The notes beneath the pieces were generated by a model. That model made no database searches. It had not been told where the DNA came from and saw only the letters and a list, made by a program, of their open reading frames with translations. A stretch of DNA of 64,000 bases from Candidatus Micrarchaeia archaeon. Its GTDB lineage: Archaea > Micrarchaeota > Micrarchaeia > Anstonellales > Bilamarchaeaceae. The stretch is from contig JAXLQI010000001.1 of NCBI GenBank assembly GCA_046331685.1, positions 192,047 through 256,046 of the forward strand, given 5' to 3'. Below are positions 1-64,000 of the stretch, piece by piece; the stretch's first letter is position 1, and every line of letters starts with the position of its first letter. The position numbers and the translations under genes are program-made.

Positions 1-1
1 C

Positions 2-361
2 CAGAGCGGAGTTTCGGCCCCTATCCGTTCAGGCCATAAGAAGGATGTGATATACCACCAGGACCTGCCGAACCATCCGAACGACCCGCGCGTCGCTATC
101 TACCACCGCGGCATCCAGCCCTCGAGCACGATCCACCATGATCTTTATATGGACTACAGCCACGGCATAAGGTTCATCAGCCCGGACATCCAGGTCACGA
201 CGATCGAAACGAACGGGAGCCGGGTCACGCGCCCGATGACCCTATCATCGATCCTCCAGGACAAGACGCTCTATCAGCTCTTCAGCGCTTCACAGATGAA
301 CATCGACCAGATGTATCGGAGAGACCCTAACGCCGCACCTCAGAAGGCTGTCGCTCGTTAG
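2..361 (+). CDS. Hypothetical protein, C-terminal fragment of a gene that begins left of the window; tandem paralog of 394..1359
   Basis: The frame is open from base 2. SGHKKDVIYH..VAIYHRGIQ..DYSHGIRFI..LYQLFS aligns colinearly with the C-terminal third of the next ORF. Confidence 0.6.
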   Translation, partial: QSGVSAPIRSGHKKDVIYHQDLPNHPNDPRVAIYHRGIQPSSTIHHDLYMDYSHGIRFISPDIQVTTIETNGSRVTRPMTLSSILQDKTLYQLFSASQMNIDQMYRRDPNAAPQKAVAR

Positions 362-393
362 CAATTTAAAGCCATCCCGGCCTAGTCCTATGC

Positions 394-1359
394 ATGGCAC
401 AGCCAGCTCAGCAGCAGAAGACAGAGGAGCCTGTCACAGGGACCGCTTTCCTTCAAAGCATCCGGGGGTTGTCCCCTGCCCAGATCGAGACGAGGGTATA
501 CCAGCAGGTGGTCGCCGGCAACATCCCTGATTTCATGCGCAGGAATTTCTTCAGGCCCATTACAGTGGAGATGCAGACCGGAGGGCGGAGGATACAGGCG
601 ACTTTCCGTGTCGCTTCCGATTATATCGCCATCGGCACGAACGGAGACTATGTCCGGGTCCCGCTCAACCCCCTCACTGCGCAACGGATCGCGGCCCACC
701 TCGGATGCGTGCTCCCGACGGCAAGGATCGTGGACCTCATAGATGCCGAATCCAAAAGGACCGGCAGCTACCTCCCGTTCCACGCCGCCCCTTCGATAGC
801 AAGGAGGGTGACGGACCCGGATTCAGGAAAACCAGTCTCGGCCCGCTGGAACACTCAGAAATACGGCTATTACGAAGGCACATGGATGAGGACGATAGAC
901 TTCTTCGCCGAACAGAGCGTGATGGTGGACGAGAGTAGGTCCAAGCTCGCTGACCCGAACGGTGTGCTCTCCGGGCATAAAAAGGATGTTGTCTATCACC
1001 CCGAGGCCGAGGCCAGGCACAACGTGGCTATATACCACGATGGGATCCAGGGCCTCAACTATGTGACACATGAGAACACCTACCAGGATTACAGCCATGG
1101 AGTGCGCCTGATCGACTCCAATGTTTCGGTGACCATAACTGAACCGGACGGGAGCCAGAGGACCGAGACGATAAGCATGGCAACCATCCTCAGCGGGAGC
1201 GGAAATGCGCCGTACAACAAGATGTACCAGCTTTTCAGCCCGATAACGATGGACATCAGCCGGATCTATCAGCCGGCCCCCCAGGCAAGGGCTGCGCCGA
1301 GGCCCGCCCGCCAGGCGGTGCCAAGAAAAAAGACGATCGATCTCGGGGAACTCAATTGA
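394..1359 (+). CDS. Hypothetical protein (321 aa), family not recognised; paralog of the upstream partial ORF
   Basis: Long ORF with ordinary amino-acid composition. The overlapping ORFs in other frames are Arg/Pro/His-rich shadows. No signal peptide or TM segment seen. Confidence 0.7.
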   Translation: MAQPAQQQKTEEPVTGTAFLQSIRGLSPAQIETRVYQQVVAGNIPDFMRRNFFRPITVEMQTGGRRIQATFRVASDYIAIGTNGDYVRVPLNPLTAQRIAAHLGCVLPTARIVDLIDAESKRTGSYLPFHAAPSIARRVTDPDSGKPVSARWNTQKYGYYEGTWMRTIDFFAEQSVMVDESRSKLADPNGVLSGHKKDVVYHPEAEARHNVAIYHDGIQGLNYVTHENTYQDYSHGVRLIDSNVSVTITEPDGSQRTETISMATILSGSGNAPYNKMYQLFSPITMDISRIYQPAPQARAAPRPARQAVPRKKTIDLGELN

Positions 1360-1406
1360 GTTGTCTAAGATGGTCATAAACGATTAAATAACCTATCCAA
1401 CACTAT

Positions 1407-2258
1407 ATGGTAATGTTGAAATATCCTCATGCCAGGAGGACAGCTGCCATATGCGCTTTGGCCGTATTCTCCTGCTCCAAGCCCGAGCCAGACAATAATA
1501 CCTCGCTCGTCCTTCCATCCAGCAGGTCCGCAGCCCCTACAGTGATGGCGGCTCCACCGGCCCCTGAAGGCTATGCAACGGTTGCGCTCCAGTCGCCCCG
1601 GATCGTGGTCCTCGGCGACTCGATCATGCATTACAGCGATGAGCTGGTTTCGAGGCGGGTCCAGGAAGTCATTTCGTCCGATGCCGGCGCCGTCAGCGTC
1701 AAAGGCGTGACCAAAGGTGGCCAGCTGATAAACGGCTGGATCGGATCGCAATTCGACAGATATGTGACCGACCCGGACAATAATATCATCGTCCTCCAGG
1801 GGGGAGTGAACGACATCGGATGGTACGGCAAGACCGGCCACACCGCTACCCGGGACGAGGCATTCGACAAGCTCATCAAGAGATTCGGCGACATGGTCCA
1901 GAAAGCGATCGACAACCGGAAAGTCATCGTCCTCGTCACAGTCACACCCTGGAAAGGGCAGCCGCACTGGAACGCGGTCGGCCAGGAGAACAGCGAGAAG
2001 CTCAATTCCTGGATGAAAGAGCAAGCGCGACGCCCCGGCGTTTACCTTGCAGACACCTATTCGGCCCTAGTGACCAAGGACCCGGGATGCGAAAGCGAAA
2101 AAGATACCCTCGCCCGGGGATACCGAGGTGTGGATGTCCAGCACACCAATGATGCCGGGCGCAAGGTCATCGGCGAGGTCATAGCGCAATCCCTGGGTTT
2201 CCCCGTCCCTTCATTCACCGCTCCCGAGAAAACGAAAGCGAATGACCCCTGCAAGTGA
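1407..2258 (+). CDS. SGNH/GDSL-family hydrolase, predicted secreted lipoprotein
   Basis: Blocks VVLGDSIMHY (GDS), GGVNDIG (GxND) and DVQHTNDAG (DxxH). N-terminal hydrophobic segment ends in the lipobox-like AVFSC. Confidence 0.75.
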   Translation: MVMLKYPHARRTAAICALAVFSCSKPEPDNNTSLVLPSSRSAAPTVMAAPPAPEGYATVALQSPRIVVLGDSIMHYSDELVSRRVQEVISSDAGAVSVKGVTKGGQLINGWIGSQFDRYVTDPDNNIIVLQGGVNDIGWYGKTGHTATRDEAFDKLIKRFGDMVQKAIDNRKVIVLVTVTPWKGQPHWNAVGQENSEKLNSWMKEQARRPGVYLADTYSALVTKDPGCESEKDTLARGYRGVDVQHTNDAGRKVIGEVIAQSLGFPVPSFTAPEKTKANDPCK

Positions 2259-2263
2259 TCCTT

Positions 2264-2605
2264 ATGCCGATACACAAGAAACCCGGCGACCTGTTGGTCC
2301 TGCGCCACCCGGCCCTGGACAGATTCAAGGCCACCCCTGAAGAGATCCTTCTCGCGGTGATAATGAACCACGTCCTCCGCAAAATCGAGAAGGATTTGCA
2401 CTTCAACAGCCTTGACAAGGAGGTTTTGTTCGACACTGCCGAACTCATCGCTAGTCGGGTCCTGGAAAGGAAAGGGGAACCCCATCCGAAATCCCTGGAT
2501 ACCGTAGCCGATGAGGAGATCGATAAGCTGAAGAGGAAGGAAGCCGGGGATTTCGCGAAAGCATGGCAGGGCCTTTTTCCAGCCCCGCCGAAAAAAGGCG
2601 AGTGA
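2264..2605 (+). CDS. Small hypothetical protein, family A (113 aa)
   Basis: ATG at 2264; the ORF track starts at GTG 2255, overlapping the upstream stop. Clear paralogy to the disrupted copy at 2836..3157. Confidence 0.5.
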   Translation: MPIHKKPGDLLVLRHPALDRFKATPEEILLAVIMNHVLRKIEKDLHFNSLDKEVLFDTAELIASRVLERKGEPHPKSLDTVADEEIDKLKRKEAGDFAKAWQGLFPAPPKKGE

Positions 2606-2606
2606 G

Positions 2607-2825
2607 ATGGCCAACCCAGCATTTCCAAGAATCGACCGGGAGCTCCGCGCCTTCCTGGAACACCTGGTCTCCAGGGACAAGCGCCTTCCCGACGGGGAAT
2701 CTAAGAGGCAGGTGGTCCTCGCCACCCTGCGTAGATTCAAGGATGCCGGCCAGACCGGAGCGACCTTGGCCGATATCGTCGGCGAAGAAGCTGAGAAGAT
2801 GGCAAAACGGCTTGCTGGCCGATAA
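2607..2825 (+). CDS. Small hypothetical protein (72 aa)
   Basis: Starts 1 nt after the stop of 2264..2605, giving operon-like packing. No family recognised. Confidence 0.4.
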   Translation: MANPAFPRIDRELRAFLEHLVSRDKRLPDGESKRQVVLATLRRFKDAGQTGATLADIVGEEAEKMAKRLAGR

Positions 2826-2835
2826 AGGTATCCTC

Positions 2836-3157
2836 ATGCCAACATTCAGAAACGTCACACTCATCGGCCCGCCAGAGCTGGCCAGGTTCAAGGACCGCGA
2901 GGTCGAGGAAATCCGCATGGCGGATCTCATCGCGCACGTCATGCGCAAGCACCGATCCGAATTTTGAAGGTTTTGGCCGCCGCACCCTTTTCGAGGCTGC
3001 GAATTTGATAGCAAAGGCAATATACTCGCGCAAGATGCCGGCAAAGTCATTGGATCAGGTCTCGAGCGAGGAGATAGACCGGCTCAAGGCGAAAGAAAGA
3101 GCAGATTTCGCCATAATCTCTGAAAACCTCTTCGGCAGAAAGAAAGAGGATAGTTAG
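2836..3157 (+). pseudogene. Frameshifted paralog of family A (2264..2605)
   Basis: The N-terminal 43 codons (MPTFRNVTLIGPPELARFKDREVEEI..RKH) end at a stop at 2965-2967. The +1 frame continues NFEGFGRRTLFEAANLIA..KSLDQVSSEEIDRLKAKERADF to a stop at 3155-3157. Both parts align to 2264..2605, and the switch lies near 2950-2960. Confidence 0.6.
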
Positions 3158-3187
3158 ATTGTTATAGAAAGAGGAAACAAAGGTAGC

Positions 3188-3197
3188 TTTAAATATA
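3188..3197 (+). promoter_or_regulatory. Candidate archaeal TATA box (tttaaatata) upstream of 3270..3527
   Basis: AT-rich TATA-like octamer in the intergenic region, but about 75 nt from the ATG, so the assignment is uncertain. Confidence 0.3.
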
Positions 3198-3269
3198 TGG
3201 ACCGCGCAATCAATTAGATATTGATATGAAAGAAAGAAACTTGCCCCCAGATGGGGTTGAGTGATTCCT

Positions 3270-3527
3270 ATGCAAAAAAAATTATCCGGATTGGAACGAA
3301 AGAGAGACGACGGACCGAGGATCCGCCTCACGGAGATGGACCCACAATCAGGCATACCGAATATCCTGTTCGTCGGAACTGGAGTTAACCTGAAGACCGG
3401 CAAGAAGATCTCCTTCAAAGTGCCTGATACGATCTCGAAAAAAGGCCTCGAGGCGCTCGCCACCAATGTCAGGATGGATAACCTCTATCACACCTATCTG
3501 GTGAACGAGCTCCAGGAACTTGACTGA
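3270..3527 (+). CDS. Small hypothetical protein, family C (85 aa)
   Basis: The start MQKKLSG mirrors MQKTLFSG of 4671..5141. Shared block: GKKISFKVPDTISKKGLEALATNV versus DKMIKFKVPESISEKGLETFWKNV. Confidence 0.5.
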   Translation: MQKKLSGLERKRDDGPRIRLTEMDPQSGIPNILFVGTGVNLKTGKKISFKVPDTISKKGLEALATNVRMDNLYHTYLVNELQELD

Positions 3528-3539
3528 TTCTTTTAATCT

Positions 3540-3574
3540 ATTTGAATTTCTAATAGTATCCTAGTTAGTGGATA
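3540..3574 (+). repeat. Conserved intergenic motif, copy 1 (atttgaatttctaatagtatcctagttagtggata)
   Basis: Shares the identical 14-mer gaatttctaatagt (3544-3557) and about 28 of 35 positions with 4497..4532. Confidence 0.7.
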
Positions 3575-3622
3575 TGCTTGTTGTTGAAAAGGTTTAAATA
3601 AGATAAATGGGTATGACTAGTT

Positions 3623-3901
3623 ATGGTCCTCAAAAAAATATCACCTGATGAAGCCAGAAAACCGGTTCCTCCACGTACAGTGCAGCCGCTGACCGATGTG
3701 GTCAGTGTCCCTTTCGAAATGCCATTGCGGACTGAAGACCTGAAACACCTGCTCCCCAGCGATCTCCTTTCGGTGTCAAAGCCCTGGTACGTATCGATCC
3801 CGCCAGGAAAGCAGGGCCTGGCCATGTTCGCCTTGTCAAAGAAAGCGTTCACGGTCAAAGAGACCGACGACCGTTTCGTCATCCATCCGAAAATAGATTA
3901 G
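3623..3901 (+). CDS. Small hypothetical protein (92 aa)
   Basis: ORF preceded by ggtttaaataag (TATA-like, 3591-3602). No family recognised. Confidence 0.45.
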   Translation: MVLKKISPDEARKPVPPRTVQPLTDVVSVPFEMPLRTEDLKHLLPSDLLSVSKPWYVSIPPGKQGLAMFALSKKAFTVKETDDRFVIHPKID

Positions 3902-3910
3902 AGACAAGAT

Positions 3911-4219
3911 ATGAATCCATATAAAAACTTCAAAGGCCGTGCATTTTTTCACGCCGTAATCAATCCGCACTGGCCTGATCCATTGGTATGCATGCGCTAC
4001 GGTCCAGCCTCGTTTCCCAAGGAGCTCCTTCGGCTTCATCTAGAGCAACTGAAGAAAGGCAAAAGCCCGATCGCCGAGAGCGTCCTTCTGCAGAACCTCG
4101 ATAAAGCGAAAATGATGATCGGCGACAAGGAAGTCCTTGACATATTGTATGCCCTTTCTGATGTGAGCCCCCACCAAAGCGTGAGAGACAAGGCAAGGGA
4201 AATCCTGTCCGGATTATAA
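3911..4219 (+). CDS. Small hypothetical protein (102 aa), helical-looking
   Basis: Starts 9 nt after the previous stop. No family recognised. Confidence 0.45.
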   Translation: MNPYKNFKGRAFFHAVINPHWPDPLVCMRYGPASFPKELLRLHLEQLKKGKSPIAESVLLQNLDKAKMMIGDKEVLDILYALSDVSPHQSVRDKAREILSGL

Positions 4220-4289
4220 TATTCAAATTGCCGCGTTGGTAACGCAACATTCTTATATCTGAAAAGGGCAATCAAAACCGGGGAAACAT

Positions 4290-4475
4290 ATGGTCTTGTA
4301 CGAACTGCTCACCAAGGTCCAGGAGATTTCCGGCGAGTGGAAGATCGTCAGGTTCTGGACCGGCAAATACGGGATCGTCAATCCGCAAGGGGATGTAGTT
4401 GATCCTCTTGATGCTCCGATAGGGGCACGCATACTTCTGGTCAAGTATCAGAGGGGATACTCGAAAAAGAAATGA
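4290..4475 (+). CDS. Small hypothetical protein (61 aa)
   Basis: Same-strand ORF in the array. No family recognised. Confidence 0.35.
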   Translation: MVLYELLTKVQEISGEWKIVRFWTGKYGIVNPQGDVVDPLDAPIGARILLVKYQRGYSKKK

Positions 4476-4496
4476 AATTTTAGAACTATTGGAGAT

Positions 4497-4532
4497 ATTT
4501 AGAATTTCTAATAGTCTTTTAGTTTATGGATT
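4497..4532 (+). repeat. Conserved intergenic motif, copy 2 (atttagaatttctaatagtcttttagtttatggatt)
   Basis: Identical 14-mer gaatttctaatagt at 4502-4515. Direct-repeat partner of 3540..3574. Confidence 0.7.
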
Positions 4533-4630
4533 AAATTCATTTTTCAGGGCAGTTTTGGTTTGGGACGCATACCTAGAGGCTCCCAGTTTATTGTTTATAT
4601 TGTGTTGATAAATGGATTTTCATAGAAAAC

Positions 4631-4638
4631 TTTATATA
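4631..4638 (+). promoter_or_regulatory. Candidate TATA box (tttatata) for 4671..5141
   Basis: Lies 33-40 nt upstream of the ATG. A ggtgatgg SD-like element sits at 4660-4667. Confidence 0.4.
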
Positions 4639-4670
4639 TGTGTTATGAGTAATAAGTCTGGTGATGGTTA

Positions 4671-5141
4671 ATGCAAAAAACTCTTTTCAGTGGTGAAGGT
4701 CTCAACAGAAAAAACGACAAGATGATAAAGTTTAAAGTTCCTGAATCAATCTCAGAAAAAGGTCTTGAAACCTTTTGGAAAAATGTCGACGTGCATTTTA
4801 AAGATGGTCAATGGTACCCACCATTAAAACCGGATCCGCTTTCTCCCAGATTTGATCCAGACTCCTGCGGCTATTGCGGGGATGGGGTGATTTCCGAAAT
4901 TGGTCGGACGGATCTTTCCAAAGGCGATACAAGTTCAACCGATAAATTCAAGGAACGGGATTCTGGCGATGTCGGTTCGATTTCATATCTCCCGCCGGTA
5001 TGGCTCATAAAATCCCGGGTTGAATCTTTAATTAGAGTTCAGCGAGTACAAAATAGGCTGGATAAAATCCGTAAAGAAGGGGAATCCTCTAAGGAAACCG
5101 GCTTAAGCGATGAACATAAAGACGAGGGCCATAAAAAATAG
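4671..5141 (+). CDS. Hypothetical protein, family C paralog with a C-terminal extension (156 aa)
   Basis: The N-terminal 45 aa align to 3270..3527. The remainder is unrecognised (CGYCGDG motif, charged tail). Confidence 0.5.
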   Translation: MQKTLFSGEGLNRKNDKMIKFKVPESISEKGLETFWKNVDVHFKDGQWYPPLKPDPLSPRFDPDSCGYCGDGVISEIGRTDLSKGDTSSTDKFKERDSGDVGSISYLPPVWLIKSRVESLIRVQRVQNRLDKIRKEGESSKETGLSDEHKDEGHKK

Positions 5142-5373
5142 TTTACTATCATAATAGTGAACCTATTTTCTTTTTCTAAACCATATAAGTAAACCTTCTT
5201 TTAGAGCGCAAACACCTTTTTTTCTCCATGGTTCACTATATCAATATTGATTGGAAGATCCTGACCGCGCAATACGGCTTCCAGCTATAAAAGTGGGCAA
5301 AAGAATGGAAAATACACCTTTTGCTACTATTTTGGTTTACTATTTTGAGGTATATTTGAAGTTGGTTTACTGC
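5140..5373. repeat. Cluster of six iteron-like GGTTYACTAT 10-mers in both orientations
   Basis: Copies at 5140-5149 (+), 5153-5162 (-), 5185-5195 (-), 5230-5239 (+), 5334-5343 (+) and 5364-5373 (+). The first two form an inverted pair right at the stop codon of 4671..5141. Confidence 0.6.
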
Positions 5374-6224
5374 TAAAATGGTTTTGCTCCATAACGGCAA
5401 CTACGATTTGATGGATTTCTATAATTATCTCAAGGCAAAACTTGTCTAGGAGTGGTCCGTTATAATGTGAGAATATTCTTTCCCCATTTTCATCTCCTAA
5501 GTCTTTTCTTAAAGAATCGAGACGGTTCTGTTCTTCAGCAGACAAATCATTTCGCTCTAAACGTTTGGCTAATGTTTCTTGGTATAATTTACCATGTCTT
5601 CCATGTGTCGCCAAAGATAATTTATCATAAAGTCTTCTAGCTTGGTCGCGGGTTTTATTTTCCCATGGAACTTCGTTAAATCTAGGTCCAATTGGATCGA
5701 GCTTTACGTCCTCTCTAATGTGCTGTTGAAATCTTATTAGTAGCTCCAGAATTGTCCTGGATGCGGATAAAACTTGAAAATGAAAAAATGGAATTAGTTC
5801 TGGTGATAATTAGGTCTTCTTCCATTAGCTTACAAAGAAAATCTTGATTCCCAAAACCACGATTCGCGAAGCGATGTACAGTTAACGTAAAATCCAGCCG
5901 TTTTACTGTCTTTTCAATCTCTTTTATCTTTTCGAATATCTTTTTAACCTTACTATTTAATCCCCATACCCTTATAGGAACTCCCGGGCGTCATCCCGTG
6001 CTTTTGACGGCGATGCTTCCTCCGCAATTCACAGACAATCTTGGACGGCACGTTATGATTGAAGTGACAAACGCACCTAGTGCTGCTCGCAAAATACGAC
6101 CGTGATAATGGTCAGAATTTTGATCAGCACCTTTGGTTTTTTACGCGAGGAAGCGGAAAAGGTCGATATCGTTTTGATTTTTCCGTTTGCTTCGAACAAT
6201 GTCAATTCTTTGCGGAATCACGGT
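5327..6224 (-). pseudogene. Decayed coding remnants in two frames (unknown protein; a tyrosine-recombinase-like remnant is possible but unproven)
   Basis: One minus frame is open from 6224 to 5715 apart from two in-frame stops (TAA after ..FRFLA, TGA after ..AVKSTG). A second frame is open from 5808 to 5327 but has no ATG until near its end. The segment KKIFEKIKE..LTVHRFANRGFG loosely resembles the HxLRH region of integrases. Confidence 0.35.
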
Positions 6225-6225
6225 C

Positions 6226-6666
6226 TCAAAACGCTGGCGATGTTTTTCCAAGTTTAAACAAGAAAGAACGTGAAACTCCATGCAATGATGCGTAAACTCC
6301 GCTTTTTTGTGTTCCGTTCAATAAGTTCCAATCGCTTTGGTTTCTCCATTCTTTGATAATAAAATCCGACGGCGTCTCGATGAACTTTATCAATTCGGAT
6401 ATAAAATATCGATAAGCATCGATTAGAGCTATCGGAATCTCATTTTCTTCGTATACCCTTTTTCTATACTCCCAATTTTTCTTGACCGGTTCAATCTCCC
6501 TATTGCTCCCCCAAACTTCAACGTATATCCCTAATTCGGGCAAGTAAAAATCCGGAGTCCATACCCTCGGTCTACCCCCATCCTTGAGAAAAACTGGCCT
6601 CTCGTATTCACATTTGATCCCTAATCCTTTAAGGAACTCCTCGACTTTTTCTTCCGCAGCGTACAT
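6226..6666 (-). CDS. PD-(D/E)xK / Vsr-DUF559-like nuclease-fold protein (tentative)
   Basis: The pattern EEFLKGLGI..E..RVWTPDFYLPELGIYVEVWG resembles the D...E-x-(K) core of restriction-endonuclease-like folds. ATG at 6666. A different frame upstream (..LDTIKKKLAENTDLDVVIIGKDKR) hints at 5' decay. Confidence 0.4.
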   Translation of the reverse strand: MYAAEEKVEEFLKGLGIKCEYERPVFLKDGGRPRVWTPDFYLPELGIYVEVWGSNREIEPVKKNWEYRKRVYEENEIPIALIDAYRYFISELIKFIETPSDFIIKEWRNQSDWNLLNGTQKSGVYASLHGVSRSFLFKLGKTSPAF

Positions 6667-6826
6667 TTCAACACCCAAAATTCCCAATCTCTTTTGTCTT
6701 TTCCAATTATGACAACATCCAGGTCTGTGTTTTCTGCAAGCTTCTTCTTAATCGTATCCAACTCAACCGTCCACTGATGCTAAAAATAAATAAATCCGCC
6801 AGTCGAATAAGCTGCGGAGGGATATA

Positions 6827-7432
6827 ATGAGAAAACTTGTCGTTTTGGAGTTCATGACGCTCGATGGCGTCATTCAGGCGCCCGGAGGACCGAAAGAGGA
6901 TACTAGCGGAGGGTTCAAGTACGGAGGATGGAGCTTCGGCCACGGGGACGATGCCGTCGGAGAGGAGATGGGCAAGCAGATGGCCGAGCCGTTTGACCTC
7001 CTTTTGGGCAGGAAAACCTACGATATTTTCGCCGCTTACTGGCCGACTGCCAAATCGGATATAGAAATAGCGAAAAAATTCAACAAATGCACAAAATATG
7101 TCGCTTCAAAGACTCTCAAGAAACTGGACTGGAAGAACTCCGTCCTCCTGAAAGATGCCGTCAAGGAGGTAAAAAAGCTGAAAGAAGGCAACGGCCCGGA
7201 GCTCCAGGTGTATGGCAGCGGAAATTTCGTCCAGACGTTATTGAAGAACGACCTCGTGGATGAGTTGCGCCTCAAGATCTACCCCATAACTTTGGGCAAA
7301 GGGAAGAAGCTGTTCGCCGAAGGGACTATCCCCGCAGCATTCAAGCTCATTTACAGCAAAGTGACCCCGAGCGGAGTCTTAATAGCCACGTACAAAAGAG
7401 AAGGCGAAGTGAAGACCGGCTCCTTCGGCTAG
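6827..7432 (+). CDS. Dihydrofolate reductase-like protein (RibD C-terminal domain family)
   Basis: [70 protein letters not shown] is typical of RibD_C/YwjB-type proteins. Confidence 0.85.
   Translation: MRKLVVLEFMTLDGVIQAPGGPKEDTSGGFKYGGWSFGHGDDAVGEEMGKQMAEPFDLLLGRKTYDIFAAYWPTAKSDIEIAKKFNKCTKYVASKTLKKLDWKNSVLLKDAVKEVKKLKEGNGPELQVYGSGNFVQTLLKNDLVDELRLKIYPITLGKGKKLFAEGTIPAAFKLIYSKVTPSGVLIATYKREGEVKTGSFG
7196..7421 (+). repeat. Direct repeat copy 1 (3' part of the DHFR-like gene) matching 8467..8692
   Basis: Hand alignment is gap-free over 226 nt with 37 mismatches (~84% identity), mostly at third codon positions. Confidence 0.8.
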
Positions 7433-7598
7433 GCGAACTTAAATCTCGTTGTTGGGCCGCCCTAGGGTGTGAAGGACTAACCAACTGACATCACCACATA
7501 TGGCCGCACTTCCTGCAGTCTGTAGCCACAGTTTGTATGTTGCAATAAGCTCATTTAGGGCATACGTTAACCATGGATCAATCCCCCCTCGAATCCTT

Positions 7599-7955
7599 TT
7601 ATCCGGATGCTTTCCGGGCCTCAAACCGCTTACCGCATCCGCAATTCTTCATCTTCAGGAGGGATATCTGCCTTCCTTTTGGGTCCACGAAGTCGGACTG
7701 AACCCTCCTGCCTGTGGCGAGGCGCCTGTCCAGAGGGCTGTTATGGGAGTAGCCCCTCCTTTCCATTTCCAGGACCAGCTTCCCATGCCTGAGATAGAGC
7801 GCTGCGAGCTTGCCCTTCCACCTGAGCGTCTCCGGATGCCTGGAATAACCCTTCTTGTTATTGACGAGGACGCTCCAGATGGCGTGGAGCTCCCTGTGCT
7901 CGCCGAGCAGGTGCTGCCGGCACAGTTTCGACGGCGGAATGTCCCATATCCTCAT
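7599..7955 (-). CDS. Pyrimidine dimer DNA glycosylase / endonuclease V family protein
   Basis: MRIWDIPPSKLCRQHLLGEHRELHAIWSVL..KKGYSRHPETLRW matches the conserved N-terminus of the Pyr_excise family. Confidence 0.75.
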   Translation of the reverse strand: MRIWDIPPSKLCRQHLLGEHRELHAIWSVLVNNKKGYSRHPETLRWKGKLAALYLRHGKLVLEMERRGYSHNSPLDRRLATGRRVQSDFVDPKGRQISLLKMKNCGCGKRFEARKASG

Positions 7956-7964
7956 CGGCTCATC

Positions 7965-8417
7965 TCAGTTCAGCATGAAAATGAAATAATTCAATACGCT
8001 TGCGAAGCTCACCCATGATATGTATGGAATGAGCAGGTAGGCGGCAGTCTTCGAGACTTTCAGGAATGACAAGATGGTCCAGGCGATTGCAAGCCATAGC
8101 AGTAATATGACCAGAAGGCCGCCTGAAATCGAGCGGAGGCCGAAAAAGACGATGGACCAGGAGGCATTCAGGGCGAGCTGGAGGCCGAAGATTTTCAGAG
8201 ACTCTCTTTTCCCTGTCTCATACACCAAATAAGCCGAAACCCCCATCATCGCATACAGGGTGATCCATACCGGGCCGAAAAGCCAGTTCGGGGGCGCGAA
8301 ATCGGGTTTTACGAGAGTAGCATACCATGTCGGGATGGATGAGAATGTGAAAACCGAGCCGATGACTCCCGCGAGCTCGCAGATAAGGACCGCGGCGATT
8401 AAAAGCTTCCACTTCAT
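7965..8417 (-). CDS. tspO: TspO/MBR family tryptophan-rich sensory protein
   Basis: Five TM segments with WYATLVKPDFAPPNWLFGPVWITLYAMMG, LNASWSIVFF and PYISWVSFASVLN signatures. Confidence 0.9.
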   Translation of the reverse strand: MKWKLLIAAVLICELAGVIGSVFTFSSIPTWYATLVKPDFAPPNWLFGPVWITLYAMMGVSAYLVYETGKRESLKIFGLQLALNASWSIVFFGLRSISGGLLVILLLWLAIAWTILSFLKVSKTAAYLLIPYISWVSFASVLNYFIFMLN

Positions 8418-8457
8418 GACCTTCTTTTTCCGGCGAGGCTAATAAAGCAAGCACCCT

Positions 8458-8694
8458 GTGGATGGACCGGAGCTCCAGGTAAACGGCAGTGGAAACTTCG
8501 TCCAAACCTTGCTGAAAAACGATTTTGTGGACGAGTTGCGCCTCAATATCTACCCCATTACCCTGGGCCAGGGAAAGAAGCTGTTCGCCGAAGGGAAAAT
8601 CCCCGCGGCATTCAAGCTCATTTACAGCAAAGTGACCCCAAGTGGTGTAACCTTAGCCACATACAAAAGGGGAGGTAAAGTGAAGACCGGCTAG
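8458..8694 (+). pseudogene. Orphan 3' fragment of a DHFR-like (RibD_C) gene
   Basis: The 78 codons align to the last ~80 residues of 6827..7432 ([57 protein letters not shown]). The N-terminal two thirds of the gene are absent. Confidence 0.8.
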
Positions 8695-8753
8695 ATTGAA
8701 TGCCTGCTTACATACATTTTTGAACACTTATTGATATATTTTTGCAGGTAAAA

Positions 8754-9227
8754 ATGGATTTCAGGTATAAGAAAGGGACAGCCCTGGTGCCAGCCGTCCG
8801 GCGGATGCCTGAGCCGCAGACCGAGCCTCCACTCCCTTCTTTGAGCGGAAAGATCGTCGTGTTCGTGACCAAGGAAGGACATGCCGTGGATTTCCTTGCG
8901 CTCACCGGCGCCGGCATCGGCAGCGCTAGGATCGGCTATCACTCGTTCTTCGCGAACCCCGGCAAGGAAGCGGATATCCTTGTTTTCGCCGACATCCAGC
9001 TCCTTTGGGATGAGGAGAACATGGAGCGGTTCAGGAAGTCGTTGGAAGCTTTCAGGAGAGCCAACCCGAAATCGGCCGTGGTGGTCGATGCCTCGAACTC
9101 GCCCCTCTTCAAGGGGCTGACCAAGCTCCACGAAGATGGCGTGATAAATGCGATAATGGACTCCCCTAAAGCGGGAGCGATAGAACTCGGGATCGAGGTG
9201 CTGTCCATCCTCCGGGGGGAAGATTAG
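8754..9227 (+). CDS. Hypothetical protein (157 aa)
   Basis: The plus-frame composition is protein-like, and the antisense ORF 8691..9239 looks like a shadow. ATG at 8754 follows a TATA-like ttgatatattttt. Confidence 0.5.
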   Translation: MDFRYKKGTALVPAVRRMPEPQTEPPLPSLSGKIVVFVTKEGHAVDFLALTGAGIGSARIGYHSFFANPGKEADILVFADIQLLWDEENMERFRKSLEAFRRANPKSAVVVDASNSPLFKGLTKLHEDGVINAIMDSPKAGAIELGIEVLSILRGED

Positions 9228-9293
9228 ATAGAAATTCAATCTCTAAGTGTGCTTGACAGAAGATATTTAGATTTTTAGCCAGAAACCGGAATC

Positions 9294-9743
9294 ATGAGCA
9301 AGATCCTCTTTTTGGTCGGGATGGCGATTCTCCTGTCGGGCTGCTGCAATATCACCGGCGGCACAGGCGGCGCTAAGGGCGAAAACTTGAACTCATGCCT
9401 TGCGGATTGCGAGAGAAATTCGGTAGGACAAAAAGGCCTGGCCGGCCTTGGCTCGTGCAAGGCTCTCTGCTACGATCATGAGGCAAGAGCGACAGGCGAT
9501 GCCGCCCAATGCGACGCGATAAACTCTCTCGGGAACGTCAGCATGATGGGAGAGGATACGTCCTTCTGGTTCAACGGGTGCGTTGGCGATGTCGCAGAGG
9601 ATAAAAAGGACGTCACGGTCTGCGGCAGGCTTCCGGTAGGTCCGAGAAGGGATGCATGCATCATGAATGTGTACTATGCCACCAAGAACCCGTCCGACTG
9701 CGATGGCCTCAGCGATCCGAGGGAGAAAAGCGTCTGCCAATAG
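9294..9743 (+). CDS. Cys-rich lipoprotein, family L1
   Basis: Lipobox LLSGC. The Cys framework LNSCLA.C...C..CY..A.AT.D...CD...GCV.DVA..K.D..C...RD.CI..V..TKNP..CD...DP..K..C is shared with 10332..10772. Confidence 0.65.
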   Translation: MSKILFLVGMAILLSGCCNITGGTGGAKGENLNSCLADCERNSVGQKGLAGLGSCKALCYDHEARATGDAAQCDAINSLGNVSMMGEDTSFWFNGCVGDVAEDKKDVTVCGRLPVGPRRDACIMNVYYATKNPSDCDGLSDPREKSVCQ

Positions 9744-9745
9744 CC

Positions 9746-10300
9746 TCAAGCTTTTTTCTTCTTCGCAACGGGCTTTCCCCGGACGAGCTTCATGACTTCA
9801 CGCATAAACGCCGGCAGATCACCGGGGTATCTCGAGGTCACCCAGTTCCCATCCACCACCACTTCGGCATCGACGTAACTGGCGCCTGCTTTCTTCAATT
9901 CTTCAGGGACCCCGTCGCCCCAGAACGAGGTCATCTTCTTCCCTTTGACCAGGCCGGCCGAGATGAGCGTATAAGGCCCATGGCAGATCGCTGCGATGGG
10001 CTTTCCGGTTGCGGCGAATGCTTTGGCTATCCTCTGCGCATCAGGATTTTTCCTCACTGTCGTCGGAGCACCGTCAGGCGACCCTCCGGGCAGGATAAGC
10101 AGGTCGTATTTCGCCGGATCGACCTGGTCGAAAGTCAATCCTATCTCGAATCCATATCCGTATTCCCCGCTGATCTGGCCTTTCGCCGGCCCGGCGACAT
10201 GCACCTCGACGCCTTCCTCGAGCAACCTGAAATAAGGGAAGAACAGCTCCATGTCCTCGAACTTGTCCGCGGTCAGGATTATCGCTTTTTTCACTGCCAT
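9746..10300 (-). CDS. DJ-1/PfpI family protein (PfpI-type intracellular protease/deglycase)
   Basis: MAVKKAIILTADKFEDMELFFPYFRL..LLILPGG..IAAICHGPYTLISAGL carries the nucleophile-elbow Cys-His. The start at 10300 trims an implausible N-terminal extension. Confidence 0.9.
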   Translation of the reverse strand: MAVKKAIILTADKFEDMELFFPYFRLLEEGVEVHVAGPAKGQISGEYGYGFEIGLTFDQVDPAKYDLLILPGGSPDGAPTTVRKNPDAQRIAKAFAATGKPIAAICHGPYTLISAGLVKGKKMTSFWGDGVPEELKKAGASYVDAEVVVDGNWVTSRYPGDLPAFMREVMKLVRGKPVAKKKKA

Positions 10301-10331
10301 ATGAATACCCCATTTTTTATTAAGGAACAAA

Positions 10332-10772
10332 TCAAGAGGCGTTGCTGATGCAGGCATTCTTCGTGCTCGGATCTTTGATGCTGTCGCAGGCCGCAGGGTT
10401 CTTTGTATTCTTAGCCACATCCAGGATGCAGTAGTCCCTGTTGGACGAGACCTTCATCTTGTCGCATAACGGAGCATCGTTCTTCCCTTTGGCCACATCC
10501 CAGACGCAGCCGTCATAAAGGTCGGTGACGTTCTCCCTCAGCCTTGGCAGCATCTTATCGCAGTAGCTCACGTCCATCGTCGCCTCGGCGGCATTGGAAT
10601 AGCATACCTGCTCGCAGCCGATCTCCAGGTTGACATTCGGATCCGGGCAGTGCGCCAGGCAGGAGTTCAGATCTGCATCCACACCTGAAGGGGATCCGCC
10701 TGAAGGAGCCTTGGAGGCACAGCCTGCCAGCAAAACAGCCACCACCAAAATCGTAACCAGATTTCTCATCAA
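10332..10772 (-). CDS. Cys-rich lipoprotein, family L1 paralog
   Basis: Lipobox LLAGC. Same Cys framework as 9294..9743. Confidence 0.65.
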   Translation of the reverse strand: MMRNLVTILVVAVLLAGCASKAPSGGSPSGVDADLNSCLAHCPDPNVNLEIGCEQVCYSNAAEATMDVSYCDKMLPRLRENVTDLYDGCVWDVAKGKNDAPLCDKMKVSSNRDYCILDVAKNTKNPAACDSIKDPSTKNACISNAS

Positions 10773-10820
10773 ACCACCCCGTGATACTACGCAGAGAGGA
10801 TTATGCTTCAGTTCTCTCCA

Positions 10821-11129
10821 TCATTCTTTAGGTTTTTTCCCATACTTCAGGTATTCCGCCCGCGAAACCTCTACGGGCATACCGACGTATCCGCAATTCG
10901 TGCAGTTGATTTTGCTCATAATGGAGGTGTCAGCCATCTCTGACAGCTCGTCGTCCTTGAAGTCAGCCTCATCGACGAGTAGCTTGCATTTCGGGCAGAT
11001 TATGACGTTATCCTCTTCTTTCTCTTCGTACTTCTCCGCAGCCTTCTCCCGTTTCTCGGCCTCCTCATCCTCCATCTTGTCTACCGCCGCGACGGCCTTG
11101 TCTATCTCTTCCTTGGTCATATCGATCAC
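10821..11129 (-). CDS. Zinc-ribbon protein with an acidic N-terminus
   Basis: CPKC...CTNC pair. No further family assignment. Confidence 0.5.
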   Translation of the reverse strand: MIDMTKEEIDKAVAAVDKMEDEEAEKREKAAEKYEEKEEDNVIICPKCKLLVDEADFKDDELSEMADTSIMSKINCTNCGYVGMPVEVSRAEYLKYGKKPKE

Positions 11130-11166
11130 TCTTATATCGTGTGATACTAATCGTTTTTCATCCGGT

Positions 11167-11559
11167 TCATTTCTTCTTCTCGGCCTCCCAAAGCCCCAAC
11201 ATATTGCCTTCGCTGTCTGAAATGAACGCGAGCATCCCTACGGTCGGGACCGGGATCTTCTCCCCCATCTGCTTGCCGCCGCTCTTCTTGACGAGCTCCA
11301 GCGTTTTATCAACGGAGTCCACCTGGACGTAGTTCGTTATCGGCTGGCCCGGGAACATCCTTTTCGACACCCCGCCCATGTTGAGATAGCTCATCCCCTT
11401 GTCCATAAATGCCTTTCCTGTAGTCACCGACGCATAATCAGGCATGTTCGGCATCGGCGTCTTCTTTATCTCCCAGCCGAAGACTTTGGCATAGAATCTC
11501 TTAGCCCTTTCCACATCGTCAGACGGTATCTCGAAATACGCTATGTTTCCCATATCCAC
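11167..11559 (-). CDS. VOC (glyoxalase/bleomycin-resistance/dioxygenase) family protein
   Basis: YFEIPSDDVERAKRFYAKVFGWE...GMLAFISDSEGNMLGLWE is the typical VOC beta-alpha-beta-beta-beta pattern. Confidence 0.8.
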   Translation of the reverse strand: MDMGNIAYFEIPSDDVERAKRFYAKVFGWEIKKTPMPNMPDYASVTTGKAFMDKGMSYLNMGGVSKRMFPGQPITNYVQVDSVDKTLELVKKSGGKQMGEKIPVPTVGMLAFISDSEGNMLGLWEAEKKK

Positions 11560-11562
11560 ACC

Positions 11563-11847
11563 TCATCTCGTTTTTGAATTAACGACATCATAAGCCAGCA
11601 ACGACGGCTCCACGCCTGCGTATCTGAACATCAGGACCCCTTTCGGCGTTCCCTTGCTCTTCATCGCGAACAGCGCCTCCTTGCTCTCCCAGAGGGTGAT
11701 TATCTTGCATTTGCTCCCGTTCCGGATGAGGAATGTCTGGACTATCCCTGGTTCGGGCGTCTTTATCCCCTCTTCGAAATTCGCTTCGAGCTTGGCCGCC
11801 TTGTCCGGCGGCAGATCCCCTTCCAGGATCGACATGACCATTGCCAT
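11563..11847 (-). CDS. Small dimeric alpha-beta-barrel (ABM-like) protein, tentative
   Basis: 94 aa with ..ITLWESKEALFAM.. typical of ABM/Dabb folds. A TATA-like cctataaatac lies ~25 nt upstream. Confidence 0.4.
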   Translation of the reverse strand: MAMVMSILEGDLPPDKAAKLEANFEEGIKTPEPGIVQTFLIRNGSKCKIITLWESKEALFAMKSKGTPKGVLMFRYAGVEPSLLAYDVVNSKTR

Positions 11848-11933
11848 ATCCCGACTAACAAATCGAACCTATAAATACTGATCGATGGCTCACGCTCATC
11901 GGTGTTATGATTTTAGAAAGAGAAAAATTGAAT

Positions 11934-11939
11934 AAAAAA
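11934..11939 (-). terminator. T-run (tttttt on the minus strand) downstream of the small zinc protein
   Basis: Oligo-T tract 16-21 nt after the stop at 11955, the usual archaeal termination signal. Confidence 0.35.
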
Positions 11940-11954
11940 TCGGTTCCTATGATC

Positions 11955-12095
11955 TCAGAATCGAGATTTCGGTTTGTAGCAGTTCTTGCAGTACACCGGT
12001 CTCCCTTCGGTCGGTTTGAAAGGAACCTGGCATGGCTGCCCGCATTTAGCGCACGTAGCGTCGAACATTTCCCTGTCTTGATCTCCATATCCCAT
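11955..12095 (-). CDS. CxxC-x17-CxxC small zinc-binding protein (46 aa, below the ORF-track cutoff)
   Basis: Hand translation: MGYGDQDREMFDATCAKCGQPCQVPFKPTEGRPVYCKNCYKPKSRF. The core DATCAKCG..VPFKPT..RPVYC..C matches the known CxxC-x17-CxxC domain. Confidence 0.6.
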   Translation of the reverse strand: MGYGDQDREMFDATCAKCGQPCQVPFKPTEGRPVYCKNCYKPKSRF

Positions 12096-12180
12096 AATTA
12101 CACCATTTCAATTAATGACCAGATATCGTTGGCATACTTTTAAATATACCGCTCTGAGCCGGTTTTAGCCGCCGGCATCC

Positions 12181-12618
12181 TCACTTCACGATATATTGCG
12201 CGATATCGCTCAGGTTGTACGTCTGGAGGCCCTTGTCTGAGGCTATCGTGCACTGGCTGCTCGAGCGATAGCAGTGCACGAGCACTTTCCTTGCCGGATG
12301 GGTAACGTCGATCGTGTTGACATCGCAATCGAAGGTCTTCATTATCCGGGATTCAACGTAAAGGCAGCTGCAGCTGAGGACGAAAGCGTCGCTATAGCCT
12401 TCGGAGACAGCCACTTTTTTCGCCTGGTCGAGGCAGTTCTGCTCGACGATCCTGGAGTTTATCCTGTCCCAGGCGTCATCAGGCGTCCTGCTCGCGAAGA
12501 AAGAGTCGCGGTTGTCTATGGCGAAGAGGGCTAGCGCCCCGAGGATGAATGCTATAAGTATCATGAATATGGTCCTGCGGTCGACTCCGGTATCCTTGGG
12601 CCTTTCCATTTCTGCCAT
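12181..12618 (-). CDS. Membrane-anchored Cys-motif protein, family M1
   Basis: One N-terminal TM segment. The ectodomain NCLDQAKKVA..C.C....K.F.CD..T.D...C...C is shared with 32077..32556. Confidence 0.55.
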   Translation of the reverse strand: MAEMERPKDTGVDRRTIFMILIAFILGALALFAIDNRDSFFASRTPDDAWDRINSRIVEQNCLDQAKKVAVSEGYSDAFVLSCSCLYVESRIMKTFDCDVNTIDVTHPARKVLVHCYRSSSQCTIASDKGLQTYNLSDIAQYIVK

Positions 12619-12660
12619 GTGGGGTATTCGCCATGAAGAATTTAAAGTTGAAAGGGGCCC

Positions 12661-13026
12661 TCACTTGTTCTGGTGGAGCGCAACCCTGTTACCTTCCGTA
12701 TCCTCGAAATGGCCCACATACCCATATTGGCCTATATCCATCTTCCCCCGGATGACCTTGCCGCCATTGGCCTTCACCTTCTCCAGCGTCGCGTCGATGT
12801 CCTTGACGGAGAAGTAGACGAGGCTGCCTGAGTGGGATGGCTTGTAGGACTTGCCCTTCACCAGCGAGCCTGATGAACCCTGGGCGCCCTGCACCATCGG
12901 GAACCATACCATCTGGAGCTCTCCCAGGTCCTGCCTGGACAGTGTGACCCCGAATACAGCCTCGTAGAACGCCTTCGCCCGGTCAACGTCCTCGACCGGG
13001 ATCTCGAACCAATTGACAGGGTTCAT
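12661..13026 (-). CDS. VOC (glyoxalase-like) family protein
   Basis: MNPVNWFEIPVEDVDRAKAFYEAVFG...GYVGHFEDTEGNRVALH. Start trimmed to ATG 13026. Confidence 0.8.
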   Translation of the reverse strand: MNPVNWFEIPVEDVDRAKAFYEAVFGVTLSRQDLGELQMVWFPMVQGAQGSSGSLVKGKSYKPSHSGSLVYFSVKDIDATLEKVKANGGKVIRGKMDIGQYGYVGHFEDTEGNRVALHQNK

Positions 13027-13036
13027 TTGCCCACCA

Positions 13037-13840
13037 TCAGTTCGGGAACGTCTCCATACCGGGTTTCGCGGCGAACCACTTCCCGCCGATGCCCTGTCCG
13101 TTCGTATCCCCAGGCTTGCTGTCCCCGGCATAATAGTAAAGTGGCATGCCGTTGTAGCTGGCCTGGATGGTCTTGTTGTCTCTTGCGAACGCACCCATAT
13201 TCCCCGGAAGCTTCGGGACCACGATGTCCCCGGTCACTACCAGCGGAGGCCAGTTCTTCTCGCAAGTGCCGAAGCAGGAGCTTTTCCCGGCAGAATCGGC
13301 GGTGAAGACGTAGAGGGTGTAGCCGTTGCCATCCGTGAGGATCTCGCCCAATCCTGTGGCGTTGGCCACCTTGACGGTATAAGGCGGGATGGCACCTGTG
13401 CATCTCCAGTTCACTTCAGAGGACCGGTTCTCGTAGACCACGCAGGCAGGGCTGCATCCGGTCCGGTTGGCCTGAATATCGAGCCACCAGGTCCTTGAAT
13501 TGTCGTTGTATGAGGCGTTGACCCCGGTCACCATGCCCGCCTCGGCGCACTTGCCGCTCCAGGCGATGCTGAGGGCCTCTTCGAGCGAGATCTTGCATTC
13601 TGAAGGCGGGGTGCACTGCTGCCTCAGGTCGCACCAGGAGTTCCCGGTCGTGCAGCCTTTGGGATCGGTCCCGTTTCCTTTGGCCTCCGGACATGGGGCG
13701 AATTCGCAGTTCGGTCCTGTCCGTCCGACCGCGCTGCCGTCCGGGCATATCTTCGCCTCTTGCGTGCAGGCAGTAGTGTTATTCGCCGCAGGCGTCTGCT
13801 GCGCGCAGCCGGCAGCGATGAGCAGAATGACCGAGATCAT
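13037..13840 (-). CDS. Lipoprotein with a COG4315-type secreted repeat (Lipoprotein_15-like) C-terminus
   Basis: Lipobox LIAAGC. GYTLYVFTADSAGKSSCFGTCEKNWPP and GMPLYYYAGDSKPGDTNGQG match the repeat. Start at ATG 13840 chosen to avoid overlapping the upstream gene. Confidence 0.65.
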   Translation of the reverse strand: MISVILLIAAGCAQQTPAANNTTACTQEAKICPDGSAVGRTGPNCEFAPCPEAKGNGTDPKGCTTGNSWCDLRQQCTPPSECKISLEEALSIAWSGKCAEAGMVTGVNASYNDNSRTWWLDIQANRTGCSPACVVYENRSSEVNWRCTGAIPPYTVKVANATGLGEILTDGNGYTLYVFTADSAGKSSCFGTCEKNWPPLVVTGDIVVPKLPGNMGAFARDNKTIQASYNGMPLYYYAGDSKPGDTNGQGIGGKWFAAKPGMETFPN

Positions 13841-13944
13841 CACGAACAAAGCCCTCAAAAGTATCACCTTAGGAAGATGAGGAGCGTAGAGATTATTAAA
13901 TGCCGCGGCATACGATGCGACCAGGCTGCAAAGGAAAATGATGA

Positions 13945-14418
13945 TCAACGCACCAATGCGAGTTTCCGGATCTCGTCGATCAGAGGCCCGGAGCATCGGT
14001 CCATGAACGTCCCGTTAACGAAACGCGGCAGCTCGGATCTCTCCACCGAGCAGGACGCCGTCTTGCCGGCGAGGCCCTGGAAACCGGCCATGCCGTCTAT
14101 CCTCGCGTTCAGGTCGTCGACTTCCCACTGCGATGCGCTGTTCTCGAGCATGGTCTTGTCGATCTCAGCCTTGCCTATCCCGCGCAGGCTCATCCTGCAG
14201 ACCGAGCCGTCCCCTCCTTCGATCCTGGCGCTGAGAGGGGGGACCTTTTCGAAGATCATCACTGTGGCCGGGGAGCAAGTATCCATGGCCTGGTAGAAGC
14301 AGGATTCGCCGTCAGCGGCGAGCACTCCGCAATCCTGCACTGAGGCCGCGGGAGATGTCACTCCGCAGGCCGACAGCAGGATGCCTAGCACGAGTATGGG
14401 CGCTAAATAGGTCTGCAT
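13945..14418 (-). CDS. Hypothetical lipoprotein
   Basis: Signal peptide with lipobox LLSAC. No family recognised. Confidence 0.55.
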   Translation of the reverse strand: MQTYLAPILVLGILLSACGVTSPAASVQDCGVLAADGESCFYQAMDTCSPATVMIFEKVPPLSARIEGGDGSVCRMSLRGIGKAEIDKTMLENSASQWEVDDLNARIDGMAGFQGLAGKTASCSVERSELPRFVNGTFMDRCSGPLIDEIRKLALVR

Positions 14419-14422
14419 CTGT

Positions 14423-14683
14423 TCACGATGAGGACTTCTTCCTCTTGGACGCTTTTTTCGCGGCAGCCGGTCTCTCGACCGCGGTCTTCTGCGAGCCTAC
14501 GCTCTCATACCTGTGCTTCGGGTCATACTCCGCCCGATCCTCAGGGAATTCGCTCGCCTGGGGGACCATGCCGAACCCCGCGATCATCATGCCTAGCAGG
14601 AAGCCGAGGTAGTTCAACGGCATTATGAAAAGGTAACCGCAAGCGATCAATCCGATGCCGAACAAAACCCGTTCTGGTTTCAT
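14423..14683 (-). CDS. Small membrane protein with a basic tail
   Basis: Two hydrophobic helices followed by a Lys-rich C-terminus. ATG 14683 preferred over 14734. Confidence 0.4.
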   Translation of the reverse strand: MKPERVLFGIGLIACGYLFIMPLNYLGFLLGMMIAGFGMVPQASEFPEDRAEYDPKHRYESVGSQKTAVERPAAAKKASKRKKSSS

Positions 14684-14840
14684 TATCTTTTTTTCCCCGG
14701 CATTCTTAATAAAACCAGCGGCTGGGGACGGCATCCGCTCCGGGCCATGCTACGCAAGCTCTGATCTCCATAATCTATAACCTGGACGGGCCAGTCACCG
14801 ACCGGCCGATGATATAAACCTTCTTTGGGATTCGTTACGC

Positions 14841-15719
14841 ATGGACGAAAAATCCTTCAGGGACTGGCTCGGAAGCTACACCGATGCCGACAAGTGCCTC
14901 TCGGCTTTCAGGAGCCAGAAGGAGTTCTTCCGCGTCAACACCCTGAAAATCAGCGTCGATGATTTCCTAGCAAGGACAAGACTCAGGTGCGAAAGATCAC
15001 CGTATTACGGGGCGGCTTTCGAATCCGGGGAGAGGAAGGGCTTCCAGATGGGCAAGACGTGGGAGTATTTCCTCGGCCTGATCTATCCGCAGACGCTCCC
15101 GTCCATCCTCGTTTCCCTCGTCCTGGCCCCTGACGGCAAGGACACGGTCCTCGACGTGGCGGCTTCGCCAGGGTCGAAATTCTCCCATATGGCCATGCTC
15201 ATGCAGAACAAAGGGGTTTTGGTGGGCAATGACATCAAGGGAGAGAAGATCTCGGCCCTCTATTCCACGATAAACAGGATGAACATCCTCAACAGCATCG
15301 TGACGATGAGGGACGGGAGCAAGCTCGACTGGAGGAGCCGTTTCTCGAAGGTCCTCCTTGACGCCCCCTGCACCGCCCTCGGCAGCGGCATGGGCGCGTC
15401 AGAGCGGTGGGAACCGGAGAACTCGAGGAGGATATCGAACCTGCAGACAAGGATGCTCTTCAGCGCATTTGATGCCCTGCGGCCGGGAGGGACGATGGTC
15501 TACTCGACCTGCACCTATGCCAGGGAGGAGAACGAGGGGGCGGTGTCGAACCTCCTCCAGAACGTCCCGACCGCTAAGCTGGAGGATATTGCACTGGACA
15601 TCCCCCATGACAGCGGGTTGCCGGATTATGGGGACGAATTCAGGAAGTGCTGGAGGATCTATCCGCACCATCTGCAGAGCGAAGGGTTCTTCATCGCGAA
15701 GATCCGGAAAGGCGATTGA
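14841..15719 (+). CDS. NOL1/NOP2/Sun family RNA (cytosine-C5) methyltransferase
   Basis: SAM motif VLDVAASPGSK, catalytic DAPCT and TC motifs (LLDAPCTALG, YSTCT). Confidence 0.9.
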   Translation: MDEKSFRDWLGSYTDADKCLSAFRSQKEFFRVNTLKISVDDFLARTRLRCERSPYYGAAFESGERKGFQMGKTWEYFLGLIYPQTLPSILVSLVLAPDGKDTVLDVAASPGSKFSHMAMLMQNKGVLVGNDIKGEKISALYSTINRMNILNSIVTMRDGSKLDWRSRFSKVLLDAPCTALGSGMGASERWEPENSRRISNLQTRMLFSAFDALRPGGTMVYSTCTYAREENEGAVSNLLQNVPTAKLEDIALDIPHDSGLPDYGDEFRKCWRIYPHHLQSEGFFIAKIRKGD

Positions 15720-15720
15720 T

Positions 15721-16155
15721 ATGGCTTTCATCTCGAAACGGGAAAAGAACTTCAGCAAGTATCTTGATAACCACTTCGGCATCACGCTTCCGGATGATCT
15801 GGAAATCTTCTATGCGGACGGGGTCCGGATCGGGAACAAGTCCCTGATGAAAAGCGTCATCCATGGCGACCTTGGATATGCGGCATGCGATGCCGGATTC
15901 AATCCCACGAACTCATTCGTCCAGAATTTCGGGCACCTGGCCACGAAGAACGTCATCAACCTGGACGAACCGAGGGCGAAGGAGTTCGCGGTCGGGCGGG
16001 GGATAGGGAAGATGGACCTCGGGCAGAAAAGCCGGTTCGTGATAGTCCGCTACAAGGATTATGTCGTCGGGCTGGGTTATTACGAGGCCGACAAGAAGAA
16101 GATCCGGAACGACATCCCGGAGAAGAGGAGAAGGAAGATTATCAATAGTCTGTGA
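15721..16155 (+). CDS. PUA/NIP7-like RNA-binding protein (tentative)
   Basis: Starts 2 nt after the methyltransferase stop. C-terminal ..RFVIVRYKDYVVGLGYY.. resembles PUA-type domains. Confidence 0.45.
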   Translation: MAFISKREKNFSKYLDNHFGITLPDDLEIFYADGVRIGNKSLMKSVIHGDLGYAACDAGFNPTNSFVQNFGHLATKNVINLDEPRAKEFAVGRGIGKMDLGQKSRFVIVRYKDYVVGLGYYEADKKKIRNDIPEKRRRKIINSL

Positions 16156-16495
16156 TATCGCAGTTGAGCGACCTTCTCAGGTACTCGAGGCTTGCCTTCT
16201 CGAGCGACATGTTCTCTTCAAGGGCGATTTTCATGATCATCTCGAACTCCTCCTTCCCGAAGATGAACACCCTGGCGTTAGCCGTGTTGCGGGCAAAATC
16301 GAGGAACCAGTTCTTCTGCCGTATCTTGCCCTTCTCTATCAGCCAGGAAGCGACTTCCGCGACGATAAACGGGCTCAGGATTATCTTCTCCCGGTCATAT
16401 ACCCGGATATCCGCGCGCGCTTTGGCATGGTGAGGGTCCCCGGGATCGAAGAACGCCCTCCAGAACTCGAAGCTTGTCGCGATCACTCCATCCAC
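16142..16495 (-). CDS. PIN-domain toxin (VapC-like)
   Basis: ~117 aa with acidic residues at PIN-like spacing. Overlaps the upstream small RHH-like ORF by 13 nt, the classic toxin-antitoxin layout. Confidence 0.55.
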   Translation of the reverse strand: MDGVIATSFEFWRAFFDPGDPHHAKARADIRVYDREKIILSPFIVAEVASWLIEKGKIRQKNWFLDFARNTANARVFIFGKEEFEMIMKIALEENMSLEKASLEYLRRSLNCDITDY

Positions 16496-16686
16496 TCCGG
16501 AAGGTCCTTCATCGCTTCCTGCGCATTCTTGTATCTCTTCGGGTTCTTCCTGGTCTGTTCGTGATATTCGGCTCCTGACTCCACAAGCTGGTGCAAGGCC
16601 TCCGCGATCGTCAGATTATGCTCATCGGCGAACCGGTTCAGCCGCTCCTTGGTGGCTTCAGTCACGTTCCTGATCGTATATGTCAT
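16483..16686 (-). CDS. Antitoxin (VapB-like, RHH/CopG-type)
   Basis: 67 aa. The N-terminal beta-strand plus helices (TYTIRNVTEATKERLNRFADEHNLTIAEALHQLV) are typical of ribbon-helix-helix antitoxins. Confidence 0.55.
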   Translation of the reverse strand: MTYTIRNVTEATKERLNRFADEHNLTIAEALHQLVESGAEYHEQTRKNPKRYKNAQEAMKDLPEWME

Positions 16687-16804
16687 TTTTCATCCATAGG
16701 GTATTACACGTATTACAATTTAAAAAACAATTCCGCCGGCAACACTTGTCGTGCAACATATACTAAAGTGATGATTTTTATTCTTATGCTGGCATCTTTC
16801 AACC

Positions 16805-17866
16805 ATGTCGCAGAAACTGTCCAGGGAACGCCCGGAGCCGAAGGGCTCGAGCTTCCCGATAATCGAGGTTCCCAAATGGGAGGGCAAGCTTGAATTCAGG
16901 CGGGCTAAAGCCGAGGAATCGGCCGAGCTGAAGGCATTGTACGACTCCTCGTGGGGGCCGGAGAACGCGATCAGCCGGGAACAGATAGAGGCGAAGATCA
17001 GGAATTTCCCTGAGGGCCAGATAGTCGGCTGCGAGAACGGCGTGCCCAAGTCGATGATAAACATCATGCTCACCGGGTTCACGCCGGACCAGGGATTCAC
17101 GGGCGGATATGACAAGGTGACCGGGAACAGGACATTCTCGACCCATGCAAGCACCGACTCGCTCTTCGCCGGCATGCTCGCTGACGAGGAGATGCTGCCG
17201 GTCGCGCTTTGCGTGTCCATAGCCGTCTCGAAGGAGCATGCGCGGAACGGATTCGCCCATGAGACGCTCAATTTCGCGATAGGTTTCGCTGAGAACAACG
17301 GCCTCATAGCCGCGCCCTACAGCGCGCCGAGGGGTTTCGGCACGGCTAGAGCGATGAATCCGCAACTGGACATCCACACTTACCTCCACATGACGGTCCC
17401 TTCCGCCCTCGATTATGAGGCCCACCTCGACCGGATAGACCGGATGAACAGGCTGGCCCGGGTGCGAGCCGCTTTCCGGACCAAGAGATCCCCGGAAGGC
17501 GCGATCAAGGCCCCGATCAGCCCGATTTTCTATCATTACCGGGAGATGGGCGAGGACAGGCTCGACATGGCTGTGGCCGAGACAGCTTTCGGCAGGTTCG
17601 CATCCACAGACGGGCTGATAATCGCGGACATCCTCGGGCGGACGCCGACGGTCGAGGATTTCTGCGTGTTCAGCGGCAGGAAGATGATGGACCCGGTCAT
17701 GAGGATGCATGTCGAGAACGGCGCACGGTTCATCCGAGGCCCGGACGGCTCGCTAGCCGCTGTGTTCGCGGACTCGAGGCCTGAGGATACAGCTGCCGCA
17801 GGATACAATGTCGTGCTCACGTATGCCTACCGGAAGGGATTCGGGCATCCCTTTTCCGATTACTGA
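16805..17866 (+). CDS. GNAT-like acetyltransferase N-domain fused to an unknown C-terminal domain
   Basis: Motif-A-like VSKEHARNGFAHETLNFAIGFAENNG. The C-terminal ~180 aa are unrecognised. Confidence 0.4.
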   Translation: MSQKLSRERPEPKGSSFPIIEVPKWEGKLEFRRAKAEESAELKALYDSSWGPENAISREQIEAKIRNFPEGQIVGCENGVPKSMINIMLTGFTPDQGFTGGYDKVTGNRTFSTHASTDSLFAGMLADEEMLPVALCVSIAVSKEHARNGFAHETLNFAIGFAENNGLIAAPYSAPRGFGTARAMNPQLDIHTYLHMTVPSALDYEAHLDRIDRMNRLARVRAAFRTKRSPEGAIKAPISPIFYHYREMGEDRLDMAVAETAFGRFASTDGLIIADILGRTPTVEDFCVFSGRKMMDPVMRMHVENGARFIRGPDGSLAAVFADSRPEDTAAAGYNVVLTYAYRKGFGHPFSDY

Positions 17867-18039
17867 TCTATCCACCTGCCGTAGTCTTCCCTGGATAATA
17901 CGATCGGCAGGCCGTTGTACCCGCACCTGCAGCTGACCTTGGGAAGGATCGAATCGAGCATCCCGAGGAGAAGCGGGTTCATGTAGTCCTTTGCCTCGAT
18001 GAGGCGCTTGCATCGGGGGCAGCACGTGACGTCTTTCAT
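17860..18039 (-). CDS. Small zinc-ribbon protein (59 aa, below the ORF-track cutoff), immediately downstream of RuBisCO
   Basis: Hand translation: MKDVTCCPRCKRLIEAKDYMNPLLLGMLDSILPKVSCRCGYNGLPIVLSREDYGRWIDQ. The ATG at 18039 lies 5 nt after the rbcL stop. Confidence 0.5.
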   Translation of the reverse strand: MKDVTCCPRCKRLIEAKDYMNPLLLGMLDSILPKVSCRCGYNGLPIVLSREDYGRWIDQ

Positions 18040-18043
18040 ACGG

Positions 18044-19345
18044 TCATTCCGGCTTCATGCGGCCCCATTTCTCGAGCGCCATCCGAAGCTCCGGGCTCTG
18101 CTTCGCTTTCTCTTCGAGCGTAACGCCGTCCATGGATGCTTCGATGGCCGCCATCGCCGCCTTCGCTCCGGCTCGGGTGCCTTTCGGGTGCCCGTGGATC
18201 CCGCCGCTCACCAGGAGGACAAGGTCCGTACCGTAGATATCCAAGACGTCCGGCACAAGCCCCGGATGGAGCCCTCCGGAAGACACGGGGAACGCGCTCT
18301 TGATGTGGCCCCAGTCCTGATCGAGGAGCATCCCGTGGAGCGGTTTCACGCGCCTGTCGCGGAGAGTGTCCGCGACCGCGGTCACTTCCCTCTTGCTCCC
18401 GACAAGCTTCCCGACCGCCGTGCCTGAATGGATCTGCGTCACGCCGATGAGGCGCATCATCTTGGCCAGGAACTGCATCGAGAGCCCGTGCTTGGGGTTC
18501 CGGTCGAAAGTCGCGTGCATGGCACGGTGCGCATGGATGGCGAGGCCGAGGTCGGAGCAGTAGTCCCTCATGGTCATGACCGCCGAGGTCCCTGCGACGA
18601 CGACGTCGATCATCGCATATCTCCAGCCGTTGTCCGCGAGCATCTTTGCCCGCCTCTTCATCTCATCCGTCTCGGCGGTGATGTTGATATAGGCGTCCTT
18701 GCGCTCGCCGGTGAGCTTCTCGGCCTTGTCCCGCAGCGGGGTCATGTAGTTGACCCTCTCCGCGAAGCGGTTGAACGATGTGGAGGTCAGGTTCTCGTCG
18801 TCCTTGACAAAGTCAAAACCGCCCATCCAGGTCTCGAAACCGATGTCGGCATGCTCTTTCGCGCTGAAGCCTATCTTCGGTTTAGGGACAGCTCCTGTAA
18901 GAGGCCTTTTCGGGACCTTCATCATCTTCCTGATCCCGTCCATGCCGTGGTGCGGGCCTTTGAAGTGCCTGAGATAGCTCTGCGGGAAGGAGACGTCTAT
19001 GAGCCGGAGGTTCCGCAGGGCCTTCATGCCGAAGATGTTCCCTGCGATCCCGCTCAGGAGCTGGGGGGCGTTCCCTTCCTCCCACAGGCCGAGCGGGTAG
19101 GCGACCTTGACGAGGTTGCCGTCGATATGATATGCAGTCGCCTGGAGTTTCTTCATCCTGGGCGGCATCTTGAACAGCGTGGTCCATGTGCCGGTGGAGC
19201 TCTCCGAGGCGATCCTGCCGGCGGCCTCTTTCTTGCTTATGCCGGCGTCAGGCTCGAAATAGAACAGGCAGACGAGATCGTCTTTCGCGGGCTTGTAGCC
19301 GAAGTCTATGAACTCCTCGTACCAATCGATTTTCTTGCCAACCAT
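18044..19345 (-). CDS. rbcL: Ribulose-1,5-bisphosphate carboxylase/oxygenase large subunit, form III (archaeal type)
   Basis: 433 aa with GGFDFVKDDENL (carbamylated Lys motif), GVTQIHSGTAVGKL and SGGLHPG. No small subunit gene nearby. Confidence 0.93.
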   Translation of the reverse strand: MVGKKIDWYEEFIDFGYKPAKDDLVCLFYFEPDAGISKKEAAGRIASESSTGTWTTLFKMPPRMKKLQATAYHIDGNLVKVAYPLGLWEEGNAPQLLSGIAGNIFGMKALRNLRLIDVSFPQSYLRHFKGPHHGMDGIRKMMKVPKRPLTGAVPKPKIGFSAKEHADIGFETWMGGFDFVKDDENLTSTSFNRFAERVNYMTPLRDKAEKLTGERKDAYINITAETDEMKRRAKMLADNGWRYAMIDVVVAGTSAVMTMRDYCSDLGLAIHAHRAMHATFDRNPKHGLSMQFLAKMMRLIGVTQIHSGTAVGKLVGSKREVTAVADTLRDRRVKPLHGMLLDQDWGHIKSAFPVSSGGLHPGLVPDVLDIYGTDLVLLVSGGIHGHPKGTRAGAKAAMAAIEASMDGVTLEEKAKQSPELRMALEKWGRMKPE

Positions 19346-19397
19346 GGGAAAGAAAACCAGACAAATGATATAAAACTTGCCATGCCTTCCAAAAAAA

Positions 19398-19760
19398 TCA
19401 GTTCGTGACGGAAAAAACGGTCCCTGACTCCGGAGTCCAGGCCGATACCGCGCACACTTTCCCGCTGAGGTCCACCAGCAACGCTTTCTTCCCGATTATC
19501 CGATCGCCGCTGCCATGGACCTCCAGGGTGAAAGTGAAGCTCTTCCCGGCCGACCCCTGGGTCGTGATGTATTCTGCGACCTCGCGGGTGCTCTTCAGGT
19601 CCTCGAAAGAAGGGATGGATTGCTGCTCCGAGAGGAGGGGCGCGTACTTGGCCCAAAGCTTCGCCATCTCCTGCCGCAGGGCAGGGTCGTCGGCCATCCT
19701 GATCTCCGTGATCCCGCTGACTTTCCTGATCTTGAATTGAGGGAATCCTGCCATATCCAA
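19398..19760 (-). CDS. Hypothetical protein (120 aa) directly upstream of rbcL
   Basis: Same strand, 52 nt from the rbcL start. No family recognised. Confidence 0.5.
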   Translation of the reverse strand: MDMAGFPQFKIRKVSGITEIRMADDPALRQEMAKLWAKYAPLLSEQQSIPSFEDLKSTREVAEYITTQGSAGKSFTFTLEVHGSGDRIIGKKALLVDLSGKVCAVSAWTPESGTVFSVTN

Positions 19761-19844
19761 CCGCCTTTTCTCATGACATTCTCATGATATAATGTTGTAA
19801 AACATTTAAAAACATGTTGAAAAGTTTATATTCCGGCGCTCCGA

Positions 19845-20189
19845 ATGAGAGCCATGGATCTCACGGCGAAAAAATGCGTGGCGTGCCAGGGAGGGGAGAA
19901 GCCTCTCGCCCCTGATGAGATCAAGGTCTATCTGAACGAGGTGGACCGGGGATGGTCGCTCGACGGCATCAGGATCGTCCGCATCTTCAAGTTCAGGGAT
20001 TTCGGCAAAGCAATGGAATTCGTCAACAAGGTGGCGGAGATAGCCGAATCAGAAGGGCATCATCCGGACATGCACATAGAGGGATGGAACAAAGTCCGCA
20101 TCGAGCTGTACACTCATGCGATAAGGGGGCTGCACCAGAATGATTTCATCGTGGCTGCGAAGATCGACAGGCTGGAAAAGTCTTATTAA
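19845..20189 (+). CDS. Pterin-4-alpha-carbinolamine dehydratase (PCD/DCoH family)
   Basis: The core EGHHPDMHIEGWNKVRIELYTHAIRGLHQND retains the catalytic HHP...H...D pattern. Confidence 0.85.
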   Translation: MRAMDLTAKKCVACQGGEKPLAPDEIKVYLNEVDRGWSLDGIRIVRIFKFRDFGKAMEFVNKVAEIAESEGHHPDMHIEGWNKVRIELYTHAIRGLHQNDFIVAAKIDRLEKSY

Positions 20190-20225
20190 CCTTGCCTGGG
20201 ACTTTGGATCGCGGGAGGTAGGTTG

Positions 20226-21677
20226 ATGTCTGCGATATCAGATTTTCTGAGTTCGGCGTTCTCTGAGCTGTTCTACGACCGGGAACCGGCGCTCGGGCAG
20301 ACGCCCGTCAAGCAGCCCCCGGCAGAGGAGATGCGAAAATCGATCAAGAGGCGCGGATACGAGTCGATCCCTGAAAGCATAAGCCAGTCGGGCTCGCTCG
20401 CGGAATTCGACAGGATCCTCGGGATGCTTGAGAGCGGGGACACCCGGACGAAAGCCAAAGCCATCGGCGCGCTCGACCAGATCTCGGACGACAACCGGAT
20501 ATCCTGCGTGGCGATATTCTCGAAGAACCAGGAGGCCCGGAAAGCGGCCATGAACAAGGTCAAAGGCAAACCTTCGCTGCTCAACATCATCTTCTTCGAA
20601 TCCCTTTTCCGGGATTCTTCTTCAGAAGCACTCGACCAGCTCGCTTCCATGATGGAGGAGCTGAAGGACCAGAGGTCTTTCTGCACGCTCGCCTGCAACC
20701 ACCGCGACCGCAAGACCAGGATGAAGGCCCTCGCTTCCATCACCGACGTGAAATGGCTTCTCGAGCTCGCTTACAGCTCGCGCTTCGAGGACACCAGATG
20801 GCAGGCGATAGAGCGCCTGAAGGACATGAGGGTGGATATCGACCGCGAGGATCTGCGGCATGACGACACGCTCTCGGTCATCGCGGACCAGCTCGTGAAG
20901 AGCTCGCTTGAGGAGGGGCAGATAGTGGAGGACATGGAGATACTCCTGGAGAACGTGCGTTACCTCGATAACCTCTCGCGCACAGAGAAGAGCAACGAGT
21001 TCATAGACATCATACGCGACAACGTGGCTTCGTATTACGGGACGATCAGGAGCATCGCCACATCGTCGCGGCACAAGAAGGCCCGGGAGATCGCGGTGAA
21101 GGGCATGTCCGGCGACAGCATGATGCTCGCCGAGATCGCCCAGCACTCGGAGTATGAGGACACGGCCGAGATGGCTATAGACTCAATCGCTTCCGCGATG
21201 GGCAGCAGGACCGAGCCCCAGTGCCTTGCCCTCGTCGCGTCGATGTCCAGCGACAGCGAGAAACGTTCCAAAGCCGTGGCCCGGCTCGACAACGTCCAGA
21301 CGCTCAAGCATGTGGTGAAATACTCCGTCTTCGAGGACAGCAGGATCGGCGCGGCCCACCGCCTCGCGTCCATGGTGAACCAGCTCGAGGACCCCGAGGC
21401 ATTGAGGCTGGTCATCGCTTATGCGCGGGACTCGAAGAACCGGGAGCTCGCGGAAGCCAAGATAATCCAGCTCGATGGCAGGGAAGCTTCCAGGCCGGCC
21501 GTTAAACCGGAGCCCGCCCCGGCGAAAGAAGCGAAGAAGCCTGAACCTGAGAAGAAAGCCGAGCCCCAGAAACCTGAAGCGGCGCTCAGGCGGCACAACG
21601 AGGCCGACTATTCCCCGGGAGCAGGGTCGGGAGGGGGCGGCATCTGGGGCGCCATCAAGGAACTGATCGGGATCTGA
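20226..21677 (+). CDS. HEAT/PBS-lyase-like repeat protein with a Pro/Lys/Glu-rich tail
   Basis: Recurrent ~30-aa helical units (..TRTKAKAIGALDQI.., ..DRKTRMKALASI.., ..EDTRWQAIERL.., ..EKRSKAVARL.., ..EDSRIGAAHRL..). The tail reads KPEPAPAKEAKKPEPEKKAEPQKPEA. Confidence 0.55.
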   Translation: MSAISDFLSSAFSELFYDREPALGQTPVKQPPAEEMRKSIKRRGYESIPESISQSGSLAEFDRILGMLESGDTRTKAKAIGALDQISDDNRISCVAIFSKNQEARKAAMNKVKGKPSLLNIIFFESLFRDSSSEALDQLASMMEELKDQRSFCTLACNHRDRKTRMKALASITDVKWLLELAYSSRFEDTRWQAIERLKDMRVDIDREDLRHDDTLSVIADQLVKSSLEEGQIVEDMEILLENVRYLDNLSRTEKSNEFIDIIRDNVASYYGTIRSIATSSRHKKAREIAVKGMSGDSMMLAEIAQHSEYEDTAEMAIDSIASAMGSRTEPQCLALVASMSSDSEKRSKAVARLDNVQTLKHVVKYSVFEDSRIGAAHRLASMVNQLEDPEALRLVIAYARDSKNRELAEAKIIQLDGREASRPAVKPEPAPAKEAKKPEPEKKAEPQKPEAALRRHNEADYSPGAGSGGGGIWGAIKELIGI

Positions 21678-22026
21678 TAGCCTTCTTCATCGCTTCGAAA
21701 GGCAGGAGGGCGCAACGCATCCTCGATGGATTCTTCTCCAGGTTGATCTTCAGGAGCGCAAGCGCCTGGTCCCTGGTCACCGAATCCATCCGTTTCCCCT
21801 TGAGGAACCCCGTGAAGAGGGATGCGCTCGCCTGGCTGATCGCGCACCCTTTGCCAATGAAGCTCGCCTCGGCCACGATCCCGTCCTTCTCCTTGATGAA
21901 AAGCTCGACCATGTCGCCGCAGGTAGTGTTCTGGATCTCGGCATGGTAGTCCGGATCCGGGATCTTCCTGAAATTGAGCGGGTGCTTGTAGAGCTCGATT
22001 ATGAATTCCTGGTAGAGGTCTTCCAT
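21655..22026 (-). CDS. sufU: SufU/IscU-like Fe-S cluster scaffold (NifU N-terminal family)
   Basis: YKHPLNFRKI..TTCGDMVELFI..GKGCAISQASAS..RMRCALLPFEA carries the three conserved Cys. Confidence 0.8.
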   Translation of the reverse strand: MEDLYQEFIIELYKHPLNFRKIPDPDYHAEIQNTTCGDMVELFIKEKDGIVAEASFIGKGCAISQASASLFTGFLKGKRMDSVTRDQALALLKINLEKNPSRMRCALLPFEAMKKAIRSRSVP

Positions 22027-22030
22027 CCGA

Positions 22031-23239
22031 TCAGCTGAATATCTTTTCTATGCGCCCGAGGGAATCAACGAGTGCGTCTATCTCGTCCTTTTTGTTGTAT
22101 AGATATACGCTCGCCCTCGTGCTCGCCTGTATGCCGAGCCTTTCATGCACCGGCATGGCGCAGTGGTGCCCGCTGCGGACGCATATCCCGTCCTCGGCGA
22201 GCATCGCAGCCACATCATGCGGATGCGCCTTGTCCATGGTGAAAGCCACGAGCGGCCCCCGTCCCCTCGCATCCTCAGGACCGATGACCGTGAGCCCTTC
22301 GACGCGCGGCAGTGAATCGAGCATATGGCGGACCAGCCTCTCTTCATGGGCACGAATATTGTCCAGGCCTGAGGCAACCAGATAATCGATCGCCGGCCCG
22401 AGGCCGATCACAGCCGCCACATCCGGGGTCCCGGGCTCGAAGCGGTAGGGGAGGGTGTTCCATTCCGAGGATCTCTCGCTCACCGACCGGATCATCTCGC
22501 TCCCGTAGAGGAACGGATCCATGGACTCGAGCAGCTCCTCTTTCCCGTACAGGACGCCGACGCCGAAAGGCGCGAGCATCTTGTGCCCTGAGAAGGCAAG
22601 GAAATCGCATCCGAGCTTCCGGACATCTGTCGGGTAAGACGGGACGCTCTGGGCGCCGTCGACCACGCAGACCGCCCCCTCGTCATGGGCCATGGCGCAG
22701 ATCCGGCGGATGTCGCTCACAGCGCCCGTAACATTCGATGCCGCGGAGACCGCGAGGAGCTTCGCTCCAGCGAGCTTCTTCTCCAGGTCCGTGAGGTCGA
22801 GCTTCCCTTCGCCGTCTATGCCCGCCACCTCGAATCCCGCTTTCTTCTTGGCCGCGAGGGCCTGCCACGGGACGAAATTGCTGTGGTGCTCCAGCGCGGT
22901 CGTCACTATCCTGTCGCCTTTGCCTATGAACCTCTCCCCCCAGCCGCGCATGACCAGGTTCAGGCTCTCTGTGGCGCTCTTGGTGAATATGACCTCGGTC
23001 TCAGCCGCGGCATTGATGAAGCCCTTGGTCTTGGACCGGACGGATTCGTATTCCATCGTGGCCTCTTCGGCGAGGGTGTAGAGCCCCCTGGAGATGTTCG
23101 AATTCCGCTTGGAATAGAACCCTGAGATGGCATCTATGACCTGCCGGGGCTTCTGGGATGTCGCAGCCGAGTCGAGATAGACCATCTCGCTGCCCGAGAA
23201 AATCGGAAAATCCGCCCGTGCCCGCTCCGCGTCAAACAT
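22031..23239 (-). CDS. sufS: Cysteine desulfurase SufS (class V aminotransferase)
   Basis: FSGHKM (PLP Lys), HHSNFVPW and RSGHHCA (active-site Cys loop). Confidence 0.9.
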   Translation of the reverse strand: MFDAERARADFPIFSGSEMVYLDSAATSQKPRQVIDAISGFYSKRNSNISRGLYTLAEEATMEYESVRSKTKGFINAAAETEVIFTKSATESLNLVMRGWGERFIGKGDRIVTTALEHHSNFVPWQALAAKKKAGFEVAGIDGEGKLDLTDLEKKLAGAKLLAVSAASNVTGAVSDIRRICAMAHDEGAVCVVDGAQSVPSYPTDVRKLGCDFLAFSGHKMLAPFGVGVLYGKEELLESMDPFLYGSEMIRSVSERSSEWNTLPYRFEPGTPDVAAVIGLGPAIDYLVASGLDNIRAHEERLVRHMLDSLPRVEGLTVIGPEDARGRGPLVAFTMDKAHPHDVAAMLAEDGICVRSGHHCAMPVHERLGIQASTRASVYLYNKKDEIDALVDSLGRIEKIFS

Positions 23240-23981
23240 TCTTCCCCTTCAGGTAAGAGGAGTAGCCATGCTCCTCGATCGTGTGCGCCAGCTTTTCCTC
23301 ACCTGAGAGAACGATCCTCCCCTGCGCGAGGATGTGCACATGGTCAGGCTTGACGTACTTGAGGATCCGCGGGTAATGCGTGATGATGAGGAAGCAGCGG
23401 GTGCCGTCGTCCAGCTCTGATATGGCCTCGGAGATAAGCTTGATGCCATCGACATCGAGGCCGGAATCGACCTCGTCCAGGATGACCACTTTCGGCTTCA
23501 GCGCGAGCATCTGGAGGACCTCGAGCCGCTTCTTCTCCCCTCCTGAGAAGCCGACGTTCAGCTCGCGGCTGATGAAAGACTTGTCCATGCCGAGCCTTTC
23601 GCTGATGCGCACGAGCTCCTCATGGGCTTTCACCATGGCGTCCAGATCCTGCTCTTTCCCCGGGCTGCGGGAAGCCATCACCTTGCGGATGAAATTGCTG
23701 ACCTTGACCCCTTCCACCTCTTCAGGGCTCTGGAAAGCGAGGAACAGCCCCTTGCCCGCGCGCTCGTTCGGAGGGACTCCGGCGAGCTCGTCAGGACCGA
23801 TCCTTATGCTCCCTGAGACCTTGAAGGAAGGGTGCCCCATCAGGGCTTCTGCGAGCGAGCTTTTCCCCGCCCCGTTCGGGCCCATGACAGCGTGGATCTC
23901 GCCGGGCTTCAGGCTGAGGCTGATGCCTTTGATGATCTCGCGGTCCCCGATTGAGACGTGGAGGTCCTTTATCTCGAACAT
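23232..23981 (-). CDS. sufC: Fe-S cluster assembly ATPase SufC
   Basis: MFEIKDLHVS.., Walker A GPNGAGKS, signature FSGGEKKR, Walker B VILDEVDSGLD, and ITHY. Confidence 0.9.
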   Translation of the reverse strand: MFEIKDLHVSIGDREIIKGISLSLKPGEIHAVMGPNGAGKSSLAEALMGHPSFKVSGSIRIGPDELAGVPPNERAGKGLFLAFQSPEEVEGVKVSNFIRKVMASRSPGKEQDLDAMVKAHEELVRISERLGMDKSFISRELNVGFSGGEKKRLEVLQMLALKPKVVILDEVDSGLDVDGIKLISEAISELDDGTRCFLIITHYPRILKYVKPDHVHILAQGRIVLSGEEKLAHTIEEHGYSSYLKGKNV

Positions 23982-24058
23982 AGGTATCACTGCGCGTGTC
24001 TTCCCCGGGATCCGCACAAGGAACTCACGCCGGACCCCGTGGTTGATTTAGGGTGACC

Positions 24059-24075
24059 TAAATATTTAAATATAT
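24059..24075. promoter_or_regulatory. AT-rich near-palindromic TATA region (taaatatttaaatatat) in the sufC/sufB divergent intergenic region
   Basis: The only AT-rich element in the 131-nt gap. About 40 nt from the sufB ATG and 80 nt from the sufC ATG. Confidence 0.45.
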
Positions 24076-24112
24076 CCCCGGCCATTAAGCTCTCGATAAT
24101 CCTGTGATCGGC

Positions 24113-25510
24113 ATGACGGCAGAACAGATCAATTTCAGCTACCAGAAGTACGACTTCAAGGATGACATCAAGTACAAGCACCTCACCGCGAAGGGGCTGG
24201 ACGAGAAGGTAGTCCGGACAATATCCGAGATAAAGGACGAGCCGCAGTGGATGCTGGACGCGCGGCTCAAGGCGCTCCGGGTTTTCCGGGAAAAACCTAT
24301 GCCGGGCTGGGGAGCCGACCTCAAGGCGATCAATTTCGACGACATACATTACTACGCGAGCCCGACAGACGCGAAAGCGGATGCCTGGGACATGGTCCCT
24401 GACGACATAAAGAAGACTTTCGACAGGATCGGGATACCGGAGGCGGAGAGGAAGTTCCTCGGCGGGGCGAGCGCGCAGTACGATTCCGAAGTGGTCTACC
24501 ACAACCTGAAGAAGGAATGGGAGGAGCAGGGCGTCGTCTTCCTCGACATGGACAGCGGCCTCCGCGAATATCCGGAGATCGTGAAGCAGCATTTCGGGAC
24601 GATCATCCCCACCACCGACAACAAGTTCGCCGCGCTCAATACCGCTGTATGGTCCGGAGGCAGCTTCGTTTATGTCCCCAAGGGGGTGAAGGTCAAGATC
24701 CCGCTCCAGGCGTATTTCAGGATAAACACGAAGAATGCCGGGCAGTTCGAGAGGACGCTCATAATAGCCGAGGAGGGGGCCTCGGTGCATTACATCGAGG
24801 GCTGCAGCGCGCCGATATATTCGGCGGGAGCGCTCCACTCCGCGGTCGTGGAAGTGCTCGCGAAGAAGGACGCCTACGTGAGGTACACCACTATCCAGAA
24901 CTGGTCGAACAACGTCTACAACCTGGTGACGAAGAGGGCGGTCGCGCATGAGGATTCCGTCGTCGAATGGCTCGACGGGAACATCGGCTCGAAGATAACG
25001 ATGAAATACCCCTGCATAATCCTGAAAGGCAGGGGGGCGCGCGGCGAAGTCCTCTCAGTGGCTTTCGCCGGCAAGGGCCAGAGCCAGGATGCCGGTGCCA
25101 AGATCATCCATCAGGCGCCAGAGACCACATCGAGGATAATCTCGAAAAGCATCTCGCAGGGAGGGGGGCGGAGCTCGTACCGCGGCCTCCTCAAGGTGCT
25201 AAAGGGGGCGAAAGACTGCAAGGCGTTCGTGCAGTGCGACGCCTATCTGCTGGACGGGAAATCCCGTTCGGACACGTACCCGGCCATACAGATCGACGAG
25301 GACACAACAACCATAGGCCATGAGGCCAAGGTCGGGAAGATCGCCGACGATAAATTATTCTACCTGATGAGCCGCGGGATGCCTGAGAAGGAAGCGCTCG
25401 CGATGATCGTGCTCGGGTTCATAGAATCGTTCACCCGAGAGCTCCCGATGGAATACGCGGTCGAGCTGAACAGGCTGATAGAGATGCAGCTCGAAGGAGC
25501 CGTAGGGTAA
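24113..25510 (+). CDS. sufB: Fe-S cluster assembly protein SufB
   Basis: 465 aa with ..EPQWMLDARLKALRVF.., ..HYIEGCSAP.. and ..FYLMSRGMPEKEALAMIVLGF.., all typical of SufB. Confidence 0.9.
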   Translation: MTAEQINFSYQKYDFKDDIKYKHLTAKGLDEKVVRTISEIKDEPQWMLDARLKALRVFREKPMPGWGADLKAINFDDIHYYASPTDAKADAWDMVPDDIKKTFDRIGIPEAERKFLGGASAQYDSEVVYHNLKKEWEEQGVVFLDMDSGLREYPEIVKQHFGTIIPTTDNKFAALNTAVWSGGSFVYVPKGVKVKIPLQAYFRINTKNAGQFERTLIIAEEGASVHYIEGCSAPIYSAGALHSAVVEVLAKKDAYVRYTTIQNWSNNVYNLVTKRAVAHEDSVVEWLDGNIGSKITMKYPCIILKGRGARGEVLSVAFAGKGQSQDAGAKIIHQAPETTSRIISKSISQGGGRSSYRGLLKVLKGAKDCKAFVQCDAYLLDGKSRSDTYPAIQIDEDTTTIGHEAKVGKIADDKLFYLMSRGMPEKEALAMIVLGFIESFTRELPMEYAVELNRLIEMQLEGAVG

Positions 25511-25543
25511 GCAATCGCCCGCAAGGCAGATCGGTGAACTGAA

Positions 25544-26311
25544 CTAGCCGACCACTTCGACCCGATAGAGGTAGCAGACGTCAAGGCCGTATCTACCGAC
25601 GAAGACGAGAGGGTTCTCCCGGTGCTCGTTAGGGTTGGAATTGACATACAGGGTGTAGCTCGTGCCATCCGCGGTCGCTATCGCATAATGGAGCCGGTGC
25701 TGGACGTCGTTGAATATCCCGGCTTCGACCACGGTCGCTGAGAATGCCGATGGGTCGAACCCTTCTTCGCTCTTGATCGCCCTGCATCCGGCGATCTTCG
25801 CCCTGAAATCCGGCAGATCCACGGCCGAGCGCATGTCGGCAGGCGCTATGCCCACATTGGTGGGGCGGGGAGAGCATGAGATCGATTCGATCCGTGCCAT
25901 CTCGGACGATGAGATCCTGCAGATGATCAGGCTCTCCTTGCCGTTCGAGACCTCGGATTTCTTGGACATGTCGATGCCGGTCACGGATCCGAGCGCCGAC
26001 GCCGCGGTCGGATCGGCGAGGACGAGGTAGATCCCGCTCCCGGTTCGGACGAAATCGAAATCCGTCCCGTTGAGGGTGAGCGTCTTCAGGCCGCTGGAGT
26101 TCCTGATGAACGACTCGAACCTGAAGCCGTTGGGATCGCTGCTGCTGACCAGGGTGAACGCCGAGAAGTAACGCTTGAGGGTGAAGAGCCGCAGGCGGGC
26201 GGACACGAAATCGAACCGGTCGATCTGAGGGTCGCTGACCGGGAAATCGAGCGTGGACATCCGGTCGCGGCCGACCGGCAGGATCTTCGGCCCTTCTTTC
26301 TTGGAAGCCAT
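25544..26311 (-). CDS. Hypothetical protein P2 (255 aa), family unknown
   Basis: Protein-like composition, whereas the overlapping 25629..26375 frame is an Arg/Pro shadow. The ATG abuts the stop of the upstream gene. Confidence 0.55.
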   Translation of the reverse strand: MASKKEGPKILPVGRDRMSTLDFPVSDPQIDRFDFVSARLRLFTLKRYFSAFTLVSSSDPNGFRFESFIRNSSGLKTLTLNGTDFDFVRTGSGIYLVLADPTAASALGSVTGIDMSKKSEVSNGKESLIICRISSSEMARIESISCSPRPTNVGIAPADMRSAVDLPDFRAKIAGCRAIKSEEGFDPSAFSATVVEAGIFNDVQHRLHYAIATADGTSYTLYVNSNPNEHRENPLVFVGRYGLDVCYLYRVEVVG

Positions 26312-27175
26312 TCAGACACCCCGGTAGAGGACGCAATTCTCCCCGTTGTACTGGAACATCACGACAGCGGTGCATCCGGAAGGGGCGGTGCTCGGGCAGT
26401 CGACATGGAGCCAGAAATCTGTCTCGGATTCCCCGGCCACGATATAGTAGAGCGCTCCGGAGGATTCCTCGAACACCTTCTTGAACTTGACCGATGAGGC
26501 GAAGGAAGCCATGTCGAACGCAGGATCCGAGCTCGTGAAGACGGAGACGGTCGCGAGCCTCTTCCTGAACAAAGAGATTTCCATCTCGGAGTGGGGGTCC
26601 GGGACAAGCGAGTCCTTCCTTCCCGCGGGCGCCTCGGAGCGTGTCGGGGCGGATTTGGCTGCGAGGGCGATAAGATGGAGGAGATCCTCCCTTGCGAGGA
26701 CAGAGAGGTATTTAACCTTCCCTTTCTCCGTCTTTAAGAAATCCTTCTTGTAGAGGTTGACGCTCATCATGCTTGGATTCTCGTAAAGATGCTCGGTCGG
26801 AACGTCGTAGATAGCGAAATAGGTCGAGCGTGTCTTGCCGATCGTGAAGACGACCTCCGAACCCGTGCCCGAAGCCTGGCTGATAGCGCCGAAATCGACC
26901 TTGAGCACCGCGGCGGACCGCAGGTTGTCTGCGAGGTTGCTGTAGAACCGCCTCCCGGTCCCGTCAGGTTCGGTCACGAGGATGCCCGAGCCGGGCGATG
27001 TGACCTCAAGCCTCGAGATGGCGTCCTTGAGGGCGTGGAAAACCTTGTCGGAGGATTTCGGGAGTATCGCCATGCCTTCTGCGGCAGGCTCCGGGAGCCG
27101 GAAACCGATCGTGGCTTCAGGATCGGCCCTCTTGAATAGCTTCGGGTCAGGCTGCCTCCGGTGATTATCAGACAT
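26312..27175 (-). CDS. Hypothetical protein P1 (287 aa), family unknown
   Basis: Soluble-looking, with no TM segment or signal peptide. The stop TGA (26312-26314) is directly followed by the P2 ATG (26311). Confidence 0.55.
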   Translation of the reverse strand: MSDNHRRQPDPKLFKRADPEATIGFRLPEPAAEGMAILPKSSDKVFHALKDAISRLEVTSPGSGILVTEPDGTGRRFYSNLADNLRSAAVLKVDFGAISQASGTGSEVVFTIGKTRSTYFAIYDVPTEHLYENPSMMSVNLYKKDFLKTEKGKVKYLSVLAREDLLHLIALAAKSAPTRSEAPAGRKDSLVPDPHSEMEISLFRKRLATVSVFTSSDPAFDMASFASSVKFKKVFEESSGALYYIVAGESETDFWLHVDCPSTAPSGCTAVVMFQYNGENCVLYRGV

Positions 27176-27283
27176 GCACTGTTATTGGCACCGGGGCTAT
27201 TTAATCCTTTTCTTCCGTCTTTACACACTAGAACGTCGATAGTATTAAAGGAAGGACTGAGAACAGATTCAGGCTGATCATAG

Positions 27284-28033
27284 ATGCACACGATAACCGT
27301 AGAAAAAGACATGCGTCTCTCCATAGGCGGTGACACCACGCTCGAAGCGGCGGACGGCATGGACGCATCCATAGTCATGAAACCCGGCCCGGACGCCAGG
27401 ATCGTCCTGAACGTGGGGAAGGGCTGCAGGATCAACACGTACATGATACAGGAGGAAGATGCCAAGGTCATCCAGACCAATCATATCGGCGAGGGATCGG
27501 TAGTGAAGACCTACAGCCTGTGGCTCCGCGGAGGCGGAGGGGAGATCACGAATTCCCTGGAAGGGCCCGGGGCGGAAGCCTACGACGTCCAGGTCTTCGT
27601 AGGCGCCGGGGAGAGGACCCTGCACCTGAATTCGATCCTGCGCCATGCCGGGAGAGGCACCAAAGGGAACATACTCGTCAAGGGGATCGTCAGGGACAGG
27701 GCCCGGGCCAAAGTCGACGGCATGATCAAGATCGAGAAAGGGGGGGGAGGGGCCGAATCGTTCCTGAGCCAGCATGTCATGCTCCTGAACCCCGGCGCGC
27801 ATGCGAGCGCGAACCCGGAGCTCGAGATCGAGAACAACGACGTCTCCTCAAGGCATGCTGCTTCGGTGTCGCAGATCGATTCAGACAAGATATTCTACCT
27901 GGAATCAAGGGGGCTCAGCGAAGCCGATTCCAGGAAGCTCATCATCGAGGGGTTCCTTGAGTCTGCGATCGGGCGCGTGGAGGACCAGACCGTCCGGAAA
28001 GAGCTGATGCACAAGACGATGAAGGCTCTATAA
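27284..28033 (+). CDS. sufD: SufD-like protein (short SufB/SufD family member)
   Basis: C-terminal ..HAASVSQIDSDKIFYLESRGLSEADSRKLIIEGFL parallels the SufB C-terminus. Beta-helix-like repeats lie upstream. Confidence 0.75.
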   Translation: MHTITVEKDMRLSIGGDTTLEAADGMDASIVMKPGPDARIVLNVGKGCRINTYMIQEEDAKVIQTNHIGEGSVVKTYSLWLRGGGGEITNSLEGPGAEAYDVQVFVGAGERTLHLNSILRHAGRGTKGNILVKGIVRDRARAKVDGMIKIEKGGGGAESFLSQHVMLLNPGAHASANPELEIENNDVSSRHAASVSQIDSDKIFYLESRGLSEADSRKLIIEGFLESAIGRVEDQTVRKELMHKTMKAL

Positions 28034-28057
28034 AAGGAATCCCCGAATCAGTAGTCC

Positions 28058-29839
28058 ATGAAACGGATCGCCATCTTCCTCCTGCTCTGCGCCGCGGTCG
28101 TATTCCCCTTCTCCATCGACTCCTATTACAACCATGCCGAGATCATGCCCGACGGATCCGTCAGGGTCCATGAGGACATCAATTTCACCCTGGAGAAGCA
28201 GTATAACGAAGGTTTCCGATCGATCCGGCCGGCCGACTTCGACGATCTCTCAGACATAGTGCTGACCGGAGTCAAGGTGGACGGGAAGGCATCGGAGAGC
28301 TTCACCCAGATGAACGGCGATGACGCGGAGATAGTCTGGAAAGACACCCACGAGGGGGTGAACGAGGTCGAGCTCGATTACATCCTCAAGGACCGAGCAG
28401 AAGTGTGGGACGACTACGGGCGGGTGTGCTATGAGCATTTCGGCGCGAACTGGCCCGTTCCGGCGGCGGCATTCCGCTCAAGGATGGACCTTCCTCAGGA
28501 GAGTCTCGGGAGGACCGTGCATTTCGAGATCTATTCTGAGAAGAAAGGGACCGCGGAGCTGGATAATCTTTCCGTTCACGTATCCATCGACGACGTCCCT
28601 CCGGGGAACTTCGTGGGAGGGTGCTATCTCTTCCCGAAAGACGCCGTCAATTCCACGAAAAGGATGGACGGCTCGGCCCTGGACATCCTCCAGGACGAGA
28701 GGAAAGCTTATGGATCCGCTTCCATATTGACTCCGGAACTGCCTACCCCGTTCTTCTTCTGCTGCATCCCTGGGACCGCTCTGCTCATGATCGCCGCGGC
28801 CGCCGCACTGACGCAGGGGCATGGAAGGAAGAGGATGCCGGAGAACATCCTACCCCCTTCCGAGGAAGATCCTGCGGTCGTCGCAGCGATCGTGAGGAAC
28901 GATTTCCCTGAGAAAGACGTGGCCGCGGCCACGATCCTCGACCTGATCAACCGGGGGGTGATGGACATAGTGGAGCTCGAGAAGAAGGGCGAGGACTCGG
29001 CGACCGTCCAGAGGCAGAGGACCATCCTGATGCTGAGGAAGACCACGGGCATAAAGCCTCACGAGAAGGCCCTGATAGACATGATCTTCGACGGACAGAA
29101 GGAGGTCGAGCTGGACGAGCGGGCGAAGAAGCTGGACGCGATCGGCTCGCAGAGCGAAGCCCAGAAGACCTCGGTGTCAAAGAACATGGAATCGTTCCTG
29201 CTCGGCGCGAAGGCCAAGGCCACAGCGAAGGGAGGGTGGCTTGACGATCCGGCCGGCAACAGGGCCGGCCTCGCGGTGTTCTTCGCGATGTTCGCTTTTT
29301 TCATCGGGATATTCTCGTTCGTCTGGTCCATCAGCGAATACGACAATTACGCGTATTACGGCCAGCTCTGGATGCTTTGGGCCATAATCGGCTCCATACC
29401 GGTGGGCGGGCTCGCATATCTCGCCTTAGCGTATTCGTATGCCACGCCCAAGCCCCTCAAGGGACGGGAAGAGGAGTTCGAGAGATGGGACGCTTTCTCG
29501 AGGGCGGTCGGCTCCAGCAGGCTGAAGGAATACCCTCCGGCTTCTGTGGCGATCTGGGGGAGGATACTCGTCTATGCGACCGTGCTCGGCATGGCGGACA
29601 AGGTGCGGAACCACCTCTCTGAGCTCGACAGCTTCAGCCTAAGGAGGATAGAGAGCATGGATGCCGTACGCAGGTCGTCATACGTCTTCTACGCTTCGAG
29701 CGTCGCCGCGAACAACCTCGCATCGAGCGGGAACCGCTCGGGATACACCGGCAGCTCATCAGGATCTTCCGGCGGCTGGAGTTCGGGCGGCGGCGGGGGG
29801 TTCAGCAGCGGCTCGTCGGGGGGCGGGGGCTTCAGGTGA
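28058..29839 (+). CDS. DUF2207-family membrane protein
   Basis: Signal/TM segment, extracellular N-domain, central TM, C-terminal TM cluster and a Gly/Ser-rich tail (SSGSSGGWSSGGGGGFSSGSSGGGGFR), typical of DUF2207. Confidence 0.7.
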   Translation: MKRIAIFLLLCAAVVFPFSIDSYYNHAEIMPDGSVRVHEDINFTLEKQYNEGFRSIRPADFDDLSDIVLTGVKVDGKASESFTQMNGDDAEIVWKDTHEGVNEVELDYILKDRAEVWDDYGRVCYEHFGANWPVPAAAFRSRMDLPQESLGRTVHFEIYSEKKGTAELDNLSVHVSIDDVPPGNFVGGCYLFPKDAVNSTKRMDGSALDILQDERKAYGSASILTPELPTPFFFCCIPGTALLMIAAAAALTQGHGRKRMPENILPPSEEDPAVVAAIVRNDFPEKDVAAATILDLINRGVMDIVELEKKGEDSATVQRQRTILMLRKTTGIKPHEKALIDMIFDGQKEVELDERAKKLDAIGSQSEAQKTSVSKNMESFLLGAKAKATAKGGWLDDPAGNRAGLAVFFAMFAFFIGIFSFVWSISEYDNYAYYGQLWMLWAIIGSIPVGGLAYLALAYSYATPKPLKGREEEFERWDAFSRAVGSSRLKEYPPASVAIWGRILVYATVLGMADKVRNHLSELDSFSLRRIESMDAVRRSSYVFYASSVAANNLASSGNRSGYTGSSSGSSGGWSSGGGGGFSSGSSGGGGFR

Positions 29840-30023
29840 TTCGTGACACCGATTTATAAAGACTTTCAGTCCCAGATATCACACAATCGACCATGCAATA
29901 TAAACAGGAGGTGTATGTGAGTGTACAAGAACGGAAGGGGTTTACTTTTCGAGGGCCAGTGAAAGCGCTAATTATGCAAAGCAAGGAAGGCCGTGCGCCC
30001 TCGAAGGCGAGCGGCTGGAAGAG

Positions 30024-30128
30024 ATGTTGGAACTCTATTACAGCAGGCCATTGTCCCTGCGCGAGCTCGCGAGGATCTACGGCGTGTCGAGGATGAGCAT
30101 CTGGAGAGCGGTCCAGGCTTCCTCCTGA
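30024..30128 (+). pseudogene. Short HTH ORF, possibly the remnant of a resolvase-type C-terminal HTH domain
   Basis: The frame reads ..GRPCALEGERLEEMLELYYSRPLSLRELARIYGVSRMSIWRAV, like the GRP..L...HTH tail of serine recombinases. No start codon lies upstream of M30024 and no catalytic domain is present. Confidence 0.35.
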
Positions 30129-30137
30129 GGTGGGATT

Positions 30138-30536
30138 ATGACGAAACCTATCGCGGTAGAGCCCAGGATGGATGCCGGATGCGGCGGAAGCGGGATACTC
30201 CAGAGAGCAGGCGAGAAAGGCCTGGCGCGGGCGCTCGCCGAGAGAGCGAATGCGCTTGTCGAGACCGTATATAACGCGGCAGGAAAGCCGGCGAGCGCGA
30301 ACGACCTCCTCGCTGCGTACAGAGGCCTGCGTGAGATCGAGATGGACAGCGATGCCCCGAGCCTTTGCGGGATCCCATCCGACCGCGTCCATCTGCGATG
30401 CAGGGGGGACCCGTTCGAGATCGGCAGGATAACCAACCTCCGCGAAGCGGTGGCCGAGTGCCGGGCGTACCTGGATGGCGAACTGGATAAGCGCGGATAT
30501 AAGGAGCACCCCGCGAACTATTCGTACGGATACTGA
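30138..30536 (+). CDS. Hypothetical protein (132 aa)
   Basis: Starts 10 nt after the HTH ORF stop. No family recognised. The long antisense ORF is judged a shadow. Confidence 0.4.
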   Translation: MTKPIAVEPRMDAGCGGSGILQRAGEKGLARALAERANALVETVYNAAGKPASANDLLAAYRGLREIEMDSDAPSLCGIPSDRVHLRCRGDPFEIGRITNLREAVAECRAYLDGELDKRGYKEHPANYSYGY

Positions 30537-30540
30537 GCTG

Positions 30541-30897
30541 GTGGGTTTGGAGAGATTGCGGAGGCCGGGCCGGACTGATGCTCCGGATCCCGGCTTTTCC
30601 CGGAGATTCGAAGAGGAGAACGGGCGCTGGAGGCTCCGGCAGTTCATATCCGGGAGGATCCATGTCATCGAAGGCGCCGAATTCTCGACATACAAAGCGA
30701 CGCTGAACGACGGCGTCGGCGAAGAGGAGCTGCACGCTTTCGCGCTCAAGTCGCTCGGAGGGCGGGAGATCCCGCCCCTGATGCCCGAGGCCGCAGGCGA
30801 CCGGGCACTGAAGCTTTTCCGGGCGGCAGAGGAGGCCGGCCTGGTCCGGCTCGAGAAGGTGCATTCGAGCCCGATCCCTGCCCATAGACCGAGATGA
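30541..30897 (+). CDS. Hypothetical protein (~118 aa, GTG start assumed)
   Basis: In-frame GTG 5 nt after the previous stop. No family recognised. Confidence 0.35.
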   Translation: MGLERLRRPGRTDAPDPGFSRRFEEENGRWRLRQFISGRIHVIEGAEFSTYKATLNDGVGEEELHAFALKSLGGREIPPLMPEAAGDRALKLFRAAEEAGLVRLEKVHSSPIPAHRPR

Positions 30898-30985
30898 GAA
30901 CCGCGGGACACCCTCTGGAACAACCTTTCAGAATATTTTTAATACCTGAGCGATAAATCGACTAAAAAACCAACTAGTGATCGCT

Positions 30986-32089
30986 ATGCGCAGGGAAGAC
31001 GAATTCGGATTCGAGAGAGTGTTTGAAGTATATGACCAGAAGACCGGGATGCAGGGAGTGTGCGTAATCCACAACACAGCGCGCGGCCCGGGTAAAGGCG
31101 GGATCAGGATGGTCCCGGACCTCACGACCGAGGAGGTCATGGGGCTCGCACGGGCGATGACCTGGAAGAACGCCATGGCCGACCTGCCCTTCGGAGGGGC
31201 CAAGAGCGGCATCAGGGCCGACCCGAGGAAGCTGACAGCCGAGCAGAAGGAAGCGCAGATGAGGGCTTTCGCGCGGAAGATCAAGGAGATGATCCCGGGC
31301 CTTTACATCGCCGGCCCTGATATGAACACGACCGAGAGGGAGATGGCGCAGTTCGCCGACGAGATCGGGACGCCGAAGGCATGCACGGGGAAGCCTGCGA
31401 GCGTCGGCGGCCTCCCCCACGAGCTCGGCTCCACCGGATTCGGTGTCGCGACGGCGACCAGGGTCGCGGTCGCCCACATGGGCAAGGACCTGAACGGCAT
31501 GAGCGTGGCGATCGAAGGCTTCGGCAACGTGGGCACCTTCACGATGAAGTTCCTCACCGAATGGGGGGCGAAAGTGGTCGCGGTCTCGGATTCCAAAGGG
31601 ACCATCTACAGCAAGGAAGGCCTCAACTACGAGGACCTGATGAGGATCAAGGCCCAGCACGGCACGGTGACAGCCGGCAAGGGCGAGAAGCTCGACGCTG
31701 CCAAGCTGTTCGAGCTTCCGGTGGATATACTGGTGCCGGGCGCAAGGCCCGATGTGATCAACAAGGACAATGTCGGCAATGTGAAGGCTAAGATCGTGGC
31801 CGAAGCCGCGAACCTCCCTGCGAAGTATGAGATCGAGCAGATCCTGATGAAGAAAGGCGTCGTCGTCCTACCGGATTTCGTCGCCAACGCAGGCGGCGTC
31901 ATCTCCAGCTGGTGCGAGACCATGGGATGGAACGAAGAGGCGATGTTCAAGGTCGTGGAGGGAAAGCTCAAGAACAACACGAGGATGATGCTCGAGCGGG
32001 CCAAGGACCATGATACGAGGAAAGCGGCGCTCGAGATTGCGAAGGAACGCGTCATGGACGCCATGAGGTTCCGCGGATGGTCAAAGTAG
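30986..32089 (+). CDS. Glu/Leu/Phe/Val dehydrogenase family protein (short, ~367 aa)
   Basis: GPGKGGIRM (catalytic Lys region), PFGGAKSGI and the Rossmann motif VAIEGFGNVG. Confidence 0.85.
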   Translation: MRREDEFGFERVFEVYDQKTGMQGVCVIHNTARGPGKGGIRMVPDLTTEEVMGLARAMTWKNAMADLPFGGAKSGIRADPRKLTAEQKEAQMRAFARKIKEMIPGLYIAGPDMNTTEREMAQFADEIGTPKACTGKPASVGGLPHELGSTGFGVATATRVAVAHMGKDLNGMSVAIEGFGNVGTFTMKFLTEWGAKVVAVSDSKGTIYSKEGLNYEDLMRIKAQHGTVTAGKGEKLDAAKLFELPVDILVPGARPDVINKDNVGNVKAKIVAEAANLPAKYEIEQILMKKGVVVLPDFVANAGGVISSWCETMGWNEEAMFKVVEGKLKNNTRMMLERAKDHDTRKAALEIAKERVMDAMRFRGWSK

Positions 32090-32556
32090 ATTACGTCGTC
32101 TTTTTCGTGGCCGGCGCCGCCATAATCCTCGCGATCGCAGCATGCGGCCTCCTCGCATTCCTTTTCTTCTCTTCACAGCCGGCTCCTCCGTCCCCGCAGC
32201 AGAATCATACGAACACGTCGTTCAACTCCTCCAACCAGAGCGGGAACGGCAGCACGATAAGCGAGCAGGATTTCAGCCTGTGGCTGCTGATCAGGAAAGA
32301 CAATGTCGAGTCGGCATGCCTCCAGAAGGCGCGCGAACAGGCCGGCTCGCAGGCATGGGGGGTGAACGCCTGCACCTGCAAGGAGACCATAACGCCGGAG
32401 ACCAAATCGTATAAATGCGATATCGACACCGCGGACCCCACGACCAGGTATTTCGCCGACATCGATTGCAGCCTTGTGAGCCGCAACTGCCGGGTGGTCA
32501 CGAATTTCGGGTCGCAGAATGTGACGTTCGAGCAGCTCGGCCAATGGTACGGCTAG
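32077..32556 (+). CDS. Membrane-anchored Cys-motif protein, family M1 paralog
   Basis: N-terminal TM segment, Asn/Ser-rich linker with N-x-S/T sequons, then ACLQKAREQA..C.C...K.YKCDIDTADPT...DC...NC, matching 12181..12618. Confidence 0.55.
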   Translation: MVKVDYVVFFVAGAAIILAIAACGLLAFLFFSSQPAPPSPQQNHTNTSFNSSNQSGNGSTISEQDFSLWLLIRKDNVESACLQKAREQAGSQAWGVNACTCKETITPETKSYKCDIDTADPTTRYFADIDCSLVSRNCRVVTNFGSQNVTFEQLGQWYG

Positions 32557-33031
32557 CGATGGACCGGGACTCTGAGATCGCCTCTTCGATCGATCCTATG
32601 CATGAGGAGGCCCTGGACCTTAGCCTGGCCAGAGTGAGGGCAGGGATTGCGATGAACCCTGCGAAAAGGACGAGGACCGTCATAGCCCCCGAGCACGCCA
32701 CCTGGGCGAAGCCGTCTTTTCCTGATGTGAGGATGGATCCGGCGAACGCGACGAAGCTTCCGAAGACCGCGATCCTGCAGCCCTTCCCGGTGCGCTCCAT
32801 ATCCGAGCGGATGTACTCCGCGACCGACCTCGAAGCTTCTGCCTCGAAAGCCTCCTCGACTTTCTCGATCCGGTCCAGGAGGAAGCCGGCCCCGGGCGTC
32901 CTCGACCCTTCGGGCAGTTCCTTGAACCTGCCGAGGTAGAGACGGAGGGCCTCGAGACTCTCCGCGGTCCTCTCCAGGCGCAGCTCGGCTGCAGACTGGA
33001 TCGCTCTCTTGAACGCAGGAACTACGACCAT
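32498..33031 (-). CDS. Hypothetical protein with C-terminal hydrophobic segments
   Basis: More protein-like than the opposite-strand ORF 32415..32939. Its 3' end overlaps 32077..32556 by 59 nt, so the end is uncertain. Confidence 0.35.
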   Translation of the reverse strand: MVVVPAFKRAIQSAAELRLERTAESLEALRLYLGRFKELPEGSRTPGAGFLLDRIEKVEEAFEAEASRSVAEYIRSDMERTGKGCRIAVFGSFVAFAGSILTSGKDGFAQVACSGAMTVLVLFAGFIAIPALTLARLRSRASSCIGSIEEAISESRSIASRTIGRAARTSHSATRNS

Positions 33032-33135
33032 GTTTCGATACTTATTGCCATAGCATTTTTATATCATCCGCAGCGGCCGGAGAAAGGATTAATTCATTGC
33101 GCCCATCAATCATCCTAGCGACCAGGGTGAAAGAG

Positions 33136-33531
33136 ATGAAGGTGATAAAGCAGACGGTAGATTTCAGGGCCAGCCCCCATGAAGTATATGAGGCGCTGAT
33201 GGACCAGAAGAAGCATTCGGAGTTCACCGGGTCGCCTGCCAGGATCAGCCGGAATATAGGCGGGAATTTCTCGGCCTATGGAGGCGGGATACACGGAAGG
33301 AATATCGAGCTGGTCCCGGACAGGAGGATCGTGCAGGACTGGCATTGCGAGACCGAAGGGTGGCCGGAAGGGCATCTCTCCAGGGTGGAGTTCGTCCTCG
33401 AGAAGTCCGCAGGCGGAACGCTCCTCAGATTCACGCAGAGCAGGGTCCCGGACAAGGCCTATGAGGACATACGCGACGGATGGGAAGAGTATTACTGGAA
33501 ACCGATGAAAGCGATGTTCAAGGGGAAATGA
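33136..33531 (+). CDS. SRPBCC superfamily protein (AHSA1/Aha1-like domain)
   Basis: MKVIKQTVDFRASPHEVYEALMDQKKHSEFTG...GG.L.F.Q..VP pattern. Confidence 0.7.
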   Translation: MKVIKQTVDFRASPHEVYEALMDQKKHSEFTGSPARISRNIGGNFSAYGGGIHGRNIELVPDRRIVQDWHCETEGWPEGHLSRVEFVLEKSAGGTLLRFTQSRVPDKAYEDIRDGWEEYYWKPMKAMFKGK

Positions 33532-33854
33532 AGGTGGATGGGATGAAACATGTCATCATGAGATATAAGGCACGGAAGGATAAGGTCGAGGCAGTGAAGA
33601 AGGCTTTAGCCGACTACGTCGACTCGGTGCGCGGGCATGAGCCGTACACGGTCTGCGAGGGGTTCGCGGAAGGGGAAGATGGATTCATGCACATGACCGC
33701 GTTCCGGGACGCCAAATCGGAGAGGCTCCACAACGAGGCCGGATACACCAACCGGTTTTTCGACCTGCTCTACCAATCATGCACGGAGCAGCCGGCCACT
33801 ACCGAAATCCGCCTGGTCCGTTCGAGCAGGCCGGAGCACCGTGAAAAGTGGTAA
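33528..33854 (+). CDS. ABM-like (antibiotic biosynthesis monooxygenase fold) protein, tentative
   Basis: ATGA overlap with the previous stop. ~100 aa with ..FMHMTAFRDAKSERLH.., typical of ABM domains. Confidence 0.5.
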   Translation: MKVDGMKHVIMRYKARKDKVEAVKKALADYVDSVRGHEPYTVCEGFAEGEDGFMHMTAFRDAKSERLHNEAGYTNRFFDLLYQSCTEQPATTEIRLVRSSRPEHREKW

Positions 33855-33891
33855 AGAAACGTATTTAAAGTAGATAAGCCGACATATCTGC

Positions 33892-34995
33892 GTGGCATTC
33901 GACCGGACGGAGATGCAGTGGAAGCTCCAGCGATATTCTCAGATGGTCAGGGAGTCAAGGGACCCGATAGCGAAGGGCAAGGAGGTCCTGGCCGAGCAGT
34001 ACGAGAGGACCGCAGGGGTTGCCGACACCGACGTGGATCGGTGCGCAAGGTTCGAATTGCTCAGGTCTGCCGTCCTGCAGGCGGTCTATGAATCGCTCGG
34101 CGGAAGCGCCGAGCTGAAAGCATGGCTGGAAGCCGGCAGGATCGGCTATGAGCTCGCCGGGGCGAAGGCCCATGGCATATATCACCGGGAGCATGGGATG
34201 GAAGAGGAGCTCAGGAAGACCATCCCCGACCGATGCTCCGAAAGCATCAGCCAGATCCGCATCAGGGCCGACAATGATGCGATAGACCAGTCCCGGTTCA
34301 TGGGGGCCCTGCGGATGCATGAGCCTGGGTTTGGATACGCGGTGAGCGTCCGGAAAAGGGAAGCGCATAACCAGGATTCTTTCCTGCTGGACCAGGAGGC
34401 GGGCGCGGCCGGCGTGGCTGACGGCATCGGATCCCTCAGGTTCTCCGCCATCGCGAGCCACCTGAGCCTGAAGAGAGCGGCGCAGATGGCGAAGAGCGGC
34501 CTGGGAAGGAGAGAGATCTGCGCGATAAGCGATGAGATAGCATGCATAATCAACGACCAGGACCTATACTCGTTGAGCGAGGGCGCCATTGCCGGGAGCA
34601 CGACGATGGCTGTCGGCGTCCTAGGGAGCAGGTCTTCAGACGTGTTCAAGGTCGGGGACAGCCTGCCGTTCCGCGTCATCGAAGGGCCGCAAGGGCCCGC
34701 TATCGAGATGATCTCTCAGGTCACCGGGATCAGGGCGCTGATAGGCCAGTCGTATCCGCTCGAAGAGGACGATGTCGAGAGGTTCCATGAGAACGGGGGG
34801 ATGCTCATCTTCACGACAGACGGGGTGACGAACTATATCCCGGGCTTCCTGGAGCGGGCCCAGAGGATCGTCAGCCTCACCGATGACCCGGTGTTCATAG
34901 CGGAGATCCTCCTCCGCACGGTGCTCCGCAACCAGGCAGAGTGGCTCCACTGCGATGACACGACGATAGTCGTCACCGAGAGAAGGAAGGGCTAG
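33892..34995 (+). CDS. PP2C-family Ser/Thr phosphatase domain with an unknown ~150-aa N-terminal domain
   Basis: NQDSFLLD..AGVADGIGS..GSTTMAVGVL..VGDS..FTTDGVTNY..CDDTTIVV are the PP2C metal-binding motifs. Confidence 0.6.
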   Translation: MAFDRTEMQWKLQRYSQMVRESRDPIAKGKEVLAEQYERTAGVADTDVDRCARFELLRSAVLQAVYESLGGSAELKAWLEAGRIGYELAGAKAHGIYHREHGMEEELRKTIPDRCSESISQIRIRADNDAIDQSRFMGALRMHEPGFGYAVSVRKREAHNQDSFLLDQEAGAAGVADGIGSLRFSAIASHLSLKRAAQMAKSGLGRREICAISDEIACIINDQDLYSLSEGAIAGSTTMAVGVLGSRSSDVFKVGDSLPFRVIEGPQGPAIEMISQVTGIRALIGQSYPLEEDDVERFHENGGMLIFTTDGVTNYIPGFLERAQRIVSLTDDPVFIAEILLRTVLRNQAEWLHCDDTTIVVTERRKG

Positions 34996-34999
34996 AATC

Positions 35000-35680
35000 T
35001 CATCCCCCGGCGTCTTCGCCGATCGGGACGCATATGCGCGGCATCGAGACGCACAGCTTCCGCGCGATCTCGGACGCGATCCTCCCGCGCAGGATTATCC
35101 TGTGCATCAAGGCCAGGTCGCCGGGTATCGCTTCGGCCAAGATATGCTGGGCTCCGACCGAATACTCGTTCCGGCTGGTGAGGAGCTCGCAGGCGCGGCC
35201 GCCGAGGCCGTTTTCGAGTATGATCCTCGCGAGGGACTCTTCGGCCGCCGGGGAGCCCACCCTGCCCACCATGAGGATGAGGTAGGCGCTGAATCCGCAT
35301 GCGTCCCGGTCCCCGCTCCTGCTCAGCTGCAGCAGCCTCCCGGCCAGCATCTCCTGAGACCGGTGCGACCGGATGCGGCCGCTGACCAGGAGCCCGGCCA
35401 TGAGGTCCGGCTGAGATGAGCGGACCGCCGCTTCGCTGAGGGCCTCCTCGGCTTTCGGGCACTCGATCATGCCGTAGCGGAGCGCCTCGTAAGCGTCTTC
35501 CGGGGTCAGGCCGGCCGAGAGCTTCCTGACATGCTCGTGCTGTTTCTCCTGCGGGAGCCCGATATCGCGGAGCACGGCGAGCGAGACCTCGTGTAGTGGC
35601 CTGCCCGACACAAGGCCCTTGAAGAACGCCCTGGTCCTCGCGAAAGGTTCGGGCTCGTGGATTTCTTTTTTGACTTGCAT
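35000..35680 (-). CDS. Hypothetical helical protein (226 aa)
   Basis: Protein-like composition. The larger overlapping ORF 34992..36332 is an Arg/Pro shadow. Confidence 0.45.
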   Translation of the reverse strand: MQVKKEIHEPEPFARTRAFFKGLVSGRPLHEVSLAVLRDIGLPQEKQHEHVRKLSAGLTPEDAYEALRYGMIECPKAEEALSEAAVRSSQPDLMAGLLVSGRIRSHRSQEMLAGRLLQLSRSGDRDACGFSAYLILMVGRVGSPAAEESLARIILENGLGGRACELLTSRNEYSVGAQHILAEAIPGDLALMHRIILRGRIASEIARKLCVSMPRICVPIGEDAGG

Positions 35681-35819
35681 GGATCGTCATCTCCTCTTGC
35701 ATGGATAGAACTGGCAATTTCTTATTTTCATATGCATTACCACTTATTAAGCTTTTCGGGCCGGGGACGGACGATGCAGCATCCGGGGCAAATATTAATC
35801 CTGCCGATGGAATACATCC

Positions 35820-36455
35820 ATGATCCGTCGCGCGGCGGCCCTGCTCGAGAGCAGGCTGCTCAAAGTGATCGTGTTCGTCATCCTGCCTTTCCTCTATGGC
35901 TTCAGCCTGCCCCATGTCCAGGCGGTGAGCGATAACCTCGCATCCCCGTCGCTCATCGGAAACAACAGCGGGCTGACCTTCAAGGCGACAGAGGGCCAGG
36001 TGTCGATCCCGGACGGGATAAACAGCATATTCCCGCTCGCGAAATATTTCTCGTTCTGGCCCCTCGTCTCGGTGGACGACCCGTACATCTGCTTCGAGGA
36101 CAACGGGAGCTATGTGACGTACACCAACGGCACGAAACTCCCGGCCGCGATCACCTGGGACGTGGATTTCAACGGGCGGAATGTCACGATCCCCCAGAAC
36201 TCCGTGAACTGCACCCCCATAGAGTTCAACCAGAAGTTCAGGTACGCATGGACCGGCAGGCTGTATTTCCTGATCGGAAGGAATGAAACGCTCAAGAACG
36301 TGAGCGTGGTCCCGCTCACGAACACCTACCACTCGTTCGATTATGACTACGGCGTCCTCCAGGGGCTCGCCCTCATCCCGGCGCTATACCTCTTCTTCTG
36401 GTATCCCATGTTCGGGATCTGGCGGAAGATCGAGAAGGGATGGAAAGAGCAGTGA
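35820..36455 (+). CDS. Hypothetical membrane-anchored/secreted protein with several N-x-S/T sequons
   Basis: N-terminal and C-terminal hydrophobic segments. Sequons NGS, NGT, NVT, NCT, NET and NVS. Confidence 0.5.
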   Translation: MIRRAAALLESRLLKVIVFVILPFLYGFSLPHVQAVSDNLASPSLIGNNSGLTFKATEGQVSIPDGINSIFPLAKYFSFWPLVSVDDPYICFEDNGSYVTYTNGTKLPAAITWDVDFNGRNVTIPQNSVNCTPIEFNQKFRYAWTGRLYFLIGRNETLKNVSVVPLTNTYHSFDYDYGVLQGLALIPALYLFFWYPMFGIWRKIEKGWKEQ

Positions 36456-36493
36456 GGATGAGATTTTATTAAAGCTGAGTGAGTAGGCGCTCC

Positions 36494-37858
36494 ATGGCGG
36501 TCCTTTCAATCAATCCGGCTACAGAAGAGGTGATGGCGAGATTCGAGTATATCTCGGACAAGTCGGCCATCGATGAGACACGGAGGTCCAGGGCAGCTTC
36601 GGCAGCCTGGCGGGCGTCCGGCGTCTTCGAGCGGTGCGCCCTCCTCCAGAAAGCGGCCCGCGTCCTCCGCAGGAACTCCCGGAGATACGGGGAGATGATC
36701 AGCCTGGAGATGGGCAAGCCGATCAGGCAGTCAGTCTCCGAGGTCGAGAAGTGCGCCACCGCATGCGAATACTATGCCGAGAGCGCGCCCAGGTTCCTTG
36801 CAGACGAGATCGTCCGCACAGAAGCAGTAAAATCGTTCGTCGCTTTCCAGCCCCTTGGGACGATCCTCGGGATCATGCCATGGAATTTCCCGTTCTGGCA
36901 GGTTTTCAGGTTCGCGAGCGCCACGCTCGCGGCCGGGAACACTGTCGTCGTGAAGCATTCGAGCAATGTCCCCCAATGCGGCATGATGGTCGAGGAGGTC
37001 TTCAGGGAGGCCGGTTTCCCGGAATCGGTCTACAAGAACCTCATGATCGGAAGCGATGCTGTCAGGCTGCTGGTGGAGAAGGACCTCGTGGACGGGATCT
37101 CGCTCACTGGAAGCACCGAGGCAGGCGCCAGGATAGGGGAGCTCGGGGGCAGGCACCTGAAGAAGACCGTGCTGGAGCTCGGCGGCAACGACCCTTTCAT
37201 CATCATGAAGGACGCTGACGCTGCGAAAGCGGCGGAGACGGCCGTGAGCGCGAGGTTCCAGAACGCCGGCCAGAGCTGCATCGCAGCGAAGAGGTTCATC
37301 GTGCACCGGGATTCGGCTGAAGCATTCAAGGCGGCGTTCGTGGCAGGAGCGCAGGATCTGGTGATGGGCGACCCGCTGGACGAGAGGACCGGTCTCGGTC
37401 CGCTCGCCCGGGCCGATCTCCGCGAGAACATCGAACGCCAGCTCGATCTCGCGCTGAAGGAGAAGGGGAAGATCCTCTGCGGGGGCAGGAGACGCGCCGG
37501 GAAGGGTTTCTTCTTCGAGCCCACTGTGATCGAAGCCGGGAAGGGATCAGCCACCGTGGCGAAAGAGGAGACTTTCGGGCCTCTGGCCAGCATCATCATC
37601 GGCGAAGACGATGAGGACCTGCTGAGGATAGCCGATTCATCCGGGTACGGCCTCTCGTCATCGATCTGGACGGCTGACGCTGAGAAAGGCGAAGCGTTCG
37701 CCCGGAGGATAGATGCAGGCATGGTCAGCGTCAACGGCATGGCACGGAGCGACCCCAGGCTCCCGTTCGGAGGGGTGAAGAAGAGCGGCATCGGCAGGGA
37801 GCTCGGCCGCCACGGGATACTCGAATTCGTCAATATGAAGAGCGTCGTGATAAACTGA
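36494..37858 (+). CDS. NAD(P)-dependent aldehyde dehydrogenase (succinate-semialdehyde dehydrogenase-like)
   Basis: SINPATEE.., PWNFPFWQ, ELGGNDP (catalytic Glu) and GQSCIAAKR (catalytic Cys). Confidence 0.88.
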   Translation: MAVLSINPATEEVMARFEYISDKSAIDETRRSRAASAAWRASGVFERCALLQKAARVLRRNSRRYGEMISLEMGKPIRQSVSEVEKCATACEYYAESAPRFLADEIVRTEAVKSFVAFQPLGTILGIMPWNFPFWQVFRFASATLAAGNTVVVKHSSNVPQCGMMVEEVFREAGFPESVYKNLMIGSDAVRLLVEKDLVDGISLTGSTEAGARIGELGGRHLKKTVLELGGNDPFIIMKDADAAKAAETAVSARFQNAGQSCIAAKRFIVHRDSAEAFKAAFVAGAQDLVMGDPLDERTGLGPLARADLRENIERQLDLALKEKGKILCGGRRRAGKGFFFEPTVIEAGKGSATVAKEETFGPLASIIIGEDDEDLLRIADSSGYGLSSSIWTADAEKGEAFARRIDAGMVSVNGMARSDPRLPFGGVKKSGIGRELGRHGILEFVNMKSVVIN

Positions 37859-37861
37859 TCA

Positions 37862-38650
37862 TCACTTGATCGACTTGAGGTCCTTGACGAAACGGTCCAT
37901 CTTCTGCACAGGCCTGATCATCGTCTCCGTCCTCCTGAGCAGCTCGCGGAATTCCGGATCATCGATGTCCCGGGGCCTTTTCCCGTCGAGCTCGATGATC
38001 CCACCCACCTTGCCCCTGTCGATGACCACCGCCCGGTCGGAGATCGCGAGGGCCTGCTCGACAAGGTGGGTGACGAGGATGATCGTGATGCCCAGCTCCT
38101 CCTGGATCCGGATGATCTGCTTCTCTATGGAGCGCCTTGTCTGGACATCGAGGGCCGAGAATCCCTCGTCGAGCATCAGGACATCGGGCCGGTTCACTAT
38201 CACCCGCGCTATCGCCACCCTCTGCTGCATCCCACCTGAGAGCTCGATAGGGTATTTGTCGCGGTGCTCGAGCATCCCGAGGAGATCAAGGGCCTCCTCG
38301 CCGAGCTGCTTCCTTGCGGCTCGGGGGATGTTCTTCAGCTCGAGCCCGAACTCCACATTCTCGATCGCCGTGCGCCATGGGAAAAGGGCATAGCCCTGGT
38401 AGACGAGACCGAGCGCCGCGGTCGGTCCGCTGAGCGGTTTCCCGCGGAATGTTATCCTGCCCGATACCGGAGCGAGAAGGCCCGCGAGGGCGTGGAGGAG
38501 CGTGCTCTTGCCCGCCCCGGAACCCCCGATGACGGAGAGGATCTCGCCTTCGTAGACCTCCAGCGATATGTCCTCGAGCACGTTCTCGGAATCGGTCCTC
38601 CTCAGGGTGACGTTCTCGAGACGCAGGACCGCATCCTTCTTCCCCGTCAT
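37862..38650 (-). CDS. ABC transporter ATP-binding protein (NitT/TauT family)
   Basis: Walker A GGSGAGKST, signature LSGGMQQR, Walker B LMLDEGFSALD. Confidence 0.9.
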   Translation of the reverse strand: MTGKKDAVLRLENVTLRRTDSENVLEDISLEVYEGEILSVIGGSGAGKSTLLHALAGLLAPVSGRITFRGKPLSGPTAALGLVYQGYALFPWRTAIENVEFGLELKNIPRAARKQLGEEALDLLGMLEHRDKYPIELSGGMQQRVAIARVIVNRPDVLMLDEGFSALDVQTRRSIEKQIIRIQEELGITIILVTHLVEQALAISDRAVVIDRGKVGGIIELDGKRPRDIDDPEFRELLRRTETMIRPVQKMDRFVKDLKSIK

Positions 38651-39426
38651 GATTCCCTCTCCGTGCCCTTCCAGCGGGCGATCTGCCTCTCGAGACCTTC
38701 GAAGATGACTTTCTCGAAGACTATCATGAGGACGCCGAGCGTGATCATGCTGACGATCACTACATCGGTCTGCGCCGTGTTCTTCGCCGCGATGAGGAGG
38801 GAGCCCACTCCGCTCGGAAGGCCGATTATCTCAGCCGCGACCACGGTCCTCCAGGCGAAGCCTGTCGCCACGCGCGAGCCGGTCACGATCTCCGGCGAGA
38901 TCCCGGGGAGGAGGACCATCAGGAACAGCTGGACGTCGTTCGCTCCGAGCGTCTTCGCGGCGTTGATCAGGTCGCGGTCGAACCTCTGGACAGCGTTCAT
39001 CGTGCTTATGAAAAGAGGGAAGAAGCACGCGATGGATATCACGAAGATGGCGGCGTTGTTGCTGAGGCCGAACAGCAGGAATGCGAAAGGGACCCAGGCG
39101 ATGCCGGGGATCGGCTGGGTGAGCTCCACCCAGGGCTTCATCAGGTTGCGGATGACCTGGTTGCTCCCGGATGCGAGCCCGAGAGGGAGGGCTGCGAGGA
39201 ACGCGATCGTGAAGCCTATGAAGATCCTCGCTGTGCTGGTCCAGATATCGACGAACATCTGCCCGCTCGATATCATGCGCTCGAATGTGGCGGCTATCCT
39301 GAGGGGGCTCGGCAGGACGAGCTCGCTCACCGCCCCGCTTGACGAGAGGTATTCCCAGAGGATCAGGACTGAGAGGATGGATATCGCCCAGACCGCATAT
39401 TTCTCCGTCCTTCTCAACACATTCAT
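38647..39426 (-). CDS. ABC transporter permease (NitT/TauT family)
   Basis: Six TM segments and the EAA-like loop ..INAAKTLGANDVQLFLMVLLP... ATGA overlaps on both sides. Confidence 0.85.
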   Translation of the reverse strand: MNVLRRTEKYAVWAISILSVLILWEYLSSSGAVSELVLPSPLRIAATFERMISSGQMFVDIWTSTARIFIGFTIAFLAALPLGLASGSNQVIRNLMKPWVELTQPIPGIAWVPFAFLLFGLSNNAAIFVISIACFFPLFISTMNAVQRFDRDLINAAKTLGANDVQLFLMVLLPGISPEIVTGSRVATGFAWRTVVAAEIIGLPSGVGSLLIAAKNTAQTDVVIVSMITLGVLMIVFEKVIFEGLERQIARWKGTERES

Positions 39427-40301
39427 CCACCGTGATATATCGTATCTTTGCGGGGCGCAGCTTTCAAATACCCGCTGTCGACCGCCATGCCCCATAGCCG
39501 CTCCATGCTGGGCCAGTCGAGAGAATCGTTGTATTCTGCGTACATCCTCTTCATCGGCGCGACCTTCATGACTTTCGAGATCTCGGCCCCCGACGGGGGG
39601 GAATTGAGGAACCCAACAGCCCTTTTATGGACGCGGAGCAGCTTCCCCATCAGGCCCGGATCCTCAGCGATCCTCCTGCTGACGACGAGCACATTGCGCT
39701 GGTATCTCGAACCGTAATCCCTCTTCCATTCCTCCCCGACATCCATGAAGCAGTCCCCGCCGCCTCCGGATATCGCATCCGCGAACGGCTGCCACGTGAG
39801 GGCCGCATCCACGTCCTTCGTCACCAGCATGGCGGTCGGCATATCGGCCGGCTCGATCCCGTATATAGGCTTGATGTCCAGTTTCCTGCCCACATAGCCC
39901 CGGAACAAGGTCTCCGTCATCGTCCCCTTCCCTGAAACCGCGATCCTCCGTGGCTCATCGCCGCTCGCGCAGACGACATCCCCGCCCCGGCTCGCCCCGG
40001 AGATTATGAGTATATCCGATCCCCTCTCCTTCCAGACGGCAGTGGGGATGATGCTCATATAAGCCGCATCTATCTCGCCTGAGGCCATGGCTTCGGCGAG
40101 GGCCGGCGAAGTGCCGAACGAGAGGATCCTCACCGAGAGGCCTTCATCGCTGAAATAACCCAGGTCCTCCGCCACGAAAGGATGGATGGTGTCGACGGCC
40201 TTGATAGACCCTATGCGGAGATCGACGGCCGGCTCGTCATGATAAAGAGAGAAAGCCGAGAGGATCACCATGATGATCCAAACGGCTATGATCCTGCGCA
40301 T
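39423..40301 (-). CDS. ABC transporter substrate-binding protein (NMT1/SsuA-like)
   Basis: N-terminal anchor, ~290 aa periplasmic-binding fold, first gene of the three-gene transporter operon. Confidence 0.75.
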   Translation of the reverse strand: MRRIIAVWIIMVILSAFSLYHDEPAVDLRIGSIKAVDTIHPFVAEDLGYFSDEGLSVRILSFGTSPALAEAMASGEIDAAYMSIIPTAVWKERGSDILIISGASRGGDVVCASGDEPRRIAVSGKGTMTETLFRGYVGRKLDIKPIYGIEPADMPTAMLVTKDVDAALTWQPFADAISGGGGDCFMDVGEEWKRDYGSRYQRNVLVVSRRIAEDPGLMGKLLRVHKRAVGFLNSPPSGAEISKVMKVAPMKRMYAEYNDSLDWPSMERLWGMAVDSGYLKAAPRKDTIYHGG

Positions 40302-40755
40302 GCCTACACATCAAAAAGAACGAATAAATAGCTAGCTCATCAGGGCCGAATAGAAGGGGAGGTGCCTGAAAAAAGGCGCCCTCTGGAGATAGACATTCAG
40401 ATGTCTGTTATCCAGCTCCCTGAAAAGCGGTCCGACCGAGAGGATCTCGACATTGATGAGATCTCCTCTTTCCTCTCCCATTCCCCCACCCTCCGCAATT
40501 CACCCAAGACCCCGGATACACGGGGCACCATCCTCACGGATCCCATTCCTCCCATGACCATCCCCTCCCCCTGATTAGCTTACGTTTGGGTATTATATAT
40601 ATGTTTTCTAAAAAAAACGGTGAAAAGTTCCACAATTCATTTAAGATTATTGTGAAAAAAACTTATAATACACGAATTTGTTAAGAAAACAACAGCCAGA
40701 GAACGACGGAAGGCTGGAAGGAGAGAAAGCGGCATGGGGAAAAAACATAGCATCG

Positions 40756-41061
40756 TCAGGGGAGGCATCTTTTTTCCATCATGTCCCTGAATCCCTGGTA
40801 AGGCACCGTCCGGAATTCTTCCTCGGTGTATTCGCAGCTGTTCAGGATGCCGCTCAGACGGCAGGTCCCGTTCTGCCATCCGCTGAACCCGAAATCCTCC
40901 TTGACATAGCCGATAGGGACGCCCGGGGCGATGCCTTTGACCAGGGTGACCCTTGCCGAAGGGTCGCACGTGCTGAAGTGCTGCATGTCGCTTTTCTCGA
41001 AATAGTCGGTGCAACCGCAGAGGAGGATGAACGGGGCCAGCAGGAACACACTGAGCTTCAT
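40756..41061 (-). CDS. Small hypothetical lipoprotein
   Basis: Signal peptide with lipobox LLCGC. Four further Cys. Confidence 0.5.
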   Translation of the reverse strand: MKLSVFLLAPFILLCGCTDYFEKSDMQHFSTCDPSARVTLVKGIAPGVPIGYVKEDFGFSGWQNGTCRLSGILNSCEYTEEEFRTVPYQGFRDMMEKRCLP

Positions 41062-41112
41062 GATTCAGCTATCATCACAAAGTATAAAAGAACTCCCGGA
41101 ATCACACTCAGC

Positions 41113-41862
41113 ATGGATATCCGGTTCAAGAACACCGCCGGCGAATTCATCGCGGGCATCCTGAGCGAGCCGTCCAGACCGAACGGGAAGGCGATCGTCC
41201 TGCTCCACTGCTTCACATGCACCAAGCACCACCGAATAATGAGGGGCATCTCCGAGAGCCTGAGCGGGAAGGGATATTCGGTCCTCAGGTTCGATTTCTC
41301 CGGGAACGGCGAGAGCGAAGGCAGGATCGAGGAGGCCACATACACCAAGATGATCGGCGAGGTGAGGTCGGCCGTCGATCTGCTCGGACGGGAAGGGTTC
41401 AAAAAGGTGGCGGTCGCAGGCCACAGCATGGGCGCGATGCTCAGCGCGTTATCCGCGCATGAGGACCGGAGGCTGAAGGCAGTCGCGTTCATCGCCGGAA
41501 GCTCGCAGGCGGCCCGGGTGAGGGAGGTTTTCCCGAAAGAGGCCCTGGACAGGGCGGAAAGCGAGGGGGAATCCGAAGCTTTCGTCTACGGGCGCACGAT
41601 AAGGCTGAGGAAAGAGTTCCTGCTCGATGTCGAGAGGTACAATATCGGCCATGCCGTCGCTACGCTCAAGCGCCCCATGCTCATCATCCACGGGGCGGCC
41701 GACGAGATCATCCCCCCCTACCATGCCCGGCAGATATACCAGTGGGCATCAGAGCCTAAGACCCTCGAGATGCTCGACGGGGTGGACCATCTCTTCAGGA
41801 AGGAAGAGCATCTCGCGATGGTGAAGGAGAGTGTGAGCGGCTGGTTCGCCGCCAACTTCTAG
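41113..41862 (+). CDS. Alpha/beta hydrolase
   Basis: Nucleophile elbow GHSMGA, HG-type oxyanion region LLHCF and C-terminal D..H (DGVDHLF). Start trimmed to ATG 41113. Confidence 0.8.
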   Translation: MDIRFKNTAGEFIAGILSEPSRPNGKAIVLLHCFTCTKHHRIMRGISESLSGKGYSVLRFDFSGNGESEGRIEEATYTKMIGEVRSAVDLLGREGFKKVAVAGHSMGAMLSALSAHEDRRLKAVAFIAGSSQAARVREVFPKEALDRAESEGESEAFVYGRTIRLRKEFLLDVERYNIGHAVATLKRPMLIIHGAADEIIPPYHARQIYQWASEPKTLEMLDGVDHLFRKEEHLAMVKESVSGWFAANF

Positions 41863-43454
41863 CCGCCCAGCTTCGAGACCAGGAATTCAGAGACCAGCCT
41901 GGCGTCGGCTGCGAACTGATCGTTCTCAGCGACCATCACCGGGCGGAACGCGACCACGCTGGGAGCGGTCCCGAGCTTGTAGAACCGCTCGACCGGAGCG
42001 AACGCCACCCCGGTCTCCATCACGAGGTCGAGGCAGAAGATATCCGAGGGGGCAAGCTCCGCGACCGAGATGCTCCTCATGTAATAATCGAATGCGCTCA
42101 TGGCCTCCAGGCGCCGGTCCTCATCAGGGATCTGGAGGATGACCTGCTTCAGCTTCTCCATCACGACGGCCTTGTATTCGGTCTTCTTCCAGGGCACATC
42201 GGGGTGGTCGATGAAGAAGAGGTTGTAGCCGCTGCTCTCGATCTTGACGGCAGGATGGAGGGGCTTGATGTGCGGAAGGGAACGCATGACCGCCTGGTTC
42301 CCGCCTTTTCCGTCCTCCCCGATGAACCTCCTCCTCCCTTCCCGGCGGATCATCTCGAGCTCAGGGTCCGGGTCCAGGATATCCGATGCGAGGATCCTGT
42401 GGGCTGCCACAAGGGCTTCCATGGAGCAGTTCGGGATCACCCCGAGCCTCCTCTGGAAGTCCGACTCCAGGTCGCGCACGATGCTCCCTTCTGCGTACTT
42501 CCGGAGACGGTCCGGGATATAGACGGCGACCACGCCGGCCTTCTTGTTCGGCTCGAGGAAAACCTTCGAGAGGCTGTTGACGAAGATGAGGATGTTCTTC
42601 TCGTCCGAGAGCTCGATCAGCCTCCGCACGCGCATATGGCGCTCCGGCCAGGAGAACGATTCGTAGATCATGTCCAGGACGACGGGCCGCAGGATGCGGC
42701 TTCCGGGCGGGTCGTTCATGGTCGCCGCCTCGTTCAGGTCGAATGCCCCGGTGCCGCGGTCGTTCCTGAAGAAGCTTTCAGGATAGACGACTGGGTTCGG
42801 ATTGCCATAGGGGATGAAGCTCGAGAAGCCGACCTGCGAGAACGGGTTATGCCCTCCGGACACATCCCCGAAGTCCGGATAGCCGGTCTCATGGTCCCGG
42901 GGCACAGTGACGACCAGGTCCCTCCCGCCGAACATCACAGCCGTAGAGAAGTGCGTCGGGTAGCTCTCATTAGGGAGCAGGACCTTGGCCTTCGTGTTGT
43001 TGAGGAATACCTTATGGATCATCTCGATGCCGTCGCTGATGCCTGCCGAGAAGAAAAGGTGGGTGGGCGGGACGCTGTAGTATTGGGCGACGGCTTCCCT
43101 CGCTTCGGCCACCCCCGCCATATATGCGCCGGTCCTCGAGCGGCCGACCGCATCCTTCATCGGCTCGCGCACCCGGGCGAGCGAGACGCCGGGGAAGTAT
43201 TTCGGGAAATTGCCCGAGCTCTGGTCGCGGAGGGGGCGGCCGTCATGGATCTGCCCGTTCTTGCAGCAGTAGATCTTGTAGAAGCCGAACCAGGTGTCCT
43301 TGAGCGACTGCTCGCGGGATTCGATGTTGTGCGGATTGGTGAGGATGCTGCATCCGTTGCGGGCGAGCATGTCGAAGAAAGGGTCTTTACCCCGGATATC
43401 GGATCTCCTCTCCGGGCCAGTGGTGCCGTTGCTGCCTGCTCTCAAGATGTTCAT
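41859..43454 (-). CDS. Divergent PLP-dependent aminotransferase-like protein (class I/II fold), tentative
   Basis: NSLSKVF (SxSK PLP-lysine context) and a general fold-type I layout. At 531 aa it is unusually long. Confidence 0.5.
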   Translation of the reverse strand: MNILRAGSNGTTGPERRSDIRGKDPFFDMLARNGCSILTNPHNIESREQSLKDTWFGFYKIYCCKNGQIHDGRPLRDQSSGNFPKYFPGVSLARVREPMKDAVGRSRTGAYMAGVAEAREAVAQYYSVPPTHLFFSAGISDGIEMIHKVFLNNTKAKVLLPNESYPTHFSTAVMFGGRDLVVTVPRDHETGYPDFGDVSGGHNPFSQVGFSSFIPYGNPNPVVYPESFFRNDRGTGAFDLNEAATMNDPPGSRILRPVVLDMIYESFSWPERHMRVRRLIELSDEKNILIFVNSLSKVFLEPNKKAGVVAVYIPDRLRKYAEGSIVRDLESDFQRRLGVIPNCSMEALVAAHRILASDILDPDPELEMIRREGRRRFIGEDGKGGNQAVMRSLPHIKPLHPAVKIESSGYNLFFIDHPDVPWKKTEYKAVVMEKLKQVILQIPDEDRRLEAMSAFDYYMRSISVAELAPSDIFCLDLVMETGVAFAPVERFYKLGTAPSVVAFRPVMVAENDQFAADARLVSEFLVSKLGG

Positions 43455-43602
43455 GAACCCTCACACTCAGTGATAATCTTTAAAAAACATTTGTGTCAGG
43501 AAGGAAAAAATTCTGCAAATGACGTATTATCCCCTGCCTCGTATTAGAAAGGTTTTAATTGTTTGAGAGGATTGTAAGTGAGACATTCCAGAGGTGGACA
43601 CG

Positions 43603-43926
43603 ATGGAAGAACAAGAGACAGAAGAGATGGCACCGGCACAGTCTATGGAACGCAGGAGAGACGACAACACGGTCTATGTAGGCAAGAAAGGCACCATGGG
43701 ATATGTCCTCGCGGTCGTCACCCAGTTCAACAACGGCGCGAGCGAAGTCACGGTCAAGGCACGGGGCAAACTGATCTCAAGGGCAGTGGATGTCGTGGAG
43801 ATCGTCAGGCACAGGTTCATGCCTAGCGCCAAGGTGGAAGACATCGCGATCGCCACCGAGGAGCTGACATCCGAGGACGGCTCGAAGAACAAGGTATCCT
43901 CGATCGAGATAAAAATCCAGAAATAA
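43603..43926 (+). CDS. albA: DNA/RNA-binding protein Alba
   Basis: [54 protein letters not shown]. Several in-frame starts are possible (43594, 43603, later Met). Confidence 0.9.
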
Positions 43927-43935
43927 TGGTAGCAT

Positions 43936-44556
43936 ATGAAAGGAGTCCTGGATACGAAGGGCATCCTGCTTGCCCTGTTTTTCGGCGCTGTTCTCGCCGC
44001 CTACGGGGGGCCCGGCTACCTCGCCCTCATGCTCATCTTTTTCCTGCTCGCAATAGCCGTCACGAAATACGAGTATGAGATAAAGCGGGATATGGGGCTG
44101 TATGAGCACGAGAGAGGCTGGGAGAACGTCCTCTCCAACGGCCTGCTCCCGTCCATCCTCGCGGTCATGAGCCCGGCGATCGGCCCGATCCCGTTCATCT
44201 CCTGCCTGGCCGCCGTCACGGCCGACAAGTTCGGTTCGGAGATCGGCGTCCTGGACCCGCACGACCCGGTCTCCATAATGAGCCTCAAGCCGGTCAAGCC
44301 CGGCACGAGCGGAGGCATAAGCCTCCTCGGCACGGTCGGCTCCCTCGCAGGCTCGTGCGCGATAGGGTTCTTCGCGATGGCGGTCTTCGGCATAAGCCCG
44401 ACCCAGGCGCTCCTCGCAGGGCTCGCGGGGCTCGCAGGCTCCGTCGCGGACACATTGTTCGGCGTGTTCGAGGAGCGGGGGATCGGGACCAAGGGGACGA
44501 CGAATTTCATCTGCTCCATCGTTGGGGCGCTGATAGGATATTTAATAATCGCATGA
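43936..44556 (+). CDS. DUF92 / COG1836 integral membrane protein (VTE6-like polyprenyl-phosphate kinase family)
   Basis: Multi-TM protein with ..AAVTADKFGSEIG.. and ..PGTSGGISLLGT..AGLAGSVADTLFG.. motifs of the TIGR00297 family. Confidence 0.75.
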   Translation: MKGVLDTKGILLALFFGAVLAAYGGPGYLALMLIFFLLAIAVTKYEYEIKRDMGLYEHERGWENVLSNGLLPSILAVMSPAIGPIPFISCLAAVTADKFGSEIGVLDPHDPVSIMSLKPVKPGTSGGISLLGTVGSLAGSCAIGFFAMAVFGISPTQALLAGLAGLAGSVADTLFGVFEERGIGTKGTTNFICSIVGALIGYLIIA

Positions 44557-44570
44557 GGAGAGTGGATTCC

Positions 44571-45272
44571 ATGAAAGCGTTCGTATTAGCCGGCGGAGAA
44601 GGCACAAGGCTGCGTCCATACACCTACAGCGTCCCGAAACCGATGCTCATCCTCGGGGGCAAGCCGATATTGCTCTACGTGCTCGAGAACCTGGAACAGG
44701 CCGGGATAAAGGAGATAACCATAACGGCAGGTTACAAGCACGAGCAGATATCAGCCTATTTCGGCGACGGCTCCAGGTTCGGGCTGAAGCTGGACTATTC
44801 GATCGAGAAAGAGAGGATGAACACTGCAGGGTCCATCCTAGGGTATAAGGGGAAGGTGAGGGACACTTTCGCGGTCGTGATGGGCGACCACCTCACGGAC
44901 ATCGACATGGCCGAGATGGTGAAAAGCCACAGGAAAAGCGGGGCTGTGGCGACGATCGCGCTCTATCACAAAAAGCAGCAGCTCGAGTACGGCGTGGCCG
45001 AGCTGAAAGGCGGCAGCGTCGTGGGTTTCAAGGAAAAGCCGCTCCTGGAGCATTATTTCAACACCGCCATCTACATCTTCGAGCCCGAGATATTCGACTA
45101 TATCAGGGAGAAGGAGGATTTCGCCAAAGACGTATTCCCCAGGATGCTTTCAGCCGGGAAAAAAATAAACGGGTACGTGTTCGAAGGCGTCTGGTATGAC
45201 ATCGGCCGCGTCAACGACTATGAGCGCTTCGTCGACACGTTCAATGTCGTCAAGCTCGCGAATACAAAATGA
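44571..45272 (+). CDS. Sugar-1-phosphate nucleotidylyltransferase
   Basis: MKAFVLAGGEGTRLRPYTYSVPKPML is the G-x-G-T-R-L signature. Confidence 0.85.
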   Translation: MKAFVLAGGEGTRLRPYTYSVPKPMLILGGKPILLYVLENLEQAGIKEITITAGYKHEQISAYFGDGSRFGLKLDYSIEKERMNTAGSILGYKGKVRDTFAVVMGDHLTDIDMAEMVKSHRKSGAVATIALYHKKQQLEYGVAELKGGSVVGFKEKPLLEHYFNTAIYIFEPEIFDYIREKEDFAKDVFPRMLSAGKKINGYVFEGVWYDIGRVNDYERFVDTFNVVKLANTK

Positions 45273-45295
45273 CATATACCGCTTTTTTCCCATAA

Positions 45296-46264
45296 TCATA
45301 TCTTAAGGTATAGTGCGAGCACGACCAGGGCGAAGACGCCCTCGACGGCGACGAAGAATAGGACCAGGTTCCGCTCGCTGATGCCCCCAGATAATTTCAT
45401 CACCAGGTGCACGAGGCCTTTCACCTTGCCGTCTTTCGGCAGGAGCTTCCCTCCCCGGAGATCCTGATGGGTGTGCGGGAAACGGTTCAGCGCTTTCACG
45501 AAGAAATCCATGATGTAAGGGACCATCAGGATCACCCCTGCGCTCTCGAGATTGCCGATTATGACGCAGCTCGCTAGCACGCATCCGATCGTGAGGGTCC
45601 CGACATCGCCGGGGAACACCTTCGCCGGATAGATGTTGAAGGCGAGGAAGGCCAGCAGGGCGCCGAGCATCGATATCGCGAAGACCGCCATCTCGACCGA
45701 GCCCCGGCTGAGGGCTACGAGGGCGAGGGCTCCGAACATGACAGCCCCCATCCCGGCTTCGAGCCCGTTGAACCCCGCGAGCATGTTCGTGAGATTGGAG
45801 CAGACGGCGATCGCGAGCGGGACAAGGAGGAGGATATAGACGATCCCGAAATCCACCGAGCCTATGAAAGGGATGAAAAGCGCGGTGCTCCCCGCGGCCT
45901 TCACAGCGACCAGCGGCACGGCGGCGAACAGCGGGAGGATGGCCTTCAGCCACTGCGGGATGCTCAGGAGATCGTCCACTATTCCTATGAAAGCGATCGT
46001 GTGGATCGTGATCACGGCGGCAAGCACATAGACAAGGTTGAGCTGGAGAGAGAAGAACGAATTGAAGAAGATCGCGAGGAGGAGGCCGGCGCTGAACCCT
46101 GCGACTATGCCGAAACCGCCCATCTCGGCCACCTGCGGGCCCCCGGACTTGTTCTCATCGCCCCCCGTGATGCCCGCCCGTACAAGGCGGGGGATTATCA
46201 TCTTGGTCAGCAGGAACGCCGCGGCGAAAGAGAGGATCCCGCAGGCGAGATAGTACTCGATCAT
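45296..46264 (-). CDS. Glycosyltransferase family 4 (MraY/WecA/AglH-type polyprenyl-phosphate HexNAc-1-phosphate transferase)
   Basis: ~10 TM segments with GIVDD, NLTNMLAGFNGLEAG and VFPGDVG motifs. Confidence 0.85.
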   Translation of the reverse strand: MIEYYLACGILSFAAAFLLTKMIIPRLVRAGITGGDENKSGGPQVAEMGGFGIVAGFSAGLLLAIFFNSFFSLQLNLVYVLAAVITIHTIAFIGIVDDLLSIPQWLKAILPLFAAVPLVAVKAAGSTALFIPFIGSVDFGIVYILLLVPLAIAVCSNLTNMLAGFNGLEAGMGAVMFGALALVALSRGSVEMAVFAISMLGALLAFLAFNIYPAKVFPGDVGTLTIGCVLASCVIIGNLESAGVILMVPYIMDFFVKALNRFPHTHQDLRGGKLLPKDGKVKGLVHLVMKLSGGISERNLVLFFVAVEGVFALVVLALYLKI

Positions 46265-47508
46265 CTCCGCACCTGCTCCACTATCGTCTTCGCGTATTCG
46301 ACGCTGAAATTCTTCTCCCTCGCCAGGATCTCCGCGACCTTCTCGGCCTCTTCGGCGGTCGCCCCGGCGAAGATGGCTATGTTCCTTGCATGGAGCTTCA
46401 TATGGCCCTGCTGGATCCCAACAGTGCTGAGCGCCGAGAGGGCGGCGAAATTATTGGCAAGGCCCACAGAAGCCATGGCCATGGCGAGCTCGCGGGAGCT
46501 CTTCACACCTGAGATCTTGAGGGCGATACGTGCTGTCGGGCTGCTGTTCACCGCAGGCCCGACGGTGGCGAGGGCGAGCGGCAGCTCGATCGAGCCCAAC
46601 AGATCGCCATTCTCATTCTTCCGGAACTGCGTGAGGGGCTTGTACGAGCCGATCGAAGCGAACGCGTGCGCTCCGGCCTCGACCGATCTCCAGTCGTTGC
46701 CGGTGGCGAGCGCGACGGCGTCCACCCCGTTCATGATGCCCTTGTTGTGGGTCGCGCACCGGTAGATATCGTGCTTCGCGAATTCGTATGCGTCGAGCAC
46801 CCCGTTCACGGCATCTTCGCCGATCACGGATCTCCTCCAGACCGCGCTGGCCCGGGCTTTCCTCCTCGTGGCCAGATTGCTGACGATCCTCAGCCGGGCA
46901 TGGCCCTCGCTGATCTGGGAGAGTGTCGGGGCGATGCTCTCGAGCAACGTGTTGACCATGTTCGCCCCCTGCGCTTCGCCGACGGCGACGAAGAAATCCA
47001 CTATGACCATCCGGCCCCGGTCGGTCTCGATCACCCTGGCCTCGAAATCCCGCACGCCGCACCCGTATTTCTCGAGGCCCTTCATGTGGCTGGATGCTAT
47101 GCCGAGGATCTGGCGCTTGTTCAGCGAGAGGTTCTTCAGGGCCTCGGTGACGTCCTTGATGGATGTCAGCTGGATCTGACCGATCATTATCGGCTCATCC
47201 GCGTCGGCCTTGAAGCCCTCCGGAAGGGTCTGCTTGGCGGCCCTGCAGGCCGCAGCGATGACGGATGCCTCCTCCACGGCCATCGGTATGATCGTGTGCC
47301 TGCCGTTTATCACGAAGTTGAGGCCGAGGCCGAGAGGGATATGGATGGCCCCAATGACGTTCTCGACCATCTTGTCGGCCTTGTCCATCTTCAGGGCGCC
47401 GCTGTCCGCTAGGACCAGCGCCTCCTCGTCCGTCAGGCCGGCCGACTTCTTGACCTTTGCGAGGCGTTCTTCCGGCGTGAGCTTGTAGAATCCTGAGAAA
47501 TCCTCCAT
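46261..47508 (-). CDS. hmgA: Hydroxymethylglutaryl-CoA reductase, class II
   Basis: FYKLTPEERL, MVENVIGAIHIPLGL, PMAVEEASVIAAA and ATHNKGIMNG are class II signatures. Confidence 0.92.
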   Translation of the reverse strand: MEDFSGFYKLTPEERLAKVKKSAGLTDEEALVLADSGALKMDKADKMVENVIGAIHIPLGLGLNFVINGRHTIIPMAVEEASVIAAACRAAKQTLPEGFKADADEPIMIGQIQLTSIKDVTEALKNLSLNKRQILGIASSHMKGLEKYGCGVRDFEARVIETDRGRMVIVDFFVAVGEAQGANMVNTLLESIAPTLSQISEGHARLRIVSNLATRRKARASAVWRRSVIGEDAVNGVLDAYEFAKHDIYRCATHNKGIMNGVDAVALATGNDWRSVEAGAHAFASIGSYKPLTQFRKNENGDLLGSIELPLALATVGPAVNSSPTARIALKISGVKSSRELAMAMASVGLANNFAALSALSTVGIQQGHMKLHARNIAIFAGATAEEAEKVAEILAREKNFSVEYAKTIVEQVRR

Positions 47509-47688
47509 TGAAACTTTCCTCCTGCATAACCTCGGTTAAAGTTTCATCAAACTTCAGCCGGTTCGACTTGAAACTTTCCTCCTTTGAAACTTTCCTCCTG
47601 CATAACCTCGGTTAAAGTTTCCGATGGAACGATGCGACGTTCCATGGACACAAGAACGGATTCCCGTTCTTGTTGTCATCAAACTTCA
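47508..47688. repeat. Duplicated hmgA translation-initiation/leader segment, with a 56-nt double-hairpin insertion in the distal copy
   Basis: An identical 38-mer ttgaaactttcctcctgcataacctcggttaaagtttc occurs at 47508-47545 and 47584-47621. An extra 15-mer copy sits at 47568-47582. The tail atcaaacttca occurs at 47546-47556 and 47678-47688. Hairpins lie at 47624-47645 and 47650-47673. Confidence 0.85.
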
Positions 47689-47718
47689 TTAGATGAACTC
47701 CGAATCCTCCTCCATATT

Positions 47719-48171
47719 TCAACGATAACCGTTCTCCAGTTTCTCCAGCGCCGAGCCGATGTTCTCGAACGCCGCATCGGCCTTCTTCATGTAGAAGCCG
47801 CGGAATATCTCCTTAAGGTTCCTCGACTCTCCATCGCCGAAATAATACCTCCCCTTCTTCCTGCTCAGGATGCCGACCTCTTTCAGCCTGAGGAGATGAT
47901 AATAGACGGCTTTCGGGTTCTGGGGCGCTTTGGTAGTCTCCTCGAGGCGGGAGAGGATGTCCTTCGTCGTCGGGGCCTGGTCCCGGACATGGAACTCGAA
48001 GAGAGTCTCGAGGATATCGAGCAACAGCCTCCGGCTCTCGTTCGGCAGGATCATCCCCAGCGAGAGCGCGATCCACCGTATCAGCGACTTCCGGGCCAGC
48101 AGGACGTCTTCCGGAAGAGCCATGTCCCTAATCACCAACTCTGATCGTATCAGCCTGGATTCAGGGATCAT
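47719..48171 (-). CDS. Winged-helix transcriptional regulator (ArsR/TrmB-like), tentative
   Basis: ..PTTKDILSRLEETTKAPQNPKAVYYHLLRLKEVGILSRKKGRYYF.. is a wHTH recognition helix plus wing. Alternative start at 48123. Confidence 0.5.
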   Translation of the reverse strand: MIPESRLIRSELVIRDMALPEDVLLARKSLIRWIALSLGMILPNESRRLLLDILETLFEFHVRDQAPTTKDILSRLEETTKAPQNPKAVYYHLLRLKEVGILSRKKGRYYFGDGESRNLKEIFRGFYMKKADAAFENIGSALEKLENGYR

Positions 48172-48198
48172 GTGACGATTTCCATGAGAAAGGTTATA

Positions 48199-48603
48199 AT
48201 GATACGGGTGCATTTAAGCACAGGTGAACCCTTGGTCAACCTGACGATACGCCATCACCCTGACGTTCTATTCGGCTTCTCGAGCAATTACATCGAAGTC
48301 ATCCTCCGCGTCGAGAACCCAGGGGATCATGCGATCTGGGGGGAGGCCGACATATCGGTCCCTGAGAGGCTTTCGCTGAGCCCGAACAATTCCCTCCGAA
48401 AAGGGAGGGTGAGGGTCGGTATCATCGGCAAGAGCGAGTTCCTCGAGAAGTCCGTGAGGGTCTACAGCAACAGTTTCACCAACCCCCAGATGTACAAGTG
48501 CGGGATAACGCTCTACGTCTTCAACAAGGACGGCGTGATTGACGGAAGGGTCGAGAAACCGACCAATATCAGGTGCGAACTGAAGAAGGAAGCCACGCTC
48601 TGA
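48199..48603 (+). CDS. Hypothetical protein (~134 aa), start uncertain
   Basis: Divergent from the regulator. No family recognised. Confidence 0.4.
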   Translation: MIRVHLSTGEPLVNLTIRHHPDVLFGFSSNYIEVILRVENPGDHAIWGEADISVPERLSLSPNNSLRKGRVRVGIIGKSEFLEKSVRVYSNSFTNPQMYKCGITLYVFNKDGVIDGRVEKPTNIRCELKKEATL

Positions 48604-48615
48604 TCCTGAGTATTT

Positions 48616-49086
48616 TCAGACAAGCCTTATGTGCTGGTCAGCGAGCAGGTGGGAGAAGTAGCCGACCGCCCCTGCGGCGGCTATAGCCTCCCCGAAAACC
48701 ACATAGAGGGCTGCGGCGAAGACGATGTTGGCCGCGATCGTATGCGTTATCCCTCTGTGCTTCGGCTTGAAAAGGCGGAAAATGATGAGGTAGCAGCCGA
48801 GGACGGCGAGGAAGATGATGAGCGCCGGGAGGAGCTTCGCTATCGACGGGAGACACGCAGCCCCTCCGCAGCTCCAGATATAGGCTGAGAGGAAAGCGAA
48901 GGCTATGACCGCGGCATCGAGCAGCTTCCTCCCTTTGCTTGATTCGTGGTCGAGGTCCGGAGCCAGCGCGCAGAGCGCCCCGAAGGCTGAGAGGAGCGCC
49001 AGGGAAAGCGGATCCCTGCCGCCCGCTAGGTAGGAGACGCAGAAGACAAGGACCGCTCCGACAAGAAGATGGGCACGCCATCGCAT
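48616..49086 (-). CDS. Membrane-bound metal-dependent hydrolase, YdjM/DUF457 family
   Basis: Multi-TM protein with HRGITHT and SHLLAD motifs. Confidence 0.7.
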   Translation of the reverse strand: MRWRAHLLVGAVLVFCVSYLAGGRDPLSLALLSAFGALCALAPDLDHESSKGRKLLDAAVIAFAFLSAYIWSCGGAACLPSIAKLLPALIIFLAVLGCYLIIFRLFKPKHRGITHTIAANIVFAAALYVVFGEAIAAAGAVGYFSHLLADQHIRLV

Positions 49087-49124
49087 GGATAAAGAAGAGG
49101 AAGAAAAAATAAAAACAGGCCGAT

Positions 49125-49985
49125 TCAGCTTCCTATCTCGAAGCTGGCCGATACCACTGCGCTGACATCCACCTGGCCCGGCGAGAGCTGGGTCGGGGGG
49201 ACTGGTGCGGAGTCCGCCGCGGCCATCATGTAGTTCTTGGTGTAATACGGCACCGGGTAGCTGAACGATTCGCTCGCCGAGAGGATCTTGCCGAGGGAGA
49301 CACCGACGCCGGCCGCTATGGACTGCGCTTTGGATTTCGCCATCGCGGATGCGTCCTGGAGGAGCGATTTCTCGATAGCGGCTTTGGTCTCGTCCTTCAG
49401 CGTGAACTGGACGTAATCGACGAACGTCTGGTTCGTCCCGGCGCTTGCGGCCGCATCGATCACATCCCCTCCCTTTGTCAGGTCGGTCAGCCTCACATTG
49501 AGGCTGTGCGTGGTCCGGTAGCCGGTCACCTTCGACGTGTAGTGGCAGTTCATGCCGCCCTTGTCGCAGATGTACTGGCTGTCATAGACCGGGTCGACGC
49601 TATAGGACACCGTCTGGATGTCCGAGTCGGCGATGCCGAGCGCTTTCAGCCTCGAGCGCAGATCCGCGCTCACAGCCGCATTATCCTGCTGGGCTTTCTT
49701 GGCTGTGCCGGAATCCGTCTGGACGCGCAGGGCCAGGTTGAGCAGGTCCGGCGCGGCTTTCTTTGTCGCTGTGGCCGACACCGAGATCACATGGTCGGTA
49801 GGCGTGCTCGACACATAGACATTCGGGCTGCTCGGCCCGCCCGTGACATTCACTTTCGGCGCATAATCGCCCTTGGAGAGCAGGTAGGCGCTCCCGAGCA
49901 TCCCTACGGCGAGAAGGAGAGCTGCGATAACAAGCATCATCCCTTTGCCTTGGTGAGCCATCATCATTTCATCATCTTTTCCCAT
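49125..49985 (-). CDS. SIMPL/DUF541 domain protein, membrane-anchored
   Basis: N-terminal TM segment, then ..GYRTTHSLNVRLTDL..VIDAA..AGTNQ.. and C-terminal ..LSPGQVDVSAVVSASFEI, typical of SIMPL. Confidence 0.8.
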   Translation of the reverse strand: MGKDDEMMMAHQGKGMMLVIAALLLAVGMLGSAYLLSKGDYAPKVNVTGGPSSPNVYVSSTPTDHVISVSATATKKAAPDLLNLALRVQTDSGTAKKAQQDNAAVSADLRSRLKALGIADSDIQTVSYSVDPVYDSQYICDKGGMNCHYTSKVTGYRTTHSLNVRLTDLTKGGDVIDAAASAGTNQTFVDYVQFTLKDETKAAIEKSLLQDASAMAKSKAQSIAAGVGVSLGKILSASESFSYPVPYYTKNYMMAAADSAPVPPTQLSPGQVDVSAVVSASFEIGS

Positions 49986-49989
49986 TTCA

Positions 49990-50304
49990 TCACCTTGAAA
50001 TTTTCTTACAGACGCCCATCGCATCAGGGGTCTTATCATCAGGATAATAGTCCGTGCATGCGTAGCCCGCAGGGCACCGGAATCCGGCTATGCCGCCGCA
50101 CTGGCACACCGCCACGCAGAACTTGTTGCACACCTGGCCAGGAGGCAGATCCCTGCAGCAGGTGCCCTCTGTGTTCCAGCTCCCTCCCGAAGCCAAGCAA
50201 GACTCCTCTGACGGTCCGGCCCCGGTCTGGTTGTCAGCCGGGCGCGAGCCTGCGCAGCCCTGGAGAGCCAATAGCAAAGCCATCGCGAGGAAAGCGTATC
50301 TCAT
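49990..50304 (-). CDS. Small Cys-rich lipoprotein
   Basis: Lipobox ALQGC, with 10 further Cys (..CQCGGIAGFRCPAGYACTDY..). Confidence 0.55.
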   Translation of the reverse strand: MRYAFLAMALLLALQGCAGSRPADNQTGAGPSEESCLASGGSWNTEGTCCRDLPPGQVCNKFCVAVCQCGGIAGFRCPAGYACTDYYPDDKTPDAMGVCKKISR

Positions 50305-50366
50305 GGATAAGGATAGGAAAGCGATATTTAAACGATTGCCTTTTTAGTTCGGCCGAGACCGACAGA

Positions 50367-50837
50367 TCAGGCGTGGACGGCATCCCTCATGAGGACCAGC
50401 TGGACGGAACGGACGACATCGGCATCAGGATGGGCGAGGAGCCCGTCCAGGGATGCATCATCGTGCGTGTTCATGAAGTGGATGGCGAGCGCCGCGGCGG
50501 CGTTCCTCTTCACATAGATGTCGTCCAGCGCGGCCTTGAGCCCTGGCACCGAAGGCCCGATATCCAAGCGCTGGTCCGCGGCCGCCCTGAACAAGTCAGC
50601 TGCGAGCGGACCTATGCCGACGTAATCGTCGTTCAGGAGGCCGGCGAGCGCCTCCTGGTGATTGCGCAAAACGTTCAGGAGCTCGGGGGTCTCGTCACGG
50701 AGGAGCATCATGCGGAGACGCTCCGCTCCGGGGGAGATGCTGCGGGGTTTCTCCACAAGTATGCTGTGCCTTGGAAAATCAGTCGGGGCTGGCCGGTCCG
50801 GATCGGTCAAACCGAGTCTCCTTCGCGTATGCCTCAA
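50367..50837 (-). CDS. Hypothetical helical protein, start uncertain
   Basis: An internal Met (MMLLRDETPELL) is a more likely start. No family recognised. Confidence 0.35.
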   Translation of the reverse strand: MRHTRRRLGLTDPDRPAPTDFPRHSILVEKPRSISPGAERLRMMLLRDETPELLNVLRNHQEALAGLLNDDYVGIGPLAADLFRAAADQRLDIGPSVPGLKAALDDIYVKRNAAAALAIHFMNTHDDASLDGLLAHPDADVVRSVQLVLMRDAVHA

Positions 50838-50916
50838 AGGCCTACCCTCGGAGCATATTTGGAGTGAACGGTTTATAAATCGGCCAATCTTCTTCCGGAG
50901 AGGATGGGAGGGGCGG

Positions 50917-51570
50917 TCATGCCGCTTTGGCTTTCTTCTCTTTCTCGAGCTTCCTCTTGATGGTCTTTAGGCTGACGAACGAGTCCCGTTCCATCTCCTC
51001 GAGCCGGAACGAGATCATCTTCTTCTGCTCCTCGAGGCGCGGCATGAGGACGAACTCCAGGGCGTTGACACGCCTCTTGGTCTTCTCGATCTCGATGATG
51101 AGCCTCTTCATGGCGGTCTCGGTCTCGGCGAGGCGGATCACCATCGTGAGGATGTCGTTGAAATCCTCGACCGCGGCATCGATCTTGGCGCTCGTCGCCG
51201 CCACCGAGTATGTGGGCAGGGCGAGGAAATGGACGCTCTCCATCTTCGTCGTTATGTTCGGGATCTTGACGCCCATCACGTTGCGGACCTCTATGTCTAT
51301 GTCGATCTCCTTGCGGAGGTCGAGGGATACCTTGGAGAGCTCCTGGTTGTTGTGGTACGTCTCGGCGAGGGCAAGGGACCGGTATCCGGAAGCCATCCTG
51401 ACCGCGAGCTGGCCGCGGAGGTCCTGGGCCTTCTTGAGTATCTTGAAGAACTCGAGGATGAGGGCATCGCGCTTCTGCTTGAGGAGCTTGTGGCCCTTCT
51501 GGGCCAGCTTGATGCGATCCTTGGTCTGTATGAGCTCCATCCTCGTCGGATTCACATCGGTCGCTGCCAT
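50917..51570 (-). CDS. atpD: A-type ATP synthase subunit D
   Basis: NPTRMELIQTKDRIKLAQKGHKLLKQKRDAL is the canonical subunit D N-terminus. Last gene of the operon. Confidence 0.92.
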   Translation of the reverse strand: MAATDVNPTRMELIQTKDRIKLAQKGHKLLKQKRDALILEFFKILKKAQDLRGQLAVRMASGYRSLALAETYHNNQELSKVSLDLRKEIDIDIEVRNVMGVKIPNITTKMESVHFLALPTYSVAATSAKIDAAVEDFNDILTMVIRLAETETAMKRLIIEIEKTKRRVNALEFVLMPRLEEQKKMISFRLEEMERDSFVSLKTIKRKLEKEKKAKAA

Positions 51571-51581
51571 TTTTGTTCACC

Positions 51582-52985
51582 TCAAAGGGCTGCGCCCCTT
51601 GGACCCTCCTTCTTCTTCATGTATTTCGCGATGTGGTCTTTCTTGACCCTCTTGAGCTCGTCTTCTGGGAGTATCGAGAACAGCTCCCATCCGAGATCAA
51701 GTGTGGCCTCTATGTCGCGGTTCTCATACGGGCCCTGCTGTATGAAGCGTTTCTCGAACTCATCGGCCATCTTGAGGAAGCGCCGGTCGGATGCCGACAA
51801 CGCTTCCTCTCCGACGACCGCGCTGAGGCTCCGGAGGTCCCTCCCGTTCGCGTATCCGGCGTAGAGCTGGTCCGAGACCCCTTTGTGGTCTTCGCGGGTC
51901 TTCTTGTCGCCGATGCCGGAGTTCATGAGGCGGGAAAGGGACGGGAGCGGGTCCACCGGCGGATAGATGTTCTTGCGGTGGAGGTCCCTGCTCAGGAGTA
52001 TCTGCCCTTCGGTGATGTAGCCGGTGAGGTCAGGGATAGGGTGCGTCTTGTCGTCTCCGGGCATGGTGAGGACGGGGATCTGCGTGACCGATCCCGTGCT
52101 TCCCCTCACCTTGCCTGCCCTTTCGTATATCGTGGAAAGGTCGGTGTACATGTACCCCGGGTAACCACGGCGCCCCGGCACTTCCTGCCTTGCCGAGGAG
52201 ATCTCGCGGAGAGCCTCGCAGTAGTTGGTCATGTCCGTGATGAGGACGAGGACGTGCATCCCCTGCTCATAAGCGAGGTATTCGGCCGTGGTGAGGGCGA
52301 GCCTCGGGGTGATGATGCGCTCGACCGACGGGTCGTCGGCGAGGTTGAGGAAGAGCACCGCGTTCTCGAGTGCTCCCGTCTTCTCGAAATCCCTCATGAA
52401 GAATGACGCCTCTTCATGGGTGATGCCGACGGCCGCGAACACGACCGCGAACTTCTCTCCGCTCCCCCTGACTTTGGCCTGCCGGGCGATCTGGACTGTG
52501 AGCTGGTTGTGCGGAAGGCCGGCTCCGGAGAATATCGGGAGCTTCTGCCCGCGGACGAGCGTGTTCATGCAGTCGATCGTGGAGATGCCGGTCTGGATGA
52601 ACTCGTTCGGCATCTCGCGCGAGAACGGGTTTATCGGAAGGCCTGAGATGTCGACCTTCTCCTTCGGGATCAGCCTCGGGCCCTTGTCCCTGGGCTCGCC
52701 GAGTCCGGTGAACACGCGGCCGAGCATCTCGGTCGAAAGGCCGAGCCTCATGGTCTCGCCGAGGAACTTCACGGTCGTCTGGGTGGTGCTGATCCCCGCC
52801 GTGGGGCCGAAGACCTGGACGACTGCCATCTCCGCGCTGACATCGAGGACCTGGCCCTTGCGGCGCTCGCCGTTCGGAAGCATGATCTCGACGATCTCAT
52901 TGTAGCCGACCCCGCTGACGTCTGAAACGACGACAAGCGGACCCGCGATCTCTGTGATTGTCTTGTATTCCTTCATATGATTCAC
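51582..52985 (-). CDS. atpB: A-type ATP synthase subunit B
   Basis: ..[42 protein letters not shown].. Confidence 0.95.
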
Positions 52986-52987
52986 CC

Positions 52988-54736
52988 TTATTTCCTCGAG
53001 AGCCCGTCAAACCCTGCATCGATCTCCTTGTGCAGCCTGTCGAACTCCTTCATGTCGGCGATCTCTTTCATGCGCCCTATCGTCCCCCTCACCGTTAGCT
53101 CCTGTATCTTCTTGAGCTGGACGCCGAGGTCGATAGCGTTGTTCGTCCTTTCGCCGAACTTCATGATCGTCTTGAGCATCTGGTACTGCTTCTTCACCTC
53201 GCAGCGGGCGTCTATGTCGCTGTAGGCGTTCTGCTGGAGGTAGTCCTCCCTGAGCATCTTGGTGACCATGAGGACCGCCTGCTCCTTCTCCGGAAGGGCG
53301 TCAGGGCCCACGAGCTGGACCACTTCCTGCAGCTCCGCCTCTTTCTGGAGCATTATCATCGCGGCTTTGGCCATCCTTGTGAAGTCCGAGGAGATGTTCT
53401 CGGCGAACCATTCCTCCAGGCCGTCGCTGTAGAGTGTGTAGCTCTTGAGCCAGTTGATGGCCGGGAAGTGCCTCTTGTAGGCGAGCGAAGCGTCGAGGGC
53501 AAGGAAGACCTTGGTGACACGGAGCGTGTTCTGGGAGACCGGCTCCGAGATGTCTCCGCCCGGGGGCGAGACCGCGCCGACTATGGAGATCGAGCCATAC
53601 CTCTCTTCGGTGGCGAGGCAGCGGACCCGTCCGGCCCTCTCATAGAATTCAGCCAGCCTTCTCGCGAGGTAAGCCGGATAGCCTTCCTCGCCGGGCATCT
53701 CCTCGAGCCTGCCTCCGATCTCGCGCATCGCTTCGGCCCACCGCGATGTGGAGTCGGCCATGAGCGCGACGTCATAGCCCATGTCCCTGAAATATTCGGC
53801 GATCGTGACCCCGGTGTATATGCTCGCCTCGCGGGCGGCCACAGGCATGTTGGACGTGTTCGCGATGAGCACCGTCCTCATCATCAGCGGCTTGCCTGAT
53901 TTGGGATCCTTGAGGTGGGGGAACTCGGTGAGCACGTCGGTCATCTCGTTCCCTCGCTCACCGCACCCGATATAGACCACTATCTGGGTGTCGGAGTATT
54001 TCGCGAGGCTCTGCTGGGTGACCGTCTTCCCGGACCCGAAAGGGCCCGGGATGCATGCGGTGCCCCCTTTCGCTATCGGGAAGAAGGTGTCTATGATCCT
54101 CTGGCCGGTCACGAGGGGTATCGTGGGCGGGAACTTCTCGATGACCGCCCTGGACTTGCGGACGAAACACCGCTGCATCATCTGGATCGCGTGCTTCTTG
54201 CCCTCGAAAGATACGACGGCGACATCCTCTTCGACGGTGAATTTTCCTGATGAGACCGACTCCACCCTCCCTTCGTATGGGGTCATGATCCTGTGCTCGA
54301 TCAGGTCGGTCTCCTGTACTGTCCCGATGATGTCTCCGACCTTGACCTTGTCCCCTTTCTTCACCGCCGCCTTGAAATCCCATTTCTTCTTGCGGTCGAG
54401 GGCCGGGGCTTCTATCCCGCGCGTGATGTACACCCCGCCGGCCATCTCCTCGATGACCTTGAGGGGCCTCTGGATCCCGTCGTAAATGCTCGTGAGGATG
54501 CCCGGGCCGAGCTCGACCGAAAGCGGCTGGCCGGTCGAGACGACCGGCTCCCCGGGCTTGAGTCCGGAGGTGTCCTCATAGACCTGGATGACCGAGGTCG
54601 TGCCGGTGATCTTGATTATCTCTCCGAGGAGCTTCCCTTCCCCGACCCTGACTACATCGTAAAGCCTGGCATCGGGCAGGAACGCCTCGACGACAGGTCC
54701 GCTGATCCTTTCAATGCGACCTTCATCCTTAGCCAT
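52988..54736 (-). CDS. atpA: A-type ATP synthase catalytic subunit A
   Basis: Walker A GPFGSGKT and ..[21 protein letters not shown]... 582 aa including the non-homologous region. Confidence 0.95.
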
Positions 54737-54756
54737 ATCAATCTTCCTCCATGGAA

Positions 54757-55086
54757 CTATTTCTTGCCCAGATCGAAGCCGAGAGCCCGCTTGATCAGGT
54801 TCCGGATCTCATCGCCTTCGACCGATTCTCCTGAATAATCCGGCATCGGTATGACCACCGGATAAGCTACGCTGTCGAGCCTCTTCTTTAGCCTCCAGTC
54901 TATCTTGCTGAGCAGCCTTTCGTTCGTTATTATGATCCCGTAATCGGCGTTCCCGAGAGCCCTCTCGATCTCCCCCTGGATGGTCGCTTCGCTCACGGCC
55001 ACCGTGTTCTCAAGGCCGGCCAGCTGGAAGCCCATCACAAGGGGCGCATCACCGATCACGATTATCTTGGATTTCATCTCTTTCAC
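54757..55086 (-). CDS. atpF: A-type ATP synthase subunit F
   Basis: ~105 aa with [19 protein letters not shown]. Confidence 0.88.
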
Positions 55087-55089
55087 CGT

Positions 55090-56175
55090 TCAGACGACGA
55101 CGAGCATCGCCCGTATCTCAGCCTCGCTCAGGCCGAACTCCTTCCCTTTCGCTATCTTCCTCAGGTTGTTGACCTCCTCTTCCTTGAGCAGGAGGAACCC
55201 GATGATCACGCCCGCAGAGAGGACCGCCCTGCTGAACGCGAACGCCTTCTCGGCAGCTATGGATTTCTCCAGGTTGATCTCCAGCTCGCTCAGCGATTTT
55301 ATCTCCTTGAGGTCGAGGTGGTGGAACCTGGACCTTGAGAGCTGGAGGACAGCGGCGATATCCTTGGCCTCGATCATCCTCTCCACCATCTGGTCCTTTA
55401 TCGTGCCGCCCTTTATCAGGGATGAGCGGATCTTCTCCTTCCCTGAATTGTGCTTCTTGAGCCGCTCGATTATCAGGATGTTCCTCGCATCGATCTCGTT
55501 CCTGAGGATGCCGCGGATATATGACGCCTCCTTGGCCGGCACCTTTGCGAGCACGTGGTCCATGAGCAGATAGATATATGAGTCGATGCCGCTCTCCATC
55601 TTCGTGAACATATCGATGCTCGAGAGGGCTTTTGCCATGCTCTGCCGCACCTCTTCGGTCCCGGACGAGAGAAGCGTCCTGCCGAATCCGGTCTTCCTGA
55701 CCTCGCGGACCACGTCCCGGTCATCCGCCTTGAGGATACGCTTGAAATCGTCCTCGCTCATCCCGCCTACCTCGATGAGGTTGGGCCTGACGTCCTCGAA
55801 GCCTTTCTTCACCCTGCGCGCGTGCATGAGCGTCTTCAGGTTCATCAGGTCGTAGCGTATCAGCAGGGCCTCGAGGGCCGAGCGGTCGCTTTTCGGCGAT
55901 ATCTTGATCAGCTTGCGCACCGTCCGGGAGAAGTTCTTCGAGGCCGCAGCCTCGATGAGCGCCGAGCCCCCGTATTGCACCGAGGCTCCGGAGAGGTCGT
56001 TCTTGTAGCCGCTCCTCTGGAGGAGCTCCACCATGGCCTCGACGCTGCCCACCTTGACCATCTCCTCGAGGTATCCGCTCTTGATGAGGGATCCCTTCAT
56101 GGCCTTGACCCTGGCATTGGAGTAACCGTATTTGAGCGACCTGCTCTCGAGCCGTGGCAGCCAGTTTAGCATCAT
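55090..56175 (-). CDS. atpC: A-type ATP synthase subunit C
   Basis: 361 aa with YGYSNARVKAMKG at the N-terminus. Position between E and F. Confidence 0.88.
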   Translation of the reverse strand: MMLNWLPRLESRSLKYGYSNARVKAMKGSLIKSGYLEEMVKVGSVEAMVELLQRSGYKNDLSGASVQYGGSALIEAAASKNFSRTVRKLIKISPKSDRSALEALLIRYDLMNLKTLMHARRVKKGFEDVRPNLIEVGGMSEDDFKRILKADDRDVVREVRKTGFGRTLLSSGTEEVRQSMAKALSSIDMFTKMESGIDSYIYLLMDHVLAKVPAKEASYIRGILRNEIDARNILIIERLKKHNSGKEKIRSSLIKGGTIKDQMVERMIEAKDIAAVLQLSRSRFHHLDLKEIKSLSELEINLEKSIAAEKAFAFSRAVLSAGVIIGFLLLKEEEVNNLRKIAKGKEFGLSEAEIRAMLVVV

Positions 56176-56741
56176 CTGCCTCCGAATATCTTCTCATGCA
56201 CCTGCTTGCGGATCTCGTCCCTCCGTGACTCGAAGAGCGTCTCCAGCGTGATGTCGATCCTTATCTTCCCGTCCTGGCTCTCGACGATCGCCCCTCCGAG
56301 GGAATCGAGATCCTCCGCGATCTTCACACCCTTCGGGGCCGCGAGGAGGGGCTTGTCCCCCTTCACGAGACGGACAGACGAGCCCGGGCCGAGCTCGGCT
56401 GAAGCCGCCGCGACCGACTCATTCAGGAACCTCTTGTATTCAGGGCTCTTGCGGATTGCGCCGAGCGCTTCGAAGAAATCCTCGAGGACGTTCTTTATGG
56501 CATCCTCCCTCGCTTCGGCGCTGATGCGTCTGGACTCCAGCCGCGCCCAGGCGAGGCGCTCGTTGCGCTGCTCGGTGAGCAGCCTCTCGACCTCTGCCTC
56601 AGCCTCTTTCTTCAGGGCGGCTCTCCTCGAGCGCTCCGCGTCAAGCATGCTTTTGGCGCTGGCCTGGGCTTCCGCGACAATCTTCCGGGCGTCTTCTTCG
56701 GCCTCGGAGAGTAGAGAGCCCTTAAGCTTCTCTATTCCCAT
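56172..56741 (-). CDS. atpE: A-type ATP synthase subunit E
   Basis: ~190 aa: coiled-coil N-terminus plus a globular C-terminus (GGAIVESQDGKIRIDITLETL). ATG at 56741; GTG at 56750 is also possible. Confidence 0.85.
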   Translation of the reverse strand: MGIEKLKGSLLSEAEEDARKIVAEAQASAKSMLDAERSRRAALKKEAEAEVERLLTEQRNERLAWARLESRRISAEAREDAIKNVLEDFFEALGAIRKSPEYKRFLNESVAAASAELGPGSSVRLVKGDKPLLAAPKGVKIAEDLDSLGGAIVESQDGKIRIDITLETLFESRRDEIRKQVHEKIFGGR

Positions 56742-56751
56742 GCAAAGCACC

Positions 56752-57015
56752 TTAAGCTGCCTTGCCGAGCGCCTGGATCAGGAAGAACGCCACCACGAAA
56801 CCGAGCAGTGCAAGAAGCTCAGGGAGCGCGAGATAAAGGATCATCTTCGATTCCAATTCCGGTCTCTCCGCCGCCGCGCCCATCGCCGCGGCGCCGATGC
56901 TGCCCTGCGACCAGGCCGCTGCCACTGCACTCAATCCCATAGCGATTCCCGCACCGATCGCGATAGCGCCTTCGGATGTCAGGAAGTTCCCTGTTGCACT
57001 TACTGGATCTGCCAT
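56752..57015 (-). CDS. atpK: A-type ATP synthase proteolipid subunit K
   Basis: 87 aa, two TM helices, conserved carboxylate in ..LALPELLALLGF... Confidence 0.88.
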   Translation of the reverse strand: MADPVSATGNFLTSEGAIAIGAGIAMGLSAVAAAWSQGSIGAAAMGAAAERPELESKMILYLALPELLALLGFVVAFFLIQALGKAA

Positions 57016-57030
57016 ATTTTCACCTTTTTC

Positions 57031-58932
57031 TCATAATTTTCTTGAGTATGATGCGAACGGGCTGAACGCCGTCCCGCCCCCCTGGAGGAATTTCGTCTTG
57101 AACTCGAAGATGTTCAGACGGCCGCCCTGCACAAGCGCCTCGAACATTGCGATGACGCAGTTGGCCAGGTGGAGCAGGATGTAAATCGGGAAGAGGACGA
57201 TGGCGAGCACTCCCATGGAGGGGTTCGGGCGGAGGAACTCGTTCAGTATCTCAGCGAGTATGACACCTACGACGCCGATGACCGCCACCCTCAGGTAGGA
57301 GAGGACATTGCCGGCGAAACCCGGGATCTCGACCGCGCCTACCGCGCCCTCGGTCATCACAACGCCGACGACGCCTATGCCTATCAATATGAGCCCGCTG
57401 GTCGTGAACGGTTTGTCTATGTAGCCGAGCTGTGACAGCAGGGCCATCGCGATGCCGGCCTCGAATGCCAGCCATGCGAGTTTCGCCATGGCATGCTTCT
57501 TGCTGTGGTTCCATTCTCCGGCCACGCCGAGGATCAGCCCCAGGCCCATGTGTATCATGCCTACGAACAGGGTGGCGAGGAGAAGCATGTTAAGCCCTTC
57601 GACACGGTGGAAACCGGTGTAGATCGGGGCCGAAAGCAGGTGCATCCCGGTCCATGAGCCGACATATTCGGCGAGGTGGAAGTGGGAAAGGCCCATCCAT
57701 TCATCGAACACGAGTCCGAACGCTATGGTCGGGATCGCCGAGATGAGCCAGATCATCCCTATGCTGGACATCATCTGGCTTTTCGAGAATCTCTTTGTTA
57801 TGAAATACGCGAGGAGCAGGGACATGACGCCATAGAGGACGTCGCCCACGATCATGCCGTAGAGGATGCTGAGGCCGATGAAATACGGGACCGTAGGATC
57901 GAGCTCGTTGTAGCGGGGGAATGAGTAGTTGCGGGTGATGAACTCGAAGGGCTTCGCGAGGGGCGGGTTTTCCAGCACTGTCGGCGGGATCTCATCGTGG
58001 TCATGCCCGAAACCGACATCCTCGAGGACCGCTTTCTGCCTCGAGACGATGGGCTCGAGGCTCCCCAAGCTTTCCGCGAGGATCCAGCCTTCTATCACAT
58101 ATACGCATTTGGACTCTGAGAACCGCGATGAGATCTCGGACCTCTGGGCTTCGACCTCCAGGGAGGCTATGAGGCTCCGGACCCTGGAGATGTTCTCATG
58201 CGAGAATGCGACGAGCTCTTTCTGCGCCGCTGCCAGCCCGGCTCTCGCAGACCTGAGCTCGCCTGAAATTTTCGCCGCCGTGGCCGAAGGGGTGGTCGTC
58301 CCTTCCGGCAGATCGATCTCCGTGAACCCGGCTTCTGAGAGGAGCGAATCGGCTTTCGCCTCGTTCTTCCTTTCGAAGACCGCAAGGGCGACGTTCCTGC
58401 CCGGGACGCTGGATATCTCCCCGTGGATCTTCCCGAGCTCAGCGGACAGCTTCGGTATCTTCGCCCCGGAGATCTCGCCTATCCTATAGGCGACCGTCCT
58501 TGTGCCGAGCCGGCTGAAATCGACATCGCGGAGGTGCGCCACTTTGGCGAGCGATGCTTCGGCCCCCTCCAGGGACTTGATACGGTCGGTGAGATCGGAG
58601 ATGCGGGTGTTGATCGCTTTGATGCGGTCGTGCGCGTCGAGCTTCCCCGCGGCCGCGAGGGCGGAACTGCCGTCGATGATCTTCGGCTCCTCGTGCCGGG
58701 CGCCCTTGCCGAGCGCCGGCTCCATCATGGCGAGCATCGAGCGGAGCGAGAGCAGGGCGGCGGATATACCGTCGAACGATGCGAGCGGCCTCCCTTCATC
58801 GAGCCCTTTGTGGACGCTCTTGCGGATATCGACGAGGCCGGCCTCATGCAGCTCCCTGATAAGGTCTTCCACCTGGGATTTGAGCACGATCACTCTGACC
58901 TTCTTCATTCTTTTCGGCCGCAACATCGTCAT
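57031..58932 (-). CDS. atpI: A-type ATP synthase subunit I
   Basis: 633 aa: soluble coiled-coil N-half plus a multi-TM C-half with ..LSYLRVAVIGV.. (conserved Arg). Confidence 0.9.
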   Translation of the reverse strand: MTMLRPKRMKKVRVIVLKSQVEDLIRELHEAGLVDIRKSVHKGLDEGRPLASFDGISAALLSLRSMLAMMEPALGKGARHEEPKIIDGSSALAAAGKLDAHDRIKAINTRISDLTDRIKSLEGAEASLAKVAHLRDVDFSRLGTRTVAYRIGEISGAKIPKLSAELGKIHGEISSVPGRNVALAVFERKNEAKADSLLSEAGFTEIDLPEGTTTPSATAAKISGELRSARAGLAAAQKELVAFSHENISRVRSLIASLEVEAQRSEISSRFSESKCVYVIEGWILAESLGSLEPIVSRQKAVLEDVGFGHDHDEIPPTVLENPPLAKPFEFITRNYSFPRYNELDPTVPYFIGLSILYGMIVGDVLYGVMSLLLAYFITKRFSKSQMMSSIGMIWLISAIPTIAFGLVFDEWMGLSHFHLAEYVGSWTGMHLLSAPIYTGFHRVEGLNMLLLATLFVGMIHMGLGLILGVAGEWNHSKKHAMAKLAWLAFEAGIAMALLSQLGYIDKPFTTSGLILIGIGVVGVVMTEGAVGAVEIPGFAGNVLSYLRVAVIGVVGVILAEILNEFLRPNPSMGVLAIVLFPIYILLHLANCVIAMFEALVQGGRLNIFEFKTKFLQGGGTAFSPFASYSRKL

Positions 58933-58935
58933 TCC

Positions 58936-59271
58936 TCAGAGGCTGCCCAGGAAATCCTTGACGAGCTTCGAGACGGTCTGGGCGTCGGCTTTCTTCTTGC
59001 CCGCCTTCTCCGAGCCCTCTTTGGCTTCGGCGACGATCCTCTCGACTTCGCTCTCGATGTCCTTGCTTCCCTTGCGGAGGCGCTCGTTCTTGTAAGCCAC
59101 GACCTCCTCGTCCCCTTTGGCGCGCTCTTCCTGGGATCTCTCCTTGGCTTCGCGCACGATCTTTTCGGCTTTCTCCTTGGCCGAAACAATTAGACGGTCG
59201 TAGGCCTCCTCAGCCTCCCTTATCTCCTTTACCGTTTTCATGAACTCTGGCTGTTCAGAAGCTTGATGCAT
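58936..59271 (-). CDS. atpH: A-type ATP synthase subunit H
   Basis: 111-aa charged coiled-coil protein. First gene of the operon. Confidence 0.8.
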   Translation of the reverse strand: MHQASEQPEFMKTVKEIREAEEAYDRLIVSAKEKAEKIVREAKERSQEERAKGDEEVVAYKNERLRKGSKDIESEVERIVAEAKEGSEKAGKKKADAQTVSKLVKDFLGSL

Positions 59272-59302
59272 AATGACACCAAAACAAGTTGACCTTAATT
59301 AA

Positions 59303-59326
59303 AAAGGCAATATTTATAAATTTAAT
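59303..59326. promoter_or_regulatory. AT-rich TATA region (aaaggcaatatttataaatttaat) shared by the divergent atpH and rpl15e promoters
   Basis: The only TATA-like element in the 136-nt gap. ~45 nt from the atpH ATG and ~85 nt from the rpl15e ATG. Confidence 0.45.
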
Positions 59327-59407
59327 CGAATGAATTTCCTCTGTCGTCTTCTGCGCAGCGAAGGCTTAAACGGGAAGACGGAGAATTTCCGAATTAGAGT
59401 GATGCAA

Positions 59408-60181
59408 ATGGGAGCTTACAAGTATATAACTCAGACGCTGCAGAAGCAGTACAAGGAAAGGAACGCTGATTACCGGAGCAAGATCGTGGCCTGGAGAGCG
59501 GGCCCGGCCATGGTACGGTGCGAACAGCCGAGCAATATCGCGAGGGCCAGGATCCTCGGGTACAAGGCCAAGCAGGGCTATGTCGTCGTCCGCACCCGCG
59601 TGGACAAGGGAAGGAGGACCAGGAGGAGATCCAACGGCGGCAGGAAGCACAAGAACTACTATCTCTTCGTTCAGCCCCAGATGTCCCATCAGGCCATCGC
59701 TGAGCAGCGGGTGAACCGCGTATACCGCAACATGGAGGTCCTCAATTCCTATTGGGTCGGCGAGGACGGGAACTACAAGTTCTTCGAGGTGATCCTCGCG
59801 GATCCGGCCAAGCCGAGCGTCAACATCAGCAGCGCGATAAGGCAGGGCAAGGCCTTCAGGGGGCTCACGTCGGCCGGGAACTCCAGGACGCCGAGCAAGA
59901 AGAAGACGCCGAACAAGAAGCTCCGCAGGAAGCTGCTCAGCAGGAAGGCATACCACTACGAACCTTATGTGAAGAGCGCGAAGCCAGAGGCCGCTCCGAA
60001 GCATGCGGAACTGAAGGTGGCGAAACCGGCTCCTGCGAAAGAGCACAAACCGGCTGTCAAACACGAGGCTCACCACGAGCGGGCCCCCCAGCACAAGCCT
60101 GAGGCTACTCATCATCCCGAGAAGCACGAGGCGGCCCATCATGGAGAGAAGCATGTTGAACACAAACCCGCTCACAAGTGA
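59408..60181 (+). CDS. rpl15e: Ribosomal protein eL15 (L15e) with a His/Lys/Pro-rich C-terminal extension
   Basis: MGAYKYITQTLQKQYKE..WRAGPAMVR..RARILGYKAKQGYVVVRTRV.KGRR... is canonical L15e. The final ~66 aa are low-complexity (14 His). Confidence 0.9.
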   Translation: MGAYKYITQTLQKQYKERNADYRSKIVAWRAGPAMVRCEQPSNIARARILGYKAKQGYVVVRTRVDKGRRTRRRSNGGRKHKNYYLFVQPQMSHQAIAEQRVNRVYRNMEVLNSYWVGEDGNYKFFEVILADPAKPSVNISSAIRQGKAFRGLTSAGNSRTPSKKKTPNKKLRRKLLSRKAYHYEPYVKSAKPEAAPKHAELKVAKPAPAKEHKPAVKHEAHHERAPQHKPEATHHPEKHEAAHHGEKHVEHKPAHK

Positions 60182-60187
60182 GCAGGC

Positions 60188-60640
60188 ATGTTCGACATAA
60201 TCGCGTGCACGGCCGAACCTTCTGATTTCGGTTTCTCCAGATTCTACTCCTTGGACGAAGCGAAGGGGAAGATAGCCACGGCCGAGAACCTCGAAGGGGC
60301 CCTAGCGCACAAGAACAGGAAGGTCCTGGTCTCATTGCGCGATTTCGCGTTCGACGAGGGCGCCATAAAGGTCATCGCGGAGAAGAAGAGCGTCTGTTTC
60401 ATCTTGGATATAGGCCGGCTCGTCCGCACCCGGGGGGTGCCGCGGGCGATCGCGATCTCGAAATTGAGGAATTTCCTGAGGCTGTGCGTCAAGCATGGGG
60501 CGTATTACACTTTCGCATCTTTCGCAGAGAGCCCGTCGCAGATAAGGAGGCCGGGCGAGCTGGAGAGCATCGCGCTCCTCTTCGGCCTCAACCGGGGGCA
60601 GGCGAAGATGGCATTGAAGATGCTCCAGCACTACCTTTGA
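60188..60640 (+). CDS. rnp3: RNase P protein component 3 (Rpp30/Rnp3), unusually short
   Basis: The C-terminal half ..FILDIG..RA..ISKLRNFLRLCVKHGAYYTFASFAESPSQIRRPGELESIALLFGL..GQAKMAL matches the Rpp30 TIM-barrel C-half. Conserved position after rpl15e. Confidence 0.6.
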   Translation: MFDIIACTAEPSDFGFSRFYSLDEAKGKIATAENLEGALAHKNRKVLVSLRDFAFDEGAIKVIAEKKSVCFILDIGRLVRTRGVPRAIAISKLRNFLRLCVKHGAYYTFASFAESPSQIRRPGELESIALLFGLNRGQAKMALKMLQHYL

Positions 60641-60675
60641 GCACGTTTTAAATAGGCGAAATGGGATAGCCATGC

Positions 60676-61485
60676 ATGGACAGGCTCCTCGCGATCGCCC
60701 TGATGCTCTCTCTTTTAGCGGCTGGATGCTTATCGTTTCCCAAATCAGGAACGGCTGTGAGGGAGCCTCCCCCGACTCCGCCTGAAAGGCCGCCCAATCC
60801 GACTCCGGCCAACAGCACCGGGACGGCCGAGCCTGATGCCGGACCGGCAACTGCCGGCAATGCCTCGGCGCCTCCGGGCGCGGAAAAGAGCGGAGGTTCC
60901 GTCCTCATCCTCGGGAGGTCCGTCGCCCGCGGCTGGATCGACTACATGGGCGGCGAATACACATGCTTCGACGAAGGATGCGGCAACGCGGCTTATGTCG
61001 CGAACTACAGCGGAAGGACCTTCATATACTCCGAGCTGGACCCGCCGCCGGACATAGTGGGATCCGCTGCGGACCGGCTCGAAAGGTTCGGCGATCGTGC
61101 CGACACCGTCTTCTTCAAGCTCTGCTTCGTGGATTTCGAATCAGACCCGAGCGGGGAGAACCTGCGGAGGGATGAGGGATACATCCAGGCCGCGTACGAC
61201 GAGATAGTCGTGAAGAGGCATAAGAAGATGATCGTAGGCAATGCGCTGCCGTCGGTCGCTTCATCGACGGACCAGACCCTGGTCTCCAGCCACCGCGAAT
61301 ACAACAGATGGCTGGACGGATTCGCCAAGTCGCACAAGGACATCAAGGTGCTCGACTTATACGGCATGCTCTCCGACAGCTCGGGAAGCCTGGATCCAAG
61401 GTATGCCAGCTCCCCTGATGATTCGCACCCGAATGCCGCCGGCTATTCGAGGATCACGCCCGGGTTCCTCGCCCTCCTAGGATGA
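60676..61485 (+). CDS. SGNH-hydrolase-like lipoprotein with a Pro-rich linker (tentative)
   Basis: Lipobox LAAGC. Block I is degenerate (LILGRSVARGW), and DDSHPN sits at the C-terminus (DxxH). Confidence 0.5.
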   Translation: MDRLLAIALMLSLLAAGCLSFPKSGTAVREPPPTPPERPPNPTPANSTGTAEPDAGPATAGNASAPPGAEKSGGSVLILGRSVARGWIDYMGGEYTCFDEGCGNAAYVANYSGRTFIYSELDPPPDIVGSAADRLERFGDRADTVFFKLCFVDFESDPSGENLRRDEGYIQAAYDEIVVKRHKKMIVGNALPSVASSTDQTLVSSHREYNRWLDGFAKSHKDIKVLDLYGMLSDSSGSLDPRYASSPDDSHPNAAGYSRITPGFLALLG

Positions 61486-62703
61486 GGTCCAGGTTTCGCA
61501 CACTGGCAGGACAACCTCGAAAGTGCTGCCCAGCCCCTCCGCGCTTTCAACCGAGATCGACCCCCCGTGGGCGCGGATGAAATTGAGCGTGATAGGGAGG
61601 CCGAGGCCAGTGCCGTTCTCGCCTTTAGTGGTGAAGAAGGGCTGGAAGATCTTGGATCGGACAGAATCGCTCATGCCGTATCCGGTGTCGGTGATAGAGA
61701 GGATCGCCAGCATTCCTGTGTCAGTGGTATGCCTTGCCGACGAGATCGTGAGGGTCCCGCCATGGGGCATGGCGTCTATCGCGTTCGTAACAAGGTTGTG
61801 GAAGGCGCGGCAGAGCTTGTCCTTGTTCCCTAGTATCCCTCCAACATTCTCCTGCAGGTCCAGCACCATCCGGATATTGTTCCTCGCGCAGAGATTCCTT
61901 ACGCCTCCGACGACGGAACGGATGATGGCTTCAAGCTGGATAGTGTCCTTGCCCATGGATATCGGAGAAGAGAGCTGCATCATCTCCTTGACAAGCCTAC
62001 AACTTCTCTCAAGCGCGACCGTGATATCTGCCAGGGATGATTCGAGCGCCCCGCGTTCATCATTTGGGAGCCCCCTAAGATCGATTTCGCGGATGAAACC
62101 GATGTTTGCGCAGACGATGCCGAGCAAGTTGTTCAGGTCGTGGCCGGCCCTGGCCGCGCATTCGCCTGCCATCCTCATAGCGTTCGCAGCCGCGAGCTCT
62201 GCCTGGGACTCGCGATAGCGAAGCTCCACTTCCCTCTGTTCTGAGAGGTCTATCGCGACGCCGCGCGCCCCGATCACTTCCCCCTCCGATATCAAAGGCA
62301 TTGTATTGATCCTCATGAGCCTGGATTTCCCCTCGCTATCAAGTATCGAATATTCAACAGCGCCTATCATCTCTCCTCCGAGCACCCTCGAGAGATCAGT
62401 GAATGCCCTGGCCCGGTCCGTGTCCGAGACAAGCGAAAGGACACCCTGACCAAGGACATCCTCCAGCCTGTATCCTAGCAGAGCCATCGACGCCGTATTC
62501 GCGAAGCTTATCCTGCCGAACCTGTCGAACTCGAAGACCGATTCCGGCAGCGTGTCCAGGATTCTATGGGCCTCCTCTCTCAGAACGCTCTCCACTTCGG
62601 GAGGGAAGCTCCTCATACCGCTAGCAGGAGGCTTGGTCGTCGGGGTGGCCTGGCTAATCGAGGCTCTTGGAAACGCCAAGAGACGCAAGTTCTTTTCAAT
62701 CAT
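61477..62703 (-). CDS. PAS-domain sensor histidine kinase
   Basis: PAS (..SVFEFDRFGRISFAN..), H-box AGHDLNNLL, N-box NLVTNAIDA, G-boxes DTGYGM and GTGLGL. Confidence 0.88.
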   Translation of the reverse strand: MIEKNLRLLAFPRASISQATPTTKPPASGMRSFPPEVESVLREEAHRILDTLPESVFEFDRFGRISFANTASMALLGYRLEDVLGQGVLSLVSDTDRARAFTDLSRVLGGEMIGAVEYSILDSEGKSRLMRINTMPLISEGEVIGARGVAIDLSEQREVELRYRESQAELAAANAMRMAGECAARAGHDLNNLLGIVCANIGFIREIDLRGLPNDERGALESSLADITVALERSCRLVKEMMQLSSPISMGKDTIQLEAIIRSVVGGVRNLCARNNIRMVLDLQENVGGILGNKDKLCRAFHNLVTNAIDAMPHGGTLTISSARHTTDTGMLAILSITDTGYGMSDSVRSKIFQPFFTTKGENGTGLGLPITLNFIRAHGGSISVESAEGLGSTFEVVLPVCETWTSS

Positions 62704-62805
62704 ATCGATACCAACGGACCCATGGTTCTGTTGGTAGGAAAATGTTATAAAACACAGTTTTTTATAGAAAAATTATATAAATCCGGGAAAAATGAGAAAA
62801 ACGGT

Positions 62806-63669
62806 TCATATGCTCCTGCCGGTGAGCATCCTGTACGCGAGGATATAGCGCTCGGTTGTCTTCGAGATGACCTCTTCCGGGAGCGGCGGTGGCGGCGGGC
62901 TCTTGTCCCAGCCGGTCGTCTCCAGATAGTTACGGACATACTGCTTGTCAAGGCTCTCCAGGATCCCGGCATCGTATTTCTCCTCGAGCCAGTACCTCGA
63001 CGAATCGGGCGTGAAAGCCTCGTCGATGAGGATCATCCTGCCATTCCGGTCGATGCCGAACTCGAATTTCGTGTCTGCGAGGACGAGCCCGTGCCCGCGC
63101 GCATGGCTTTCGGCGAAATCGTAGAGCTCGATGGATTTCTGCTTGATCGTCTCGTAAATGTCCTTGCCCACGACCGACCTGGCCTGTTCTTCGGTGATGT
63201 TCTCGTCGTGGCCTATCTCGGCCTTGGTGGAGGGGGTGAAGATGGGGTTCGGCAGTTCGCTCCCGTCATGGAGGCCTGCAGGCAGAGGGATGCCGCACAC
63301 GGATCCTTTCTTCTGGTATTCCTTCCACGCGCTTCCTGTGATGTGGCCGCGGACCACGCATTCGAGCGGGAGAGGCTTGCACCTCTCTACGACCATGCTC
63401 CTCCCATTCAGATATGCAGGCAGTCCGGCCGGGAGGGAGAGGCTCACGAAATGGTTCGGCATGACGCCCTTCGACTTCTCGAACCAGAACGCCGAGAGGC
63501 GGTTCAGGACCTCGCCTTTCTTGGGGATCGGCTGGTCGAAGACCACGTCGAAGGCGCTCAGCCGGTCCGTCGCGACCATGAGGAGCTTGTCTCCGAGGAT
63601 GTATGTATCCCTGACTTTCCCTTTCCTGAGCAACGGCAGACCGAGAGCGGTCTCTTTCAACGTGTCCAT
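62806..63669 (-). CDS. purC: Phosphoribosylaminoimidazole-succinocarboxamide synthase
   Basis: ..GKVRDTY..LLMVATDRLSAFD.. and ..LADTKFEFG.. are SAICAR synthetase signatures. Confidence 0.92.
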   Translation of the reverse strand: MDTLKETALGLPLLRKGKVRDTYILGDKLLMVATDRLSAFDVVFDQPIPKKGEVLNRLSAFWFEKSKGVMPNHFVSLSLPAGLPAYLNGRSMVVERCKPLPLECVVRGHITGSAWKEYQKKGSVCGIPLPAGLHDGSELPNPIFTPSTKAEIGHDENITEEQARSVVGKDIYETIKQKSIELYDFAESHARGHGLVLADTKFEFGIDRNGRMILIDEAFTPDSSRYWLEEKYDAGILESLDKQYVRNYLETTGWDKSPPPPPLPEEVISKTTERYILAYRMLTGRSI

Positions 63670-63755
63670 AGGTTCACCTGGAACTGATGTCTATAATCCG
63701 TACTGCGGGGCGGTTTAAATAATTATTGTGATAATAATGATACGTTGATGGCGAT

Positions 63756-64000
63756 ATGAAACAGGATATGAAGCCGCCCCAGGGCGCCGCAGGAGAGAGG
63801 AGAACGGAGAGGTTCCAGGATTCCAAACCTGAGCCCACGAGCCCGGCCCGGCTCCTCTGTTCGGCGATGAGGTGCATCGATTTCCGAAGGTACGACGAGG
63901 CCGAGGAGATACTCCACGACCTCCTTGACGAGAATCCCAGGGACAAGAAAGCCGTCTCGGCCCTGATAGGGCTGTTCTCCCGGACCGGAGAGGTCGATCT
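63756..64000 (+). CDS. Hypothetical protein, N-terminal part (runs off the right edge), possibly TPR-like
   Basis: Hand translation: MKQDMKPPQGAAGERRTERFQDSKPEPTSPARLLCSAMRCIDFRRYDEAEEILHDLLDENPRDKKAVSALIGLFSRTGE.. The A..Y..A...L pattern is TPR-like. Confidence 0.4.
   Translation, partial: MKQDMKPPQGAAGERRTERFQDSKPEPTSPARLLCSAMRCIDFRRYDEAEEILHDLLDENPRDKKAVSALIGLFSRTGEVD

Follow-up and report, generated by a model that had tools for sequence, protein, structure and literature searches.

A quickly changing, lineage-restricted cluster of tiny protein genes in a Micrarchaeia chromosome

Positions 2255-5141 of the stretch of archaeal DNA that was analysed (64,000 nucleotides, called the window) are a genuine, quickly changing cluster of tiny protein genes. 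In this genome the cluster represents a co-directional small-gene neighbourhood that is confined to the Micrarchaeia, a group of ultra-small archaea: related genomes hold its families A, B, C, O6 and O7 together with several more families, shuffled, duplicated, lost or decayed. Family C consists of a ~40-residue N-terminal beta-hairpin-helix module followed by unrelated C-terminal tails, and this is a previously undescribed protein module with a confident predicted fold and no known match. The picture of uncharacterised, modular and duplicated genes given in the initial annotation holds; some of the genes are also decayed, and the content varies among relatives.

Setting and layout of the cluster

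The window belongs to the chromosome of a Micrarchaeia (DPANN) archaeon. It carries A-type ATPase, type III RuBisCO, SufB and other housekeeping genes, and its nearest relatives are Ca. Bilamarchaeum and other Micrarchaeia. A conserved upstream anchor on the plus strand (394-2258) precedes the cluster and is made up of u321 (394-1359) and a GDSL-type lipoprotein gene (1407-2258); a truncated u321 paralog lies at 47-361.

The array itself has eight small plus-strand genes plus one frameshifted copy. Its products are present as gene calls in the source record, with the exact product of O5 missing from the protein collection. The plus-strand ORFs have a coding composition (GC1 > GC2 < GC3), and when C1, O7 and B are compared with their relatives, codon position 3 differs most and position 2 least. 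Most of the products are small, soluble and basic (pI 9-10). The initial annotation recognised no family among them, and none has a match in Pfam, PHROGs or PADLOC. It also described the spacing as operon-like, which is right for GDSL-A1-B-A2 and O5-O6 only (1 nt from A1 to B, 10 nt from B to A2 and 9 nt from O5 to O6). The remaining gaps between array genes are 70-195 nt, and because these wider gaps carry their own TATA-like boxes, the array is several transcription units and not one operon. The drop in GC was borne out but is uneven: 2255-3000 is host-like (55-60%), AT-rich spacers make 3000-4475 patchy, and the true trough (30-42%) is at 4476-6826.

The same neighbourhood in related genomes

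The initial annotation had said that a lack of homologs or of conserved synteny in any other genome, along with no transcription, would count against its reading. Both homologs and synteny were found: five other Micrarchaeia contigs have counterparts of families A, B, C, O6 and O7 at the corresponding place in the chromosome, and family order and copy number vary among the five. The flanks are common to the relatives, with u321 and GDSL upstream and RibD_C, Pyr_excise and TspO downstream; between the related locus L013 and the window, identity is 88% for RibD_C, 88% for Pyr_excise, 81% for TspO and 75% for B. L014 has O7 in tandem and two copies of C; L001 also has two copies of C, and L013 has three. 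O7 directly neighbours C1 in L001, L009 and L011; in L012 and L013 C has no O7 beside it. All five relatives carry an Imm5_like gene (PF21805, E 2e-28) at a distance of 0-2 genes from C, and the window has none. The L013 cluster also includes a TrmB-family gene.

Family A does occur twice, as was first reported. A1 (2264-2605, plus strand, 113 aa) starts 6 nt past the GDSL lipoprotein gene and is predicted to be all-helical and soluble; it has coding composition, a gene call in the source record and homologs at L009 9228-9503 and L014 5370-5639 (33-37% identity), and no match in Pfam, PHROG, PADLOC or PDB. A2 (2836-2967 and 3005-3157, plus strand, 43 + 50 aa) is the second copy and has one frameshift, near 2953-2965. 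Deleting one base there gives a 107-aa product which aligns with A1 over 91 residues with 45% identity (E 1e-18), and A2 is either a pseudogene or a sequencing error. The gene B (2607-2825, plus strand, 72 aa, pI 10.1) encodes a helical protein with no family match, which is the most conserved small protein of the array: its identity is 75% to L013 2466-2675 and 85% to L012 3-143, with codon-position mismatches of 0.17/0.14/0.62 against relatives.

Further downstream, O5 (3623-3901, plus strand, 92 aa) is an orphan ORF and candidate gene with coding-like composition, probably leaderless because a TATA-like box lies at -30, and it has no homolog in any fetched locus. O6 (3911-4219, plus strand, 102 aa, family F9) has a conserved C-terminal helical motif, D.E.LDILYALSD.SP...VR.KAR, and its homologs are L001 6932-7240 (40%) and the C-terminal part of L013 1608-2018; by hhalign it is unrelated to Imm5_like. 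O7 (4290-4475, plus strand, 61 aa, family F3) lies directly 3' of C1 in relatives, is 66-71% identical to its counterparts in L001, L009, L011 and both tandem L014 copies, and is present in 2 of 185,579 GTDB species. Its single-sequence model (pLDDT 74) shows a hairpin and a helix and has no structural match.

A protein module with unrelated tails

C1 (3270-3527, plus strand, 85 aa, "C1-type") consists of an N-terminal extension, then the module (residues ~31-69), then a C-terminal helix that is conserved, YH.YLV.ELQEL. Its AlphaFold2 model has a pLDDT of ~95 over residues 31-85, with strands at 32-40, 46-52 and 67-69 and helices at 57-66 and 72-84. In this model the module and the C-terminal helix pack together as a single, confidently predicted domain, for which Foldseek gave no match in PDB or BFVD. 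C2 (4671-5141, plus strand, 156 aa, "C2-type") has the module from residue 3 and then a unique tail; it has no Pfam match, and its GC3 is 0.38 against 0.65 for C1. The claim that family C occurs twice stands on a common block with 57% identity over 35 aa (E 3e-11), but the "shared start" MQK.L.G that had been read into the pair is not homologous, as C2 begins at a point that aligns with C1 residue ~30.

A homolog search gave 29 family C proteins with a constant module and varying tails, and there are 22 close homologs of C1 (50-75% identity). An exhaustive search for the module among 1.84 billion representatives found 53 clusters only, and in 51 of them the match begins by residue 13. Protein lengths span 64-322 aa, and the tails, which reach 280 aa, are mutually unrelated; none of the C-family tails has a match among known toxins or Pfam domains, and the module has neither a signal peptide nor a link to a secretion system. 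In C1-type proteins the tail is conserved, not variable. Distant C-module genes (L006-L008) are found in unrelated genomic contexts.

A motif behind stop codons

The motif TTAGAA-T-TTCTAATA is a strand-specific 6-1-6 palindrome (TTAGAA-T-TTCTAA) followed by TA. Copy 1 (3541-3573, plus strand, TTTGAATTTCTAATAGT...) lies 14 nt past the C1 stop codon, and copy 2 (4499-4575, plus strand, TTAGAATTTCTAATAGT) lies 24 nt past the O7 stop and continues into a conserved block, TAAA.CC.TTTTTCAGGGCAGTTTTG. The bracketing seen earlier was confirmed, since 3541-3573 and 4499-4531 are 82% identical over 33 nt and enclose three genes. The conserved core is ~15-17 nt, with the window copies agreeing over 33 nt, and it has 2 matches in the window against 0.05 expected. 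Altogether 12 copies were found in 7 loci, on the plus strand throughout. Eleven of them overlap a stop codon or start no more than 24 nt past one, and the twelfth (L013 4409) falls within an uncalled Imm5-like ORF, in its read-through C-terminal end. The copy 2 region aligns (blastn, alignment) to L013 4409, L009 12288 and L012 1176, and the L001 copy lies 7 nt past its O7 stop. The preceding genes (C1, C2-type, O7, Imm5-like, F11 and a 147-aa gene) differ between genomes. The motif follows a subset of the cluster genes only, and it is missing from 39 viral loci and from loci outside this lineage. It could simply be a terminator or an operator.

The low-GC block

The low-GC block (4476-6826) fills exactly the space from the O7 stop to the RibD_C start. 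It contains C2, a decayed, frameshifted minus-strand gene (5327 to ~6100) and a PD-(D/E)xK nuclease gene (6226-6687, minus strand); in relatives the slot holds different genes, including PIN and Fic genes. The block is probably a recent import, and is the sole part of the region that looks so. Within it lies a non-coding element (5156-5371) with two AGTRAACC octamers on the plus strand and three on the minus strand. These are the adjacent iterons of the initial annotation: five of the seven AGTRAACC matches in the window cluster there, where 1.4 would be expected for the whole window. The element contains the palindrome ATCAATATTGAT and the invariant CCTGACCGCGCAATA, has 77-80% nucleotide identity in 5 genomes, is intergenic every time, and is not a structured RNA. 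It also shares an 11-mer, GACCGCGCAAT, with the DNA next to the C1 TATA-like box.

Possible functions

The locus may be a cassette-type diversifying array of the inter-genomic-conflict kind (polymorphic effector/immunity or poly-immunity), a tentative reading to which we give a probability of about 0.4; the earlier suggestion of a diversifying defence/addiction-type locus stays the best functional guess at that level. The C module would act as a constant handle, for docking, oligomerisation or delivery, presenting exchangeable tails, and neighbouring small helical proteins would be cognate binders or neutralisers; in relatives this would be the Imm5-like protein, and here perhaps A, B and O6. 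The motif would mark cassette ends, either as the substrate for unit-swapping recombination or as a common signal at the 3' end, for regulation or termination. One exchange in this genome may have put motif-O5-O6 between C1 and O7, and the low-GC import may have brought in C2 and the nuclease. Counted for a conflict role were the Imm5_like gene beside C, the PIN and Fic genes in relatives, the PD-(D/E)xK nuclease here, and turnover seen as the frameshifted A2, the tandem O7 and the multiple C copies. Counted against it were the tails with no toxin match, the constant C1-type tail, the missing Imm5-like gene here, the unrelated contexts of L006-L008, the motif after some genes only, O5 with no homolog, a C module with no secretion link, and a scanned part of the window in which no recombinase was found. 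What defines polymorphic systems is a conserved N-terminus whose C-terminal cassettes recombine, and poly-immunity loci exist without toxins (PMC3482391).

It is rather unlikely that the genes instead encode small nucleic-acid-binding or regulatory proteins of one regulon with no conflict role, the motif and the AGTRAACC element being operators for B, C1 or O7. The mostly small, soluble, basic products would fit, as would a 6-1-6 palindrome of the type that dimeric regulators bind, the 11-mer shared by the C1 promoter region and an element that does not fold as RNA, and the TrmB-family gene in L013. However, the searches recognised no DNA-binding fold, the spacing of the motif is fixed relative to the upstream stop and not to downstream promoters, its strict strand-specificity is unusual for an operator, and the variable tails and copy-number turnover would be left unexplained.

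An integrated plasmid- or virus-derived element, with the array as cargo of a mobile element inserted here, had been proposed and now looks improbable. The GC drop, the many ORFans, the repeats, the one pseudogene and the compositionally foreign block at 4476-6826 speak for it, and IMG/VR contigs contain 39 relatives of the u321 family, which neighbours the array. Yet five further Micrarchaeia contigs have these families between the same flanks on the chromosome, and GC is host-like at 2255-3000. No integrase, replication gene or virion/capsid gene was found in the part of the window that was scanned, the window has no tRNA to serve as a target, the phage and plasmid records searched hold no match to the array, and A, B, C and O7 are missing from IMG/VR, none of them co-occurring with the viral u321 homologs. 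For 2255-4475 this reading is by now mostly refuted.

Type II toxin-antitoxin (addiction) pairs such as C1-O7 are also hard to credit. Both proteins are small and their genes are neighbours in three relatives, with PIN and Fic genes close by, but the C1-O7 gap is 52-76 nt in relatives and holds two genes here, and O7 is not beside C in L012 and L013. O7 (54-61 aa) is small for a toxin, there is no match to a toxin-antitoxin or defence family, and the folds match no toxin-antitoxin component.

attC sites are 57-141 nt long and have R''/R' cores (RYYYAAC / GTTRRRY). The motif here is shorter and has no such cores. It is very unlikely that each small gene and its 3' motif form a mobile cassette moved by a site-specific recombinase, as in an integron-like array (CALIN). 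The motif is also on some genes only, the cassettes have their own TATA-like boxes and no integrase was seen in the scanned part of the window, against which stand co-directional, uncharacterised small ORFs shuffled between genomes and a conserved imperfect palindrome directly 3' of the stop codons of different genes. Archaea do have integrons and CALINs, but Micrarchaeota has 0 occurrences in the text of the archaeal integron survey (PMC9668308).

RiPP-like precursors, with the conserved N-terminal module as leader and the variable C-terminus as core peptide, would suit the several paralogs and a distant member (L008) that follows a putative B12-type radical SAM gene, read from its ORF translation, but are most improbable given a C1 module that is one domain with its helix, tails of up to 280 aa and no maturation enzyme in the window or the five syntenic relatives.

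Comparison with known systems

Polymorphic toxins are typically large multidomain proteins. Unlike their loci, the present cluster has tiny C-family proteins, no recognisable toxin, secretion/trafficking domain or processing peptidase, and an archaeal (DPANN) host. Like polymorphic toxin and poly-immunity loci (Zhang et al. 2012, PMC3482391), it joins conserved N-terminal to exchangeable C-terminal parts, and has tandem paralogs, quick content turnover, decaying copies and, in relatives though not in the window, an Imm5-like immunity-family gene beside C; arrays of small helical proteins in poly-immunity loci can likewise lack an obvious toxin.

With integron arrays and CALINs, archaeal ones included (PMC9668308), the cluster shares co-directional small uncharacterised genes in an order that differs between genomes, and a subset of its units ends in a conserved imperfect palindrome; it is unlike them in that the motif has no attC architecture or core sites, no integrase was found in the scanned part of the window and units have their own promoters.

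The Thermococcales Ig-protein module is reported to be a hypervariable conflict-type gene module in archaeal "dark matter" (PMC8416519). Its protein families are other ones, and in place of a large Ig-domain anchor the cluster has u321 paralogs and a GDSL lipoprotein. Both are lineage-restricted, both pair conserved anchors with small downstream genes in unique combinations, and for both a self/non-self or conflict role is suggested by context alone.

Gene Content of the Array

The region 2255-5141 holds an array of small genes, and the plus-strand ORFs listed for it in the initial annotation were borne out by ORF calling. They are A1 (2264-2605, 113 aa), B (2607-2825, 72 aa), A2 (2836-2967 and 3005-3157, 43 and 50 aa), C1 (3270-3527, 85 aa), O5 (3623-3901, 92 aa), O6 (3911-4219, 102 aa), O7 (4290-4475, 61 aa) and C2 (4671-5141, 156 aa), all on the plus strand. 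The plus-strand frames carry the coding signature GC1 > GC2 < GC3 in their codon-position composition, and homologs in other loci were found for these frames only, not for minus frames. The minus strand of 2057-3050 also holds long ORFs; those at 2057-2740 and 2451-3050 were ruled out as real genes by codon-position composition and by the homologs on the plus strand. Compared with their relatives, C1, O7 and B diverge mostly at third codon positions (for B, mismatches of 0.17/0.14/0.62 at positions 1/2/3), which points to selection at the protein level. The gene caller used for the source contig at NCBI (482,268 nt) annotated A1, B, both A2 pieces, C1, O7 and C2. O5 is the only ORF of the array with no homolog in any fetched locus.

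Families A and C had both been proposed to occur twice. For family A this holds: with one base removed near 2953-2965, A2 reads as a 107-aa protein with 45% identity to A1 over 91 residues (E 1e-18), and is either a pseudogene or the product of a sequencing error. For family C, a 35-residue block is common to C1 and C2 (57% identity, E 3e-11), but the common start MQK is coincidental, since in alignments C2 begins opposite residue ~30 of C1.

Spacing is tight from the upstream GDSL lipoprotein gene through A1 and B to A2 (6, 1 and 10 nt) and between O5 and O6 (9 nt). Because C1, O5, O7 and C2 each have their own AT-rich spacer with a TATA-like box ahead of them, the array seems to comprise several transcription units. 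Shine-Dalgarno-like GGTGA/GGGGA sequences are mostly present for C1, O7 and C2. A promoter and terminator scan with bacterial-type models, which are of no relevance to archaea, gave no enrichment.

The array products are predicted to be soluble and mostly basic. None of the nine ORFs matched Pfam, PHROGs, PADLOC or NCBIfam, and PDB profile searches with A, B, C, O7 and the upstream family u321 found no match. Foldseek returned no match at E < 0.1 for C1 (PDB, BFVD) or for a single-sequence model of O7 (PDB). Comparison by hhalign found O7 unrelated to the C module and O6 unrelated to Imm5-like proteins; for O6 and the tail of P0052, a protein from the family C search, the comparison hinted only weakly at a link (probability 12%). 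Across the whole window, ARAGORN found no tRNA and Rfam no match at the gathering threshold.

Conservation in Related Genomes

The window is archaeal chromosome, as the A-type ATP synthase, type III RuBisCO, SufB, HMG-CoA reductase, glutamate dehydrogenase and similar genes in the rest of it attest, at 58-61% GC and GC3 ~0.8. Its lineage is Micrarchaeia, Anstonellales. The best relatives of the GDSL lipoprotein beside A1 (57-59% identity) are in Candidatus Bilamarchaeum sp. and a Micrarchaeia MAG.

Five independent related contigs were compared by tblastn and all-against-all clustering: L001 (Ca. Bilamarchaeum), L002/L009/L010 (Micrarchaeia bin_281), L012 (a Micrarchaeota MAG), L013 (an ENA scaffold) and L014. 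Family C is present in all five, in up to three copies each. O7 was found in L001, L009, L011 and L014 (in tandem in L014), family A in L009 and L014, B in L012 (85% identity) and L013 (75%), and O6 in L001 and L013; this under-sampled distribution of A, B, O5, O6 and O7 rests on fetched loci, genome and viral scans and exact-sequence look-up. C1-type genes occur in 3 and O7 in 2 of 185,579 GTDB species, all Micrarchaeia.

The flanks are conserved as well. Paralogs of u321 lie upstream in L001, L009, L013 and L014, joined by GDSL in L001 and L009, and on the downstream side L009 and L013 have RibD_C. In L013 it is followed by Pyr_excise, TspO and two more genes, at 64-88% identity to the window. 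Between these flanks the order varies: the window reads u321 u321 GDSL A B A-psi (the frameshifted A2) C O5 O6 O7 C, L009 reads ...u321 F6 u321 F23 GDSL F24 F25 F26 F12 F27 A Grx C O7 x Imm5 x F11... RibD_C, and L013 reads F6 u321 O6-like F12 B (TrmB) Grx C C Imm5 C ... RibD_C, where F numbers are gene families of the relatives. The same families within the same flanks in five relatives argue that the array, judged from gene content and order, is a lineage-conserved chromosomal region that is fluid inside, and not an insertion private to this genome.

The initial annotation had suggested, as one possibility, a plasmid- or virus-derived integrated element. This reading is not supported for the array, which is syntenic in five relatives. 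Comparison by blastn with phage and plasmid records gave no match, PHROGs gave none, A, B, C and O7 are absent from IMG/VR, and among the ORFs scanned there were no integrase, replication or virion genes, nor is there a tRNA. The one link to viruses is u321: IMG/VR contigs as long as 485 kb carry 39 of its relatives as stand-alone ORFs of ~250 aa; none of the small families accompany them there.

The u321 gene lies at 394-1359, with a second copy at 47-361 cut by the window edge. The family has invariant motifs including DYLAIG, LPT and DYSHG.R, and no Pfam, PHROG or PDB match. In those relatives whose contigs extend this far (L001, L009, L013, L014) it is present as tandem paralogs, most often with a small lipoprotein gene (F6) ahead of them. 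Downstream, a RibD_C-domain gene (6827-7432) and a fragment copy of 78 aa (8458-8694; 83% identical in nucleotides, 87% in protein) flank Pyr_excise and TspO. Further on, inverted paralogs of an unknown 146-149-aa family (9294-9743, plus strand; 10332-10772, minus strand; 35% identity) enclose a DJ-1/PfpI gene.

The Family C Module

An alignment-profile search of 5.8 billion clusters yielded 29 family C proteins, including C1 itself, and HMMER, run exhaustively over 1.84 billion representatives, yielded only 53 clusters at E < 1e-3. In 51 of the 53, the match to the module, LF.G.G.N.KTGK.I.F.VP..IS.KGLE.L.KNV, starts no later than residue 13. Members range over 64-322 aa and have tails that bear no relation to one another. 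Two forms can be told apart: C1-type proteins of ~80 aa, which carry an N-terminal extension and, in the tail, a conserved helix, and C2-type proteins, in which the module begins at residue ~3 and is followed by a variable tail. AlphaFold2, run on a 30-sequence alignment, predicted residues 31-85 of C1 with pLDDT ~95, as a hairpin, a helix, a short strand and a helix.

A Pfam scan of 51 family C members found no domain, and hence no recognizable toxin, and C2 on its own likewise had none. The family has no hydrophobic N-terminus, and the loci showed no secretion genes, but delivery by a novel route is conceivable. Its distant members sit in unrelated gene contexts. One protein, P0030 (199 aa), carries two C modules, and a match of the HMMER scan, P0038 (5174 aa), has 11 weakly matched stretches.

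A Repeated Motif at Putative Cassette Ends

The conserved motif reported to bracket the genes between the two C copies was recovered as a 33-nt repeat at 3541-3573 and 4499-4531. Its core, TWRGAATTTCTAATA, is a 6-1-6 palindrome (TTAGAA-T-TTCTAA, then TA) with two occurrences in the window where 0.05 would be expected. With six related loci included there are 12 copies, all on the gene strand, and the motif is absent from 39 viral loci and from the non-syntenic loci. Eleven of the 12 overlap a stop codon or begin no more than 24 nt past one, and the twelfth (L013, 4409) falls in an uncalled Imm5-like ORF, within its read-through C-terminal end. The preceding genes vary (C1, C2-type, O7, Imm5-like, F11 and a 147-aa gene). 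This position, fixed to upstream stops and not to downstream starts, speaks against a promoter and for a cassette-end signal with a role in 3' regulation, termination or recombination. The Imm5-like gene itself (L013, 4015-4464), which the source leaves unannotated, lies between two motif copies, the second in its read-through 3' end.

In relatives C1 is followed directly by O7 and then the motif, whereas the window reads C1-motif-O5-O6-O7-motif, which suggests either insertion of a motif-O5-O6 unit between C1 and O7 or duplication of the motif. The copy after O7 runs into a further conserved block, to 4575, common to L013, L009 and L012.

The Low-GC Block and a Conserved Non-Coding Element

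The GC drop noted earlier for the array was confirmed but proved uneven: 2255-3000 is host-like, and a deep trough exactly fills the interval between the O7 stop and the RibD_C start (4476-6826). GC3 is 0.38 in C2 versus 0.65 in C1. Relatives fill this slot with other genes, for instance PIN and a 551-aa protein in L013 and Fic in L012. In the window it holds a 153-aa minus-strand gene (6226-6687) with a PD-(D/E)xK nuclease signature and PADLOC matches to PDC-S69 (1.4e-5) and HEAT_CxxC_PD-DEXK (3.7e-5). It also holds a decayed minus-strand gene from 5327 to about 6100, with a shift of frame near 5790 and only a 95-aa ORF left (5327-5614), for which PADLOC gave only weak hints (E about 0.01). 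A 19-nt tandem repeat of 1.9 copies lies at 5909-5944, and a 23-nt repeat (5915-5937 and 6685-6707, 91% identity) marks the 5' ends of these two genes.

A conserved non-coding DNA element at 5156-5371 has 77-80% nucleotide identity across five Micrarchaeia genomes and always lies between the plus-strand small-gene cluster and the variable minus-strand genes. It contains five AGTRAACC octamers (two on the plus strand, three on the minus), the palindrome ATCAATATTGAT and the invariant CCTGACCGCGCAATA. A conserved micro-ORF was ruled out from the alignment, and a structured RNA was rejected on one compensatory pair and fold z-scores of -1.35 and -0.43. With no Rfam match at E <= 10 over 4400-5500, no covariation and no unusual folding energy, the element is probably a protein-binding DNA site, such as a boundary, a recombination site or something origin-like. 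An exact 11-mer, GACCGCGCAAT, occurs inside it (5263-5273) and also at 3200-3210, immediately 3' of the TATA-like box that precedes C1; in L001 a similar GAACCGCGCG follows the TATA box upstream of the cluster.

Possible Functions of the Locus

As a description, the proposed "uncharacterised, diversifying accessory locus" is upheld; what the locus does we infer from context. All five relatives (L001, L009/L010, L012, L013, L014) have an Imm5_like gene (PF21805, E 2e-28; 99 bits against a gathering cutoff of 25) zero to two genes from C. Together with the nuclease, PIN and Fic genes in the adjacent slot, the tandem paralogs, a decayed copy and the constant head with exchangeable tails, this suggests a cassette-type diversifying locus of the conflict or immunity kind, to which we tentatively assign a probability of roughly 40%. 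In the 64-kb window there is no Imm5_like gene: no ORF matches by Pfam, and tblastn with Imm5-like proteins was negative.

A small regulon of DNA-binding proteins would instead read the palindromes as operators, with TTAGAATTTCTAATA and 5156-5371 as candidate sites; we consider this rather unlikely. It is a long shot that the locus is an unrecognized archaeal cassette-exchange system with unknown recombination machinery, and the C module a DPANN-specific N-terminal handle for effector tails. The short palindromic end motif, and perhaps the AGTRAACC element at the boundary, would then be the substrate for shuffling small genes, and the module would deliver or display interchangeable effector tails in contact between symbiont and host or competitor.

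Only 4476-6826 looks like a recent import, and an integrated element confined to that block is improbable. Type II toxin-antitoxin pairs are equally improbable, given no Pfam or PADLOC match, no fold match and pairing that is inconsistent across genomes. An integron-like array is a shade less probable still: attC sites are 57-141 nt long, with R''-L''...L'-R' inverted repeats and a GTTRRRY core, and the motif has no such architecture and no GTTRRRY in its core palindrome. No IntI integrase was found among the ORFs scanned; CALINs lack IntI by definition (PMC9668308). RiPP-like precursors are the least credible reading, and a very improbable one.

The ORFan array is now resolved into testable objects. 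These are five lineage-restricted protein families; an undescribed N-terminal module, predicted to fold confidently, with exchangeable tails; a candidate cassette-end DNA motif; and a strongly conserved non-coding element bounding a variable slot in which nuclease, PIN and Fic genes gather. Micrarchaeia, like other DPANN archaea, rely on other cells, and to our knowledge most of their genes have no known function. If the conflict or immunity reading is true, the locus would be a compact model of how interaction and defence proteins diversify in ultra-small archaea; if it is wrong, the families remain clean targets for structural genomics.

The closest comparison is with polymorphic toxin systems, whose defining architecture is a constant head with exchangeable tails, and whose poly-immunity loci may be toxin-free (PMC3482391). 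The array differs from these in that family C has no recognizable toxin domain and no evident trafficking domain, C1-type tails are conserved, and the window has no Imm5-like gene. It resembles them in that family C joins a conserved N-terminal region to diverse C-terminal tails.
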